From: Pelomyxa schiedti
Taxonomy: Eukaryota > Protista > Evosea
NCBI GenBank assembly: GCA_020536535.1
Contig: JAHLWZ010000636.1
Span: forward strand, 124,001-188,000
Length of the DNA: 64,000 bases
Reading direction: 5' to 3'
In this document: positions 1 to 64,000 of the stretch, one piece after another
How the letters are laid out: every line of letters starts with the position of its first letter
How positions within the stretch are numbered: the stretch's first letter is position 1
Made by a program: the position numbers and the translations under genes
The notes under the pieces: generated by a model
Told to the model about the DNA's origin: nothing
The model's input: the letters and a program-made list of their open reading frames with translations, nothing else
The model's database searches: none

Positions 1-2870
1 ACCACCCACCTCCATACTTATCAAGATTGCAATTCCTGTACAGTAATCCAACACCAAGCTTCGACCATGGGAAGGTCAAGGGACTTGTAGCCAAGTTGAT
101 TGATGTACCCGACCCATCTACAACAACGGCCGTTGAAACTGTCGCAGGAGGGAGGTTGTACAATGTACGCTTTTTTCCTTTTTACATCAAAACCAAAAAC
201 ATCTTGAAACAAGGTGGTTGTTGATTCTGAAAAAACATCATCAGAGCTTATAAAGAACGGCAGACTTCAAGATCGTTACACTTTCATTCCATTGTCCCAG
301 ATAAGGGCTTCTAGGCTACCCGATCGGGTACCCAAACACTTCAGTTGTTTTCTACTAATCCTACCAGGTTGTGAGCGCTGCTGAATCTGTTGCCGGAAGA
401 GATAATGTTCGACTAGCTTTGTTTCTCGTTCGATATTCCTCAGAGGTACAGAAAGCTATGGAATATGTCTTTGGTGGAGCCTTTATATGCAAAGGTATGC
501 TCTGTTAGAGATAAAATACGGATTGAGAAACCAAACAAGATGACCCATCTGCTAGCAAAGTTGCGTTTTCTCCATCCACTGCAGCAAGGGCAGTTACCTT
601 AGGTGGTGATGTGTATGACCCCCGAGGCACACTTACTGGTGTGTATAAACTTCATTTGTTTGACACACTCATTTTCGAAGGTGGCTCGCAACAAAGCGCA
701 CATTCCGTTCTCAAAGCAATGTGTGAGCTCAACACAGTAAATGAGGAATATGAAGCAGTTACTGGAAATCTAAAAGATGTTTCCATACAGATCACTGGCA
801 TTCAGGTTTTTTTTGTTATTCCCTTACTTTTTATTTATTAATGAGTAACAGGAAGCTGGCAGACAAACTCGTTCAGTAAAAACGGCGCTTGATCTCAAGC
901 AACACGAACTTGAAATTTTAACTGCTCAACTATCCTCCTCACCAGCAGCCCAGGTATTACCATTTTATGTACCGCCATAGTTACCATTTGCAAGGTCATT
1001 AAAGAGATTGAAGAGCTTCAACAGAGGGTTGTGCTGAAACAAGAGGCAATTGCACAAGCAAAAGAGAGACTCGCTAATGCCACCAGGCGGTGTCAAGAGC
1101 TACAGGGACAAGAGGGAACGCAATCCACTGGTTCATCACGAGACGCTGAGTTGAAGAGATTAGAGGTGACAAATCTGTCTAGAGCTGTTATGACTGTACA
1201 AAATACTCACAAGCACAGGAGCAAATTCGGCAGGCAAAGGCAGCCGTGAAAAAAGATGCTAACCAAAGAAAGGAAAAAAAGCAGACTGCAGAGAAGCTCC
1301 GTTTAGAGAAAGGTTATTCCATTCACAACTGTTGGCCTTTCTACAATTCTTAAAACAGAGGGACTAGAGAAGGAACTAGACATCCAGCAGAACCAACAAT
1401 TGAAACAACTTGAAGAGCAAGTCAGGGTAAGTGCTGCAGAGCTCAAAGATGTAGAGGAAACGTATGCTGAGGCCAAGGTAGTACAAGCTGACAAGTATCC
1501 TTGACTGCTTCTAATGTTCCTTAGGTTAAGAGGGATCAAGCTAAGGAAGCAGAGGAAGCAAGAAAAAAAGAGATAGAATCTCAGTCCCATAAAATCACCA
1601 AGCTTAATCAGGTCCCCACCCAGGCGATACACTTCCCTACCTTGGCTTATCCTTTACAGGAATGTGACGAACTATTCTCTCGAAAAAGTGAAGCAGAAAT
1701 TGATCTAAAGAAACACGAACACTCACGCGAGAAATGTAGCAAAGCCAAAGAGCAGGCCAGCAAGTACATTCGTGAAAAAGAAAAAAGTCACCCTTGGATA
1801 AACTCAGACAAACAGTTTTCATTTGCACATGTTAACTTATTTAACACTACTTAGTAAATTTGGTCAGAAGGGCGATTATGATTTTAGTCATATTGAAGAT
1901 GATAAAAGGAAGCTAAAGGAAAAGAAGGCTGAGCAGGAAGAACTATTCAAGAGGGTGCGCAATGGTTTTTCGCCTGGGAATCACTAACAAATAAAAGTTG
2001 AACCGTAAAGTGATGACAATGTATGAATCGACAGAAGGTACACTCATCCGGAAGTATGGAAATACTCACAGCCCTTCATGAAGAAAAATACCACGACTTG
2101 GTAAAAAAAAGAGAGAAATTGGAAAAAGATAAGAAATCTATCGAGACCACAATTGCAAATCTCGACTTAAAGAAGAAACAGACTCTGCAAGCCACTTTCA
2201 AGAAAGTTGACAAGTAGGATATCAACCCCTTACCGTTTGTGATTGCTAAGGCCGTTTTAACAGAGATTTCACCTCTATTTTCTCTTCCCTTCTACCTGGT
2301 TCTACTGCAAAGCTGGAGAAAGTTGGGGATACTATATTTGAGGGGCTGGAAGTTAAAGTGGCATTCAGAAATGTATGGAAGAGTCTTACCGAGTTATCTG
2401 GTGGTCAGCGGTAACTCATCTTTTTCGTCTTTAATGTGTTTTAACTCGAATTGCAACCACTCAATAGATCACTTCTTGCCTTGTCACTAATCTTGGCTCT
2501 TCTGTTATACAAGCCTGCACCAATGTATATCCTAGGTTATCCGTCTTCCATATCAATGCACGCCCGGAGTTGTCTAACCTCACTACAATCAGATGAAGTT
2601 GACGCTGCTCTCGATCCAAGTCACACCCAAAACATCGGCAGCATGCTCAAGACCCACTTTGGGCACAGCCAGTTCATAGTGGTGAGCCTCAAAAAGGGCA
2701 TGTACAACAACGCCAACGTCGTCTTTGAGGCCAAGTGCATAGACGGAGTCAGCACAGTCAGCCGCAGAACAAACAAAGACGTCGTCGCCACAGGCGCGGA
2801 CTCTGACGACGAGGACGCCCAGCCCCACGGTCCCACTTCCAAACGTCCCAGAAAAGGGGGCAGAACATAA
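1..2870 (+). CDS. SMC2: Condensin subunit SMC2, 3' part (hinge to C-terminal ATPase head), multi-exon, 5'-truncated by the window
   Basis: Hinge-like VAKLIDV...VAGGRLYNV and [18 protein letters not shown], then coiled coil. Signature motif [10 protein letters not shown]|[22 protein letters not shown]|[16 protein letters not shown] is restored by GT-AG introns 2411-2467 and 2536-2592. Tail [16 protein letters not shown] is SMC2-type. Confidence 0.95.
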
Positions 2871-3236
2871 AACCAAAGAAACAACGCCCACCCAAAAGCA
2901 GCAGCAGGAGCGCTACTTGCAGCTACACGACCAAGTACAGAAGAAAAACAACAGAATTTGATTTCTTTTTTTTACCTTTGGAAGTGTGAAATTTTCTGCC
3001 TGCTGAGTGTGTGGCCTTCCTGAATACCTCTAATAATTATTATCCACGCTAATGTTGACAACAGAACATCGGAGAAAATATTGCAAAGTCGGCACTGCTT
3101 GGCAAGAGTAGCAGTTTTTTACTGTTCGTAACCGGTGTCGGAGATACTACCAATGAGGAGGTATCTACGAAAGAAAACACCAACCGGAGTAAAAAAAAAC
3201 CAACTTATTTCTCCTTGCAGTTGACCGATCAGTTTG

Positions 3237-4859
3237 ATGGCGAGACTGGAGCCAAGCGCCGTTTCGAAGTTTGGTTTGGCATTGGACCTTGACGGTGAGG
3301 TTTTTTTTTTAGTGCTTGGGCAGAAAGTGCCTCCCCTAATTCTGTTGTTTGTCCGTTGGCAGGAGTTCTTCTTAGGGACGGGGTTCCAATGCCAAGAGTG
3401 TTGGAGGCTGTGAGGAGGCTTACAGGACAAAACGGTACGACGTCGCGTGTGCCGCTAGTTTTTGTGAGCAACAATGGGGGGTTACCTGAGCGTGATTATG
3501 CTAGTGTTTTGTCATCTACATTGCAGTTTAACGTGAGTGACCAAAGATACTATCTTAATAGTGAAGGGACAGCTGGGATGGGGATAACTTTTTTTTTTTT
3601 TTTTTTTTTCGTTTATTAGATGATACCTGCTTGGGATTGTTAACATGCAATAACAGGTTCATGAAAATCAAGTTGTACTGTCACACACACCCATGAGAAA
3701 ACCTGCTGCTGAATTCACCAACAGAAAGGTGCTTGTTGTGGCTCGAAATGAGGCTGCAACCAAACTTCCTCCAGCCTATGGTTTGACAAAGTTCATTTCT
3801 CTGACCGACTTTGCTTGCGCTCACCCACAGTTGTGGCCTCTGAAGACGTATCCTCCTTTCTTGGCTCACCTAATGGTGCGGTTCCATTTCTTCCACTTGT
3901 AGGCTCTGATGAATTAGCCCAGCTGCCTCTTTGATGAGACACCAGTTGAAGGGATTTTCATTTTTCAAGCACCAGATGATTGGGGAGAGGTTCACACTTC
4001 TTTTTCCTTTCCCTAATAACGGAATTTAGGCCATCCAAATAATCTGCGACTTAGTTCTTGGCAACGGTAGCATAACAACGGTTGCCTCTATTCTTTGGTA
4101 GAAGATTCTAATTTTCACTGAACCCAGCCACAAGATGTTTCTGGAGTCAAACCGCAGATACCCATTTTTTTGGCAAATCCGGATGTTGTTTATCAAGGGG
4201 ATCATCATGTACCCCGCTTTACAGTCGGAGCCTTCCTCATGTGTCTGCGCACAATGTACAAGGTAATACATTGAAACACGTAAATCAATCACTTGTTAAA
4301 CATACTGCAGTATGCTTCAGGAAGGGATCTTGAGGTGAAAGTTTATGGCAAACCTGACATATTCACCTATAAATATGTTGAAGAATCTCTTCAACAACAG
4401 GTTCCCATTCATAAATAATTTTTTTACCACTCCACTACTCCTTACTACTCTCCTTCAATCAGGCTGACACTTTGGGACAGAAATTAGAGGTCATTTACGC
4501 CATAGGTTTTCTTTACCAAAGGAACTTGTATCACTATCAAGTAACCGGCCACATTAGGAGATAACCCATCCTCTGGTATTACCCTCTGTTGAACTGCACA
4601 TCTGCATTCATAAAAAAAAAACAGACATCCAAGGGGCTGACAATGCCAGCCTCACTTCCAACTATTCTTGGTTCACAATTCTAACCCGCGGAGGGTGTTT
4701 TCACGGTCAAGATAACGATCCCCGCTTCCCGGCTAAGGTTCTACGTCTCCCTCTCACCAATCCTACCTAATTCACAAATAGGCTGTTGTAACTGACTTCA
4801 GTGATGCCCTTTCCCTTGTGTTCCAGAGAGAATCTTATTCCCCATCCAAAACAGAATAA
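3237..4859 (+). CDS. HDHD5: HAD-superfamily subfamily IIA hydrolase, CECR5/HDHD5-like, multi-exon
   Basis: Motif I KFGLALDLDG|VLLRDG, then VFVSNNGG, FLANPDVVYQG...PRFTVGAF, YGKPD and IYAIG|DNPSS. Stop TAA at 4857-4859. Confidence 0.85.
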
Positions 4860-4921
4860 ACGGAAAAACATTGGAAACATAGAAAATTTAAAAAACCTAC
4901 ATCACGGGTTTTCTTTTCTCT

Positions 4922-5830
4922 TCAAACAGTTTTGATGTACTTAGAAACAAAGGTTCGCACACTCTTGGCAAACAGGGAGAGTCTGGCGTGGTTCTTGGGT
5001 GGATGTCTGGGGTCTTTTTCCATTTTGCCAGTTTTGGCTGAAAACCAAGCAAAGTCCACCATCTCCTTCTGATGTCGGGGTATGCCCTGTTTCCGGTTAT
5101 GCTTGCCCATGGCTTTTTTGATGGAGTTTCTGAGCTTGAAATAATGAGTGCCAGGCGGCAAGTTCACAATGAAAACCGGGGTCCTCCGGCCATCTACATT
5201 CCGCCTCACGAGGATATAGGGCTTTTCCTTGTTCAATAAGTCCGCAAACCTGAAGCGGTGTGTGGCTTCCGGTTCCCCAACTTTAAACCTGGACAGTTTG
5301 AATTCCTCCTTTAATTCACGCTTGGCAAGGTTGAACCAGCAAAGCTTTCCTTTCACACGATCACATCGTTCTGCCTTGCCTGCTGCAATATTGTATTCCC
5401 CTTTGTATGTCCCTCCACGTTCCTTTCCTAGCCCCAGCAGAAAGTCTTTTGTAGGAGTAGTAGCAAGCAGGGCAACTCCTGCACCGGCATTTATTTTTGC
5501 CTTGGACCGAAGAGCTCTGCACCACTTATGGGTGCATCCCTTTTCCTTCTTGTGCTTCTTGTCCTTTTTATCCTTTTTGTGCTTGTGCTTGTCCTTGTCC
5601 TTGTGCTTTTTGTCCTTCCTGTCCTTTTCCTTGTCCTTTTTGTCCTTGTCCTTGTGCTTGTGCTTGTGCTTGTGCTTTTTGTCCTTTTTGTCCTTCTTGT
5701 CCTTCTTTTTGTTCTTCTTATGCTTCTTGTCCTTCTCCTTTTTGTTCTTTTTATCTTTCTTTCCCTTATCGTCCTTATCCTTCTCCACTGTAATTTTTTC
5801 ACTTACATTGTCCACCTTGAGCTTCTTTGT
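4922..5830 (-). CDS. Lys/Asp/His-rich low-complexity linker plus Nudix hydrolase domain (single long exon with no usable ATG of its own)
   Basis: ORF 4922-5815 contains NIAAGKAERCD...AKRELKEEFKL, a variant Nudix box GX5[D]...REUXEE. The listed start is GTG and the first in-frame ATG lies downstream of the Nudix box. Confidence 0.75.
   Translation of the reverse strand, partial: TKKLKVDNVSEKITVEKDKDDKGKKDKKNKKEKDKKHKKNKKKDKKDKKDKKHKHKHKHKDKDKKDKEKDRKDKKHKDKDKHKHKKDKKDKKHKKEKGCTHKWCRALRSKAKINAGAGVALLATTPTKDFLLGLGKERGGTYKGEYNIAAGKAERCDRVKGKLCWFNLAKRELKEEFKLSRFKVGEPEATHRFRFADLLNKEKPYILVRRNVDGRRTPVFIVNLPPGTHYFKLRNSIKKAMGKHNRKQGIPRHQKEMVDFAWFSAKTGKMEKDPRHPPKNHARLSLFAKSVRTFVSKYIKTV
5530..5790. repeat. 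Coding hexamer microsatellite (TTGTCC/TTGTGC on + strand) encoding KD/KH repeats
   Basis: Tandem ttgtcc, ttgtgc and ttcttg units, which also generate several shadow ORFs in other frames. Confidence 0.9.
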
Positions 5831-5877
5831 CTTGGTTTTGCTGTTAGTAACAGGGAAACTAGTAGGAAACCTACTAC

Positions 5878-6861
5878 AGGAGGCAGGACTATTCGGTCCC
5901 GTTGCTTTTTATATAAAATAAGATATTCAGGAAGGGCTAAACGATCCCTGAAGATGGCATATTCTCTCTGTGGGAAGTTAATGTAGAGAAATGTATTATT
6001 GTACCTTTCTTTCATGTGGACCCAGTACAGCAGCATCCAAACCAGAAACATGTGGGTGCCTGTGGTGCCTCAGAGAAAAGTTTCTCTTCTTGCCCTTGTT
6101 TTTCGTTGATTGGACTAACGCAACAGAAGAAGCAAACCAAGATTACGCGAAGTATAAACAGGACCTGTACCCCGAGACGTTTCTTAGCATATCCATCAGC
6201 CACAGATACGGACTGTGGAGAGTAAATAACAATGATTCAGAGAGGACACAGTATACCGGTGCTGTATAAATTGCCTTTCCAACTTTATGCTTTGGGGAGG
6301 AAAATTTAACTTTGAAGCCGTTTTTAATGATGGAGCAGACTGGGCAGCGAGCAGAATTACATACCGGTGGTGACGGGTTTTGGTTTTGTTTCTGTATTAC
6401 CGTTATAGTCATAGGTGCTGAGGTCATATACCAGTAAATTACAAATACACCGTGTTCCATGGAACACCCACCTCTTGTGAGCGTGTTCCTTCAATCTTTG
6501 GGCACTCTTAATAAATCGCTCTTTAAGCCTCTGGTTTCTCACCTATTAAGCAAATGCTTCATGTTCAATACGGGTTTGAGGATCATTTTTCAAAAAATTA
6601 AGCAGACTAGAGAGTGCGTTGTACGTTTATTGACTCACCTTGAATACCGCAAGTACTTTCATGTTAGCAGGTGGCCTGTAAGGCCTGTCGTGATGCTTCA
6701 ATTTTGTACGTCGGCGCCATCCACGCTCCAGCTTATTCAGTACCCACTCGAGGTGCCGACCACGAACAAGTGTCAAGTATCTGCAATTTTGTCCCTGTGT
6801 ATTATATTCGTTTCTCTCTTTGTGGCGGTTTCATTTTTTGACTTACGGGTGGGTCCGCCAT
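5878..6861 (-). CDS. PARP-like (ART fold) ADP-ribosyltransferase domain, multi-exon; probably the N-terminal part of a fusion with the downstream Nudix exon
   Basis: Spliced reading MADPP|GQNCRY...MKVLAVFK|VRNQRLKERF...KRWVFHGTR...CNSARCPVCSIIKNGF...VGKAIYTAP|...ADGYAKK...LFILRVIL|...LDAAVLGPHERK|REYAIFRDRLALPEYLILY. The H-Y-E triad pattern of PARP-like ARTs is present. Confidence 0.75.
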
Positions 6862-6993
6862 GTCGTTTGCCAACCGGTTTTTGTTCTGTTGTGGTTTCTA
6901 CGAAGTTACCAACTTGGCAAGGAAAAGGAAGAAAAAAAAACCCGAGCCCGCGCGATGTGTTGTTATTTTTTTTCCACTTTTGTAACTTGGAGG

Positions 6994-8631
6994 TCAAGGG
7001 CTCCCTTTGGAGGTGTAGGACAAACACCACTCAATGGAGGCGGACATCGGCGGTGTTTTGACACGTGACAGCACTTGCCTGACGTCATCCCGTTTCAGTC
7101 CACAGTCTAAAACCAGCCATTTGACCACCTCAATCCTATCGCTCTGACAGGTTTCCAGGAGCAGCTGGTTGCCCTTTACTCTGAGGTCGGCATAGACCAG
7201 TCCACCACATGAAACCAGCCACTTTGCTGTTTCAAGTTGCCCATTGCTGCAGGCCTGGGCCAGCGCCTCACAGTGGTTATATCTGGCAAGTTCTGCTGGT
7301 GTCTGTCCTATCTTACTGGCAACCCATTTAGCGGTCTCTATGTCCGCTCTGGCGCAGGATACAACAAAGGAACCTGGCGCGATTGGCATACCACGTGATG
7401 TGAGCCACTCTGCAATGTCCAGGTGCTTCCTTTCACAGCAAAGTTCTAGGGTGTTGGTTCCGATGCAGTGGGTAAACTGGAATTCCCGCTTCGCTGAGGA
7501 GAGACCGTAACCTGACAGGGATTGCCGCATTGGTAGGTCCCACATGTCAACGACCCACTTTAAGAGGTCCAACCTGCCAAACGCACATAGTCCAGGCAGG
7601 AGTATATCTACAGCGTAGTCTTGTCCAACACGAGCGAAAGTTGCACTAAGCCATTCTGCTATATCCCGATGCCCAAGAAGACAGCTCTGGGCAAAACAAG
7701 AGTTGATCCTATTTGGCCCCAGTACAGTTATGGAATATGTTGTGGCGAGCCACTTGACAAGTTTCAAGTTTCCGGATTTGCAGGCGCACTGCAGCGCATC
7801 ACATTCAAAACAGCAGGCCTGCTGGCTCGTGAGCGAGAACCTAGTTGCAAGCCACTCTACAAGTTCCATTTTGCCTGTTCCACACGCAAGCCTGAAAGCA
7901 TAGCACAGCCTATCACAAAAGTGTTTTGCAGCCAGCCCAAAGGTAGCATCCAGCCACTGTATAGCACCCATATGGCCCCCCATGCAAGCCAACTGCAGTG
8001 CCATTGTGACTCCATCTCCACTCACAGAACACACCCCAGGCCTGTCCAAGAAACTCTCGTCAATATCATCGGAATCACTTGCGGTGGTAGTAGTATTAGC
8101 AGGCGCGGTGGCGGGGTCCGGTTTCACCATCATGGGACGAGCGAACGTGGACAGCCACCAGCGGGCTCCGGCGACGGAGCCTCGGCTGCAGCACAGCGCG
8201 ACGGCGCGGGACGTGGGCTCGCGGCCTATGGCGGGGCACAGGTAGCCCAGCGACTGCAGCGCGGCGTGGAAGGCGGACACGGAGGCGACGTCGCGGAGCA
8301 GCAGGGCGCGGGGGCGCCATGGCGGCGGCAGGGGGCTGCTGCTGCTCCCGGGGACGGGGCTCGGGGGGTCGCCGCCGCTGCTGCAGTAGCGGAACGCGAT
8401 CCAGTGCGAGCAGCGGAAGCACTCGAGGGACGCGCACTCGGCCACGGCGCACAGGGGGCTCCGGCGGCACTGCTCGTCCACAAGGCGCCGCGAGCCCAGA
8501 GCCACGAGCGGGAAAAAGGCCTCGGCCGCGACCACGCAGTCGCGGGAGGACAACAACCGCCATACGTGGCTCCAAACGATGTGGGATAAACGTACAACAT
8601 TATCACCAACTCCTGTCTTTTCGGTCGACAT
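6994..8631 (-). CDS. Ankyrin-repeat protein, intronless
   Basis: 545-aa ORF with repeated ALxxACxxGxLxxxxWL motifs (ALQLACMGGHMGAIQWL, AFRLACGTGKMELVEWL, ALQCACKSGNLKLVKWL, ALAQACSNGQLETAKWL). Confidence 0.85.
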   Translation of the reverse strand: MSTEKTGVGDNVVRLSHIVWSHVWRLLSSRDCVVAAEAFFPLVALGSRRLVDEQCRRSPLCAVAECASLECFRCSHWIAFRYCSSGGDPPSPVPGSSSSPLPPPWRPRALLLRDVASVSAFHAALQSLGYLCPAIGREPTSRAVALCCSRGSVAGARWWLSTFARPMMVKPDPATAPANTTTTASDSDDIDESFLDRPGVCSVSGDGVTMALQLACMGGHMGAIQWLDATFGLAAKHFCDRLCYAFRLACGTGKMELVEWLATRFSLTSQQACCFECDALQCACKSGNLKLVKWLATTYSITVLGPNRINSCFAQSCLLGHRDIAEWLSATFARVGQDYAVDILLPGLCAFGRLDLLKWVVDMWDLPMRQSLSGYGLSSAKREFQFTHCIGTNTLELCCERKHLDIAEWLTSRGMPIAPGSFVVSCARADIETAKWVASKIGQTPAELARYNHCEALAQACSNGQLETAKWLVSCGGLVYADLRVKGNQLLLETCQSDRIEVVKWLVLDCGLKRDDVRQVLSRVKTPPMSASIEWCLSYTSKGSP

Positions 8632-8732
8632 CGTGTTCCCGTAAAAAGAGTCTCTTGTTAAATCTCAAAGAAAGAAAGGGCTCCGCGTTTACTTGTTTGA
8701 GTGGAAAAAGTGGCTGGACAAGTCGAGGGTAA

Positions 8733-10337
8733 TTACCTGCCATGCTTTTTCTTTGAGGAATGGCTTGCGGTAGGTGTTTTTGTCGTTGCTTTTGTGAACG
8801 CACTCAAGTTCTGTTGCAACAGCAAAGCGAGCTTCTGCATTGACTCCCTGTGTCCTGCGTCAGCGGCCCTCCGGTAAAGCGAGAATGCCATATCCAAGTC
8901 TATGAGCCCTTGTGCGCCAAACTCTAGGGACGATGCAACCCTGAATATGGAGACCACATGACCCCTTCCAATGACTTCCTGATAAAGAGAGTTGGCTTTG
9001 CTGATGTCTGCAGACACACCCAGACCATTTTCATAGCACAACGCCAGCAGGACCCTTGCCTCACATGAGGATGTTTCTGCTGCAGCCTTCATAATAGGCT
9101 CGGAACCATTGTAGCCGCGAGCACACCCCATCAAGACACTGCATCCATATGTAAGAATTGCTTGAGTATTGCCCTTCTCGTAGGCACTTCGGATGAGCGA
9201 AACGGTGAAGTTCATATCAACGGGTACACCTGTTCCTCGGCAGTAGCATGTACCAAGCTCGAACATGGCGTCACTATTTCCGGCATCAACTGCCCTCTTC
9301 AGGAGGGGAATTGCTTTATTGTAGTCCACAGCAACCCCTTTGCCATCTATGTAATACTGAGCAAGTTTGCACATTGAAGGCGCATGTCCTTTCATTACAG
9401 CTCTCTCCGCAAGTGAAACAGCTTTAGCTGGGTCTTTGGGAACGCCATCACCACTCATATAGGCATCGGCCAGGCTATTCATGGCAGCCGCGTAGCCACC
9501 GTCAACCGATCGCTGGAAAAGCTCAATTGCCTTCGTGATATCTCTCTCGGTCCCACTTCCAGTTGAAAGTAAGCTGCCCATGAGATATAAGGCCTTCGGG
9601 TCGCCGGCTTCAACGCCCTTTTGAATAAGTGCGAGACCTTTGGCGATGTCCTCAGGTACTCCTTTCCCAATTATATAGAGGTGACCGAGATTCAGCTCAG
9701 CACGCCATACAACTTCTGGCTCATTTGTACCAGCAGCTTTCTGGAATAGAGAAATAGCCGTATTAGTATCAAGTGGAACGCCATGGCCATGGAGATAAAG
9801 ACATCCAAGATTAAGATACGCCCCTGGCCATCCAAGATCAGCTGCTCTCTGTAGAAAACGAACCCCAGTGTCTAGATTTTTCACAACGCCACAACCCGTC
9901 ATATAGCAGTCCCCAAGGGTGAAGAGTGCTTCTGCATGTCCGGCATCTGAAGCCCTCTGAAGGTAAGGAATCGCTAGCGGGGGATCTTTCTTGACACACT
10001 CCCCAAACAAATAGCAGTTGGCCAGCTTGAGCATTGCCTTCACACTGCCGGCGTCTATTGCCTTGTTGTAGTACTGAATGGCCTTGATGGGATCTGGATC
10101 TGTGCCCTGGCCCCTCCTGTAGTATTCCGCAACAGTAAGCAGCATCTCGTGATCGCCAGACCCATCAGCCAAATCCGTGAATATAGCAAATCCCCTGGGT
10201 TCGTTATGTCCAGCGTTGAAACAGAAATCCAATTTCATCGTTCCACCCCTAGCTCTTTCTCGCCAAATATCGTCAAGATCCAGATCCATTTCACTAGGAA
10301 ACAGGTAGGTTAAGCACGAGAAAGATGTGCGATACAT
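8733..10337 (-). CDS. Sel1-like repeat (SLR) protein, intronless
   Basis: About 10-11 repeats of AxxxLGxxYxxGxGVxxDxxKAxxxxxxAAxxG. The true start may be an internal Met (MDLDL). Confidence 0.92.
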   Translation of the reverse strand: MYRTSFSCLTYLFPSEMDLDLDDIWRERARGGTMKLDFCFNAGHNEPRGFAIFTDLADGSGDHEMLLTVAEYYRRGQGTDPDPIKAIQYYNKAIDAGSVKAMLKLANCYLFGECVKKDPPLAIPYLQRASDAGHAEALFTLGDCYMTGCGVVKNLDTGVRFLQRAADLGWPGAYLNLGCLYLHGHGVPLDTNTAISLFQKAAGTNEPEVVWRAELNLGHLYIIGKGVPEDIAKGLALIQKGVEAGDPKALYLMGSLLSTGSGTERDITKAIELFQRSVDGGYAAAMNSLADAYMSGDGVPKDPAKAVSLAERAVMKGHAPSMCKLAQYYIDGKGVAVDYNKAIPLLKRAVDAGNSDAMFELGTCYCRGTGVPVDMNFTVSLIRSAYEKGNTQAILTYGCSVLMGCARGYNGSEPIMKAAAETSSCEARVLLALCYENGLGVSADISKANSLYQEVIGRGHVVSIFRVASSLEFGAQGLIDLDMAFSLYRRAADAGHRESMQKLALLLQQNLSAFTKATTKTPTASHSSKKKHGR

Positions 10338-10814
10338 ACGCCATCACTTCTTGCCTTGATTTGTTTTGCCTCACGTCTGCTACACGGGGTATTTTAAAGT
10401 TTTTTGAGGATCTCACGGTTTCTTTTTTTGACAGTAAAAGGCAGGGGAGTGGCGCCATCGTGTCATAACTAAAAGGGTTATTTCGAAGAACTAAAGAAAG
10501 GGATTAATTCTTGGGGAACCATTGCAAACAATGGCTCCACGTTGTCCAAACGCAATGAGCCTCTGTTTTTGGGCACAATACAAGAAGGACAGCTTCGACT
10601 TGGGTGGTACAAACAACCAGGAATCCAACCACAAAGAGTGTCCTGCCACGAAACAGGCTCCCGTGTCTCCGTGGCAAACTTCTCAGACAAAGTTTCACCG
10701 AAGCCTTAGTTGAATAAAATAATCAACAGGCACTGTCATTACGTTATCCTCGCTCAGGATCGGCGGTCTGGTGTTTTTTTTATTCCGCCAATTGTGGCTT
10801 TTTACCGTAACACC

Positions 10815-12543
10815 ATGTCGGCAACAACTGGGGAGGAGGCGCGGGTGATGGTGGCCAGACTGTGCGGCACGGCCTCCCGCCCCGGTATGCGCCTTGTGGG
10901 CGTTGTGGCTACCGTGGCCCTGGCCTGGGTGTCGCTGCTGCACTTCGACTCGTACGGCGGGGAGCAGGCGCGGCTGCTGGCCCGCGTGGCTGCAGCGGGG
11001 GGGTGCGGCCTGGGCCTTGGTGCAGGCGCAGGCACGGGCGGCGGTGCCTCCCGTGGCGGCGACCCGAGCGGAGGAGCTGCTACGAGCCACGGCGTGGTGC
11101 AATTCGGGCGGTTCTACTACCCTTGGGTTTGGCTCTCCTCCCGTGCTTAGTTGTTTTTTTTTTTCGTTCCCCCTGTTTTTGTTATAGTTGGTTATGGGTG
11201 TGTTAGTATTTATTTCATTTCGCCAGGTCAACTATACTTATCAAGTCGATGGAGTTAAGTTTAGTAGCAGGATGTGCAGACCACTAGATGACTACTGTGG
11301 ATCATACTCTGGCATTATTGAGGCTGAAGCTGCATTGAACAAGTCAGTTTCCCTTGCATCGGCGTTTCTTCCTCATGTTGTATTTTAGGGTATTAAATTT
11401 TGACACGATGGTCATTCACAGTGTCTGTGTCGATCCTGCTGATCCTTCTGTACATTCTTCCTTAATGTCTGATAATGGAATTATGCCAAGTAATTCACTA
11501 TTGTAGGTAGCCTTCTTAGAGCCAGCGGCTTCATTTAGACCGTATCTCCTTTTCCTGCTTTTACCTGCGGAAATTGTAATTGCTCTCCTGTCCATCTTTG
11601 CTGTTGGACCCTTCCATGGGAATCCTTACCTTAGCCCTTATGTGACAAAACGAAATTGCTTCATTTTTTATTTTGTAATCTGTCCAAACTAAAAATGACC
11701 ATACCAACTCAATGGTAGAATCGCCTTTCAACAGCAATGCAGCGCAAACTCTTAGCCCTCTTGGCTTTTGCTTGGTTTCTATGTCTTCACCTCGTTTTTT
11801 ACAAATATCATACAAGGTAATCCTTCATTTTATCTTTCCAGTGATTAACCACTTAGCCCAGGAACCCATTCAATGAACCTAGTAACTTACATTCAAGGTC
11901 AGCTACTGTTCTTTGGTGTGTTCTGAAGAAATGTAAAACGTAATTAATTAACAATTGCAAGGAATTCTGGCCTACATCCGGCTTAAACTCTCTAAAAAGC
12001 CCCTGCTTTCTAATCCTACATTAATTATCGAGCAGGACAATGTCACCGGACTCCCCATTGCAATGGGGCAAGATTTCACAGTAAACACCATGCTGCCACA
12101 CTTGACCTAATCCCACAATCCTTCCAATTCAGATTACCGTGGAGTTCAGTGTGCTTGAGAACACTGTGATCAATGACGCCAGTGTGCAACTGCAGTGCAC
12201 CGCGTTCCGCGGAGACAAGGCACTTGGATTCCACGGCAGGAAAACCAAGCCGGCACTCTCGACTAGCTGCGTTGGGCACATGATACACCGAGGCGAGCAA
12301 GTGCGAATCCACTACGGCGTGTTCAACGTGCCGACTCCATCTTCCGACAAGAAGGACCTGCTGTGCTGCCACGCACAAATGAAAGAAGCCAGGGGCAGTG
12401 GTACAATAGTGGGGCCACCAAAGTGCGTATTCAGCTGGGCGATTGTGCACCAGATCGATGTGATGCTAGCCAGTGATGTTTCCCACCTTGATACACCCAG
12501 GCACCATTTCGATGTTGGAATTTGGGAGACAAACTGCACATAG
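10815..12543 (+). CDS. Membrane protein with DUF3592-like domain and a C-terminal beta-rich domain, multi-exon (3' linkage tentative)
   Basis: N-terminal hydrophobic helix, then spliced YYPW|VNYTYQVDGVKFSS and VIHSVCVDPADPSVHSSL, which resemble the DUF3592 YxYxVxG...VxYDPxDP pattern from memory. Downstream exons IIEQDNVTGLPIAMGQDFT|ITVEFSV run to the stop at 12543. Confidence 0.45.
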
Positions 12544-12773
12544 GGCCTGCAACAAAAAAAGTTCCAGATTGGTAGTATGCTTTTTGGCATTGACACACTT
12601 CTCACTTTCGAGAGTCCTGGAATACAGTGTTTTTCTTTTGTGAAGATTGGCATGAGAAGTCCCCAGGAAAAAAAAATCCCAAACTTTTGTGCTGAGAGCA
12701 ACACCCTGATTCATCAAAACGAATTTTTTAGTGTGAGTCCCAAAGTTAATAATATCCTTCAGAGCTCATGCCG

Positions 12774-14623
12774 TCACGGGAAAAACTCAACAATGACTGA
12801 ACCACTTCCATACAGTGACGACAAGCCAACAGAACAGCCCTCTGCCCCGGGATTGTGGATGAACGAACCACCCCAACCCCCACCCGTGCCACACACAGCA
12901 CCCACCCGATGCCACACAGAGTAGGACCACCTGAACACTCCACGCCCGCCCCGTCTCCGCGCCAATCACTACTGCACTACCGCCACCGCCACCTCCCCCC
13001 CCAAAACCGCCATTCCCAAAATCTTTGGGGCTATCATAGCTGCTAGCCCCAAAGAAGAGAAGGGGGTTTCCCCCAGACTTCCCTCCAGTGCCGCCAAAGC
13101 GTGGGGACTTACCACCTTCGGCTGCTGGATCGGACATTGATGTGCTGCCGGCACAGCCATTAGAGATCCAGCCAGCCCCTCCTCCTGCCCAGATGGTTGG
13201 CCCCGTTTTGGAATCCATACTTGTGGGCTGCGGCTCACCACCACCCCCACCTGTGCCTCCACCACTAGACAGGCGGTTCCCGTGTGTGCCGTTGCGTGTT
13301 AGGCTGGCATCCTGGCCATTGCTTGTACTTCCCCCCCCTCCACCTCCTGCACATATTAAAATGTTGCCAGAACCGTGCTCCCAGACGAATGTACCTCCGC
13401 CACCTCCTCCATTTCTAGCTCTGGTTTCACCCCCCTGACCAACAAGGATGGCGATCACTGCGCCTTCTTCAATTGCCAAGAATGATGTAACAACAGCCCC
13501 ACGCCCTCCTTTGGCCCCGAAATTTTTGGCATCACCACCACTTGCTCCAATAGCAGTGAATTTATACATTCCTGAGAATGGAACGATCCAACGCTGTATT
13601 CCTCCTGAAAGTGTGACACTCATTTGGAATGGTGAACTATAGCCAACAGTGGTCGGTTCTTCTTTGATTCTCCCATCAAGTGAGGTGAACTGGAATATCC
13701 TTGCTGCTTTGACTATTGCAATGACTTGCGTCAATTTCGCCGCTTGTGTGCGATTGTCTGTTTCCAATTGCTGGCACAGTCTTGACAAGCGTAGAATTTC
13801 CTCATTGCAATGAATTTCTAAGTTGGAAAACATCTCTTTGAGTCTTTTGTTCTCATTGACCAGTGGCCCAAAAATGGGGTTAAGTTTAGCAATAGTACAG
13901 GATTGGATATGCTCATCGTAATGGCATTTTGGGCCACTCCATGTGCAAAAAGGCTGTGCACAACACTTCACAGTCACTCTCGAACATGCCTTCTGATGCT
14001 CCTCCATTACTCTTGGTCTCACTTTTTCCCCACATCCATTTGGGCAGTCTTTCAGCGAGATTAGTAAAAAAGACATACAAGGCAAGGGGTAAGTACTTAT
14101 AGGGCAATCAGACTCCTTGTGTGACAGGTCCTTAAGCGATCTCCTTATCACGTGGTCCCCACAAATGTCACATACAACAGGTACACTCAAGCACTCTGTT
14201 TGCTCGTGTTGCAGTTGACTTCTGGGGGCAACTTTCATGCCACAGTGCATGGGGCATTCTGTACCACAGTGAGCAATATATGACAGTGGCAGGCCACATA
14301 CCAATTGGACACTCGGGGATGTGAGAGCAAAGTGTGTCCCTCTTGAATATGGCGCCGCACACAGGGCACTTGACTTCAATCAGAGCCAACTTTGCCAAAA
14401 TAGGCTTAGCAGTGACAGGCTTTAGTTTGCCTTCCATTTCCTCATCACACAATGGACATGTTTTCCTCTGATTTGTATATAATATGAGAAAACAAACAAC
14501 AACCAAAGGGAATGTGCACACAGTCATAGAGCAAGCCATACACAACCAGGCACTGCAATCGTGAACAACTGGATGATATGCAATTGCTGAGCACACTACG
14601 CACGTGTACCGTGCATCTAACAT
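12774..14623 (-). CDS. Degenerate RING + TRAF-type zinc fingers + coiled coil + ALK/LTK-type glycine-rich domain; 3' end apparently frameshifted
   Basis: CVVC...HDCSAWLCMAC...CPLC RING-like region. TRAF-type fingers CPMHCG...HEQTEC and CPNGCG...HQKAC. GRD start QRWIVPFSGMYKFTAIGASGG...GGRGAVV...ILVGQGG. The natural terminus GGSFIHN...GSGSVIVEFFP* lies in another frame. Confidence 0.75.
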
Positions 14624-14860
14624 TGTCCCCTCTAAGTACTTGAACCACGACCCCGGTTCCTCCTGGATAGGAACGAGTGAGTTCGGTGTATAACAGATGT
14701 GTGTTCGTCTTCTACACCTTTGTTAAAAGGTCCGCGTCACAGTTGGTCGTATGTCCCGCCATGCCTTCGAACAAAAAAAAAAAGAAAAACTGTTACTCCT
14801 TCTACCCTCCGGTGAATAAAAAGTGTACCGCCAGGCCTTGAGTGTGAAACGAGCTATCTA

Positions 14861-16615
14861 TTGAGCTCCCCACAAGAGGGCAGGGGGATCGAAACCTCCA
14901 TCTCCAAAGCACAAATTGAATTGAAAAAATCGATGGCATCGTTGGGTGGTGTGGCGGTTGGCGCTGTTGTGTGCTTGTTAGTTGTGGTTGGGTATCCCAC
15001 AATTGCGAGTGCACGTCCTCATACTGTGGAGCAGCCGTATCTATCCACTGCCAACCTGACAATAGGCATGTGGTGCGGCATACCCCCTCAGTACCTCTCC
15101 TACGACCGCGTGGCCGAAGTAGCCGCGGCGGGGCTCACGGTGGCCTCTGGCCCCTGCGAGGGCACCCCCGACTACACCTACAACTCGGCCCTGGCCTCCT
15201 ACGCCTCGTCGCTGCCTGCCCCCGCCCGCCTCTCCGTCCTCGTCACCGACTCGCGCGCCGTCTCGGCCGGCTACGGCGACGACGTCTCGGCCAACGTGGC
15301 CGCCGTGGCCGCGGACTACTCGCCCTACCCCGCGGTCTCGGGCTACTACCTGCGCGACGAGCCGCCGGCGCAGGACTTCCCGCCGCTGGCCAACGCGACG
15401 TCGGCCTTCCGCGCCGCGGACCCCTCGCGCCCCGCCTACGTCAACCTGCTGCCCAACTACGCGTCGGCGCAGCAGCTCGGCACCGCCACCTACGCCGAGT
15501 ACGTCGAGCTGTTCGCGCACGAGGTCGCGCCGGCCGTCACGAGCTACGACTTTTACAACTTTTACAGCGACGGCTCCGACTCGACGGGGTTCTTCTCGAA
15601 CCTCGAGGTGTTCAGGTCGGTCATGCTCGAGTACGGCTCCATCGAGTGGTGGCTGTACATCCAGGCGATAGAATTCTCCGGCCACAGGGCTACCAGCGAG
15701 GAGGAAAAGAGGTGGGCCGCGATGCACACTATTGCTTACGGGGCGTGCGGCGTGTGCTACTTCACGTACTGGACTCCCCCCCAGACAAGCGAGGAATTCG
15801 GGGAGGGCATCATCGCGTACGACGGAACCCAGACGGTGCAGTACCCCCAGGTGCAGAGGATAAATGCGAAGTTGGCGGCCTTGGGTGCTTTCACTTGCGC
15901 CGCATCTTCCAAGGATGTTTGGCACAATGGTGAGCTTAGCCCAGATACGCACCCTCGCCCGTCGTGGGACTCTGTATATGTTCGGGGAGGCAATGCTGTT
16001 ACCGTGGGCAAATTCGCGGCCTCGGATGGCGGTGAGCTTGCTCTGATTGTCAACAGGGACTACACCTCCCAACAGCTTGTCAACTTGTGCCTTGCCTCAG
16101 CGGATTCAGCACCACTAGAATTCAGTACTACTTCCAACAGTTGGGTGGCCATGGATGTAATCAGCGGCGATGAGTGGTGTGTCAACGTCCAAGTGGAAAT
16201 TGATGCCGGTGATGCGGCTCTTGTGTATCTCAAGGGACCAGTTCCGGCCGGTGAGCCTGGAGCCGAGGCCTATGTTGGAGTTGTGAGGCATGATATCGGC
16301 TCCCTTGATGTTGTGGATTCCCAGTGGGGAACAATGGAATTACGAAGTGCAGGCTGGCGCGACTGTCCAAGTGGCTTCAGCCTCGTTGGTGTTGATTTCG
16401 AGTCTAACGGCTTCTGGCTGTGTGCCAGGTCTGACCTGAGTTCAAATACATTCTACCTTGGAAATGTTGTGAAGGATGCAGGCACCCTTTACAAAGTGAG
16501 TGGGGGAACTGCAACTCCAAGTGGTTCTGCTAGTTGGAACACATGTCCTGATGGAAGCACACTTTTGGGAACTATGTTTGACAGCAATGGCTTCTGGTTG
16601 TGTTGTGTTCTCTAA
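14861..16615 (+). CDS. Secreted bacterial-type TIM-barrel glycoside hydrolase (clan GH-A/GH42-like) with two C-terminal Cys-containing repeats, intronless
   Basis: Signal-like MASLGGVAVGAVVCLLVVVG (likely true start), YYLRDEP, PAYVNLLPNYA, SYDFY, YIQA and AYGACGVCYFTYW. Two repeats of WxxCPxGxxLxGxxFxSNGFWLC. Confidence 0.7.
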   Translation: MSSPQEGRGIETSISKAQIELKKSMASLGGVAVGAVVCLLVVVGYPTIASARPHTVEQPYLSTANLTIGMWCGIPPQYLSYDRVAEVAAAGLTVASGPCEGTPDYTYNSALASYASSLPAPARLSVLVTDSRAVSAGYGDDVSANVAAVAADYSPYPAVSGYYLRDEPPAQDFPPLANATSAFRAADPSRPAYVNLLPNYASAQQLGTATYAEYVELFAHEVAPAVTSYDFYNFYSDGSDSTGFFSNLEVFRSVMLEYGSIEWWLYIQAIEFSGHRATSEEEKRWAAMHTIAYGACGVCYFTYWTPPQTSEEFGEGIIAYDGTQTVQYPQVQRINAKLAALGAFTCAASSKDVWHNGELSPDTHPRPSWDSVYVRGGNAVTVGKFAASDGGELALIVNRDYTSQQLVNLCLASADSAPLEFSTTSNSWVAMDVISGDEWCVNVQVEIDAGDAALVYLKGPVPAGEPGAEAYVGVVRHDIGSLDVVDSQWGTMELRSAGWRDCPSGFSLVGVDFESNGFWLCARSDLSSNTFYLGNVVKDAGTLYKVSGGTATPSGSASWNTCPDGSTLLGTMFDSNGFWLCCVL

Positions 16616-16697
16616 TTAAGTAGTAACAAGACTTGTTTCCGGTTTTTTTTTAAAAAAGACAGATAGGAGTAATTACAACTGGGTAAGTTAGGCCAGG

Positions 16698-17721
16698 TTA
16701 CTGGTGTTTGCAACCAGAGCCCTTTTTGGCAGAGCCACTGGATGAGAGTGCAGGCGAAGAATGTGAGCTTGCTGGTGAGGCATGCGTTCCTCCTGTGGAA
16801 CTATGACCCGGTTGGGCTGCAGCTGCAGCGGCAGCCGCTTTCTCTTTCTGAACTAGCTTGGCATGGTAAGCCCGGGCAGCAGTTTCAAAGACAGTTGCTA
16901 AGTTGTCCTTAAGGGGGTAATAGTGAGTGGATAATATGAAAAAAACGAAACCTACTTGTGTTAATGCAGAACACTCTACATATTTATATGCCCCTATTTC
17001 TCTGGCCAGATTTTCTCCCTGGACGGGTTCAGTAACTTCTACAAGGTGGCTGGAAAGTTACCTGTTCTCTCGGGAGAGTTTTTCCTGGTTTAGAGCGCAT
17101 ATCCGACTTGGTTCCAACCAATACGATTGGTGGAAGGGGTGTTACGAAATTACCAATCTCAGGGAGCCACTTTGATGTGACTCGGGCAAATGATGATGGT
17201 TCCGTGAGAGAAAAACAAATCAAGAAGACATCCGTTCTGTTACACAGTTAGAACGCCTGTGTAACACTACAGCAGTATGGGGACGGAATCAGAAAAACGA
17301 AAAGCGTACCCAGGATAGCTCAAGGGTCGCAAGCTATCATACTCCTCCGAACCTGTGGTAAATGTGAACTCATTTTTCTTTAGTCTCTTGCACACCACTT
17401 GTATCCCACAGGCCAAAGGCAATCGCAATGTTGTCAACCATGGCATTTGCATTATAGTTGTCCTATTAAATCGTCACAACTACATACACAATTGAGAGTA
17501 GCATACAAAAACCTGTGGGTAAGATACTAAGTTTTGGGGATAAAAACCAAATGAAATACCGTAGGTACATAGTCTCCAGGAAACGAGTTGGTTGTGTACG
17601 AAATCAATAAACATGTTTTCCCTATACCGTCGTTTAAAAAAAAAATTGGACAGTAAAAAAACGAACCGACGTTGCCGTCACCAACGACCATGACCTTCAA
17701 TTCAAATGCTTTCTGCGACAT
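16698..17721 (-). CDS. Atypical Rho-family small GTPase, multi-exon
   Basis: GDGNVG|[20 protein letters not shown]|VF|[10 protein letters not shown]...LWDTSG|[14 protein letters not shown]|TDVFLICFS...LVGTKSD...Q|[19 protein letters not shown]. Ends KKGSGCKHQ*. Confidence 0.92.
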
Positions 17722-17951
17722 TTACAACACACTAATAAAAATAAACTGGAGCGGATTAAAAGTGGTGCCACCAGCGGCACTACTTGATTTTTGTTTTTTT
17801 TTTTTTCTTCTTTCCTTGTGGAGATACTTTGAAGTTTGTTTTCAAGGACTTTGTCAGCCCCGAAAGCGAAAAAACAAAAACCACTGGTTGAACCATTTTT
17901 CGCCATAGGGCGAACACATCTCATCTATCGTACTTCATCACCCATCACACG

Positions 17952-18302
17952 ACTCAAACGGCGCTTTTCCACTCGCCCATAACTGTCTCAATGATGGCAA
18001 CGTAGTTGTTGATAACCTCTTCCCTCCACTCGCCCAACTGCTTGTTGTTCTGCGCCACTTCTTGCACCAATGCTATGAGTGCCTCGCTCTCTGTGAGGTG
18101 TTTTTTAAAGAGGCACGAAAAGACAAGATTCGATGTCAAACCTCACACCTGCTTTGTGAGTGGCTATCTCGATTTGGAGCTGTGACACCCGTGACTCCAG
18201 AGTCCTGCGCTCTGTTGCCCAGTCTCGTTGCTCAGTGCTCACAATCACAACACCACATCTTCCGTGTTCTTTTTTTTTCTTCCACCACCTCTTCAGTCCC
18301 AT
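17952..18302 (-). CDS. Small coiled-coil hypothetical protein (one probable intron; 5' end uncertain)
   Basis: Reads RDWATERRTLESRVSQLQIEIATHKAG|...KHLTESEALIALVQEVAQNNKQLGEWREEV...KSAV*, with helical heptad character. Confidence 0.4.
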
Positions 18303-18474
18303 GTTTGTGGCTCAAAGAGAAAAAAGTTGTGATTTCTTTTCTTTATTATACTGTAAGTGTGGCAATGTATGAGTAACTGAAATGGTTTCCCGTTATTTTT
18401 TTTTTATCTATTAAACACAAACACAGCTCTAAGTTGAGATAGTGTGGTTAGTGATGAATTTGGTTGCCGTTGAA

Positions 18475-21400
18475 CTAGTGCTTGTTCGAAATGGGATTGA
18501 GTGTGTGTGTGGTTGTTGTGTGATTGTTGGATGTGGCAGCTGCATGCCGTGATTGGGTAGCAACTGACACTTTCCTTCCTGTTTGTGGTGATGTTGAGGT
18601 TGATGCTACTGGAGTGGTGGCTAAGGCAATAGCCGGTGATATGCTGGGCTTGCGGAGTGTGGATGGAGAAGAGTTCTGTGTGGCTGGAGTGTTGTTGGAA
18701 CCAGAACCCGGCTTTGTGGGAGTGCTGTTGTTAGTAGTGGTATTGCCATTGGTGCTAGTTTGAGACTGTTGGTGCGCATTGTTGGCTGCCTTTGGTGCGG
18801 GGGTTGGCTTAGCCCCGTTTGGAGGAGTGGTGGTGCTGTTGTTTTGAGTCCCGCTGGGGGACGAGGCTTGATCTGATGATGTGTCGGGACCAGAATCGCT
18901 TGGGGACAGTGGTGGCGACTTCGTGGCACTGTTTTCATCATCCTGACTTCTTTTAACTTGAGGAGTAGATGTTAACTTTTTCTTTTTTGATTGCTCACAG
19001 CTATACCTGATTTGGCAGTGGTCGGGGAATTGACAGGTGACCCTTCAGGGGTAGGGTCTTCTCATCAATAAGTTAAATAGAAAATAGTGTAACACATACC
19101 GGCGTTTGATGAAGAACTCTGCGCTCTCTTCTTTGAGTAGCCGGTCATCTGTGCATCTTTAACCATTGTTGCAATTTCCTACAGTGGGATGACAGTAAAA
19201 GAAAAAAGAAAAAGCAGGAAAGACTACCATCTGAACTTCAGATTGCAGTATATGTATCGAAGATGAGGGCTCCGAAAAGGCCACTCGGCCAAATTTTTCT
19301 CGGAAAAGAGGAACCAATTCCGATTCAGTTTTACAGAGCTGTTGTTGTTGGCGGTTTAAAGGGAGTTTTATTGAAACCTTATCCTGAAATCTGAGCAGCA
19401 AAACTGTAACATATGTAATGACGTCAATGGTATCAGCGGGTGGATGTGAATCAGAATCGATATTTGGTCTGAGAAAGAACGGCCCGAAAATGGAAGCAAC
19501 CTATCTTTCCTATGAAAATTGCGAATTTGGTGAGTATCTGTACTTTTTGAAGATCTTGACCACACTCACTACTCCAATATCGAAGAAAAGAAAGAACATA
19601 GGTCAGAAGTGCGCTATTTGGGAATGGAAGTTGCTGTATAAGCCATTTAAGAGTGAGTATTTCGGAATCTCCTGCGCCTTGCCCAATACCTGTGATAGTA
19701 AGTTGAGTCGGCTTCAAGTGATGAAAAATATACGGGAAAGCATCATCTCTCCAACTTTAGCAAATTTGGGGTATAATGAGGATGTGAGCAGTGGTTCGGG
19801 TAACTCTGCAAGGTACAATTTGACAACTTCACCCAAAGTTACATAATCGGTAAACGATTGGTCTAGCGGTTGACCTAATATGCATTAGCTTAAACCACAG
19901 GGGTTGGTGAAAACCAGAATCAAACTGAGACTTCAGTTTCTCTAGAATAGGGTAATTTCCCTCTTGAGTGAAAATTTTATCATTGCCAATTGCTGAAAAC
20001 CACTTATTCTTTTATCACTCACATTGTAAGAGGAAACCTCTAAGATACAAGCAATTCAACACTTCACGCATAACAGGTGGCACTAATCTTTGCTCTGGGC
20101 GAGAAGAGATAACTTTCATGTCAATTCCGAATTGTTTTGTATTTTCTGTTTGCGAGAGGTCACTTCCTACTAACGTAAAATAAAAATACCATTGACCCGG
20201 GACTGAAGGAAAATACAGAGTTATGGTGAGAAAAATTGGAAATGATAGGGGAAGTACCTTGGTGGATAAAACTGCAAACCAGTGCCTTGTTTGCTCTTCC
20301 TGAGGTGCAGCAATCTGCAATTGTAAGAGAAGGAAGGAGTTGATGTGAGATGTACCACAAAGGGCTTTTCCTCTTTAGGTCGGTGAACATTCCGTTTTAG
20401 CATAATGCAGAGCTGTGAATTGTCTCTTACTAGTACTACATCGTAAAACTGAAGTGCCATTATTCTTTTTGGAAATGGATCCTGAGATTTGGTTGGTAAG
20501 ATATTTTCTAAGAACTGTTAACCTGACTATCAGAATAACACAGCAGGAAGGAATCCATTACTACAAGCCATCGACGTTTTTCTTTGGTGAAAGCCTGGGT
20601 TTTTCTTGTTCTTGGTTGGACTTCCACTTGCACAGGTTTGAAGCAGTAACTATGAAAACGAGCTTCAAATTTGTTCATATAACCGCATAAAGCACCCTCG
20701 GTCTATAGATTGTTGGTACGGAATAGTAGTAGAAACAGATTACAAAGTTAATGTTTTGTACTCGGTTTCTTATCTGCTCCTCTGTTTCTGGTCTCTTACC
20801 ATTTGATGAGAACTCATTTGAGGAAGAAGCTAGATTACAATAATTTGGTCAATTGGCATCACAACAACCACTCCACTTCCAGACAGTCTATGATCGTTGT
20901 AGGAGAGGTTCCCGTTAAGCCATTTTACTAAAAACTTTTAGTTATTGGTATTATAAGTGTGATTACCTAGGGTATCATTATCATAGTAAAGGAACACTAA
21001 TTCAGTTTGTGCTTCAAAGGCTGTTGCAAATAGAGGCTCCATTAACACAAGTGGCGCATTGCCATCAATTACAGTGACTGTTAACAAAATTACTGCCTGA
21101 GGAAAAAAAAACACAGTCAAACCAGCTGTCGTGCATGTGTCAGCACTCACAAAAGCTGTGTTAACAAAAACTTGGGATGGGAGAAGAGCAAAGAAATTTC
21201 CCTGAGCATTCAACAATTAAATGCTTCAAAGAGTGTCTAAATATTACCCCTTTCTTGGAGAAATTTGGCTGACTCGTAAGTAGGTCACTCAGAATTTGGC
21301 AGGCAGCTACCATGAAACCAGGTTGGCTTTTTAATGTGGGAGCTATTAATGAGCATGTAGTCTTGCCCATATTCTCCAAAAAGGTTTTTGTATAGTTATT

Positions 21401-24400
21401 TGGGTTTTGTACTGTCTTCACCCATTTGTCCAAAATTGTGCTACGACGAAATGAGGGGAAAAAAAGATAAAGAGTTGTACCATATAACTTCACCAATGGT
21501 CATGGTCTGGCGCACACTAACTGGGGATGGCTCCAGCTCCCCAGGGTGAAGAACAAGAAGTTGCACATCGTTTGAAGGGGAAACGGGTGGAGGGAGCTCT
21601 GCAGGTGTTTCCTCTGCTGTTGTATCTTTAGGCTCAAGTCTGTTTTTATGTTACAAAATGATAATTGCAATGATAATACAGGCAAGATTTTTTATAGCAC
21701 AGCTCCTCTGTGGATGCGGATCCTCTTGTGTTTAGCCACTCGGCAAGAAGAAGAACAGGTTCCAGACAATACGGCGCTTGTTGATATTGCTGCACTTCCA
21801 ATATGACTGTGGCCTACAGAAGTATGTTGATAGGCTGTATTCCATTGACAACGATGGAAACATACTTGAAGACGACACTTAGTGAAATTCACTTTATCTT
21901 CTATCCAGGTTGGATTTCCTTCCTCTTTCTAAAATGAGATAGGAGAAGCCAGAAGAGGGGAATTGACCTATGAAAGTCAGGTCAGTGAGATAGACTCCAA
22001 GGTAGGGAATGCACGGCTTTTATAAGTGAATAAACAAATCAAAAACTAGGAAGAGAGACTGGATGGATGTTGTGCAGTTTTTGTCGTAGTCGGGCATTAT
22101 TTTTGGTACTCTCCATCAAGTGTTTACAAGAGTCGAAAGTAGTGCTGTGCCATGGAGATATTCCCTAGAGAAATTTAAGGGGGAAAAGGATTTATTGGTC
22201 ATACAGTCCAGGTTTTCTTCATTCTGTGTACTATGCTGTTTGTAAGACCCGCAATAACTTCCATCAGAGCGTTATAGTTTTGGAGTTGTTCAAGATACTA
22301 TGTATTTGGGAAAGGTTGGCAGGTATTGTGGTAGGTAAAATAAAACACACATCAGCCAACTCAATGAAACGTTCTAGAACCCTAATTCTCGTTGGAAGGT
22401 CATCAGCAGCAGTAATTTCTTCATAAATCCACTTGCTTATCTATGACTCATTTGTTGAGGGTAAAAACAAATTCATTCTTTTACCTTATTGAAGTGCTGA
22501 ATCATTTTTGAAACATTGGGAGCTAGGGTTTTATCTTTTTTTGTCCAGGAAAGTCCTATAAGCTCCCAGGGCTTAATCGCACAATAAATACTTTGTTCAA
22601 CAAGTGTCAGTTGCCTTGCAATTTCTTTCATCTTTTGTTTATTTTAATGATGTGAAACTTTTTTTTTTGTGCAATTCAAGTGAGATAAATACATGTAACG
22701 TCTGCATTGAAAAAGAAGTAGATGCATTATATTGTTGTCCAAGAGCAATATCCAGTGGAAGAAGAGGGAGTGGTGGTTGTCTGTCAAAAACTATCTGCTT
22801 TTTTGTCTCTTCACCGCTAACCTGTGTTGTGTGTATTTGAGTTTTCCTTGTTACTTGGCGGGTAGAATACAGCTCTGTTCAATGAATGAAGGACCCTTTC
22901 TGCGGGGTTTTTCATTGCCGCTGAAGTTTCCTCCAGGAATTCTCTCACCCGACTTATTAGCTCAGCCTGGGTGCTACTGTTCCAGAGGCGCTCAATCCAG
23001 GTTCTCAAAACATTGAAAACTCTAGTTGTATAAGGCAATGCATACAAATCAAATAATTACCTAAGCCGTATTGGTGTCAGTACATTTTTTGTCCAAGAGT
23101 CCATGTCTGCTGGTGGAATGGTGGGATGGTAATTGTAGCTAGATCGGAAGTCAGAACATAAGTTGTATTGAAGAAACAAACCGAGCAATGAGTAGTTCCA
23201 AAAGACGAGCGGGAGGAGTGTGTCCATTGTGAGTGAGCAAGAAATGAAGCATGAAGTGAAGATCTTCGCCACCATTTTCTGAGGTTAGTCGAATAACAAG
23301 ACCCTCGACTGTGCCCAGTTTCACCAATCCATTATGTTCTACGACACATCTGCACATGAATAAATCTCATTGTTGAGAGTTAAGAATTGCGGTGCTATGA
23401 ATGGGTTTTATTTTTGAAGAGGATTCTTTGTACGACTTGCCCAAGTTTTCACAACTGATTGATGGGGAAGAAGTTCTCAATTGGTCTACTGAAGTCGATA
23501 TTTCACTGCCATTTGGAGCTCCCATAGTACCCTCCTGCGATGTCGAAGAGGCACTGGATCTATCTTCATTGTTGCCAGTATTTTCTACGTTTGTATTGTT
23601 TGTGTCACTGCAGGTTATTTGGGGTTTGCGTAGTGGTGATAAAGCATTTCTATGAGCACTGACCAGAGCGGCTTTGGATTCATTCAGTGCCCGGGCTGTT
23701 GGTACTGCAGCCCTTGTTGACCTCACAAATGAGTTGGATGTTGTAGCGGTGCTGCTTGATGATGTTAGAGAGCCGTTATTTGAAGAAGTGCCCTCTGCAC
23801 TAGCGCTAGTGGGTGGCGTTGTGCCTGGTTGTACTGTTGCCTGCGTTGTGCCGCCAGAACTTAGAGACGGGGGAGGTGACTTTGGAGAAAGAGGGGGTCC
23901 ATTTGTCACCAAGCTTCCGTTCGCCGAATTTTGTGTGGAACTCGATTGAGCTGTTGTGGTTGTGGGCAGTGGTGTTACATCAGGAGTCGATTTCGGCTTT
24001 TCATTAGCAGCAGCTAGAGGAATACTCACTGGGGGAGTGGGTACGGGCCTGCCAGTCACCCCAGTGCCATTGCCACCATTACCATTACCATTACCACTAC
24101 CACTACCATTACCATTAGCATTAGCATTCCCATTGATGCTTGTAGTATTACTTTTTTCTTTTTCGGGCTGCGGTTGGGCAGGTGCCACTGCCTTGTTCTC
24201 CACTTCCCTGCTTGTGGCCGTTGAGGACGAGGGCGGTGAATTCAGTGCAGGAGACGACGACTGGGACGGGGACGACGGGGACGAGGAAGAGGGCTGAGAC
24301 TGGGGGAGTATGCTACTAGGTGGCTTGGTCAGAGGGGGAGCGGGCCTCTGCTTGATGGTGGAGGCCACGGACTTGGGCACCCCGGGCAGCTGCCTCCCCG

Positions 24401-24932
24401 TCGTCGGCGACACCGACCCTGGCCCAGAAGTGGAGCTGCCGTTGCCATTCCCGTTCCCGTTACTGCTGTTGCTGTTGCTGTTGTTGCAGCTATTACTGCT
24501 GGTGTTGCCGTTGCCGCTGCCGTTGGTGGTGGGCGCCCCCACTGTGTCGGTGGCCTCGTCGGCGGCACCCCCTCCGACTTTGTTGCTAGTGTTGGTGTTG
24601 GTGTTGGTGTGAGTGTGAGTGATACGCGGGGGCACCGGCGGCTTGTTGGACGCAGACTTGCCGTGTGCACCACCACCAGAAGAGGACGACGGCGTACCAG
24701 ACGACGAGGAGGGGGACGGCGGCGACGACGACAGTGGCTGTGAAGACGACGACGCTGCTGCCGTGTGGTTGGTGTTGGTGGTGGTGTGGGGAGAGGGTGA
24801 AGTATGGGGCGAGGCGCTGGGCTTGGTTTTGGACGACGCGCCGTGTGTGGTTGATGTTGGGGGGCGGGTGCTGCTGGGAAATGGGTTGTGGGTGCTGGTG
24901 ATGGTTGGGCTGGCTGTTGTGGCCGTTTTCAT
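18475..24932 (-). CDS. RasGEF (REM + CDC25) - PH - RhoGAP multidomain protein with Ser/Thr/Pro/Asn-rich termini, multi-exon
   Basis: REM: GTVEGLVIRLT...FLLTH...LLELLIARF, RVFNVLRTWI. CDC25: NYNALMEVIAGLTNSIVHRMKKTW, PCIPYLGVYLTDLTFI. PH: GYMNKF...KRRWLVVMDSFLLCY. RhoGAP: FGIDMKVI...VPPVMREVLNCL, KLYLAELPEPLL, VASIFGP. A continuous GT-AG path could be traced across the 20.7-21.0 kb junction. Confidence 0.8.
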
Positions 24933-25143
24933 CGCCCTAAAAAATTAAAATTTGCCGTTTTATTTTTTTGTTCAAGGCTGTTAGCCAAAGGGACTGGCTG
25001 TAATTCTCCCGCGGTGATTTGCGTTCAAAGATGAAGCCGATCCAAAAACAGATGTTTTGTACGTAACAATCACAGGGGTTTTTTTGTGGGGGTAAGGGCT
25101 TGGGGATGCTTGTACGTCCAGAAAAACTCGAGAGCTTTGGTTT

Positions 25144-26460
25144 ATAAGGCTCCAAAATCGCCTGATATTGGCCTTGTAGATTGATGGTGGGTTAGCTATG
25201 GGAGTGGAAGGTCAACCCTTACTTGGATTCAGCCAGTTTTAGCCGTGGCAGATACAACGCTGGGCCCTCTGCTTGGTGGCCTGTGACCTTCTCATAATAG
25301 GGTAAATCTGGGTGGTTGTTTTCGCTGCTAGTGGAGTTGATGTAGTAGAACCGGGTAATTTCCGTTGCAGCGGTCACAGTGGGATGCGTTTCAGCAGAGT
25401 CTGCTGGCTGGATTGGTGTGACTCCCTCTGGGCCATAATTCAGCGGGGGATTTGGGCCACTCCCAGTGTAGGCAATGACATATCTAGAGGCAATCTCGTA
25501 TCCCTGTGAGTTGAGGTTTTCAAAGTCCGTTGAGAACCGGGTTCGGTTGAGTTCAACTGCAAAAGTCGAGTGTGTCAGGGAGCATAGAAGAGTCACAACT
25601 CGGTGGGCAAAGAATTTGTGATTCATGGTAAGAAGGGATGTGATCCGGTTGATATAGAATAAAAGTGTGGCGAGCAAGAAAATAAATACAGGGTTGTTGT
25701 ACACTTGTGGTGGAATGTGGAGACCTGAATCGTGAAGAAATGAGAGCTGAGTATGTAAGTACAAAACCTAAACTTCGTTTTAGGGGAAAGAGACAGCGCA
25801 TGCTTAGAAACCATATACTCGGCACATATGGTATGGGTATCTGAGTAATTGAGGGATTCGTCACGGAACCGTTTGTAGTAAGTTTTATAGTGAGGTTCCG
25901 TAGTTGATGCACACCTCATAACAAAATTGCTGTGTCAAAGAGTAAAGTCAATAAAATAAGTACCTCTTTTCAAAAGAAAAGCAAAAAAAGGCCATACGCG
26001 GTTTCATCATAGATGTGTTTCCAAGTTGCCTCCCTACATACAGTAGGCAGTCTTTCTTCCTGCACTGGGAATGTAGGAGGATTGCACATTGCACATTGAC
26101 ACATGGAGTCCTGATCCACAGGACACGCCCCGTGGTCGCGCTGTACCCCTGGGCACCTGCACAACAAATTGCATGCCCTCTCCAATTCATTCAACAACTT
26201 CCTCCCAGGACTAACATGGTCAATTAGCCGCCAATCGCCAGAAACACAAGTTGCACATACAGCACCCCCCCCCCCACCGCCACAATTACACAGTGCGACA
26301 GTTAGATCACAAACCATTTGGCGACTGTCACCGGGGAGCCTCTGTCCGCCTGTAGGTTCTCTCCTGGCTCTTTGCAGTACGCAGCCAGTGCCGACGTGAA
26401 TATAGTAACGGCTTCGTACTTCTTCATGGCTAGGTGCACATCGAAGGTGGTTGCGGCCAT
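25144..26460 (-). CDS. Hypothetical protein, multi-exon
   Basis: MAATTFDVHLAMKK...AKW|CPGVQRDHGACPVDQDSMCQCAMC...DETA|NFVMRCAS... plus a long exon in ORF 25219-25764. No family recognised; the 3' end is uncertain. Confidence 0.45.
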
Positions 26461-26565
26461 TTCGTAGTCCCAACGTTGTGGTTGGTTCCAATAAAGCAAA
26501 GGGGAGTTTCGTGGAAACAACAAATTAGGTTTTGCTTGATTTATTTGGTTACTGAAGGTGTGTTG

Positions 26566-27882
26566 TTAACAAGTGGCAAATACAAGACGCAGTGCCCTCA
26601 AGAACTGCTGCTGGAACCTAAGTGTAGGATGAGAACAAAGGTCAGGGTCAGAAGGGAAAGGGTGGGGGTGCGCACCAACTTCGGTACCAACTCTGTAGGT
26701 TCTGATAGCTTCCCACTTGATTTTTGAGTGTGTGACGGGCAATGCTCTGCGCAGGGCCTTGAAGGATGTTTCACCCATTGTTGTATAGCTTGTATCAAGA
26801 GCTTGGTGGAAAGCTTGCTCCACCTTGATGATGGCTTTCATGGCGTTGGTGGCTAGAGCGGTAGGATCCTATAAGGAAGTTATTAGAATTCCACAGCAGT
26901 TTTTTTCCGGGACTTACTGCAGCACCCGGGGCCGTGCATTTCTTTGTTGTGTCTGTTTGCAACTGAACATTGCCATCCTCATAGTAGTGCACTTGCACAC
27001 GGATGCGTCCGGATAGTTGCATATTACCCGACTTGGCAACAACTACTTTCCACTCCGCACGCCACCTTCCATTCCTTAAAAAAAAAGGATGAGAACTTCA
27101 ATCAAAAGGGGATATGAAAGTACCAAAAGTTGGAAGGACTGAACTTAGCAGAAGATATGCAAACAAAAATAGCATTTTCAGCCCTTGAAGAATATACTGT
27201 AGCTGTCCCATTGGGATAGTGGTCAACACAGTAAGTCAATGCCTGCTTTTCGATAGCGGCACGTGCGGGCTCCAGGTCAGGTGAAAGTTCGCCTGAAAGA
27301 GGCCTAGCACTGAGAACCTCCTAGTGCACGTTGAGGGAGATAGCCTCACGAAGAAGTGAATCTACCTGCTTAATGTGGTCGAACTGAAGAACTTGCTGCC
27401 CAACAGGATCAACATATTCGTTTTCTCCAACTTCACCATACTTGGAAATAAGAACCTTGTTTTTGGAATGGTGTTAGTCGGGGAAAAAAAAAAAACCTAA
27501 TTGAAATCACCTTGTGTGTGCCTCCTGGGGCATCAACTTGAACCATTTGGTCACAATTGTACTCTTTGAAAGTGGCAGCGGCGGTACTGTTCAACAACGA
27601 TTCATTTGGAAGTAAACGTCGCACGTCTGAATACATAGAAAACGAGGGCGTTAAACTTTACGAAAAGTGACGAGATCTCATTAAGTGTTGATGGCCCTTC
27701 GCCGACTCATTACACGTGTGGTGCGTTGCGACAAACGAGAATGACACATGTCAAAACAAAAAAAAAAATGACAGCGCAAACAGACCTGTAACAACATCCA
27801 AGAACTCGCCCGGAGGAGCGTTCATGAGAAACCTTGTGGCGATGTCGACAAGCTCCGCATCCGTTGGTCCGTCAGCAGCCAT
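26566..27882 (-). CDS. CAPZA: F-actin capping protein subunit alpha, multi-exon
   Basis: LMNAPPGEFLDVVT|DVRRLL...FKEYNCDQM, IRVQVHYYEDGNVQL, and SFKALRRALPVTHSKIKWE. Confidence 0.95.
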
Positions 27883-28204
27883 TTTGGGTTTTTTTTTTCC
27901 TTTTCTTTGTAATTTTTTTCTTTCTCCTTCTCCTTCTTCGCTTGTTTTTTTTTCGTTTGAGATCTCTGAACATGTCGGCGTTTGTGATGGTTCAAATTGA
28001 CATTTTGAAGCTTTTTTTGGGTGCGTATTTTCGGTCTTTACTTTGCCTGGTTTTTCATAGCTGAGACCAGTAACAGTCTTCGTTAGCCGTTGGCCGTTTA
28101 TTCTTTGTCTGTTGTAGGGTTTGTATGTAGAAAAAGACAAGTGAAATCCATATCCCACACAGAAGGGTACCTATCAAAGAAGACTTGTAACAAGATAGCA
28201 ACGA

Positions 28205-28832
28205 TCACAGATGATCCATAGAGGCGTCGGTGGGTGCAGCCGCTGTGGCAGTTGAGGCAGCAGAACTGCCGCTGGTAGATGCGGAAGCAAGAAAGCCTGA
28301 TATTTCATTCAGGTGGTCCTGAACTATCATAAGCTGTTCCATAGCTAAATGCAATTCCAGACGTTGAGTGTAGGATGTGGAGTAGACTTCAGGGAGAGCC
28401 TCTGATGTGAATGGTTGATCCAGTACCCGTTGCAGTTTATTATAAATGTCCTTTGTTTTTGGAATTGTAATTAGTACGTGGATAGCTGAGTTGCAAAGCA
28501 AACCACAACGAGACCGTAAAACTTTGAAGGGCAACTCTCAACTTCAACACTTGTAGACTTTTCCCTTTTACTTAACTGGGCAAGCTGAAACCACAAAACA
28601 AAGGTCAGTCAATACGTAGAGATTGAATGAATAATGGAGCAACACCACCGCACGTCCTTTCGGCCACGCTCAGCAGTTCTAGTATCGCCTGGGGAATGTC
28701 ATTAAAACACCACGCCATTCAGGGGATCTACGCGCTCCTTCCCGCTCTCTCACTACACCATCATAATCTCACTGGGCGTACCTGTTCGACTTCAGCCAAC
28801 TCAGCCAAAGATGGGACGCCGGCGTGGGCCAT
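28205..28832 (-). CDS. MED11: Probable Mediator subunit 11-like helical protein
   Basis: LAELAEVEQ|AILELLSVAERT...KFYGLV|DIYNKLQRVL...STSYTQRLELHLAMEQLMIVQDHLNEI. Size and pattern resemble Med11 from memory only. Confidence 0.45.
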
Positions 28833-28924
28833 CTCTACAATGTGCAATATATTTTGTTAATAAAATCAGAAATGGACGAAATGATGGAACATGGCCGGCA
28901 AAGCAATTTTTTTATTTTTTTCGC

Positions 28925-30281
28925 TCAAGGCTTCACAAAAAGACCCTGAATCCATACACGGTACATAGTGATTTTTCTTTTCCTGTTGAGGAGTTCTCTT
29001 GTGTCATAAGCAATGTTTCCAATCGTGAAATTGCAGTCTGTGAAGAATTTCCCTAGGGACTCTGTGTTGTAGGTTGCGTTAGACAATCTGACGGGAATAG
29101 CAAAGCCATCTCACCAATAGAAAAGAAATGAGCAACAGTGCCGTCGCCACGCAAGTAGACATTCTCACTCAGTTTCCTGTTTTTCTTGGAAACAAACCGC
29201 ATCTGGGCAAGGTCGTAGAGCCCATAATCTCTTATGAATATCTTTCCTCCGGGAGCTAAAACTTCCCAGAGGTTGCTGATGACGGTATTGAGTTGATGCG
29301 GAAGTATAGCAGATAATGTGAAGACGATCACTATAACATCAATGCTGTTTCTTGGAATTGTTTCCAGAAGTACTGGAGGCAGGGGCTGCGTAAGGTCACA
29401 CACAAAAGGTTTGCAACGAGAAGAATCGAACTTTTCATGTTTCTATAAAGTTAGGAGCGGGGGGAATGGAATGAGCGCAACTCAAAGAGGTCGCGAACTT
29501 TACCTGGAGAATATCTATGGCCCGTGGAGAGCAATCACATCCAAAGAAGTGACACTCGGGAAGAAGAGCCATTAATGGCAGGAGAGTGTTTCCAACACCA
29601 CACCCTGCTTCAAAAATCTTGAATTTATTTGCTATGGTACTGTCTATATTAACATATCTTAACATCCCATTAACATTAAGCACTTCCTTAGGAGGGGCAA
29701 ATAAATGTAAAAAGAAGAATCCATACCCTTGTGCGAGGAGGCAAAGCCGCTATCTCAGGGAAGCTGTGGGCCAAGTAATTGCGGTCTTTGAAGAACTTTG
29801 CTTCGAAGTGGTCGTAGAAGGTCCGCCAGGACCCGGCCGAGTCGCGCTCGATCTCCGCGAGGCGGTCGGCGCCCACGTCCACGTCGCCGTCGGCCGAGGA
29901 CTCGCGCGCCGCGATGGCCCTGGCCGCCGCCTCGGCCCGCACCACGTCCCACGGTATCTCCGCCCACGTCACGTCCGTCCTCCGCGGCCTCACCCGCTCC
30001 CTCTCCCTCTCCCTCTCCGCCTCCCCGTCCCTGCCCCCGTCGGTTTCCTCTCTCCCGCCCTCCTCCTCGGTGGCTGTGGCAGAAGCAGCCGCGGTTGTGG
30101 TGGTAGTGGTAGCGGTAGCGGTAGTGGTGGTTGCGCGTGCCGACCCACTACTCTCTGATGCTGCTTCGTCGGTTGTGGTGGTGGAGTCTGAGGAGGGCTT
30201 CGTTGTAGAGGTGGTGTGCAGGATGTTCCAGAACACGTCGTGGTACTCGTGGTCCTCCGTGTGCGTGTCGTTGGCTGCCAT
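28925..30281 (-). CDS. METTL2: tRNA 3-methylcytidine methyltransferase, METTL2/6/Trm140 family
   Basis: WRTFYDHFEAKFFKDRNYL, FEAGCGVGNTLLPL, GCDCSPRAIDIL, FVCDLT, FTLSAI, FIRDYGLYDLAQMRF, YLRGDGTVAHFF, and NRKRKITMYRVWIQGLFVKP*. Confidence 0.92.
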
Positions 30282-30494
30282 TGTTCTCTGGTCGGCGGGT
30301 GACTACCTGAGTCAGTCCTAATTTCGTGATTGTGTTTCTGTTTTCGTTCCACTCCATTTGTTTTTTTTTTTTTTTTATTCCTTATTTCGCACAGTGCGAT
30401 CAATTGTACGCACGCGGATCGCTACGCGCTCATTGTCTAGGAATCAGCGGCGCCCACTGCGGTTTGGATTACGATAGGAAATAGAAAAGAAACT

Positions 30495-33400
30495 ATGCAC
30501 TCGACACGCAATTTTGCGCTGCTTGTGGTCGTAGCGGTCGCTGCTACTGTCATTTTGTCGTCTACGGCGGTCGTACGTGCGCAGAGCCACCCGGCCACGT
30601 GCGGCGGTTTCGTTCGCGCGGACAGGGTCGCCGCCGGCGCATCGCAGCATCCAGATCTTACAGCTGTAGTGGTGACGTTGTCTCCGGCGTCGGGCGGTGC
30701 CCCTCAGACTGTGGAGTGCACTCCTGTATGCTACCCCCCTTTTTTTTTTTTTTTTTTTTTTTGCCCCTTCTTCTTCTGGCGCACTGACAACATATGATAG
30801 TTTGGGTATTATGTTTTACCAATTGACGAGAATGTGCGAGGAGTTTATTCCATCTCTATAAACGAACCTACAGGCTGGAGTTTTGGTGTGTCCTTGCACT
30901 ATGCTATCAAAACAAGTTGGTAACTAAAACCAAGCTCCTTCTTCTGTTTCTGTGGATTTCTCCAACCCACATGCCTGTGAAAATGATATTGACTTCTCGA
31001 TCATGGGCTTTGCAGTCACAGGCTCGGTTGTTGCGTAGAAATACCTTTCTTTCTTCTCATTGGGTGGACAGGTAGCTGTTACAAACTCTGATAGGTGTCC
31101 AGCAAGTGTATCCCCTTCAGGAGTCGCCGTGCAGTTACTCACTGAACATGGAAGCATCATCTCACGTATCTTAATAATGAATTTATGTGGGACTAACACC
31201 AGTTGCAGAGACCAAAACGACAAATGGAAATTTTGTTTTCACCGAAGTTCCACCAGGAGTATATACTTTACAGGTTTCCCTTCCCGGCACAAAATTCCTG
31301 CAGGTTTCCCTTCTGATTCCTGAAGAATGTAAACCCTCATTTGATTTGCAGGATACCATGCAAGTGGAAGTGGTGTGGGGTAATGTTGCTTTAGAGAAAC
31401 CATTTGAGATTGTTGGCTTCGATATCAAAGGGACAGTTGCTTCTACTGACAAGGAATACATTGGAGGGGTTGAACTAACATTATACGATTCTACCAAGAC
31501 ACCAGGTACCTTTTTGCTTGAAAGAAAAAAACCAAAAAAATTGTTTTACACTGAACTTTAGTTGCACAAACATTTTCAAAGCAAACCACTGGCGAGTTCA
31601 TCTTTGAGAGCGTTTCTTGTGGTCAGTACACTATAATACCACAGTACAAAAGTGGAGCAACTGTGTACAATTTGAACCCATCTGAACTCCCTATATCTGT
31701 CACATTCGGTTTGCATTTTATTCGCTACTCCCTGATAACACCATCTAGGACGAGTAGTATTAGACAAACCTTTTATTGTTGTGGGCTTTTCTATTTCTGG
31801 TATGCACAAAAAGCTGTCCCTTTTTTTTCATACCGTGTCAGGTCGAGTATTGAACAGTGAACAATCACATGTGGGAATTGAAGGGGTTTCTGTAAGTTTT
31901 GATGGCACACCAGCTGCAACAACAGATTCCGACGGGTTTTTCCTTTTACTTTTTCTTCATCACTTCTCAACCAATCTGCAGAAGCTACACCTTAGAGCAA
32001 GTCACATCTGGCAAGCATGATATTACAGCAAGTCTTCCTCACCATGGCTTTTCTTCAATAAAGGGGTTACACCTTACCCCAAATTCGGGATCTCTTCCAG
32101 ATATTATTGTTTCTAGGTAATCTCTCTTTATCTGATTTGTTGATTGACCTTACTAGTTATGACGTGTGTGGGATTGTTACACTCCATAAAACCCCAGCCT
32201 CATTCAGTGTAACATCTATTGGTGTTCAGCTTTTTTCGAGTTCATCGAAAGCCAAACCAAAAACAATGTAAACATGTCCCTTCACCCACCTCTTTGATTG
32301 ATGCAACACAGCTATGTCAAATCTACTGGTGAATTCTGCTTTGAGAGTGTTCCCAAGGGGGAATACAGAATTGCTCCTGTTCAGACATCCTCCAGTCCTG
32401 TTCAGTTGCTCCCTTCTTCCCTGACAGTGAATGTTGACAAGCCAGTTCTCAACTTGAAATTCACTCAAGTTTCTTCAATTTATTGGCTAATTCGTTCATT
32501 AAACGTTTTCTAGAGTCTTTGGGCAATCTCAGGCCACATTGTTGTTCTCGAACCAGAATCAGCCCACCCCGCTGATTTGAAAATTACTATGTACCCAGCC
32601 ATCATAAAAATCCTTGTACTTTCCTAATCTAATATTAAGGGAAGGACCAGCTTCTGCAACAGCCACCATCACCCCAGATTTCAAGTTTTCTTTTACCGGA
32701 CTTCTGTCTGGTACCTACAAACTCCAAGTTGCCCAAGTTAAGGGCTGCTATTGCTGGTCTGAAAATGAGATCAATGTCAAAGTACTGTGTTCTTCTAATC
32801 ATTCCTCGCCAACTGACATATCTTTTCATTAGGTCTCTAATGGCAATGTGGAGGGAATCACTTTCATACAACATGGATTTTCTGCCAATGTTGATATTTC
32901 CCATCCATCTTCTGGTTGTTCTTCTCTCAATCTTTTTTCTATCTAATATCTCTTCAGTTGTTGCCAGTAACAGTTTAAATACAATTACCAAAAATCTTAC
33001 ACGAGGTCTCAACAGACTTTGTTTACCTTCTACAGGTATAGCAAAATTTTGTTAGGTTATTTCACTGGCAAACACTGTAATTGCAGGTGACTGGTCAATG
33101 ACCCTTAGTTCTTGTGCCCTTTTTGGCAGTGCTCCTTCATTGGGGATTAGTCACCTTTCCTGCCCCTCGTTATCTCTCAAGGCGTCTATGATTCTTGTGC
33201 AAGGCTCTGTGCACTTTGCTGGAATCCCAGGTGGACCTCAAGACCACCCCGTGAATGTCAGAATGTAGTTTACATAAAAGCAATCAAGTGCCTAAATCTA
33301 TTTCAGGGAGAGCATTTTGTCAGATGGTACACCAGAGAAGATGTCTGAGACTAGTGGTTAGTCCACCATTTTCCCTCTGACTTTTCTTTCTATTCTCATC

Positions 33401-35159
33401 TTTCTTCCACATTATAGTTTCCCAGTCAACAGCAACATATTCCACAAGTGGAAAAATTGGGGAGACAATTAGATTTACTCCCCAATCTTCAAAATTACTT
33501 TTTACCCCTCCATCACGCACAATCACCGTAACATCTAATGAATGCCCTGTCACAGTGCTACCATTCGAGGCATCTCTTGGAGTGTATGCGCGAAGTACCT
33601 ACATTGCCACTTCTAACTTAAAATAGGTTCCTACAAGGGCATGTCGTTCCTGCAATGGAGGGAGTGGAAATGACCGTCTCTACACAGGGCACAGAATCTA
33701 CTTTCACTGTTCTTACCGATAAACTGGGCAGCTATTCTGCAGGGCCTTTACCCAGTGGAATATCTTACTCTGTGGTGTGTACCGTTGCTTTTTGAGGTTG
33801 TTTTCACATCTCTAAGTCTTGTAACATGGCTGGCTTCAATTGTGTTCCATCGGGAGACGGAAACTTTCAAATTACGCAATTGATCAACTTAAGGGTTCGT
33901 GTAATGGAACCTGGTGAACCAGCCCAACCTCTTGCTGGGGTTCTTGTTTCAGTCTCCGGCATGCAGTTCCGCAGCAATAACTTTACACTCTCCAATGGAG
34001 CCGTGTTTTTGACTGGTCTGACACCTGGTCAATACTTCATTCGACCTGCTATGAAAGAGTATACCTTCACTCCCTCAACAATGGTACAGCACTTTTCGTT
34101 CCCAGTAAAAACTTAAAAAAAAAAAACCAAATAGCAAGTCGTGCTGGAGGAGGGGAAGGAGGATACTGATGTTTTATTTGATGCCAAGCGCGTTGCTTTC
34201 AGTGTCTTTGGCTCAGTTCATTTCCTAAATGGCGAACCTTTTTCGAATACCGCTGTTTTGGCAACTGCACCTGTAACCACATGCCTATCCCCCATTTTTT
34301 TTCTAATTTGTGTTAAGGGACATACCGAAGAAGCACACACCGACAGCACTGGACAATACCGAATTAGAGGCTTAGTTCCTAATACACCATACACCATAAC
34401 TCTGAAATCAACCGAAGACAAAGGTACGTTTCTTCACTTTTTACTATGTTAATGCCTTGCAAGGAATTTCACATTTGATGCCCAGCAAACACACTCTCAC
34501 TGTAGGACTTTTGGATAGTCATGGTGCTGATTTCATCGTCGTCACGGCACCAAATGACTGCGTTATATCAGGGACTGTTGATGCTTTACCTGAGGTACTG
34601 CAATATCTCACAGTCACCGCCTCTCCAACCACGGGGGCTGGTGCATCTGTTTCTGCATCACTTGGACCAAGTGACCACTTTGAACTCCACAAGTTGAAGC
34701 CCTTCCAAAAATATGACATCAGCGTTTCTGGTTCTGTACCAATGGGCATGCAGTGTGAGTGTTCCCCAATGCCAGCAACTACTGTTTTAGCAGGAGCTGA
34801 TGGGGCAGTGCACAAAACGCTAGAACTGTCTTATCCATGTGTCTCACATTTGGTATGGAGAATCCAAGAGATCTTTTACTTACACTTTGTAGGAAAAGGC
34901 AATGCAAGAAGAACCATCATCACCAATACTTCCTTTATTATTTTCTATTATTGTAGTCATTGCAGCCTATAACTGGACTGCAGTATGTTTCCCTTGTTAC
35001 CTGGAAAATTGGCTGACACCACCCAAGGTAAAACAAAAAGCTTCACAAACACTTCACCGTTTTGGAGTTTCTCTACCAAAATCCATAAATGAAGCAAAAG
35101 CCTACGCCGACAGTTTCGGAAAACGAGCCCCCAGAAGAGAAAAGAAGTTGAGATCATAA
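30495..35159 (+). CDS. NOMO: Nodal modulator (NOMO)-like type I ER membrane protein with tandem prealbumin/Ig-like domains, multi-exon
   Basis: Signal peptide, CGGFV...VECTP|GYYVLPI...PTGWSF, many beta-rich repeats (TDSTGQYRIRGLVPNTPYTI, GLTPGQYFIRPAMKEYTFTP), a C-terminal TM (LPLLFSIIVVIAAYN) and a basic tail. Confidence 0.88.
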
Positions 35160-35547
35160 ACTCTCCCAGTCCAGTACCACAACCCAAACCCACACGCACC
35201 TCCTCAAAGTAAAAAATTTTTTGTTGAGATGCTTTGCTCAACGGTACTGTAGTAGGGACGAGTAACACCCTATTGTATTTTACTTCTGTGGCAAAAAATA
35301 AAACAGATGGCGCTAGGAGTGGGCCTGGTGAGCAACAGTTTGAATCGCGGCCTGGAAGAAGCTGGAAACACTGGCTCCATCCATGCAGCTCACCTTTTTT
35401 TTGCAGGAGTGTGGTGTGAGGTGGGAAATGTGGGTTTGAACAGTGTTCTAGACAGACAAACCTCGAAGTAGGAGTATTTTTTGTTCTTGTCTTATGCACT
35501 TTCGTGCGTCTTCTGCTGTAACCTGATGAGACCGATGAAGATGAGAA

Positions 35548-36558
35548 ATATCCAATGGGGAGCGCACTTCAAGACCCCCCCACCTTCGAAAAATTCGAAG
35601 TTTTAGAATGGAAATAAAGTTTTGTTGTTTAGCGGGTTAGGTTAGAAGACAGCGATCAGATTTGAGGAAATCCACGAAAAAAGCTGTGAAAAACGCAAAG
35701 TGGAGCGCCAATCAGGATCAACATTGCTCGAACCTATGGAGCCAGCTGCAGAGGATGCGTGGGTAAGTTGCTGCCTTTGTGGAGATGGAGGAGGAGGATT
35801 CTTTGCTGGCAGCACAGAGATTCCAATTAGGAGCTGTTTCTGAGCACAGTGCCACCTGATATTGCATTCCAAACCAGATGAGTAGTTCTTGTGGTTAAAT
35901 TTGGGATATTTGTGAGGATGTTAATGATCTTTTGATTTGCTGCAACTTTGGCATAATATGAAAGAGCCATCAGGTGTGCTGCCTGTGAAAATCACCTATC
36001 AAACTTTGAGGGGAGATCACACTTTTTTTTGATAAAGCACTTTAGTTTGCCATTTTCCAATTCCTTGATGGAGACACTGGGTCCATAATAAATGTGGGTG
36101 ACTAGAAGCACAGTTAGCCAGAACATGATACCCTTTGCAAATCCGTTAAGAAGAATGGCAATATATGTTGCTGGTACCCAGAGTTTTTCAGCAAGAGTTT
36201 CAATCAAATCAAGAAAAAGCTGAGATGAAGTTTGAGTGCATTGTGGTTGCACTTGGTTTGCAGGGTTTTCAGGGCATCGTGTCTTATTGTGCTCAAGAGA
36301 ACAACAGATACTACATCAACCCTTTTGGGTACGAGAACACTTAACAGGGCTGCTTGACTTCCCCCTAATATTAAATCAATAAACAACACAACTTTCAGTC
36401 ACCACTTTGTTGATGGCATCCATGGCACCCTAAGTGGTTTTTCAAAAGGAAAAAAAAAAAGAGCAGATTTCTGATAACCTCCAATCTCTGGAGGGTCAGC
36501 GCTTAGCGCACTACTCATAAGTAGGTTGGTTGTTTGAGACTGTGCAGCCATTGGATAT
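35548..36558. mobile_element. Non-autonomous TIR element (MITE-like), copy 1
   Basis: Ends ATATCCAATGG (35548) and CCATTGGATAT (36548-36558) are perfect inverted repeats. Internal blocks recur in copy 2. Confidence 0.65.
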
Positions 36559-36615
36559 GTGGCTGTGTCCCAAATCTTCCTTTCTTCAAAAAAGAAAAGG
36601 GAAGAATATGGGACA

Positions 36616-38028
36616 ATATCCAATGGGGATATTGCGCACTTCTAGACCCCCCCCACCTTCGAAAAATTCGAAGTTTTAGAATGGAAATAAAGTCTAGCTT
36701 TTCAATCCCAAACCAGACGAGTAGTTCTTGTGAAATTTCAGGGCATCATGCCTTATTGTGCTCAAGAGAACGACAGATACCACATCAACCCCTTTGGGTA
36801 TGAGAATGCTTAACAGGGCTGCCTGACTTCCCCCTAATATTAAATCAATAAACAACACAACTTTCAGTCACCACTTTTGGGGGTCAAATAACTCCAATTT
36901 CTTGGTTTTTGACACAACAATGCGACAATTTCGATTTTTTGACACAACGCTGTAGATTGTATCATTCTGCGAAATCTGTTACTAACATGTGGTCTGGAGC
37001 CAAGGTTTTAACGCTTTCGGGGTTGTTTTGGCTGAGGTGCTGTGGCAGTCTCCTTTGGAATGGGTGTCACTTGTGAAGCTGAAGGTCTGTGTTTGTGTGG
37101 CTGTTGCTGAGGAACAGCTTGTGCTTGCCTTTGAATGAAGGCACTGCTGTTTTTGTTGTTTCCATGTTTCCAGTTTTTGCAGCCCAGTCAGAGATGGCTT
37201 TCCTTTGTGCATTTGCAGATGACTTTCCTGCAATCTGTAAGTCTGTGTCAGTGAGATGCAGTGCAGCTTGTAATGTCAGCAGCAATTCAGAAAATAAATA
37301 TGACCAAAGAACAGCTGCCCTGTGCACACTTTCAGTCAATTCGTGCACAATCTTCAATCTTCTCTTTCTGTGATGCATAAAATGGTTCATTTTATGGTCT
37401 TGCTTCACCAGAGAAGAGATTACCCCTTGTGGAATTCCAATTTTCAGAAGAAAGCCTTGGTGGAGGAGGATTTGGGGTGTCAAAGATGTCGAAATGTGAA
37501 GCCAATGTTATAGTTTGGGACAATGGTGACTGTGGATGTGTGTTAGACCTCAAAACCATCATGCCACAACTTCTTATGCACTACCACATACCACAACAGT
37601 TTGCCCACAATCAAACAGGTTTTTTGTAATCAATTTAGGAGAATGATACAATCTGGTCCAGGTGCTGGAAAATTGTACTTTTTTTTTCCAGCACCCGTCT
37701 GGTTACCGCCACTTTTTGGGTTTCCTCAGTCCTAATGCCTCCTTTTTCACTGGGAACCAAGGGAAACACTGCTCACAGCTCTGTCCTACCTGCTCCCCCT
37801 GGTTCAACACGATTTTGACACCATCTGGACCAGATCCAGAATTTTCTTGTGTTTTTTGGGTAGAGTTGGTTTGACCCCCAACTTTGTTGAGGGCATCCGT
37901 GGTTTTTCAAAAGGAAAAAAAAAAAAGAGCAGATTTCTGATAACCTCCAATCTCTGGAGGGTCAACGCTTAGCGCACTACTCAAGAGTAGGTTGGTTGTT
38001 TGAGACTGTGCAGGTACCCATTGGATAT
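36616..38028. mobile_element. Non-autonomous TIR element, copy 2 (internally deleted and interrupted by a nested insertion)
   Basis: Same termini, ATATCCAATGG (36616) and CCATTGGATAT (38018-38028). Blocks 36615-36693, 36708-36732, 36736-36877 and 37881-38028 match 35547-35620, 35869-35893, 36267-36408 and about 36404-36558 in the same order. Confidence 0.7.
36878..37880. mobile_element. About 1.0-kb nested insertion with TG...CA ends, 11-bp TIR and 5-bp TSD (solo LTR or small TIR element)
   Basis: Ends TGGGGGTCAAA and TTTGACCCCCA, flanked by ACTTT at 36873-36877 and 37881-37885. The empty site ccACTTTgttga is present at about 36402-36413. Confidence 0.8.
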
Positions 38029-38090
38029 CACAGCCACCCCCTTCCTCCAGAAGCTAAAGTTCTAAATAGTAAAATCCTTTGTTCGTGGAA

Positions 38091-41000
38091 ATGCAACAAA
38101 ACGACGTCGTCGGCGACGAAGAGGCGCAACAACCGACCAGTACCACGACCAAGACCCGGTGCGATGTGTGCACGAGGTTGCTGGAGGATCCCGTGGCGCT
38201 GGACTGCGGCCACTTCCTCTGCTCCCTCTGCGCCGAGGCAGCCCTCGCCGGCGCCCTCGTGGCCTCGCGCTTCCCCTCTGCCCCGCGCGCCCCTCCGTCT
38301 CTTGGCGCACCTTGCACACCCCCTCCTCCCACTCCTCCTCTCGCTCCTGCCGCCTGTCCCCCAGGGACCACGGCCTCGGCCACCCCCGACTGCCCAGCAC
38401 CACCACCACAGGCCTCCCTGCTGCCCCTCGCCGCGGCGGCCGCTGCTACCACAACCACCACACGCAGCGAAACCCCCGCCATGGACGACGACGAGGGCCC
38501 AGTCGAGGTCCCCCTCGCGTGCCCGCACCAGGGCTGCAAAGGTGGTGCAACGGTCGTCCGCCTCCGCGTGACGGCAGGCAGCGGGGAGCCCCCGTCCCAG
38601 GGCTCATCCGACGCGCCCAACACGCCCATGCAGGCACCAGGAGGCCCCGAGGAGTCGCCCAGCCCGAGCCTGGCACTGAGCCGGGGAATGAGGCGGGACT
38701 CGGCCCTGGCCGGGAGTGTCCGCGACCACATCGCCAGGGTGCGGGCGGCGCAGTCGCCGCTGTGCGAGTTCGCCGCGTGCGCCGACGACTCGCCTTCGGG
38801 GAAGTGCGAGGACGCGACTGTGAGGTGCGAGGGGTGCCGCGGCATGTGCTACTGCAGCGCGTGCTTTGGCAGGTGGCATTCTGGCTCCTCCAAGATGAAG
38901 GCTCATAAGGTAGGAGGCTACTTGTTTCATTTGCAGCTGCGAAGAGGATTGACTGTTTTTGTAGGCAACACCAATCCCCAAAGTGAAATCTCTCAAGCAA
39001 TTTTGTGGAGAGCACCCAACAAAGGAACTTGAGCTGTACTGCGCGGAATCAAACGGTGTAATATGTTCCACGTGCCACTGGTCGTCTGACAAACATACTG
39101 GTCATAGCCACATACCCCTTCACAAGTTCGTTGAATCACAAAAGGCAAGCATGAATGGTAAGTGGTGCCACCTTACATGTCGATACTGATAGTATTATGC
39201 AATGTGTTTTTACCAAGAACGTATTGAAATATTGAAATCCCATTATGGGAAGTGCGGTGCTGCCCTTTCTGCAATTTCCTCTGCCCGAAAGCAGATCCCT
39301 GTGGCATGTTCCCCCTTCAGAGTAAAAATTTCGTGTTTGACCTTGCCATATACAATAAAAGAAAGCTGAAATGAAGATTCTAGAGCTGCACAAAAAGGTT
39401 CTCGAAATGCAAAACACAACAGGTCGGTTGAAGTCACTACTTCACTCACACAAAAATTGCTAAATGAAGAACAACAGAGACAATGTTGCACCTCCAGGAG
39501 CAGGCGCTGATTTGCCACATGACTCAACAAAGAAATCTTCTTTCGTTTTTCTCAGATTCCATGGCCAATGAGGACCATGCTGGGTTGGTGTTTGCTTCCA
39601 GGGCCATCACCAACTTTGTGGATGTATGTCTCCCCGTATCACACATCATTCTTTGACTTCTACATGAAGTGTCTTGACCAAAATTCGAAATTGCTCCTTC
39701 CACTCTCAGTACAGCCCTCTGTTCTTGACGACATCGTTTTCCTAGAGTCTGAGAGAACCACAATTCAAAGAGAATTGTGCACACTTCTCAACACTGTCTC
39801 CAACTTGAAACAGTGAGAGTGTTGTCTGTTCCAAAACTCACTAACAATACCATACCACAACAATAAACAAGGAAACCGAAGGAGGGTTATGTCCAGTGTG
39901 TTGACTGCATGGGTGACTTCAGGATTCTGTGCCAGTCTCCACCTGGAAAAAGTTCGTTGAGACTATTTGTTGATAACCCTTTGATCCCGGTGTCATTCAA
40001 GCAGACGTTTGGGGTTCATTCGCTTCCGAAACCAGACACTCTCGACTGCTCCTCAACCATTTTCTTCGACTTCACACTCCCATCTGATGTGGAGGTCAAA
40101 TTGCCAACAGACGCACAGCCTGACTTGATGGAACTGAAGGAAATTTCACCCAAGCACTTCCACCTCTGGGCCAAGCTGAAAGCAACGAACGAATTGCACG
40201 GAGTCATCAAGTTTGTGATTGGGGATGCCACAGTTCCAAAGTTTGATGTCGTTCCGGGCCATGGTGTTGTCAATCTCCCTGCGATCATCCTCCTCGGTGT
40301 TGGTGTACTACTGCCGTTCAGTTACCTTGTAGAAGAGCCTCTACTGAAACTATTTGCCGGGCTTTCTCTTCAAGCAACGGTTATCCGAGTTGGAGCATGG
40401 AACAGCTGTGCACAGCTTGTTGTGCACTCATCTTCACCCTGCAACTGGCTTTCTCCACTCGGTGTTGCTTTATTGGCATTTGGAGAAACAGCAGGAGAAG
40501 AAGAAACAGGCCTCCTTGACATGTCTGGGCCTGAGTTGGAGGAGATTGGCCTGCATGATGAGATTCAACGAAGATTGAAAGGCTTTCCACTTTCCTCCAA
40601 GTTCCGTGATTTGCCTCAACCTGCACAGATTCCTCCATCTGAGGAGACTGTGAGGCCAAACGGATCCTGTGCTTCTTCTTCTTCGTTATCGTCATCAGGA
40701 GGAAGTGGAGTCGAAAGTGAACTCCGAGAAATGTTGACTCGATCGTCAGTCTTGAAACAGTTTGTTCCCTTCCTCTCCTCCTCCTCCTCTTCTCTGTTTC
40801 AAAACTCATTTTTCCCATTTTTGTCTTCTGTTCCTTCTGTGGAATGATGTCTCTCCTCTCTCCTTTTTTCCCCGATTCTGGATGATGGTGAACAGCAAGC
40901 CACTGTGTGGAAGTTTCCAGTGCATTGACATCATGTGCGACTTCCGCCCAATATGCTCCGGTTCGCACAATGCCAATCTTCAACTGTTCGTTGACAACCC

Positions 41001-42663
41001 AATGCTGATTGCCTCTGTGAAGCAGACTTTCATGCCTCCGAGTGTCCCATCACCGGATGCCTTCTTTGAATCGTACATCTTCTTTGATGTGTCGATTCCT
41101 TCTGGGGCGTCTTCATCTTTTCTGGAAATTCCCCTTGAGCTGGAAAAGGTAATGGAGCTGAAACGCATTTCTATAACGCACTTCCTTATCTGGTGTGAAC
41201 TTTCGACTGACAAGGAGGTCTGGACTGCAGTGAAGTTCGTTTTGGGGAATCCGTTCGCTGGCATAAGCAACGGCACCGTGATTCCTGGATATGGTGTTGT
41301 AGATGTCCCCGTCATCACTCTTCTAGGTGTTTCACTACTGGTGACTGCCCTTATTCCCCAAGAGCAAGTACGCTCATACTTTGTCAAAGCTGCCCCCAAA
41401 GTGGTTGTGCACCAGGTGGCCGCCCGCCACTCGACCATTGGTCAAATAACAGTGCAGCCCCTGGTTCCTTGTGCTTTTCTCTCTCCATTTGCTACTGCTC
41501 TTTGCTCGTCAAATATCGCACCTGATATTGAAGTGATGCCTGATGGCACCCCTCTGAAAGAACTGAAGGACTTCAAATTTCCCTTGATAATGAAGGAAAA
41601 GTTCGGAGCACCCCATCAGGAAACTACAACCAATCTTGCGGAAGAAATTACCATACAATTACCACTCCAATCCGAGAGCCAACCTCATAGGAAACGATTG
41701 CTAAAAATCATTTTACTTGGTGAAAGCGGGTTTGTTTTCTCGTCCAGCCATCGTACTCTTTTCTCACCAAAGATGACAATTTTTTGCCTACAGGGTTGGG
41801 AAGACAACAATAATGACCCAGTGTGCTTGAATGAATCTTTATGGGTACTTATGTGCTCACCCATTTTCATAGATATGTTCAGCATAAAGTTTCTTCCGGG
41901 TACAAGGCCACAATAGGTGCCGATTTCCTTACGAAGGTGTGTACTGTTCTCTTTTCTAGGGTTTTTTTTTCCCGCGTTGTTTTACCACAAGTACAGGAAG
42001 TGGTGATGGTTGACGGATTTATTTCAACGGCTCAGGTATTGCCTCAATTCCCTCATGATTTTTCTGCTTGAGTTCTTACGGATATTAAGATTTGGGACAC
42101 AGCTGGGCAGGAACGATTCCAGTCACTTGGGACTGCATTTTACCGAGGTTGTTCCTTTTACGATCCAGCGGAATTTTAACCAAGCACGAAAAGGTGCGGA
42201 CTGTTGCGTTCTGGTATTCGACGTTACTTGTAAACGAACATTTGAGCAACTTGATTCCTGGTGTTCTGAATTTATTGAGAAATCAGGCAAAGACGGCACA
42301 ATCTTCCCGTTTTTTGTTGTTGGAAACAAAATTGACTCACAAAACAACAGAGAGGTTTTATTTGCTCCTTTTTCAGTACCCACACGCACGCACGCACGCA
42401 CGCACGCAACCTCCTCAAACTGAATAATTATCACACACCTATCCCATGAATCGAACATTGCACAACAGGTAACAACTGAAGAAGCGCAACAATGGTGCAC
42501 AAGGAAAGGACCAAACTTCCACTTCTTCGAGGTTTGTTTGCCCTGTTGCACCCACGAGTTGTTCGCAACCTCAACAAAAAACCAGGTGAGTGGCAAGGAC
42601 AGCACCAACATCGACGCCCTCTTCCAGAAAGCCATGGATCTCACATTCCGATCGAATGCCTGA
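38091..42663 (+). CDS. TRIM-like RING-Bbox-Bbox-coiled coil protein with two duplicated beta-rich domains and a C-terminal Rab7-like GTPase, multi-exon
   Basis: RING CDVC...[12 protein letters not shown]-box [19 protein letters not shown]...HK. B-box [25 protein letters not shown]...HTGH. GTPase [11 protein letters not shown]|VGKT...[12 protein letters not shown]|EV...Q|[20 protein letters not shown]|[10 protein letters not shown]...VVGNKID...FE|VSGK. A GT-AG path was traced through all exons. Confidence 0.8.
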
Positions 42664-42886
42664 AAGGCCACAAAGCCAAACCAAACATCTGAAAATCACC
42701 TGCTCGAGACCCACTGGGAACCATTTAAAAGATGGGGTAAATCCTGAAAAGTTTTAACCGTCATGTGTGTTTCTTAAAAAATAAACACCCTCGAACAAAA
42801 AACCAAACAAAAAAAAACAAAAAGCGGAAACAAAGAAAGCTCAAGCACCGCGACCCGTTTCGGGTGGATAGACAACAACTACATAG

Positions 42887-45527
42887 ATGGGTAAAGATCT
42901 ACGAGGGGTCGAGAGGGGCGCGTGCCGCGAAGAGGACTGCGACTGCGACGCCTACGTTCCGGACGACAACGCGAAAGCGAACAAATGCGACTACTGCGGC
43001 CACTACCCCACTCGACACGTGAATCTCTCCACGCAACCGAGATCTGCCGTCGCCTCGCAAGGTACACCCGACGCGATGGTAACCTCGCCAGCGCAGCCGC
43101 AGCAGCAAGGGGGATGCACCGCCACTAGTACCACTACTAGTAGCAGCTCTTCTGCGTTTACAGGCAGCGCGACGACTCCAGGCACCTCGGCGGCGACTTC
43201 TGCGTTTATGGGCTCCTCGGCTTCCGCGAGTTCTGCGGTTGACACGGCGGCTAAGGTGACTGCCTCTCCTATCAAAATAGACGCTCTTCCTGCTTTCTCT
43301 ATGAGTAGCTCGTGGCCTTTTGCCCCTGCTGCGGTGTCTTCCCCCATGTCGGCAAGCAATGCGGGAGTACCAGTGCAATCACAACCGCAGGCCAACACCA
43401 CCGCATCCACATCGACATCTGCATCTGCATCAGCCACCCCCACACCAATGCAGGGAGTGGTCAGCATGCCGACACCTACTCCTGTTCAGACCAGCCCTTC
43501 CCCAATCACCTCCACAACAACACCGATGCAAACGACCACAGCGGCTCAAGTACCATTCATGCAGTCCCCGTCTCCTCAAACCTCTGCATTTATGACCACT
43601 AGCCCCAGTTCGGCTTCTGCATTTATGGCACAGCCGTCTTATGCCCCCACTGGACCTGGAATGCAATCAGCTTTTATGTCGTCTCCCCCAAGTACAGCGC
43701 CACCTTCTTCAGTTCCAATTCCCTCTGCTACAATCACTACTCCATCAACTTCTCCTACAAGTCAGTGTCCAATGTGTGGGGGATACTTCCCTTGCGATAA
43801 AATTGAGGCACATGCTTCAAACTGCGATGGCACTTCGGCCCCACCTCCATCCAGCACCCCATTAGCTTCATCGACTCCAGCATGGCCCGCAGATGCCGTG
43901 GAAAAACTTGCAGAACAACTACCAAAGGACTTCCCGAAAGCAACAATCCAAGAGATGCTCAACTCTCACCCAGTTAAGGGTGATATGGATACGGTGTTGG
44001 CTATGTTATTTGCTGCTGCAGACCAAATGGCGAAAAGTGCACCACCACCAACTGGTATCCCTACCTTTTTTTTTTTGAAGAACCTTATTGTGAATAGTCG
44101 CAATGGACGAAGAAACAAGGAGAGTAGTTGATCAACTAACAACCCCTACCTTTGAATGTGGTGTTTGCCTTGAGACTTTTCCTGTCACTGGGTATGTTTT
44201 ATTGGTTGCTAAGTTAGTCCCTGAAAACTTTCAGAATGTACACAGTAGACTGTCCCAGTGCTCATCGCTACTGTTTTGATTGCATCTCCCGCTTTATCAC
44301 AATGAAAGTAAACGAAAACGCTGAACTCGTTTGCCCAGCAGCACAGAACACCTGTAAGCATATCCTTGGAGAGGGTGAACTCAAACAGGTAACTTCCACA
44401 ATAACAATTTTGCTGATCTCTCATTAGATTGCTAAAAATGATCCAGAAGGGGGAGTCACTCCAGAAATAATTAAAAAATATGAGGACCAGCAGCTTCTTC
44501 GCGGTATACAGGTATTTATTTCTTTAAATGCTAAATTATTCGTTTACAATTACTAAACAAATAGAGTATCCCGGGTGTTATTGGTTGCCCAACCCCTCAA
44601 TGTCCCAACTGGGTTGTCCCTAATGATACTCGTACGTTTCCCTCGGAGACATTTGTTGTGCTCACTTAATCCAAGGTGCAAAGGAGCGATGTGTCTGTGG
44701 TGCATGTAAGTTTAATTTCTGTTCTCTATGCAAAAAGCTTTACCACTACCATTGTTCTTGCGCTGAGGTCGTATGGGGAGGGTGGGATGTCTTGAACTCC
44801 GACTCACAAGACTGCTAAACGCAGGTTTTCATGTATGCAGAGAGGTGGGTACAGTGGTGCACGACAGGGCGCGCACGTTACAACAGGTTGATGGCATAAC
44901 CTCTTTTTCCCAAATTAATAAACTTCAAGAGGTAAATCAGAAGCACTGGCTCGAATTGCATCCCAGCGGTCTGCGATTGAAAAACGTAATACCGAGCTGA
45001 AAAAGCGCTACGAGGTTTTATTGAAACGATTTGTTTCTCACTGACCTCCTTTAGGACATGGTTGCTGATGAAAAATTCAAAGCTGAAAATGGTCGCCACT
45101 GCCCCAAGTGCAAGCGTGTCATTGTCAAGGAGGGAGGATGTGACTCAATGGTTTGTGGTCGAGATTATCACGGCGGAAATGTGCAGGTAACTACCTACTT
45201 TGCATAGCTCTCAACACTGACCACTTCCAAAACAATTAGGATGGTTGCGGGCACCACTTCAACTGGGAATCGGCCAAGCATTACACACCCGCAGCAGCCA
45301 CAACCCCCGATATCAAGCCTGTGGAAGTTGATATACCAGATATTGCCCGTGAAGTGGTGCACCAGGGAGTGTTCTGTGACAGGTGCAGGCAGGAAATTCG
45401 AGGACTACGCGTGAGTTGCCTTCACTGCCCAGCCCAAGACCTGTGTGAGAGGTGCGAAATTGAAGCAACACCCAAGCATCCACACGACCATGTGTTCAGG
45501 GTGTTTACAAGCCTCAGCGAGTACTGA
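42887..45527 (+). CDS. RBR (RING1-IBR-RING2) E3 ubiquitin ligase with N-terminal Cys-rich knuckle, UBZ-like finger, UBA/CUE-like helix bundle and C-terminal ZZ finger
   Basis: CPMCGGYFPCDKIEAHASNC (UBZ4-like), FECGVC...CPSAHRYCFDC, CPTPQC...CGACKFNFCSLC...HYHCSC, CPKCKRVIVKEGGCDSMVCG...GCGHHFNW, and FCDRC...SCLHCPAQDLCERC...HPHDH. Confidence 0.85.
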
Positions 45528-45807
45528 TACTGCACCAGCTGCCGAAACAGAGCAGAACCAACCAACCAAGATACAACCCACGAACCCACAAACCAAACCT
45601 TACTGTGTCTCTATACTGGCAACATCACTTGCTTTTCGATGAACTTCATCTACAAATTCAGCCGTTTTTGTTGCTACACAGACGAAGGATTTGTGTCCAA
45701 CCAACGGCCGTTTTCTGCACAATCGCAAACAAAAAACCCACAAAGCCAAAACCAACAGACCACAAAGACAGAGAAGACAGTTTTTCCACTGTCGTGTAGT
45801 CGGTAAA

Positions 45808-47319
45808 ATGAGGCTGTTGGTGAAGACATTGACTGGGAAAGTGCTCACTTTTGATGTGCCGTCTGTGGACACGTATTCGATTGAAGACCTCAAGTCTGAT
45901 ATCGAGGAGTCTGAGGGGATTGGGTTTGACCAAGTGAGGCTGGTGTGTGCTGCCACTTTGAAATGGTACATAATATTTCGTTTGGTTTACACCTTTGATA
46001 GGTGTATGGGGGAAAGCTATTGCAGGATGAAGCGATACTTTCTGACTATGGATTGTCGAACGATAAGGAAGCCACTTTCCACCTCGTCTCTGCTGGATTG
46101 AGGGTCAGTAACAATATAATTAATCCACACAGAAAATTAACCGTGTAAAACTGCATACAGGGAAGGCCCTCAACTCTAAAGCATCATAAGCAGTGGAGGA
46201 TTATTTTCCGAGAGGCTTACCTACCTCCCCTTGAGGATGAAAACAGAGACTGTATGCTTTTTTTTCCTTTTTTCGAAACTCAGGAATTTCTTTGATTCAT
46301 TTCTCAGTGGTCATTACCTCCTTGCAACAGTTGCTTGCAGTATGTAACGATGCCGATTGCAAGACGCTGCAAGCACAGTTGGAAGAGGTTAGAGCACAAG
46401 AAAACAATAGAACACTTCCAGACCCCGGTATTTTATTATACCTAAATGGTAATAGTAATCTCACCAAGGAGTATTTGATTTCCTTACCCCTTTGTGGAAA
46501 TCTGCTAGTGTGAATATTCTGTTTGGACTATCTGGTGCTACTCGGATGAGAACTAATACTTGCCGGCTTTCCCTGCACCTGTGGCATACCATTCTCTCCC
46601 TTGCGAAGCCAATGAAAAGTGCACTCTCATTACCACAATTTTATCCTCATACTGGACTTAGATGAGAGTGTGATAACTAAGCTCACTATGTGCTTCAAAG
46701 CAAAACTGAAGCCGATGCTTCCATGTACAACATTACACCCCATAATTTTCAGCTCAACATTTCCCCAAGCCCCCAGTAGGGAGCTTGCTGTTTCTGTATT
46801 GCCCAAGGTTATCACCTGTGCAGGAAACATTCTCACCCACTCGGCGAATTCTGTTACTTCCTTGCAGGTACAGCTCACATTTTCCAGCAATGACCCCAAA
46901 GCTCTTGCTAGTTACCAGCAACGAACCGCTTTGTTGTTCAGATACTGAGCCTTGGTTGTTACGGCACTATCGCTGTGGGAATGGGTCTACCAAACTACCC
47001 CAATAACAAAATGCCGGGATGGCTCCGGAACTCGTATGCTATCTGTTACTACAAAAAACAAACCACTAATACAACACACAGTGTAGGATTCCACGGTGAT
47101 GATGGAAATGTGTACCACAATAACGTAATAGTGGCCAGGGAGTGGCCATGGAACCCAATGGATGTGATAGTGTGTGAGAAACAGGAGCCAAACTATGTTG
47201 TGCTGAGCCTGAATGGCAAGGAAGTGACACGAGTTTCATTCCCCGCAACAAGTGAACTTATTCCAACTATTGGGTTCTCCAGCCCTCGTGAATCCGTGCT
47301 TGTGGACCTATGCACTTAA
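45808..47319 (+). CDS. Ubiquitin-like domain + helical region + SPRY domain protein
   Basis: MRLLVKTLTGKVLTFDV...IEDLKSDIEESEGIGFDQVRL|VYGGKLLQD, then IAVGMG...MPGWLRNSY...GFHGDDGNVY...MDVIVC...SLNGK...LIPTIG (RanBPM-type SPRY). Confidence 0.75.
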
Positions 47320-47402
47320 AACAAAACACAAAAAGCAATAATGCCTTTGTCTCACCCTGTTGGAAAGGGAGAAAAAAAACAGAAATTTACCTATGTAATT
47401 GT

Positions 47403-48496
47403 TTACAGTTCTTCCAAATAATTTGTGGGTACAAATCCAACTGAGCCATCACTCTTCTGAATGTACCACCACCCAGTATCCCCACGTTGTTGTATTGTCA
47501 CAATCTCACCTTCACTCACAGCAACCTCGTTCTCATTTGATGTAGTAAAATCATATAGAACTTTGGCAGAGTCAGTGCTGGCACTGGGAGTGGGAGTAGG
47601 AGTGGTAGTAGGTTCACTAGGTTGGGTAACTGGTGGTGTGCTCCTTTCTGGCGACTCTGTTGAGGCTTTTTTTCTCAGTTTTCCAGAAAGTTGGTTGTGA
47701 AACAAACCTCTGTCAACTGGTGTGTGGGCTCCTGAGAGTCTCGGCGGAGGATCGAGGGCCTTTGTTGGGGGTGGCCCTTCATCATCCTGTCTTGAGGAAA
47801 GTACAGAAGAGGGAAATACCAGAAGTTTTGTGCATTAGGTCAGAGAAAGAAACGGAAAACAACATTTCAATACGCAACTGATGGAACCGATGCGGGCTTG
47901 GAAGGCTCGTCATCTTTCTTATGCTTTGGTTCATCATCTGGCTTTCCAGGCTCTTGTAGTTTTGCTCTTTCTGCTTCTTTTTCTTCAATTTGATGCTCGA
48001 TTGCAATAATTTTCCCCTCATATTCATGGAATAGTTTATCAGCCTGGAGAGTGAAAAAGAATAAGAAATAACTGCTATCTGTACAAAAGCAAGCGAATAC
48101 CGCATCACGGTCATTCCGCCTCATTTCATCGAAAACCTTGCATTAAAGGCAATCAATGGTTAGATATCGACTAAGAGGAGGAATACCTTCGGTCCGAATT
48201 CTTTTTTCAGAGCTGCATAGGATAGAGAGTTAGTTCATTGTGTTGACAACATAAAAGAAATTGTGAAGAACTTAAAGAATTCCTTCAGTGTTGGTTAACT
48301 TGAGAGTGTGTTCCATAGAAACGAATGCAACACACAGAGTGCGAAAAATAAAGCGAAAAAGAAAGCAACTGCAACAACATTCAATTTTGGTCCTGAGGCT
48401 GTGAATGTCAGTCCACAACTTGGTGCGCTGTGCACTCCTCATGGTCTTGTTCCCAGTCTCTTGGGTAATGGTCTTGAATTTGGTGAACAGCGACAT
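47403..48496 (-). CDS. Coiled-coil protein with C-terminal SH3 domain, multi-exon
   Basis: AKVLYDFTTSNENEVAVSEGEIVTIQQRGDTGWWYIQKSDGSVGFVPTNYLEEL*. N-terminal helical exons begin MSLFTKFK. Confidence 0.8.
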
Positions 48497-50872
48497 CCCC
48501 CCTTTTTGGCCCTCTTCTCCCAATCAATCGTCAGTGGCTCTTCTCGTTGATTTTTTTATTCCCTTTTTCTTCTGTTCCTTGATCGTCTCTTGATGGGTTT
48601 CCTCTGCTTTTCCCTAGAGAAGACTCCCCATGCGTGTCGAAGACGTGTCCAACGACACATACCATCTTCGGTGCAGTCTGGACCCTGTCCCTTTTCTATT
48701 TCTTCGAACCATCTTTGTGACGATAGGAAAAACGGCAACGGTGGCAAGCGGAAAAAACTTTGGATTTGGAATATTATTGGTGCTACTTGTAGTAGCTACG
48801 ACTGTTACGAAGGTGGAGAGCTTCTGGAAAGTGGAACTTTGTTGTGGAGGGTTGGTGTGGTGAGTGGGATAATTACTGACTTGGGTGGCTTTCATCCGTT
48901 CATGGGTGGGGTTGGGTACAGTAGAGTGTAGTACAGGGTATCACAGTGCATTACAGCCAGTCAGTGTGTGATGTTACTCATCTGCGTTACGTAGCTCACT
49001 CTGTTAGTGCCAGTACGGCAAGGCATTTGTCGTGATCACCAAGGCAGTCCTGAGAGTGGAAGTGAGTGTTGTGTTAACAAGGGTGAGGGTTTTGTACCTC
49101 AGGTTGTGAGGGTTATAACAACAACAAAACTTGTAGTGTACGAAAAACAGGGAAATATACACCAATATCATCCAATCCTCCTCTGACTCTGGGGTTTGGG
49201 TTAGATTTTTCGTGGAGAAGAAAGTTTATTACCTTGGTTCGTAGGTTGGATTATGGGGTGCTACGATTTCAGTGCTGCCCTCACCGTGCCTCGTCTTATT
49301 TTCGTGGCGGTTTTGTTGCATTGTGATGAACTCCGACGGGTTTCGTGTTACATTTCGTGTGGAGGCAAATATTTTTGTGTTCAAGAAACGGTGCTGTTGT
49401 TGGTTATTGCTATTGTTGTTGCACTGGAATGGGGAGCCAAGGTGGCCGTGTGGTAGTGGATGAGTTGAGTGTTGCCTGTGTGTGACTGGAGTTCATGAAG
49501 GTAGATGTGTTCGTGGCAGCGTGATCATCACGACGGCGTTGTTCCGTCCTAGCGCGCACGGTCCCATCATCGAGAGTGACTGGGTCCTGCGAAAGATTCG
49601 AGTTAGCGACACCAACACACGTGGGTGCACAAAAACACGAAGAAAACAACGAAGGGGGGAAAAAACTACACGAGAGATCGGTATGTGTACCTGTTCACGT
49701 GTGCAGCGAGGAGCGATATCGGTGTCGCGTTTCGGCACAGTAGCCGTCGCTCGCGTGCGTGTTACTTTGGTTGGTTTTGGTTTTGGTTTTGGTTTAGTTA
49801 AAATTTTCGGTTTAAATAATCTGGGGGAGGGGATAATTACTGCGAAAAGAAGGCGACGCCGGCCAAAACGGCAACTGTTACAGTTGCTCCGCCCAGTTGG
49901 GCGTACAATTGAATAGACTCTGAGACTTACACTGGCAATCACCGCATACTGGTGGGGCTTCCACTTCCGTAAGACTCGGAGATCAGGCTCCAAGGAAGAC
50001 CGCGGAGTAGATCTTGATCATCAAATAATTCGTCCATCACCGTCAGGTGTCCAAACGACGTTCAAACGGAGCCCGTATGTTACGGTGTGCATGCAGTGCC
50101 ATGGAGACCGCCGCTCTGCTCGCCACACAGTCAATTGTGGGACCGTGCGTGTATTGTCACTACGTGTTGGGGGATAGTTGTGGTATGTGGCTATTGCGTC
50201 GCCTCACACAGCCACTGTCTCGCGATGCCTGGGAATTGTGGGACACGCGCCGTGCTCCCACATCGGCCGGTCGGTGCACCCTTGATTTCACGCCAAACTC
50301 TCTCAACGAGGTTGTCCCATAATTGGGCCGAAGGGTTTTCCGTCGCTCGGGTGGCCATAAGTGTACGTTGTGGCTGACGGGACAAACCCACGGCACAATC
50401 GCCCGTTGTGGTCAGCACAGACGTATATGCCAAGTCCTGTAATGTTGGGAGCGAACGTCACGGTCTTTCGGCGTGGTTTTTTCCGTTTGTACGAGAATTG
50501 AAATACTCGGAAATGCACTGCAAGGACGGAAAATCGGTTTCTCACTGAAGAGAGTGACCGGGCCACAACGCGCAGAACCATTGTTTCTTTTGTGCATGCC
50601 GCATTTCGGCAGAGTGAGACAACGATTTTCCTCCCTCACTGATTTCCTTTCCAGGAAGCTTTCGGCGAACAAGAAAACTCGAAGTGTAGTAGCGTGGGGC
50701 GTGTGACTCTCGGAGCGTTGTGGTTGTTGCACTGCGAGGGGGGGCGGTGTGGTTGCATAAGCGGTCTACACGTCACGTCAAATAAAGTGCGTGGGGGGGC
50801 CTTTGGTGTAAGTGACAGCAGCACCTCTGTCACTGAGAGGGAGGGAAAAAACCACCGCCAGCAAGAGCTGAC

Positions 50873-53800
50873 ATGATGTCGTCGTCCACGTCTGTGTACT
50901 CGTCGTCGTCGGCGGCGGCGGCGTCGGCAGCGAGTGGCGCTGCGCCCGCGTCCTCGTCATCGTCTTCTTCTTCTTCCTCGTCCTCGTCGTCGCTGCCTCC
51001 GCCACCGGCGATGCCGCCGCCGTCTCCTTGGCAGACTCCGTCGTCGCAGCACAGAGGCAGTACTGGCATCCTCCCACAACAACCGCAAAGTCAGCTGCTG
51101 CAGCAACACGGTACTACTAACGTGACTGCTGAAAGTATGTACACACTCTCTCGCTGTCCAACTCCTCTCCCCTTCTTGAGTCTCTCTCCCTCTCCCTCTC
51201 TGTCTCTTTTTTTTTTATTATTTTTTATTTCACCAGATTTGTTTCCAAAAGGTGGTGACTGGGTTCCAAATGAGGCTGCATTGGGCTCTTTGTCTTCCTC
51301 CTCCAAGCACCACCGCTCTGCTTTGATAAAATCGACTACTTCCGCTCCTACACCTCTGATTTCGTCAGCACCTTCATCTTCCTCTCCAGCTCTCTCAAAT
51401 TCACCTTCTTCCCCTGCTCAAGGTAATTCACTTAGAGGGTTGGCCCACAAAAGAATTTCTTCAACCGGTTCACCTGCCGTAATCGCGCCTATACCTCCAA
51501 CACAAATTCCTCTCTATGTGCAGCTCAATTACAGTCCCACATCTATCATAGCCAACATGATTCAGTCAGAACTGTCTCTGTGTGCAGATTTCCGGGCTTG
51601 CCCCAATCAAGTTTGTTTTGGTCTCCTTATATCTTTTTTATTGTGTCTATCTAAAAGGGTATATTCTCAATAGGTCACAGCTATGATAACAGTGATGGAT
51701 CTGATTTGGCTTGCAGATGACAAAGGAAATATAAGTATCTGGCGAGTGACTCAAGATAAAGTACTGTAACTTTCATAAGAATTCCTAAAAAAACCCAGAT
51801 TTCCAAATGTCATGAATTTGTTGCCCACCTTTCAGCAATTACATCACTTGTTATTGTGAAGAGAACCACAGAATCTCCCTCAACGAATTCTGTGTGGAGT
51901 GCATCAACTGACAGTGTGATTAAAATTTGGGATTCTGAGGTAACCCACAGATTTATTTAACCAATGCCAATCAAACATACTCTCAAGACTCATGGTCTTA
52001 TCAAATCAGTGAAAATTCTACCTCATCTCGCAACTTGTCGTTTTAGTCTTGTTGCAAGGGACACCTTTGTGTGGGCCCATTTTCCTGCAGACGTAATGCT
52101 GTGGGATGCTGCAGTATGTGAAAGTGGAGAAGTTTTGATGGATTTTTTGACACCTTTTTCTTGAAGGGTAATCCATATGGCACCTACAGCATACCCCATG
52201 ATGATCCTATTTCTCATGCTGCATTAATTTCACATAGATCAATCTGGCTCACTTCGGGAGGCAATATCACTGTAGTAACCATACCAAAACAAATTGTAAG
52301 ATGTCAGTAGTACAAGGATTATCAGTAACCAATACCACAGTTTGAACAACTTCAGGCAATGCATAGTGGGAACTCTAATCCAAAAACCAGTTGGCACCGA
52401 GGTTCTCTGTATGTACATTATCTAAATCTGCCACGGAGAAAATAACTAATATTTGGCAGGTCTCGAAATATTTCCCCTGATGGAACTCTTCCCGTTAGCT
52501 CAACCAATAACGATTTGAATATTAAATCTTTCTAAATAGCTGGGGGAGGAAGATTTAAGACAGTTCCCAGTTGACGATTCAAATGCCACTGTAACCTGCA
52601 TTAAGTGCGTTGCTGCACGCCATGTGTGGACAGGGGACTCTTGTGGCTTTATTTCTGTTTGGGATGCACGGGTGTGTTTTATCACATGTCACTGCTCACA
52701 ACAAACTGGGCACCATAGTCTTGCGATCTTCTATGGAAAATAGAACCCCCACGGAAAAATATGACAGTCACTGCTTTTGGTGACGGTAGCAGCTTCCGAA
52801 GCCCTCCTTGTGTGTGGAGTGCATATGAAGATGGTCTTGTATGTCTCTGGCACGCTGAGGTTTGTGCTAGGCCTTATTTTTGACCTCTCATCAACTGTTT
52901 CACGTCAGACATACCATTGCCTGACAGAGTACCACATGCGAGCCACTGTCCGGCATTTTGGTGTATGCTACACAACTCCTTCAATGTGGTCATGTGATTG
53001 CGAGAACAATCTTGCTGCATGGTCCTTCATTCCTCATAAATCCAGTTCACACATTGAAAGCATCGAAGGTGGTGGTAAGTTTGTTGGCAGTGTAATTGAA
53101 ATCAATGGAAAGCTTGCTAAACATGGATTGGTATTCCCCTTTCGTTGGAAAACAAAAATCAACTCACTTCCTTGATGTAGGGTGAATTACATCTACGACA
53201 AGGAACCAAAGGCTTGACTTCCTATGCTGGAAGGTGGATTGGTGATAAGGTATCACTGGGAAACTGAAATCAAAGAGCACACCAGGTACTTATAAAACAA
53301 TAGAGGCATGGCTTTGGAGTTGAATCGTCAAATTCAGAGGGCCGATACTATGGCCACTGGAAGGATGATGAGGTTCTAGTGTCTCAGCTTTTCACACAAC
53401 TCACATCACACCAGAAATCAGGTTTTGGTGTTCAGATACACACTGATGGGGTTACGTTTGTTGGATATTTTGCACATGGAAGACCGAAAGGATCAGGAGG
53501 TAGGCTGTCACCTTGGAAAGTCTTACCAACATTTTCTTACCTCAAAGTTATGCACTTTCCAAACGGGGACTTTCTTAATGGAAATTTTGATGGGAATTCA
53601 ATATCAAGTGGAAATTTTGTGAAATGCATCATTCCCATGAGGTTGCCAAAGAATATGAAAAATATCTTACCTTCACCAAGTCATCTGAAAAAACGATCTC
53701 CTCAAGATATGGGAACATTTGATGTTGATCAACACACAATTGAAGGAGAGACCAAGCGAGCACCAAAATGGAGATTTTTGATGCCCATTACCCCTGACGA

Positions 53801-56100
53801 CCGGCAACACGCGTCATTGAATAGCCCTCCAGAAGAAATACTGAAGGTGTTGTCCTTGTAGACCTCATTATTGTTGTTAAAGAAGTCTAGCCAACCAAGC
53901 TTCAAGATTCTATGGCTACCAAATTTGGTGAAACTAAGATCAACAGCAGAATATTTTGCATTTTGTTGAAGTACCCTTCACTCGATTGTTATTGCAAATT
54001 CACTTTCAACAGTGATGCTAACAGTGAATTGGGGAGATGCGTTTATTACTTCAATCACATCTTCACAGTTCTTTATCACGGAACCCCTACAAAGGATCCA
54101 GAAACTCTGTTGGCGGACGCCGTGGATGACATACATACATTTGCAGGTGCCAAATTTTGGAAATGAGTTAAAATACAAGAAATAAACTACAGAACAACTT
54201 GTTCGCACTGCTGAGAGTTTGTATGGTACACAGCCACCTCAGCGAAAATTGGATTGGTTGTATTTTGCAAAGACTATAGTTATAGGAATTGTATATGCGG
54301 ACTTGTTTGCTCTCTATAAAACTACTGTAAGCCACCAATGTTGTCATTGTCATCTTATTCTGTAGTTCAAATCAGTTAGTCAGTTACTCTCTATCAATCT
54401 CAATTCTTTGAGGCTTAAAACGCTTAAAGAACTGGGTGTTAATAAAAAACTGTGGCTTTGGGTAACATCCCCTTACACATTGATACATTAAGAACAATGT
54501 CAGGAAGAGTTAGGACAAGTAAAACCAACCATTGGAGCTCCTGACACCCCCACAATGACTACAATCGATGCAGCAACATCGCACAGTAAACCAAACTTGA
54601 GTGCCCCTCTGCCACCACCTGACACAATCATCGACTTTCAACCACCGCCACCACCCTGGCCAATTCCATGCCTTACACCATCACCAACTCCTTCCGATTT
54701 TCATGAGCCTGAGGGCGAGCATAGCACACAACCGGCAGTCATTGCGGTAAAATCCATCCCTCCCGTACCAAGTTGCCCACCACCGCCTCCCCCCGTAGTT
54801 CCTCCTCACACAACGTCACCTATGCAAACCAATCTCGTAGCGGTTCCTGTTAGCAACCATCCACTTCAAGTTGGAGAACCTAACCCACCTGCATCAATAT
54901 CGCCGCCTTTACCACAACCACATGCACTATATCCTCAAGCCCTTGTGAAGCCTCCTGCGTCACCACAACTCCCTTCACCATCTCAGCTGCCACACTTTCC
55001 ACATACGCAAATTCAACCTACGTCTGAGACTAAACTCAAACAATGGACCCCATCAATCAAGCACCAACCATCAACGGCGATTTCGCAATCCTCCCAATCG
55101 CCTCTTCTTCCTCTTCCAGCACCAGAGGAGACAGTAGTCCAGCCTGAGCCGGACGGTTTTCCTTTTTTTAAGCTATCGAAACCATTCACCTTTTCACAGA
55201 TTGTAAATTCTTACCATACCATTGTGCAATAAAGCAAACAAATGAGCTTGTTCACTGCTCATCAATACAACGCATACTTGAGTGTATCAAGGGGATTGCT
55301 ACAGCTATACTCGATGATATCAATCAGTATTACAGACGGACACAACCAAAGTCACCGGCTCAAATTGACCTGTAAATTTCAATGCTCTTACTTCCCCAAA
55401 GCTAAATCTAACTAGTGGCTGCGATGACATGGTGTCCATTCTTACCTATGTTCTCATAAAGGCCAATGTACCCGATCTCCCTGCCAAGCTCGCTTTTGTA
55501 AACGAGTTTGCTGATAGAGATTTACTTGCTGAAGAATCCAAGTTTAGGTTTTTTTCCTTGGGGTTTTCCCCCCTCCTCACGACATTAGAGTAATACAACT
55601 TGAGCAAGCAATGAAGTATAATCAGGGCCTGCAATGGGAAGTGAAAGATGAAAATGGAGTTGTTGTTCCTCTTCAAGGTGTGCAACGAGTGTATTTTTCC
55701 ATTAAAAATAATATGAACCTCCAGTGATTGAAAGGAAACTGTTGGAGACTATGCGAACAGAAAATATGGCATTTCAGAGTATGAACAAGCAGTCACCTGT
55801 AACACACTGGCTTAGTGAACTACTTCTTCTTTGCGGGACTGTCCCCTACGAAATCTTGGTTGTTGGAGGTACGCTAGCTATCCCTGGGTAGAAAACACAC
55901 TAAACCAAACCCACCAGAGAAATTGGCCAGACCGCCGTTGCGAGTGCCTTACAGAGGGCCAAACATAAGGTGTTTGTCTCTACTTAAGGAACCCACGTAA
56001 GTTACCAGTCCCATACAACCCTCCTTAAACAACAAACAAACCCAGTCAATTAGCATTTACTTTGTGACAAGGTACTTCCAACTAGCAGAAAGGATATTGA
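50873..56100 (+). CDS. WD40-like propeller + MORN repeats + Pro-rich linker + VPS9 domain (alsin-like Rab5 GEF), multi-exon; 3' end approximate
   Basis: LWSASTDSVIKIWD, VWSGGSDGSFRSP-type repeats, MORN YAGRW, RHGFGVE...YYGHWKDD, KSGFGVQIHTDGVTFVGYF, and VPS9 GCDDMVSILTYVLIKANVPDL...FVNEF. Confidence 0.8.
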
Positions 56101-56289
56101 GCAGCGTGGGCATCACCTTGCACCAGCATGATGATGACTACTTCTTAATGACCTTTCTTACTACCTTCTCTGCACATGTATACATTCACCTCTCAAAGCA
56201 AGTTGACCTTCAGTCAGCACTGTAACCCTCCCCTATATACTCCTGTTGTTTTTAGTAATTTTTTTTTGAAATCCAATCCACACATTGTT

Positions 56290-57742
56290 TCACAGTAGTC
56301 CATGATCAGCTCTTCTTCGTTTTTGAGTCTCCAGGTCAGACACGCGTTTGGCTTTTTCGGGTGATGCCTCCCACTGACCAAGCCGGTCTTGGAGGTCATG
56401 GTCATAGAGAAAAGTGCCGTCAAGTTGATTGCCAAGAGTAAGCCATCCCGGCCGCACGTTGTGCTGCCTGCCAAATAGCTCCACTTTCCGGGTGTTGGGT
56501 GACAGCCGTTCAATCATATCATAGAGCTCGTCGGGCTTTCTGCTTGTTTCTCGGACTTCAGAGACAATTACGTCACAGTCAATGCAGGTATTGGCACTTG
56601 GGAAGCCTTTGACAGCGACAAGGCAATGTTCTTTCGAGTGGTTAAGCCAGTGCCCTGTCCTTCCAGTGCGGATAATGCGCTGGAGTTGATTTGTCTTTAT
56701 CCAAACAATCTCTTGTACAATTCTGTATCTGTTATGCATTAGATTACAGCAGATATTGCAGCTGAATACCCCCAGTGTTGAATGCATTCTCTCCCCTTCT
56801 CCATTGCTCTGCCAGTTACCCACAAAAACATATAGCCGTCATCCTGCAAGCACTGAATGTTTAAGAGTTGAATTTCATCATCATTAAGTGTACCATATGT
56901 CAACTAAAACGAGGTTTAGATTTAAGTATCAGAAAGAGGTTGTCAACTTCCATGTGTATATCCCATGGGGGATCGATCATGACTATGGAGTATTTTCCTA
57001 GAATTGACAAGTCTAAAAGCCTGATGTCACACTGTATCCACTGTCCATGTGTAACAGACTTGGTAGTGTGATTTGATGCTTCGTTGGAGGATTCCTTTTG
57101 TACGGTGGTGGTCCCTAACGGGGATTTGTATGAAGAACGGTCAATCTCATAATGCACATATTGGCACGTGTCCATTCGTCTGCATGTGTCCAAGTACGAG
57201 CAATCACCAAGACTTAAATCGGTGTGTGGCTTTATGATTCTCCTGAAGTGCACCTACAGTAGACTGAGCATTTGAGGTGAATGAAATCAGTTTTAGGTCT
57301 GTTGCAGCCACCTTTTGGCAGGTCGTAGAGTGCCGTTTTTCTATACAGTCGTCACGTGTACCGTACTCACAGAATTCAGCAAATGTGTCAACTTTGGATT
57401 TGAACTACGCCATTTGAATGAGGGGTTCTCGACAAAGTGGAAAGAAATGTCATTGTACATGGCCTGTACCTTCTCAACTAGAGTCTTCTCCCGAACTGAG
57501 GGCTTAGATAGTAACTCCTCCATCTCCGTTCCAAGCTTTTGTTGTAGCGATTCGTTGTAACTTGGCTTCTCCAGCAATTCCATGAGATGAGTCAACTCGG
57601 CTGCACCTTTGACAGATGAAGACGATGACGATGACGATGACGATGACGACGAAGAAACCGACGCCGAAGAAGTGTGTGTGGTGCTTGTCTTCGTCCTTTT
57701 CGCGGCCGGTTGTCGCTGATCCGCACCGTTACGTGCCGACAT
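56290..57742 (-). CDS. METTL3: mRNA N6-adenosine methyltransferase catalytic subunit (MT-A70 family)
   Basis: [31 protein letters not shown]...DPPWDIHME|[14 protein letters not shown], and [29 protein letters not shown]. Confidence 0.97.
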
Positions 57743-57895
57743 GTGTTACTTCGCGTTCTGTTTTATTGGCAATCCGATAATTACGTTTATGAGAACAACG
57801 ATCGGTAGGGCAGTGATGCCAAAACAAGGTAAAAACAACAACACTAAAGTTGTCATTTTAAAAAGCAACGGGGATAGTGTGTTGTCCCGTGCCCG

Positions 57896-59359
57896 TCAAT
57901 CATTATAATGGGTGTGGCTTGGATCTTGGTACATCTGATCTTGGTCTTGGTCCTTCTCTTGCTCCTGGTCTTGATCTTCTTGATCTTCATCTTGACTGGT
58001 GACTTCGGCATTCCGGGCATACTCTTCCTTCAGTGCCGAAAAATACCGCTCCAGATTGGTGACACTTGTTTCATACATGTCTCTCAGCTAAATGCGTGGC
58101 AATCATAAATTAGAGGTCACTAGTACAAAATGATATTACCTCCGCATATTGCTTCAGTAACCGTCTGTAGGGCTTGGATCTCTTCACTGCTGTATCCCTG
58201 AGGATCATGTTAGAACAATGAAGGTGACACGATTTCAACTTACCTTGCAAATATTTGTTCATAATACTGAATCGTAGAGGCACTAAAAGCATCATCCTCC
58301 TTCTGCTTGTATTCCCACTCATCCGAGTCATCATCTTCAAATTCATTTGGTGGTGCATCAGCAGGGCACGGAATTGCTCCTGGAGTTGGCTGAGCGGCAT
58401 CATATTGAGGCTTCTGGGTAACAAGGTTATCGGGTTGGTCTTGCTTGGGCATATTTTCTCCTGGCTGAACAGACTGGGTAGGTCCTTGGTACTTCCGGAT
58501 CTCCGTCTAATCCAAAGAGTAAGTTTTTTGTAGCAAGATATAGATCAAAGAAAAACCGCACAAGGGGCTTTGAAGGGTCCCAATAAACCTAGCGGAGTTG
58601 TTAACAGGTATACAACCTTTATGTTTGAATACTTACTACATAAATTGGCATAGGAGGCTCTTCATCCGAAAGCTCCGAGGAGCCGGCATCAGTGGCCTGG
58701 AAAGGTGATGTCTCCAACGCCGGGTTTTCTCCAGCAGTCATTAAAACGTTAGGAACAGTTGACTTGGCTTCTACAGGGAACATCATTGGAGATGAAGACA
58801 CAAATTTGGGCTTCAGCGTGGCTTCGCTCAAACCGGGCAGCTCCTTTGAATTTTTGCTCCCACTGGCACCAGGAACGAGAGACCCTCCCGCTTGCAAAGG
58901 CCCACATGGTTCCACCATCTCCGGCGCGAGAGCAGCAACCGAGACTTGCTTTTGTGGCTCCTTCCCCAGCCGCGACATCATCGCCATCCTCCTCACGCCG
59001 TGCAGATTTTCTCCCCCGGCTCTTGCGTCCTCTGGGGCCTGACATTGGCTCACGTGCACTTGGCGTCCAACATCAATGCCATCGCCATCGCCGTCACCAC
59101 CCTCAACTTGCTGACGACGTTGTGTATTCACACCACCACGAGGATAGTGGTCGCTGAACTGTCTATGTCTATGCAGCTCTTGTTGTTGACGATTACGCCG
59201 CTGTTGCTGTTGCTGTTGGCGTTGGCGCGACCGTTGCTGGGCCTCTGACTTCCTCTCTGAGACCAATAGCCACCACCCGTAACTGCACACGTAGGCAACT
59301 ATGAAGGAGGGTATCACCACCTCCACGAACACGGCCGTGATCCAGGGAGGTACCGCCAT
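57896..59359 (-). CDS. Hypothetical protein with N-terminal transmembrane anchor and acidic/Gln-rich regions, multi-exon
   Basis: MAVPPWITAVFVEVVIPSFIVAYVCSYGWWLL, then PIYV|VYWDPSKPL|TEIRKYQ..., ending in exon ORF 57896-58078. Confidence 0.55.
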
Positions 59360-59592
59360 CAAGACGACCAACCTCACTTATCCACGCCGCTAGTAGGTGT
59401 GCCTTTGCTTTGTGGGACGGGAAAAAAAAAATTTTGCTCGTAGGCAATGGGCACACAACGAAAAAGAAAGAAAGAAAAAAAGAAAAAAAAGGGGCTCTTT
59501 GCCCATCATCCCATGTTTCGCGTAATGATGCGAGATCGGGTTTTTTTTAAAGGGGGATACTTCAGTCGGTCTCCATAGACTGGTCCCATAGG

Positions 59593-61527
59593 TCAACAGA
59601 GGCCTTTAATTATGGTTAAGAAAGGCCATGCCAGGAATGGATTTACCTGCAGAAATGAAACAACTTCTGGCAAATCCTGTGGAAGTCCTGTTTGTGCCTG
59701 GATTAACTGTTCCACTGTGTTGCGGGTTACCATTCTATAGATGGTTGCATTGTGTCCAAAGCCCAATCTCTAAAAATCGCGTTAGTGTTTTTATTTCGTG
59801 CACTGGGCTACACACCACGTTGTTATTCAGTAAAACTCTACAAAAATAAGTGTGAATGTGATTATTGATTTTGCTTTTCCCTCATACCTGTCAAAGATAA
59901 TGAGAGTGTCGATTCTATGCAATAGGGGAAGCTGCGAAGAGAGTGCATTGGCATGAAGTAATGTAACAAATGGGATTATGGTTGGTTCCGGTTCCTGTGA
60001 AGAGCCGCGTGTGTAAGTGTGCCCCCGGAATATTATGAAGTCCTGTGCCATTTTAGTTATATAAAAAGATACAATGTAATTAAAAACACCTCCAAAATAT
60101 CTAGAACTCGTTCTGCTTGGGATATTATCAATACCTTAGACTCAATCAGTACGGGAATGAATGAGAACGACAGGAAATACCTGCGCCTCGGGTTTGGTTG
60201 AGGAGAGAAGCTTGTCAAGAGCCGATAATTTCCCAGATTCTGAAATTAAAAGAGAGCTTATGTCGTGAGGATTAGTCAGTCCCTCGCAGGAGCTCTGCTC
60301 CAAGTTGGGTAGCAGCCATGGGTGGCTACAGCACTGTTTTTCGTGTTTTGTGTCACGAAGTTCAAGAACTGACTAAATAATAATGGAACCTTCATTAAAT
60401 TCACAAGCAGCCCCAGTAGTTGTGTATGGGGATCGGTACTCTTAAAGGTTTTTAGGAATTGTGAGTACACCTTTTTTTGGGTAGAAGATAGCTCGACTGT
60501 CATCAACTGCTCAACCTTAACGCATAAGATTAAGAGATGTTGATTCCTTTTACAGAGTTGATAGTCGGGGGCAGAGGACTTGTTCTTCTTAATGTTCGCT
60601 CCGAAATAAATTTGTCAATTCCTCTCAGCATATCGTCTGTGGCTGGTTCACTGAAAGGGAATCGAATGGGGTCCAGCATATGCGCAAAAATTCTCTTCTC
60701 CCCAATACTCTAAATGCATTTATGTACTGTTTAAACCGAATGTGAATTCTTACCTGGGAAGAAGAATTGCAAATAAGGAGAAGATAATTTTTGTTCACCG
60801 AGTTGAGACACTGCATAACTAGACTTTCAGGATTTTTCAACCTATGGCACTGTTATATTCCGAAACTCTCTAGGAAAAATTACCTCTCAGCTTGGCTGAC
60901 TATCATACACTCCCACGGCACACCCCTCAGTATTGCTCTTTCCGCAACAAAATGCTCATAAGTTGTCAATAGAACATGGAATCTTATTTCAAAGTTGGGA
61001 GATGTGCAGTCTCCTCCAATGCAAAGAGTACCTGAATCTGGTTATAGTAGCGTCATCAGAACAACAAGGAGAATCATCTATCCATTGTGTCCGCTTCTTT
61101 TCTTCACGCACAGCAGAACTTCCATAAAGCAGTAAGCATCTCAACTGTGGTGCCCAGTGTTCAATTTCCTGAGACCACTGAGAGAGCGTGCCCAAAGTGG
61201 TAACAATCAAAGAGGGATTTGGCACCCCTTTCTCATTTCCAGAATATACTTTACCCAGCAACCCAGTTGCTTGAATTCCTTTTCCAAGTGCTTCCTTGTA
61301 GCAAAACCAGAATTGAGAGTCCCATCTTCTTGTGCAACACAAACCTCATCAGCCAGAATTGAATTTGTTCTCTTGCTCCAACACCCAAATAGCCACTCTA
61401 TTCCCTCCACCTTTTACAGGTTAGCCAAACTATATTTTCTTTATGCTCCCATCATCGTAACGGGCATTGCCACCTGCGCGGCCAACAAATCACCCTGCGC
61501 TCTCGAAATTGGTGCCGCCGCGGCCAT
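59593..61527 (-). CDS. Stand-alone Snf2/CHD-like helicase-fold protein with degenerate ATPase motifs
   Basis: LLAAQ|VEGIEWL...NSILADE|EALGKGIQ, SLIVTTLGTLSQWSQEIEHWAP, HVLLTTYE, WECMIVSQAER|LKN, VELSSTQKKVY, CSHPWLL, SGKLSALDKLL, and RLGFGHNATIYRMVTRNTVEQ. The 3' end is approximate. Confidence 0.8.
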
Positions 61528-61615
61528 TTCCCAACCCAAGAAGTAGATAATAATATGTATGTATATTTTTACAATTTTGAGGGTTTCTCAGCGTCCAAAG
61601 ACTGAGGGCGGTGAG

Positions 61616-63290
61616 TCACAAGGGGTCCACTGAGGTTGCAGAGGCATGGGACTCAGAATTTTGAACTTGTTGCTGCTGTTTGTATTTTTGGATCAATGGA
61701 GGCAAAAGTGAGTAGCACCAGCTGAGGGAATTCAATTGATTCACAACTGCTGCAAGGACATGCTCCAGCATGTGCAGTGTGTTTTCGTTTCTGTCAGGGA
61801 GTGGGAGATTGTTGAGTGCCACTGTTCCGCGGACAAGTATATCAGGGGTTTCTGAGCTCTGATCATAAAGAACGGAAGCAATTGCGTTGAATAGTGCTGC
61901 TGCGTTGTCACGGCCTTCATTACTCCCTAAAAAGGAGATAATCTCAGGGTCACAGGACATTTTTTTACAAAGGACCGAAAGCCTGATGTCAGTAATGTTG
62001 GTATCCTCTCCTCTGTGATTCATCAGTTGGGACATTACTTCTCAATTAAAAAAAAAACCTTTTTCCCAGTGCAGAGAGTAAAGTGGGAATGAAATCAATA
62101 ATTCGCACTTGAGGGTTCTGCGACAGTATTGCCGGTGCAGGCTATGAAGGTTAGGAAGGTTAATTTGGGAAACAGAACAAATACCGTAATTGGGTCGAGC
62201 GATTCATTAAGAGTACAAGGGGCTTCTTTTAGTAACTCACTGAACTCGTCCACTGGGGAAGGGTTGCTCTGTTCATGCGCAAGAAATAAAGTGGGGGAAC
62301 ATGATGCCATCTCAGGGATATCTTCTGAAAGACATGGGGATCCTGGGTCTAATTGCAGCTCTGGTACTAAGCCAGATGGTGGGAGGAATTGCGGCGACTG
62401 ATTCTCTGCCTCAACATGTGGTGAGTGACTAAGTGGTGGCAAGAAGTGAGGTGGTTGAGGTCCTGGGATCCGGAGCTGATTTCCATGAGGCTATATAATT
62501 ACTGTCAAAGGACCGAAAAAGAGGAGCCAGCAAGCAAAAGATAGAGGAAAATAAACAAACATAAGTAACAACAACAATAGTAAATAGGAACCGTGGAATC
62601 ACTGAGTAGTCGTGGCTGCAAACTCAGAAGTGAGGGCTTCCCTCTCCCTCTTCCACCGAGGCTCTGAGTCTGAGTCACAGACTGATTCTTTGGCTGCTGC
62701 TCAGAGCCGCAGCAACGGACGCACCACGAAGCGTCGCTTCTAGTTGTGGTCGACATCGCGGCGCTGATGCAGCTGACATAAGACGGCGGCAAAGGCGGCG
62801 ACGACGGCAAGGACGGCGGCGACGCGGACGAAGGCGAAGGCGGAGGCGTCCGCGGCAGCCGGGCATCACCCAGTCCAGGCGTCGTCGCGGGGCCGTTGCC
62901 GCACCGAACAGAGGTGATGGGGGTCTTGCCCGGGACCACAGGGGGAAGCTGCGGAACTGTCTGCGGGGGGTTACGGGATTCGGGGGGCGGCCTTGGGTTC
63001 TCTGGGCTGTTTTGTTTTTTCTTGGTTCTGCTGCTGTTGCTGGGAGGAGTGGTGAGCTGGGGCTGGGGGTGGGGATGTGGATGGGGGGAAGACTGGCGTG
63101 GGCCCTCTGACTCGGTTTCTTGGGCCCATGGAGGCCGGGGTGTGTTGCTTCGTGAGGGGCGTGTGTTTCCCTCTGGAGCGAGACGGTGCTGTTTTGGTTT
63201 CATAGTGTAACTGGCCCTACGCTGGATACTGCTTGGATCGAGCGTGGTGGTACTGGGCTGGCTCACTTCCTTAGTAGTTTGTTGACTCAT
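61616..63290 (-). CDS. Hypothetical protein: Pro/Ser-rich N-terminus plus unnamed C-terminal helical domain
   Basis: Exons in ORFs 62505-63473 (from MSQQT), 62095-62442 and 61616-62035. The last domain has a paralogue at 63616-63999. Confidence 0.6.
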
Positions 63291-63615
63291 GCTTGTGTTG
63301 GTTGTTTGTATTTGAGTGGTAGTTTGTTTTAAGTGACAGTGTGTGGTGTTGCGGCTTTTAATATTATTGCCCTCGCCGGTTGTTAACTCAAGTTTGTTGG
63401 TTTTATTTCCTTGTATTTTCCCCCGGAAGTTCCGGCGATGATAGTTCCACAATCCATTCCTAGAAAACAACATAGTTACGGGCTGGTGATTATTGTATTC
63501 CCAATATCTTAACTTGAAGTGCGGACTCCCGAGAGAACAAAGTAGGCAACGAAGTTGCTGAGCAAAAAAAATACAAAATTTATTATCTTACAGTATGAAG
63601 AATTTCTCGTGTATG

Positions 63616-64000
63616 TTACAAAGGCCCTGGGTAGGGAGTCAGAGAACGCAAATTGTCGAGGAATGGTGACAACAGTTCGCGGCTCTTGGCGAGATGTTCT
63701 CCTTGATTTTCCAATGATTCGTGGATTTGGATGATATTGTACAGCGCGGTATCGTTTCTCTCAGTGAGGGGGAGATAAGGGAGTAGTTCAATTCCCTTAC
63801 GAATTATGTAGGGGTCTAGGCGGTGCTTCCAAAGATTGTGCAGAATGGTATTGACTAGTGCACCAGTGATATCACGTCCATGTCGGTTTTTAAAAGAGCG
63901 GAACTGCCCTTTTAGGATAATGTGAAGAAGGGTATCGAGGCAGTTGAAACTTATAGTGGTGTCATCTCCTCTGTTGTGAAGAATAAGTAACCTTGTTGCC
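63616..64000 (-). CDS. 3' end of a gene paralogous to the 61616-62035 domain (5'-truncated by the window; absent from the ORF track)
   Basis: Open frame 63999->63616: LLILHNRGDDTTI...RHGRDITGALVNTIL...IIRKGIELLPYLPLTERNDTAL...LLSPFLDNL...GPL*. Confidence 0.65.
   Translation of the reverse strand, partial: ATRLLILHNRGDDTTISFNCLDTLLHIILKGQFRSFKNRHGRDITGALVNTILHNLWKHRLDPYIIRKGIELLPYLPLTERNDTALYNIIQIHESLENQGEHLAKSRELLSPFLDNLRSLTPYPGPL

Follow-up and report, generated by a model that had tools for sequence, protein, structure and literature searches.

A nuclear gene of Pelomyxa schiedti encodes a PARP-type ADP-ribosyltransferase domain joined to a Nudix domain of a giant-virus family

Introduction

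Does one gene of the anaerobic amoeba Pelomyxa schiedti encode both an enzyme that would attach ADP-ribose and a second enzyme that would cut it? The question is raised by a minus-strand locus at 6861-4922 of the window (the whole 64-kb stretch of DNA analysed here), in which a preliminary description had placed a PARP-like domain and a Nudix domain in a single polypeptide. Nudix enzymes can cleave protein-bound ADP-ribose; human NUDT16, its Xenopus counterpart X29 and E. coli RppH release AMP from ADP-ribosylated protein and leave it phosphoribosylated (PMC4680915). Whether phosphoribosyl marks made by Nudix cleavage have a physiological role in eukaryotes is a question that so far has its basis in the in-vitro activities of NUDT16 and RppH. 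Literature searches on PARP-Nudix, ART-Nudix and Macro-Nudix pairings found nothing, and the word Nudix is absent from two surveys of PARPs, one across eukaryotes (2010) and one of fungi (2026).

Results

A single spliced gene covers both domains

The locus is one nuclear gene of eight exons that encodes a 527-aa PARP-linker-Nudix protein. Its spliced exons translate exactly to the GenBank "hypothetical protein Pelo_8141/Pelo_12197" (P0001), a model that was produced with Augustus and refined with PASA/EVM on Smart-seq2 data. All seven introns are GT-AG and in phase 0, with lengths of 52, 96, 40, 44, 43, 37 and 44 nt. The features of the gene are as follows.

6862..6886, minus strand: 5' UTR; mRNA 5' end at 6886 (X4 contig record 23), 6886-6861 without ATG
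6847..6861, minus strand: exon 1 (MADPP); start codon 6861-6859, joint 6793/6846 in X4 contig
6639..6794, minus strand: exon 2, residues 6-57; N-terminal region and beginning of the PARP domain, both joints in X4 contig
6432..6542, minus strand: exon 3, residues 58-94; FHGT motif (H85, 6464-6453) and beginning of the Cys-rich insert
6257..6391, minus strand: exon 4, residues 95-139; Cys cluster C-x4-C-x2-C and GKAIYTAP (Y136), inside the Pfam PARP envelope
6138..6212, minus strand: exon 5, residues 140-164; SVSVADGYAK...VLFILRVIL strand, aligned with the L005 PARP and seen in X4 contig
6005..6094, minus strand: exon 6, residues 165-194; gene model and X4 contig
5875..5967, minus strand: exon 7, residues 195-225; REYAIF (E196), PEYLILY and end of the PARP domain, X4 contig spans 5967-5884
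5831..5874, minus strand: intron 7, 44 nt, GTAGGT...CTAAC...CCAAG; probable joint of the PARP part to the linker/Nudix exon
5540..5830, minus strand: Lys-rich linker, residues 226-322
4925..5539, minus strand: Nudix domain, residues 323-527, from family alignment, profile versus PDB, AF2 model and fold searches
5536-5519, minus strand: C324-x-H326-x2-C329, in the Nudix domain
5341-5339, minus strand: C389, in the Nudix domain
5320-5300, minus strand: Nudix-box core R396-E-L-K-E-E-F, in the Nudix domain
4922..4924, minus strand: stop codon; transcript contig ends about 22 nt beyond, at 4900

Introns 1-6 are removed in the transcript contigs of run X4. Past position 6886, contig record 23 carries a loose end, CCCATGTACTCTGCGT, which in reverse complement matches the 3' portion of the oligo used for template switching in Smart-seq2 (protocol described in PMC8887013); this template-switch remnant places the 5' end of the mRNA at 6886. 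A second X4 contig starts with 8 non-collinear letters and then runs from 5830 through 4900, which indicates that the acceptor at 5830 is used. X4 coverage is absent inside 5831-5874, and bin arithmetic fits exon-only coverage. The intron 7 junction (5875/5830) is bridged by no X4 contig among those listed. Contig depth in X4 drops from 27.3 to 7.2 across the exon 7/8 junction, and word depth in the linker is inflated by low-complexity words common to many other loci. The partial proteins that the two transcript contigs would encode (P0001:224-527 and P0001:1-222) had no exact match on record. Part of the last exon is also present in run X1, another RNA library filed in 2023 under the same study code (P1) from a different sample. 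The exon 7/8 splice joint is thus supported only indirectly, by acceptor use and empty intron coverage.

For this joint, the preliminary description had proposed an intron at 5877-5831 (47 nt, LPP/TKK). Its acceptor and reading frame were upheld, while the donor had to be corrected, as the annotated intron covers 5874-5831 (44 nt, LPPV/TKK). The earlier observation that the Nudix reading frame has no in-frame ATG before its box also held: the last exon (5830-4922) has no in-frame Met ahead of the Nudix-box core RELKEEF, and its first Met is residue ~464. Within the 64-kb window, we found no paralogue of the PARP or the Nudix domain. An integrated viral segment was considered as a source of the locus and rejected on the seven spliceosomal introns and on the flanks, which carry SMC, HAD-hydrolase and ankyrin genes.

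The N-terminal part is a PARP-type domain by sequence

Judged by its sequence, the N-terminal part of about 220 residues is an H-Y-E PARP-type ADP-ribosyltransferase domain. With P0001:1-235 as query, the domain (residues ~48-220) passed the threshold that Pfam itself sets for PF00644 (E=1.8e-10, 41.1 bits vs a cutoff of 26.7), with residues 48-168 matching profile positions 21-122, and the PARP-like identity proposed earlier was thereby borne out. A scan with the full-length protein missed this match because of the low-complexity linker. H85 and E196 align with the catalytic His (FHGS) and Glu (AEYVIY) of tankyrase (tankyrase-1, and for the Glu also tankyrase-2). H85 is also aligned with VFHGT of a PARP encoded on a virus-like contig, L005, and Y136 was placed through the same Pfam-confirmed protein, whose GKGTYASP aligns with GKAIYTAP. 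A phmmer search of residues 76-170 against PDB for the Tyr motif gave chance matches only. From the tankyrase and L005 PARP alignments the H-Y-E triad is complete, and its three motifs, FHGT (6464-6453), GKAIYT (6280-6263) and REYAIF (5967-5950), lie at or near the places where they had first been noticed. In the ESM Atlas, the clusters closest to the domain consist of PARP catalytic proteins (score 0.96). A homologue search with the PARP region of the full protein recovered only the protein itself, and a single-sequence AF2 model of this part was unusable (pLDDT 30.6). Overall, the assignment of the N-terminal part to the PARP/ART fold is supported at the level of sequence, by the profile match and the alignments.

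The domain is compact: the regulatory helical domain is absent, and a Cys-rich insert follows the His motif. Short stand-alone PARPs of ~200-230 aa, namely an ESM Atlas Ascomycota cluster and the 204-aa L005 PARP, have the same compact domain without WGR or regulatory domain, and none of them is fused to a Nudix domain. The L005 and Pelomyxa PARPs have the VFHGT, IIxNGF and GKxxYxxP motifs in common; however, the L005 PARP lacks the 22-residue Cys-rich insert of Pelomyxa and appears to be without the catalytic Glu, with NIYVT where Pelomyxa reads REYAIF.

The C-terminal part is a Nudix domain of a giant-virus family

The PARP domain is followed by a linker of 97 residues (226-322) containing 52 K, 18 D, 9 H and 5 E (54% lysine). 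This Lys/Asp/His-rich segment of ~100 residues is presumably disordered.

For the C-terminal domain, Pfam NUDIX had no match to P0001 at E<=1, and the domain alone gave none either in Pfam or in NCBIfam. Four homologues (P0002, P0043, P0019 and P0003) match Pfam NUDIX below threshold (E 0.003-0.05). Compared with PDB, the family profile matched NUDT15 (E=1.2e-5) and an ADP-ribose pyrophosphatase (E=1.5e-3), and nearly all of its 60 PDB matches are Nudix proteins. The sole phmmer match of the domain in PDB, CHMP2A, was judged spurious. An AF2 model of the domain reached a pLDDT of 87 and a pTM of 0.85, with weak confidence at 83-92, and its helix 65-77 bears R71/E72/E75/E76, which puts the Nudix box on the catalytic helix. 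The top matches from Foldseek, VIA, AFDB, BFVD and Atlas were all Nudix proteins (Z up to 13.6). The Nudix identity claimed earlier therefore stands: Pfam is blind to P0001, yet the family profile and the AlphaFold model with its fold searches agree, and the C-terminal ~200 residues (323-527) are established as a Nudix hydrolase domain by family profile and predicted structure. The best structural matches, which include NUDT7, Dcp2, NrtR, Ap4A hydrolases and NUDT16 (Z 11.5-13.6), span many substrate types, and substrate specificity is not readable from the Nudix fold.

Compared with the canonical GX5EX7REUXEEXGU, the Nudix box keeps the R-E-L-K-E-E core, while G-x2-E-x2-D puts an Asp at the position of the canonical Glu, the spacer has 2 additional residues (7 in Pelomyxa), and K-[ILV] takes the place of the terminal G-U. 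Among 36-42 members of the family, R396, E397, E400 and E401 (REx2EE) are either invariant or 90% conserved. Classical ADP-ribose pyrophosphatases of the NUDT5/NUDT9 type (ADPRase) carry a marker Pro ~16 residues past the box; in alignment A1 there is no conserved Pro column after the box, and this segment is variable.

The Nudix half belongs to a family otherwise found in giant viruses. Searches with the domain gave 64 homologous cluster representatives, with phmmer E values of 1e-15 to 1e-4 to members. The family has a variant box, G-x2-E-x2-D-x(n)-C-x6-R-E-L-x-E-E-F-K-[ILV], and is marked by an N-terminal C-x-H-x2-C together with a Cys 6 residues ahead of the box Arg. This C-x-H-x2-C...C signature is probably a zinc site. 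Other family motifs are G..Y.G.YN..[AG]GK, a T-P-[IV]-F strand and a C-terminal E...SSFA. In alignments A1 and A3, P0001 fills the conserved columns with C324, H326, C329, C389, G360, N372, G376, T442-P443 and E481. The best viral structure match was the Catovirus NUDIX hydrolase CTV1_413 (A0A1V0S9I7; E=3.8e-15, TM 0.69/0.73), which is itself a family member (P0023). The nearest relatives, CTV1_413 and the Terrestrivirus and Hokovirus NUDIX hydrolases, have the Cys/His signature and variant box in common with Pelomyxa; they are stand-alone proteins of ~175-215 aa from intron-less genes, of uncharacterised function, whereas the Pelomyxa copy has a 5-residue box insert and the PARP fusion. An IMG/VR locus search with alignments A1 and A2 yielded nothing confirmable; alignment A3, headed by P0043 as query, returned only P0043 among the matches listed. 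The N-terminal 205 residues of another long family member, P0050, had no meaningful look-alike.

With both halves assigned, the ART-Nudix architecture of one polypeptide proposed in the preliminary description is supported on several counts: identity with the GenBank model, the contigs from transcripts, a Nudix exon that lacks a start codon, and the profile matches and fold searches.

The Nudix family has other ADP-ribose partners

Two independent associations of this Nudix family with domains of the ADP-ribose system were found outside Pelomyxa, and they lend the proposal of a writer and a trimming enzyme in one protein some indirect support. On L005, the gene of the 204-aa PARP (PF00644 E=6.8e-16; 28% identity to the Pelomyxa PARP over 121 residues, E=5e-9) lies 64 nt upstream of the Nudix family member P0014 on the same strand. 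The second is P0043, a fusion of a Macro (E=1.7e-28) and a Nudix domain, whose contig also encodes a family-B DNA polymerase. Nine genomic contexts of family members were inspected, and seven had no PARP or Macro partner.

The amoeba gene has a mosaic character: its PARP part is rich in introns, with six in the 675 nt that code for it, and its virus-like Nudix part is free of them, with none in the 909-nt last exon (probability of no intron in the last exon, 0.018 at the mean intron rate of the gene). This asymmetry suggests the capture, by a PARP gene rich in introns, of a Nudix sequence acquired more recently.

Discussion

Our preferred reading, to which we give slightly less than an even chance, is a two-enzyme protein in which the PARP domain transfers ADP-ribose and the tethered Nudix domain cleaves its pyrophosphate; the activities, the substrate and their coupling are what we infer. 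The PARP domain would transfer ADP-ribose from NAD+ onto a target, be it a protein, a nucleic-acid end or the protein itself. The tethered Nudix domain would then split the pyrophosphate bond of the ADP-ribose, either attached or released, and the products would be AMP and a phosphoribosyl remnant or ribose-5-phosphate. The mark would thus be trimmed or converted and not fully erased, and the word "eraser" used in the preliminary description was too strong, as phosphoribose would stay behind on the target after Nudix cleavage.

Several known systems resemble parts of this arrangement. Like the Pelomyxa protein, the macro-domain PARPs (human PARP9, PARP14 and PARP15) have a PARP catalytic domain and a module that binds or processes ADP-ribose in one chain, and hydrolase activity has been reported for macrodomain 1 of PARP14, a precedent for writing and removal by one polypeptide. 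In Pelomyxa, however, the partner has a Nudix pyrophosphatase fold and not a Macro fold, the PARP domain comes first and the partner last, and WWE, KH and RRM domains are lacking; the chemistry expected is a pyrophosphate cut after which phosphoribose stays, and not removal of the whole ADP-ribose. The activity proposed for the Pelomyxa Nudix domain is that of NUDT16/X29 and RppH on protein-bound ADP-ribose. The fold is common to the Pelomyxa domain, NUDT16 (Z 11.3-11.6) and RppH (among the Foldseek matches), but these enzymes are stand-alone, are 12-13% identical, lack C-x-H-x2-C...C and have RNA decapping as their main known role. NadM (NMN adenylyltransferase plus ADP-ribose pyrophosphatase) and TRPM2 NUDT9-H, both structural matches (Z 11.7-12.1), also fuse a Nudix domain to a module that handles NAD or ADP-ribose, the partners being an adenylyltransferase and an ion channel and not an ADP-ribosyltransferase as in Pelomyxa. 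The nearest functional analogy, for which homology was neither found nor is claimed, is the Legionella SidE family of effectors, which ADP-ribosylate a target with a mART domain and then cut the pyrophosphate with a phosphodiesterase to give a phosphoribosyl product. SidE proteins are secreted bacterial effectors with an R-S-E ART and a PDE domain, in contrast to the H-Y-E PARP and Nudix domains of Pelomyxa.

An alternative that we regard as unlikely, but the most serious one, accepts the fusion and takes the Nudix domain for an RNA 5'-end enzyme of the Dcp2, NUDT16/X29 or poxvirus/ASFV/mimivirus type that removes m7G or NAD caps. The role of the Lys-rich linker would then lie in RNA binding or nucleolar targeting, as its 54% lysine might suggest, and the targets of the PARP domain would be RNA-binding proteins or the 5'-phosphate RNA ends left by decapping. 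Dcp2 structures rank with the best structural matches (Z 12-13.4), ASFV g5R follows at Z 11.9 (weak by profile, E=0.1), a NUDT16-like cluster was found in the feature search (0.93), and the family is at home in giant viruses, whose Nudix enzymes characterised so far are mRNA-decapping enzymes (PMC9503650). This explanation leaves the Macro fusion and the PARP gene neighbour of the same Nudix family unexplained, the best sequence-profile matches are NUDT15 and an ADP-ribose pyrophosphatase, not decapping enzymes, and neither a decapping Box B helix nor an N-terminal regulatory domain like that of Dcp2 was noticed.

We consider it improbable that the fusion is real with a Nudix domain that is no hydrolase and acts as a sensor or regulator, binding NAD+ or ADP-ribose and gating the PARP domain, or that the PARP domain is catalytically dead. 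Precedents for such a sensor are the Nudix-homology domain of DBC1 for PARP1 and NrtR for transcription, and NrtR bound to ADP-ribose is a top structural match (Z 13.0); the box with its non-canonical spacing and missing terminal G-U and the absence of a Pfam NUDIX match for P0001 point the same way. However, inactive Nudix homologues usually lose metal-binding core residues, and here the core (R396, E397, E400, E401) is present and conserved in the family, while the intact H-Y-E triad argues against a dead PARP domain.

Least likely of all, and in our view very improbable, is that the single polypeptide is an annotation artefact in which read-through of intron 7 yields a 248-aa PARP protein with a tail-anchor-like hydrophobic end (...VVGFLLVSLLLTAKPRQRSSRWTM, then stop) and the linker/Nudix exon lies on a separate or non-coding transcript: the unbridged junction and the drop in depth across it would fit, but intron 7 has no X4 coverage, the genomic part of the downstream contig starts precisely at the AG acceptor, preceded by 8 letters without collinearity to the intron, contig A stops at 5884 and contig B would begin at 5882 with the annotated donor, a geometry that would fit a graph of 31-mers with a one-base bubble at 5883, the Nudix exon has no Met for 170 residues and is only 44 nt from exon 7, and the frame is kept in a model refined with PASA/EVM.

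Returning to the two-enzyme reading, a broader and more speculative extension, which we rate as rather doubtful, is that a PARP and a dedicated Cys/His-Nudix domain form an unrecognised 'write-then-cut' module that acts in sequence on one target and leaves a phosphoribosyl mark. Such a module would be the eukaryotic/giant-virus counterpart of Legionella SidE chemistry, and the amoeba would owe its Nudix half, or the entire pair, to exchange with giant viruses in virus-host conflict. The natural PARP-Nudix fusion, the PARP neighbour and the Macro fusion in giant-virus-like contigs argue that the coupling was selected more than once. Small expressible proteins are now at hand for testing the coupling of PARP and Nudix domains, and an uncharacterised giant-virus Nudix family mostly missed by Pfam gains a testable role.

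Gene model and genomic setting

The last-exon ORF, used as a query, returned a 100% identical 527-aa GenBank protein (P0001, "hypothetical protein Pelo_8141 / Pelo_12197"), so the product of this nuclear gene of the anaerobic amoeba Pelomyxa schiedti is already deposited, as an unannotated hypothetical protein. It bears two locus tags because the gene lies on two scaffolds of GCA_020536535.1, JAHLWZ010000636.1 and JAHLWZ010000836.1 (L003 and L004), which agree base for base across all 13,940 bases compared. This points either to redundancy in the assembly or to a (segmental) duplication of very recent date, and the two copies are thus not independent evidence for the gene. Its neighbours encode an ankyrin-repeat protein, a HAD-type hydrolase and an SMC protein, an ordinary chromosomal setting. 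The ankyrin gene has a GC content of 0.58 and a GC3 of 0.64 (0.70 in 8001-8500), markedly above the 0.46-0.49 of the PARP-Nudix gene.

Features of the locus (window coordinates; exon model rebuilt from the sequence)
6861-6847, minus strand, exon 1
6794-6639, minus strand, exon 2
6542-6432, minus strand, exon 3
6391-6257, minus strand, exon 4
6212-6138, minus strand, exon 5
6094-6005, minus strand, exon 6
5967-5875, minus strand, exon 7
5830-4922, minus strand, exon 8 (last)
6994-8631, same strand, upstream: ankyrin-repeat gene, 545-aa ORF (annotated protein 559 aa)

Splicing of the eight exons gave a translation exactly equal to P0001. The seven GT-AG introns (52, 96, 40, 44, 43, 37 and 44 nt) are without exception phase-0 introns and, at 37-96 nt, very short; the genome averages 7.43 introns per gene, and its annotation was made with Augustus and refined by PASA and EVM with Smart-seq2 single-cell transcriptomes (PMC8887013). 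The coordinates given for the H, Y and E motifs in the preliminary description were correct. Its last intron and the annotated one both keep the frame and differ in the donor, which is 5878/5877 (...IVLPP/TKKLK) in that description and 5875/5874 (GTAGGT; ...IVLPPV/TKKLK) in the annotation. We also confirmed that the Nudix exon has no in-frame Met before the Nudix box: none occurs in the first 238 residues, a stretch that extends far beyond the box. The gap between this exon and exon 7 is just 44 nt.

Transcript evidence

Spliced contigs were found in RNA run X4, from the same study as the genome. One contig of 707 nt (depth 27.3) runs past 6886 into 16 loose letters, CCCATGTACTCTGCGT, which in reverse complement spell the end of the Smart-seq2 template-switch oligo. 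This sets the mRNA start at 6886, and the first ATG follows 25 nt further downstream. Its joints excise exactly introns 1 to 6, and it stops at 5884. A 939-nt contig (depth 7.24) begins with 8 letters not placed on the genome and then runs from 5830 down to 4900; since intron 7 has no coverage in X4, acceptor 5830 is in use. Bins 5834-5914 (31 nt x 27.3 / 81 = 10.4) and 5753-5833 (78 nt x 7.24 / 81 = 6.97) agree with exon-only coverage. The X4 contigs therefore bear out the splicing of introns 1-6 and the acceptor, but none of the contigs listed bridges the exon 7/8 junction. If the annotated donor is used, these 8 letters would be 5882-5875, leaving exactly one base (5883) between the two contigs; a gap of this kind would amount to 31 missing 31-mers, as expected where a one-base bubble breaks a graph with k=31, and it favours contiguity of both contigs and the annotated donor. 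A second RNA library (X1; filed 2023, same study code P1, different sample) also includes last-exon sequence (164 nt). That the gene model is mis-joined is unlikely.

Contig depth in X4 is 3.8-fold lower downstream of the exon 7/8 junction. Within 5831-5967 (exon 7 and intron 7), retention of the intron would shift the frame to a predicted 248-aa PARP-only product with a hydrophobic, tail-anchor-like end, VVGFLLVSLLLTA..., reminiscent of the tail-anchored PARP16; no read or transcript contig for this form was found.

The PARP half and the linker

Residues 1-235 of P0001 match Pfam PF00644 (E=1.8e-10; 41.1 bits, gathering score 26.7), a match missed when the full-length protein was scanned. Among solved structures, the best matches are the catalytic domains of tankyrases; in the alignment (FHGT versus FHGS; REYAIFRDRLALPEYLILY versus AEYVIYRGEQAYPEYLITY), H85 and E196 coincide with the catalytic His and Glu. 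For the Tyr motif, GKAIYTAP pairs with GKGTYASP in a protein that Pfam independently confirms as a PARP (locus L005, see below). The domain is compact, without WGR or helical regulatory domain, has a Cys-rich insert of ~22 residues after the His motif, and finds its nearest ESM-Atlas clusters among stand-alone PARP catalytic proteins of ~200-230 aa. Its PARP fold is predicted from these sequence comparisons.

The linker (residues 226-322) contains 52 Lys, 18 Asp, 9 His and 5 Glu in 97 residues. Its Lys-codon repeat (window 5591-5752) shares words with many other loci, with numerous loose ends and a contig word depth that rises to ~2400 in X2 and X3, the runs (of unstated kind) that contain the stretch in full, and similar KDKK/KHKH low-complexity tracts are thus common in the genome.

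The Nudix half and its origin

Residues 326-527 had no match in Pfam or NCBIfam. Exhaustive phmmer searching of 1.84 billion cluster representatives gave 64 relatives, the majority being 170-215 aa long and stand-alone. The family alignment shows an N-terminal conserved C-x-H-x2-C, a Cys that is invariant and stands six positions ahead of the box Arg, and the motif G..Y.G.YN.[CA][AG]GK.E..D..C......RELxEEFK[ILV], in which box R, E, E and E are invariant or at least 90% conserved. Against the PDB, the family profile matched NUDT15 (E=1.2e-5) and an ADP-ribose pyrophosphatase (E=1.5e-3), and nearly all of the 60 matches listed were Nudix enzymes; the family Asp falls on the canonical box Glu, with a spacer two residues longer. 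Given the family alignment as input, AlphaFold produced a confident model (pLDDT 87, pTM 0.85) with the box on helix 65-77. Foldseek matched it only to Nudix proteins in the PDB, and its AlphaFold-DB clusters are all Nudix. VIA-align gave Z of 11.3-13.6 for NUDT7, Dcp2, NrtR with ADP-ribose, Ap4A hydrolases, NadM, TRPM2 NUDT9-H, g5R and NUDT16. Profile, model and fold searches all uphold the Nudix identity first proposed, and we regard the modelled fold as established; the substrate cannot be read from such a model.

In the ESM Atlas, feature and shape searches alike find their nearest clusters among Nucleocytoviricota proteins; in BFVD, the top match is A0A1V0S9I7, the NUDIX hydrolase of Catovirus CTV1 (E=3.8e-15, TM 0.69/0.73), itself family member P0023. 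Metagenomic members lie on dense, intron-less contigs whose other genes include a LAGLIDADG-bearing family-B DNA polymerase, a kinase, HNH and GIY-YIG endonucleases, histones or topoisomerase II. The PARP part (675 nt, first 225 residues) holds six introns and the 909-nt last exon none (P=0.018 at the gene's mean intron rate), an asymmetry that fits later acquisition of the Nudix part. Viral members P0013, P0046 and P0058 carry N-terminal CxxC zinc-ribbon-like repeat arrays before the Nudix domain, replaced in P0012 by proline-rich RSRFE repeats.

ADP-ribose partners and proposed mechanism

Two relatives have comparable partners.

PARP and Macro partners of Nudix-family relatives
L005:7322-8528, same strand, stand-alone PARP gene (204 aa), then Nudix-family P0014 (175 aa), 64 nt apart
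L001:8001-9647, P0043, 548-aa Macro and Cys/His-Nudix fusion, on an anaerobic-digester metagenome contig

L005 is a 17-kb virus-like Logan contig with HNH and GIY-YIG endonucleases and a serpin. Its PARP (PF00644, E=6.8e-16) is 28% identical to that of Pelomyxa (pairwise E=5e-9) and precedes the Nudix gene, the order of the fusion; it reads NIYVT at the expected catalytic Glu motif, so that it seems to lack this Glu and may be a mono-ART-type variant. P0043 (Macro domain, E=1.7e-28) adjoins a protein kinase and a family-B DNA polymerase of >2000 aa with a LAGLIDADG-type insert, a giant-virus-like context. Seven other contexts had no PARP or Macro partner. The family is thus tied to ADP-ribose-system domains in 3 of 10 contexts, Pelomyxa included, which is suggestive of a functional pairing but not conclusive.

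We propose, as the likeliest of the readings considered, that the two domains act in sequence: the PARP domain would transfer ADP-ribose, and the tethered Nudix domain would then cleave the pyrophosphate of free or conjugated ADP-ribose, releasing AMP. NUDT16 and RppH cleave this pyrophosphate on ADP-ribosylated proteins in vitro (PMC4680915). The main alternative is an RNA-cap hydrolase, as Dcp2-like enzymes are among the closest folds and the Nudix proteins of giant viruses that have been characterised remove mRNA caps (PMC9503650). A role of the Nudix domain as a sensor is less likely because the REx2EE core is intact.

Literature searches found no paper on PARP-Nudix, ART-Nudix or Macro-Nudix fusions, and neither a survey of PARPs across eukaryotes nor one of fungal PARPs from 2026 mentions Nudix. 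Among those of the longer members of the 64 relatives that were scanned with Pfam, none carried a PARP and one (P0043) carried a Macro domain. Rarity of the architecture is supported, though not proven. PARPs fused to ADP-ribose-processing modules are known from macro-PARPs, which the Pelomyxa protein resembles in this pairing but from which it differs in its Nudix partner, and the write-then-cut chemistry proposed for it is known from SidE. What is new here is Nudix as a PARP partner, together with the giant-virus affinity of that partner.

What the first reader, a model, noticed from the sequence alone, without database searches (positions are those of the whole stretch)
38091..42663. TRIM (RBCC) E3 ligase fused to a Rab7-like GTPase lacking prenylation cysteines
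Seen: RING, two B-boxes, a coiled coil, two repeated domains and then a Rab7-signature GTPase ([36 protein letters not shown]). The P-loop start shares one ORF (40762-41916) with the upstream domain. The protein ends FRSNA* with no Cys, and G5 is SGK. Established: TRIM23/ARD1 is RBCC+ARF, and Rab7 controls late endosomes and phagosomes. Inference: an independent invention of the TRIM-small GTPase design, potentially a GTP-gated ubiquitin ligase or Rab7 decoy for phagosome or xenophagy control. I know of no described RBCC-Rab7 protein.
Basis: partly seen in the sequence, partly recalled or inferred. Interest (0 to 1): 0.8.

Follow-up and report, generated by a model that had tools for sequence, protein, structure and literature searches.

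The report
TRIM-like ligase fused to Rab7 GTPase
An anaerobic amoeba (most likely Pelomyxa schiedti) expresses one 1,219-residue protein that joins a TRIM-type ubiquitin-ligase front end to a Rab7-type membrane-traffic switch through two copies of an orphan domain; I found no description of this combination, and it belongs to a small family whose members carry different Rab types.

Summary
Splice joints from single-cell RNA contigs define 15 exons (38091-42663, + strand; 13 GT-AG and 1 GC-AG intron). They give one open frame of 1,219 residues: RING, B-box 1, B-box 2, a helical region, two copies of an orphan ~205-residue domain ("D", 39% identical), and a Rab7-like GTPase. The GTPase ends 8-10 residues after its last helix, with no tail and no cysteine. 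The D2-to-Rab junction lies inside one exon. Overlapping RNA contigs link B-box 1 to the 3' UTR. No single contig spans the whole gene, and the first ~500 nt have no RNA cover.

Three separate Rab exon pieces each rank Rab7/Ypt7 first among solved structures, with Rab9 next. The D domain has no sequence relative outside this organism among 1.84 billion representatives and no fold match. It carries a strongly hydrophobic ~19-residue stretch.

New here: the gene belongs to a family. One paralogous transcript has D-D plus a Rab2-like GTPase. Another paralog is RBCC-D without a GTPase. A decayed tandem copy sits beside this gene in another assembly. The scan had already flagged a similar gene elsewhere in this genome.

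Function (a Rab-switch-guided ubiquitin ligase) is inference only. Verdict: a real new variant of the TRIM23 and Rab40 design; interest 0.6.

The parts
38091..42663 (+). Whole coding region: 15 exons, 1,219 codons plus a TAA stop
   Evidence: Joints in RNA contigs, splice sites checked, spliced translation has no stop
38091..38909 (+). Exon 1: start codon, RING and B-box 1. No RNA cover for 38091-38588.
   Evidence: ORF. Pfam. The allele in L003 differs only by in-frame indels, dN/dS 0.19. RNA contig starts at 38589.
38160..38537 (+). RING: ligands C24..C51, a 92-residue Pro/Ala/Thr-rich insert, then C144-x4-C149 (CPHQGC)
   Evidence: zf-C3HC4 23.2 bits over profile positions 1-30 of 40. TRIM34/TRIM5 RINGs are the best solved matches. 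Paralog P0002 has the same layout.
38763..38906 (+). B-box 1 (residues 225-272)
   Evidence: ANCHR-like_BBOX E = 7.7e-5, 23.2 bits, below the cut-off of 27. ZFYVE19 B-box match in PDB.
38965..39157 (+). Exon 2: B-box 2 (38992-39108, residues 287-325)
   Evidence: zf-B_box 34 bits against a cut-off of 24.1. Joint 38909/38965 seen in two RNA runs.
39218..39812 (+). Exons 3-6 (39218-39303, 39362-39422, 39478-39623, 39670-39812): helical region where TRIMs have their coiled coil. Intron 39304-39361 is GC-AG.
   Evidence: Joints. Heptad test weak, 36/500 shuffles.
39872..40759 (+). Exon 7: orphan domain D1 (39873-40493, residues 484-690) and a Ser-rich linker
   Evidence: Repeat comparison. No Pfam family. 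RNA contigs X1 record 1, X2 record 7 and X3 record 10.
40275..40331 (+). Hydrophobic 19-residue stretch in D1 (residues 618-636), Kyte-Doolittle mean 2.26
40896..41729 (+). Exon 8: orphan domain D2 (40897-41514, residues 780-985), a linker, then the start of the GTPase (41683-41729: first strand and P-loop start). The fusion junction lies inside this exon.
   Evidence: X3 record 10 covers 40896-41728 and continues through all Rab exons.
41299..41355 (+). Hydrophobic 19-residue stretch in D2 (residues 914-932), Kyte-Doolittle mean 2.27
   Evidence: This is the lowest-confidence part of the AlphaFold model.
41794..42035 (+). Exons 9-11 (41794-41820, 41873-41936, 41997-42035): rest of the P-loop, switch I ([12 protein letters not shown]), strands 2-3
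   Evidence: Joints in three RNA runs. All 15 solved matches at E<=0.01 are Rab7/Ypt7.
42090..42147 (+). Exon 12: G3 and switch II ([13 protein letters not shown])
   Evidence: Rab7/Ypt7 rank first, Rab9 next
42194..42354 (+). Exon 13: helix 3 to G4 (GNKID)
   Evidence: Rab7a 8e-15, Ypt7 4e-11, Rab9B 1e-10, other Rabs >=3e-5. 34 of 51 residues identical to human Rab7a.
42469..42663 (+). Exons 14-15 (42469-42531, 42586-42663): G5 (SGK), last helix, C-terminus FRSNA, TAA stop. No hypervariable tail and no cysteine.
   Evidence: RNA contigs run unspliced past the stop to 42768-42791.
42664..42791 (+). 3' untranslated region, as far as RNA contigs reach
   Evidence: X2 record 7 and X3 record 10

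Best explanation
Shown: a single spliced gene encodes a 1,219-residue protein. Its order is N-terminal RING, B-box 1, B-box 2, helical region, two copies of an orphan alpha+beta domain (D) that each hold a strongly hydrophobic ~19-residue stretch, and a C-terminal Rab7-type GTPase. The GTPase keeps all nucleotide-binding motifs, but its hypervariable tail and prenylation cysteines are gone. The gene belongs to a family in this organism built on the same RBCC/D scaffold. That family includes a D-D transcript with a Rab2-type GTPase and an RBCC-D gene with no GTPase.

Inferred: it is a TRIM-like RING ubiquitin ligase whose site or timing of action is set by a built-in Rab switch. Switch I and II are nearly identical to Rab7/Ypt7. 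The GTP-bound module should therefore be read by the Rab7 exchange factor, GAPs and effectors on late endosomes or phagosomes. That would bring, or release, the ligase at those membranes.

Without a lipid anchor, membrane contact would have to come from those protein partners, or from the hydrophobic stretches of the D domains acting as an inserted, non-spanning anchor. Paralogs with other Rab types would direct the same ligase scaffold to other compartments.
For: One gene, one frame:
- 14 canonical joints appear in RNA contigs from up to three single-cell libraries, checked on the DNA.
- The spliced frame is uninterrupted.
- X1 record 1 joins 38589-40085. X3 record 10 joins 39977-42768 with 8 introns removed.
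- The D2/Rab junction is inside exon 8.
- An independent paralogous transcript (P0001, L001) also reads D-D-Rab in one frame open to its 5' end.

Ligase front end: Pfam RING and B-box matches, TRIM RINGs as the best solved matches, and language-model neighbours that are all B-box/TRIM-like clusters.

Rab7 type: three exon pieces each rank Rab7/Ypt7 first. Identity to other Rab types is only 34-40%.

Intact G motifs: read directly from the sequence.

Family with different Rab heads: P0001's GTPase matches Rab2B at 4e-48. P0002 is RBCC-D only.

Constraint: dN/dS is 0.19-0.49 against the allele and the tandem copy.

Hydrophobic stretch: conserved in all D copies, Kyte-Doolittle mean 1.9-2.3.
Against: - No biochemical, localisation or genetic data exist, so every functional step is inference.
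- No single RNA contig runs from RING to Rab, and 38091-38588 has no RNA cover.
- The RING's last metal pair follows a 92-residue insert and is C-x4-C, so ligase activity is not assured.
- The coiled coil is not demonstrated.
- The AlphaFold model (pTM 0.69) packs the two halves of D together. That argues against a membrane-spanning helix and leaves the hydrophobic stretch either buried or inserted.
- G5 is SGK rather than SAK.
- No Rab tree was made because no reference set could be fetched.
Confidence: 0.55

Rival explanations
1. Same fusion protein, but the Rab module is a decoy or fixed binding module rather than a cycling switch. It would hold Rab7 effectors or regulators, or microbial factors that target Rab7, so that the RING can ubiquitinate them. 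GTP would be bound constitutively or be irrelevant.
For: The switch regions are nearly identical to Rab7/Ypt7, so the effector surface is kept. Loss of the tail and prenyl site removes the GDI/REP membrane cycle that normally gives a Rab its on/off meaning. G5 is altered to SGK.
Against: The catalytic Gln in WDTAGQE and all other G motifs are kept. A pure decoy would not need them. No data separate this reading from the main one.
Confidence: 0.2
2. Two products from one locus. An internal start site gives a free, tail-less Rab7-like protein (or D2-Rab), and the RBCC-D part acts separately. The full-length frame would then be a minor or accidental read-through form.
For: Template-switch-oligo-tagged cDNA 5' ends lie inside the gene at 40701 and 41142. 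RNA depth is higher over the 3' part in two libraries. In-frame Met codons exist at residues 993 and 1011, upstream of the P-loop.
Against: The two tagged ends differ between cells and lie mid-exon, as expected from reverse-transcriptase drop-off. The 3' bias is normal for this library type. X3 record 10 runs from D1 through Rab without a break. The junction is in-frame inside one exon. Paralog P0001 keeps the same D-D-Rab frame. There is no Met close to the P-loop.
Confidence: 0.12
3. A lineage-specific duplicate on its way to decay: transcribed and still open, but with no maintained function.
For: A tandem copy in another assembly (L003 6134-9467) has lost the B-boxes, carries a frameshift in D2 and has a degenerate P-loop. 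The family is confined to one organism.
Against: The 1,219-codon frame is intact across 15 exons. All splice sites and G motifs are intact. dN/dS is 0.19 against the allele and 0.31-0.49 against the decaying copy. It is expressed in three cells.
Confidence: 0.08
4. Artefact: the window or the RNA contigs are chimeric assemblies that join an RBCC gene to a Rab gene.
For: One RNA contig (X2 record 7) does contain a non-canonical, out-of-frame 1,008-nt skip between the two repeats. This shows that such artefacts occur here.
Against: DNA contigs of an independent run cover 40351-42791 in one piece with no joints. RNA contigs from three libraries agree on every canonical joint with 0-2 mismatches. 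The junction lies within one exon.
Confidence: 0.03

Closest known systems
TRIM23 / ARD1 (class IX TRIM: RBCC + ARF GTPase)
   Same: RING, two B-boxes, a helical region and then a C-terminal small GTPase in one polypeptide. This is the only described TRIM with a GTPase (established knowledge; classes listed in PMC3503706).
   Different: The GTPase here is Rab7-type, not ARF. Two orphan D domains lie between the coiled-coil region and the GTPase. TRIM23 is confined to cnidarians and bilaterians, whereas this is an archamoeba, so the fusion is independent.
Rab40 subfamily (Rab + SOCS box, adaptor of a cullin-5 ligase)
   Same: A Rab GTPase and a ubiquitin-ligase module in one protein. Rab40C promotes proteasomal degradation of a partner (PMC4359733, listed; the SOCS/cullin-5 link is established knowledge).
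   Different: Rab40 has the Rab first and a small adaptor box after it, keeps a lipid anchor, and recruits a separate multi-subunit ligase. Here the Rab is last, has no anchor, and the RING ligase is built in.
Acanthamoeba castellanii F-box / ankyrin / Rab protein (P0039)
   Same: An amoebozoan protein that joins a ubiquitin-ligase adaptor module to a Rab domain.
   Different: It has an F-box (SCF adaptor) and ankyrin repeats instead of RBCC. It has no D domain, and its Rab is not Rab7-type (about 36-40% identity range).
Canonical Rab7 / Ypt7
   Same: Switch I, switch II and the helix 3 to G4 segment are the best matches. 34/51, 18/20 and 15/21 residues are identical in the three pieces. All G motifs are present.
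   Different: There is no hypervariable domain and no double-cysteine prenylation motif, which all 210 Rab7/Rab9 sequences in PMC2693434 carry. It sits at the end of a 1,041-residue N-terminal extension. G5 is SGK.
Large multi-domain Rabs (Rab44/45/46, RASEF: EF-hand, coiled coil, Rab)
   Same: A C-terminal Rab domain preceded by a long regulatory region that includes a coiled coil (hits).
   Different: Those have EF-hands and no ligase domain. None of the 52 hits carried a B-box or RING.
TRIM37-like subfamily A and class XI TRIMs (TRIM13, TRIM59)
   Same: Subfamily A is the only TRIM group reported outside animals, including one Dictyostelium gene. Class XI TRIMs are membrane-anchored by a hydrophobic segment (established knowledge).
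   Different: No MATH domain is present. The hydrophobic stretches here lie inside the D domains, not at the C-terminus, and whether they enter a membrane is unknown.

Membership tests
TRIM / RBCC | N-terminal RING finger | tested here: inconclusive
   zf-C3HC4 scores 23.2 bits (cut-off 21) but only over the first six ligands. The last pair is C-x4-C after a 92-residue insert. The same layout is kept in paralog P0002. No fold was made of this part.
TRIM / RBCC | One or two B-boxes directly after the RING, B1 before B2 | tested here: met
   B-box 2: zf-B_box 34 bits, above the cut-off of 24.1. B-box 1: ANCHR-like_BBOX 23.2 bits, below the cut-off of 27, with a full Cys/His pattern and a ZFYVE19 B-box match.
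TRIM / RBCC | Coiled coil after the B-boxes | tested here: inconclusive
   Residues 327-483 contain few prolines and lie at the right place. My crude heptad score was reached by 36 of 500 shuffles. No dedicated predictor was available.
TRIM / RBCC | Placement in a TRIM subfamily by phylogeny | not tested
   Word-based searches with P0002 returned only itself. Language-model neighbours are animal B-box/TRIM clusters, which is a lead only.
TRIM23 / class IX | C-terminal ARF-family GTPase | tested here: not met
   The GTPase pieces match Rab7/Ypt7 first. Pfam gives Ras, not Arf, on exon 13.
Rab7 subfamily | Complete G1-G5 nucleotide-binding motifs | tested here: met
   GESGVGKT, T in [21 protein letters not shown] and SGK (G5 variant) read from the spliced sequence.
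Rab7 subfamily | Closest similarity to Rab7/Ypt7 in the switch and subfamily regions | tested here: met
   Three independent exon pieces each rank Rab7/Ypt7 first and Rab9 second. The last two exons give only weak Rab9A matches.
Rab7 subfamily | Hypervariable C-terminal domain ending in a double-cysteine prenylation motif | tested here: not met
   The protein ends FRSNA right after the last helix, with no Cys in the last 40 residues. RNA runs past the stop unspliced. All 210 Rab7/9 proteins in PMC2693434 have the motif.
Rab7 subfamily | Placement inside the Rab7 clade in a Rab tree | not tested
   No Rab7 reference sequences could be obtained.
Membrane-anchored (class XI-like) TRIM | Transmembrane segment | tested here: inconclusive
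   The Kyte-Doolittle 19-residue mean is 2.26 and 2.27 in D1 and D2, and 1.9-2.2 in paralogs, above the classical 1.6 threshold. The AlphaFold model packs both halves of D together and is least confident at this stretch.

The most novel reading that the evidence does not exclude
Pelomyxa has evolved a family of membrane-inserted TRIM-like ligases in which interchangeable Rab modules (Rab7-type here, Rab2-type in a paralog) serve as built-in compartment-identity readers. The hydrophobic element of the orphan D domain replaces the prenyl anchor. The Rab7-type member would ubiquitinate targets on phagosomes or on the vacuoles that house the amoeba's obligate prokaryotic partners, only when its Rab module is GTP-loaded. 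That would be a cell-autonomous way to decide between digesting and keeping an internalised microbe.
Probability: 0.1. Interest if true: 0.85.

Novelty: new variant of a known kind. Interest (0 to 1): 0.6.

Why it matters
Small GTPases and ubiquitin ligases are the two main ways in which eukaryotic cells label membranes. Proteins that hard-wire the two together are rare: TRIM23 with an ARF, and Rab40 with a SOCS box.

Here the same design arose independently in an archamoeba with a Rab7-type switch. The same scaffold also appears with a Rab2-type switch, which suggests that Rab modules can be swapped onto a ligase scaffold.

This gives a natural test case for three questions. Can a Rab work without its lipid anchor and GDI cycle? 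Can a Rab domain gate a RING ligase? How does an amoeba that lives with obligate intracellular prokaryotes control late endosomal compartments?

It also adds an RBCC protein outside animals that is not of the TRIM37 type, and an orphan domain with no detectable relative.

Tried and rejected
- AlphaFold of the D domain from the two in-gene repeats alone gave pLDDT 37 and was unusable. With 8 paralogous rows it reached pLDDT 67 and pTM 0.69.
- Foldseek against PDB and the AlphaFold DB clusters, VIA-align wide and the ESM Atlas shape search gave nothing. The best TM-score was 0.33 and the best Z was 4.4, a generic ferredoxin-like arrangement below the noise level the tool states.
- The ESM Atlas feature search of D2 gave a best score of 0.64, no lead.
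- The search for homologous proteins with P0001 and with P0002 returned only the queries. Candidate lists were saturated by chance or low-complexity words, so this says little.
There was therefore no whole-domain search, no Rab tree and no full-length fold. I used exon pieces, and in two cases pieces read through in-frame, stop-free introns.
- The 1,008-nt skip in one RNA contig was considered as an isoform lacking most of D2. I rejected it because it has TT..AC ends, 5 nt of microhomology and removes 872 nt of mRNA, which is out of frame.
- A hidden intron in the GC-rich insert of exon 1 was considered unlikely. The region is 66% GC against about 40% in the gene's introns, and the allele in L003 differs only by in-frame indels.
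- Cochliopodium and Trichosphaerium were rejected as the source organism. The organism was then identified through the name NCBI gives P0002 and through the SRA run range.
- Searches for the assembly and run accessions in the paper library found nothing.
Full report
**What is there**

The region is eukaryotic and rich in introns.

I looked for public runs holding window 38000-42900 (4,901 letters, within the operators' limit). This found three single-cell RNA libraries of one sample and one DNA run. Laying their contigs on the stretch gave 13 canonical joints in the joint table and a fourteenth (40759/40896) in the table of pieces.

Checked on the DNA, 13 introns are GT-AG and one (39304-39361) is GC-AG. 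Lengths are 46-136 nt. Joining the 15 exons gives one frame from the ATG at 38091 to the TAA at 42661-42663, 1,219 residues, ending FRSNA.

**Is it one gene?**

- X1 record 1 joins 38589-40085, from late exon 1 through B-box 2 and the helical region into D1.
- X3 record 10 joins 39977-42768, covering D1, D2, every Rab exon and the 3' UTR, with eight introns removed.
- These two overlap by 109 nt. X2 record 7 also starts at 39872.
- The DNA run shows the same stretch unspliced, with 40351-42791 in one contig.
- The D2-to-GTPase junction lies inside exon 8 (40896-41729). Splicing therefore cannot separate the two parts.

Limits:
- No single contig runs from RING to Rab.
- 38091-38588 (66% GC) has no RNA cover.
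- Two cDNA 5' ends tagged by the template-switch oligo lie mid-exon at 40701 and 41142. I read these as reverse-transcriptase drop-off, but they leave room for shorter isoforms.
- One contig has a 1,008-nt TT..AC skip between the two repeats that removes 872 nt of mRNA out of frame. I treat it as an artefact.

For exon 1, the allele in another assembly differs only by in-frame indels and has dN/dS 0.19. This supports coding through the low-complexity part.

**The ligase front end**

- Pfam finds zf-C3HC4 at 23.2 bits (cut-off 21), covering only the first six ligands.
- B-box 1 is a sub-threshold ANCHR-like B-box, 23.2 bits against a cut-off of 27.
- B-box 2 is a clear zf-B_box, 34 bits against a cut-off of 24.1.
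- The best solved matches of exon 1 are TRIM34, TRIM5 and TRIM39 RINGs and the ZFYVE19 B-box.
- The last RING metal pair is CPHQGC (C-x4-C) after a 92-residue Pro/Ala/Thr-rich insert. Paralog P0002 has the same arrangement, so it is a kept feature and not an error. From memory, the C-P-x-x-G-C form recalls the RING1 of RBR ligases; this is a lead, not a test.
- The coiled coil is not established. My crude heptad score was reached by 36 of 500 shuffles.
- Language-model neighbours of the B-box and helical part of P0002 are all animal B-box/TRIM-like clusters. This too is only a lead.

**The orphan D domain**

- The two copies are 39% identical over 206 residues, E = 2e-38, and match no Pfam family.
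- A profile of the two, run exhaustively over 1.84 billion representative proteins, found only three true relatives.
- All three come from one organism. P0002 is named "hypothetical protein Pelo_16846 [Pelomyxa schiedti]". P0003 is from the same assembly, GCA_020536535.1. P0001 is from run SRR23919873, which lies in the range SRR23919866-77 given for P. schiedti single-cell transcriptomes in PMC10579272.
- The window is 99.7% identical to that assembly over 6.1 kb. The source is therefore most likely Pelomyxa schiedti, an anaerobic archamoeba with obligate prokaryotic endosymbionts.
- With 8 paralogous rows AlphaFold gave an alpha+beta model with pLDDT 67 and pTM 0.69. Four structure searches found no relative: best TM-score 0.33, best Z 4.4.
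- Every D copy has a ~19-residue stretch with a Kyte-Doolittle mean of 1.9-2.3. Its sequence varies between copies but it is always hydrophobic, and it is the least confident part of the model.
- The model packs the two halves of D together. A membrane-spanning helix is therefore unlikely. An inserted, non-spanning anchor or a buried helix both remain open.

**The GTPase**

- Residues 1042-1219 carry [29 protein letters not shown] and SGK.
- The helix 3 to G4 exon gives Rab7a 8e-15, Ypt7 4e-11, Rab9B 1e-10 and other Rabs 3e-5 or worse. 34 of 51 residues are identical to human Rab7a.
- The switch I piece gives 15 matches at E <= 0.01, all Rab7/Ypt7.
- The switch II piece gives Ypt7 and Rab7 first, then Rab9, with 18 of 20 residues identical to Ypt7.
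- The last two exons give only weak Rab9A matches.
- Identity to every other Rab-type domain fetched is 34-40%.
- The protein stops just after the last helix. The hypervariable domain (26-32 residues) and the double-cysteine motif, present in all 210 Rab7/Rab9 sequences of PMC2693434, are absent.
- It is therefore a Rab7-derived module, not a canonical Rab7.

**A family, not a one-off**

- P0001 is a transcript contig whose frame is open to its 5' end. It reads D-D-GTPase, but its GTPase is Rab2-like: Rab2B 4e-48, Rab14 1e-43, Rab1 5e-43. It is only 36% identical to ours.
- P0002 is RING, B-box 1, B-box 2, helical region and one D, with no GTPase in its locus.
- In contig JAHLWZ010000836 a tandem copy lies just upstream of the allele of this gene. 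It has a RING fragment, D1 and a frameshifted D2, its Rab7-like exons include a degenerate P-loop, and it has no B-boxes. The window lacks this copy and has repeat-rich filler at 35375-38020 instead.
- The scan had already noted a [quoted passage not shown] on another piece of this genome (s1-383243). I did not examine that piece.

**How it most likely works (inference)**

By analogy with TRIM proteins, the RBCC part would be a dimerising RING ligase. The D domains would be the family-specific targeting or membrane-contact part.

The Rab7-type module keeps the catalytic glutamine and near-identical switch regions. It should therefore still be recognised by the Rab7 exchange factor, GAPs and effectors. 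With no lipid anchor and hence no GDI cycle, it cannot act as a normal Rab.

It most plausibly brings or gates the ligase at late endosomal or phagosomal membranes. Paralogs with other Rab types would do the same elsewhere. A decoy role fits the same data. None of this has been tested.

**Comparison with known systems**

TRIM23 (RBCC + ARF) has the same design with another GTPase family. It is limited to cnidarians and bilaterians, and only TRIM37-like TRIMs are reported outside animals (PMC3503706).

Rab40 (Rab + SOCS box; PMC4359733) and an Acanthamoeba F-box-ankyrin-Rab protein (P0039) show that Rab-ligase couplings exist in other forms.

A screen of multi-domain proteins with Rab-like domains gave 52 hits, none with a B-box or RING. 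Four literature searches found no RBCC-Rab protein. Both the screen and the paper library are limited, so absence is not proven.

**Verdict**

The architectural reading is supported and widened to a family. The functional reading is untested. I rate it a new variant of a known kind, interest 0.6.

Noticed in passing
window 35375-38020 versus L003 6136-9559: Assembly GCA_020536535.1 (contig JAHLWZ010000836) has a decayed tandem paralog between the NOMO-like gene and this gene: a RING fragment, D1, a frameshifted D2 and Rab7-like exons with a degenerate P-loop. The window has 2.6 kb of repeat-rich filler there instead. This is either a structural polymorphism or an assembly difference.
   Followed up: partly
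window 38020-38062; L003 9559-9604: The NCBI gene model behind P0003 ends in ...DITATPFLQKLKF. That tail is encoded by the intergenic stretch just upstream of this gene's ATG, so the model seems to splice the decayed copy's Rab exons onto intergenic sequence.
   Followed up: partly
   Followed up: no
window 39304-39361: A GC-AG intron, supported by RNA contigs of two libraries. The other 13 introns of the gene are GT-AG.
   Followed up: yes
window 40563/41572: One RNA contig (X2 record 7) skips 1,008 nt between the two D repeats. The skip has TT..AC ends and 5 nt of microhomology, and it is out of frame. It is probably a template-switch or assembly artefact.
   Followed up: yes
window 40701 and 41142: Loose ends matching the SMART template-switch oligo mark cDNA 5' ends inside exons 7 and 8. 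They are either reverse-transcriptase drop-off or internal transcript starts.
   Followed up: partly
window 42887-44430: The next gene starts only about 100 nt after the 3' UTR. It encodes a Ser/Thr/Ala/Pro-rich protein with a Cys-rich N-terminus and a RING-type finger (zf-C3HC4_IRF-2BP1_2, 30.5 bits, at 44236-44424). Two RING proteins therefore lie side by side.
   Followed up: partly
window 29230-35375 (= L003 1-6136): The upstream neighbours are a NOMO1-like multi-domain gene and a methyltransferase gene, according to the Pfam marks on the matching contig. This stretch is 99.7% identical to the public assembly.
   Followed up: no
P0039 (Acanthamoeba castellanii): A 519-residue protein with ankyrin repeats, an F-box and a Rab domain. 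It is another amoebozoan coupling of a ubiquitin-ligase adaptor to a Rab.
   Followed up: partly
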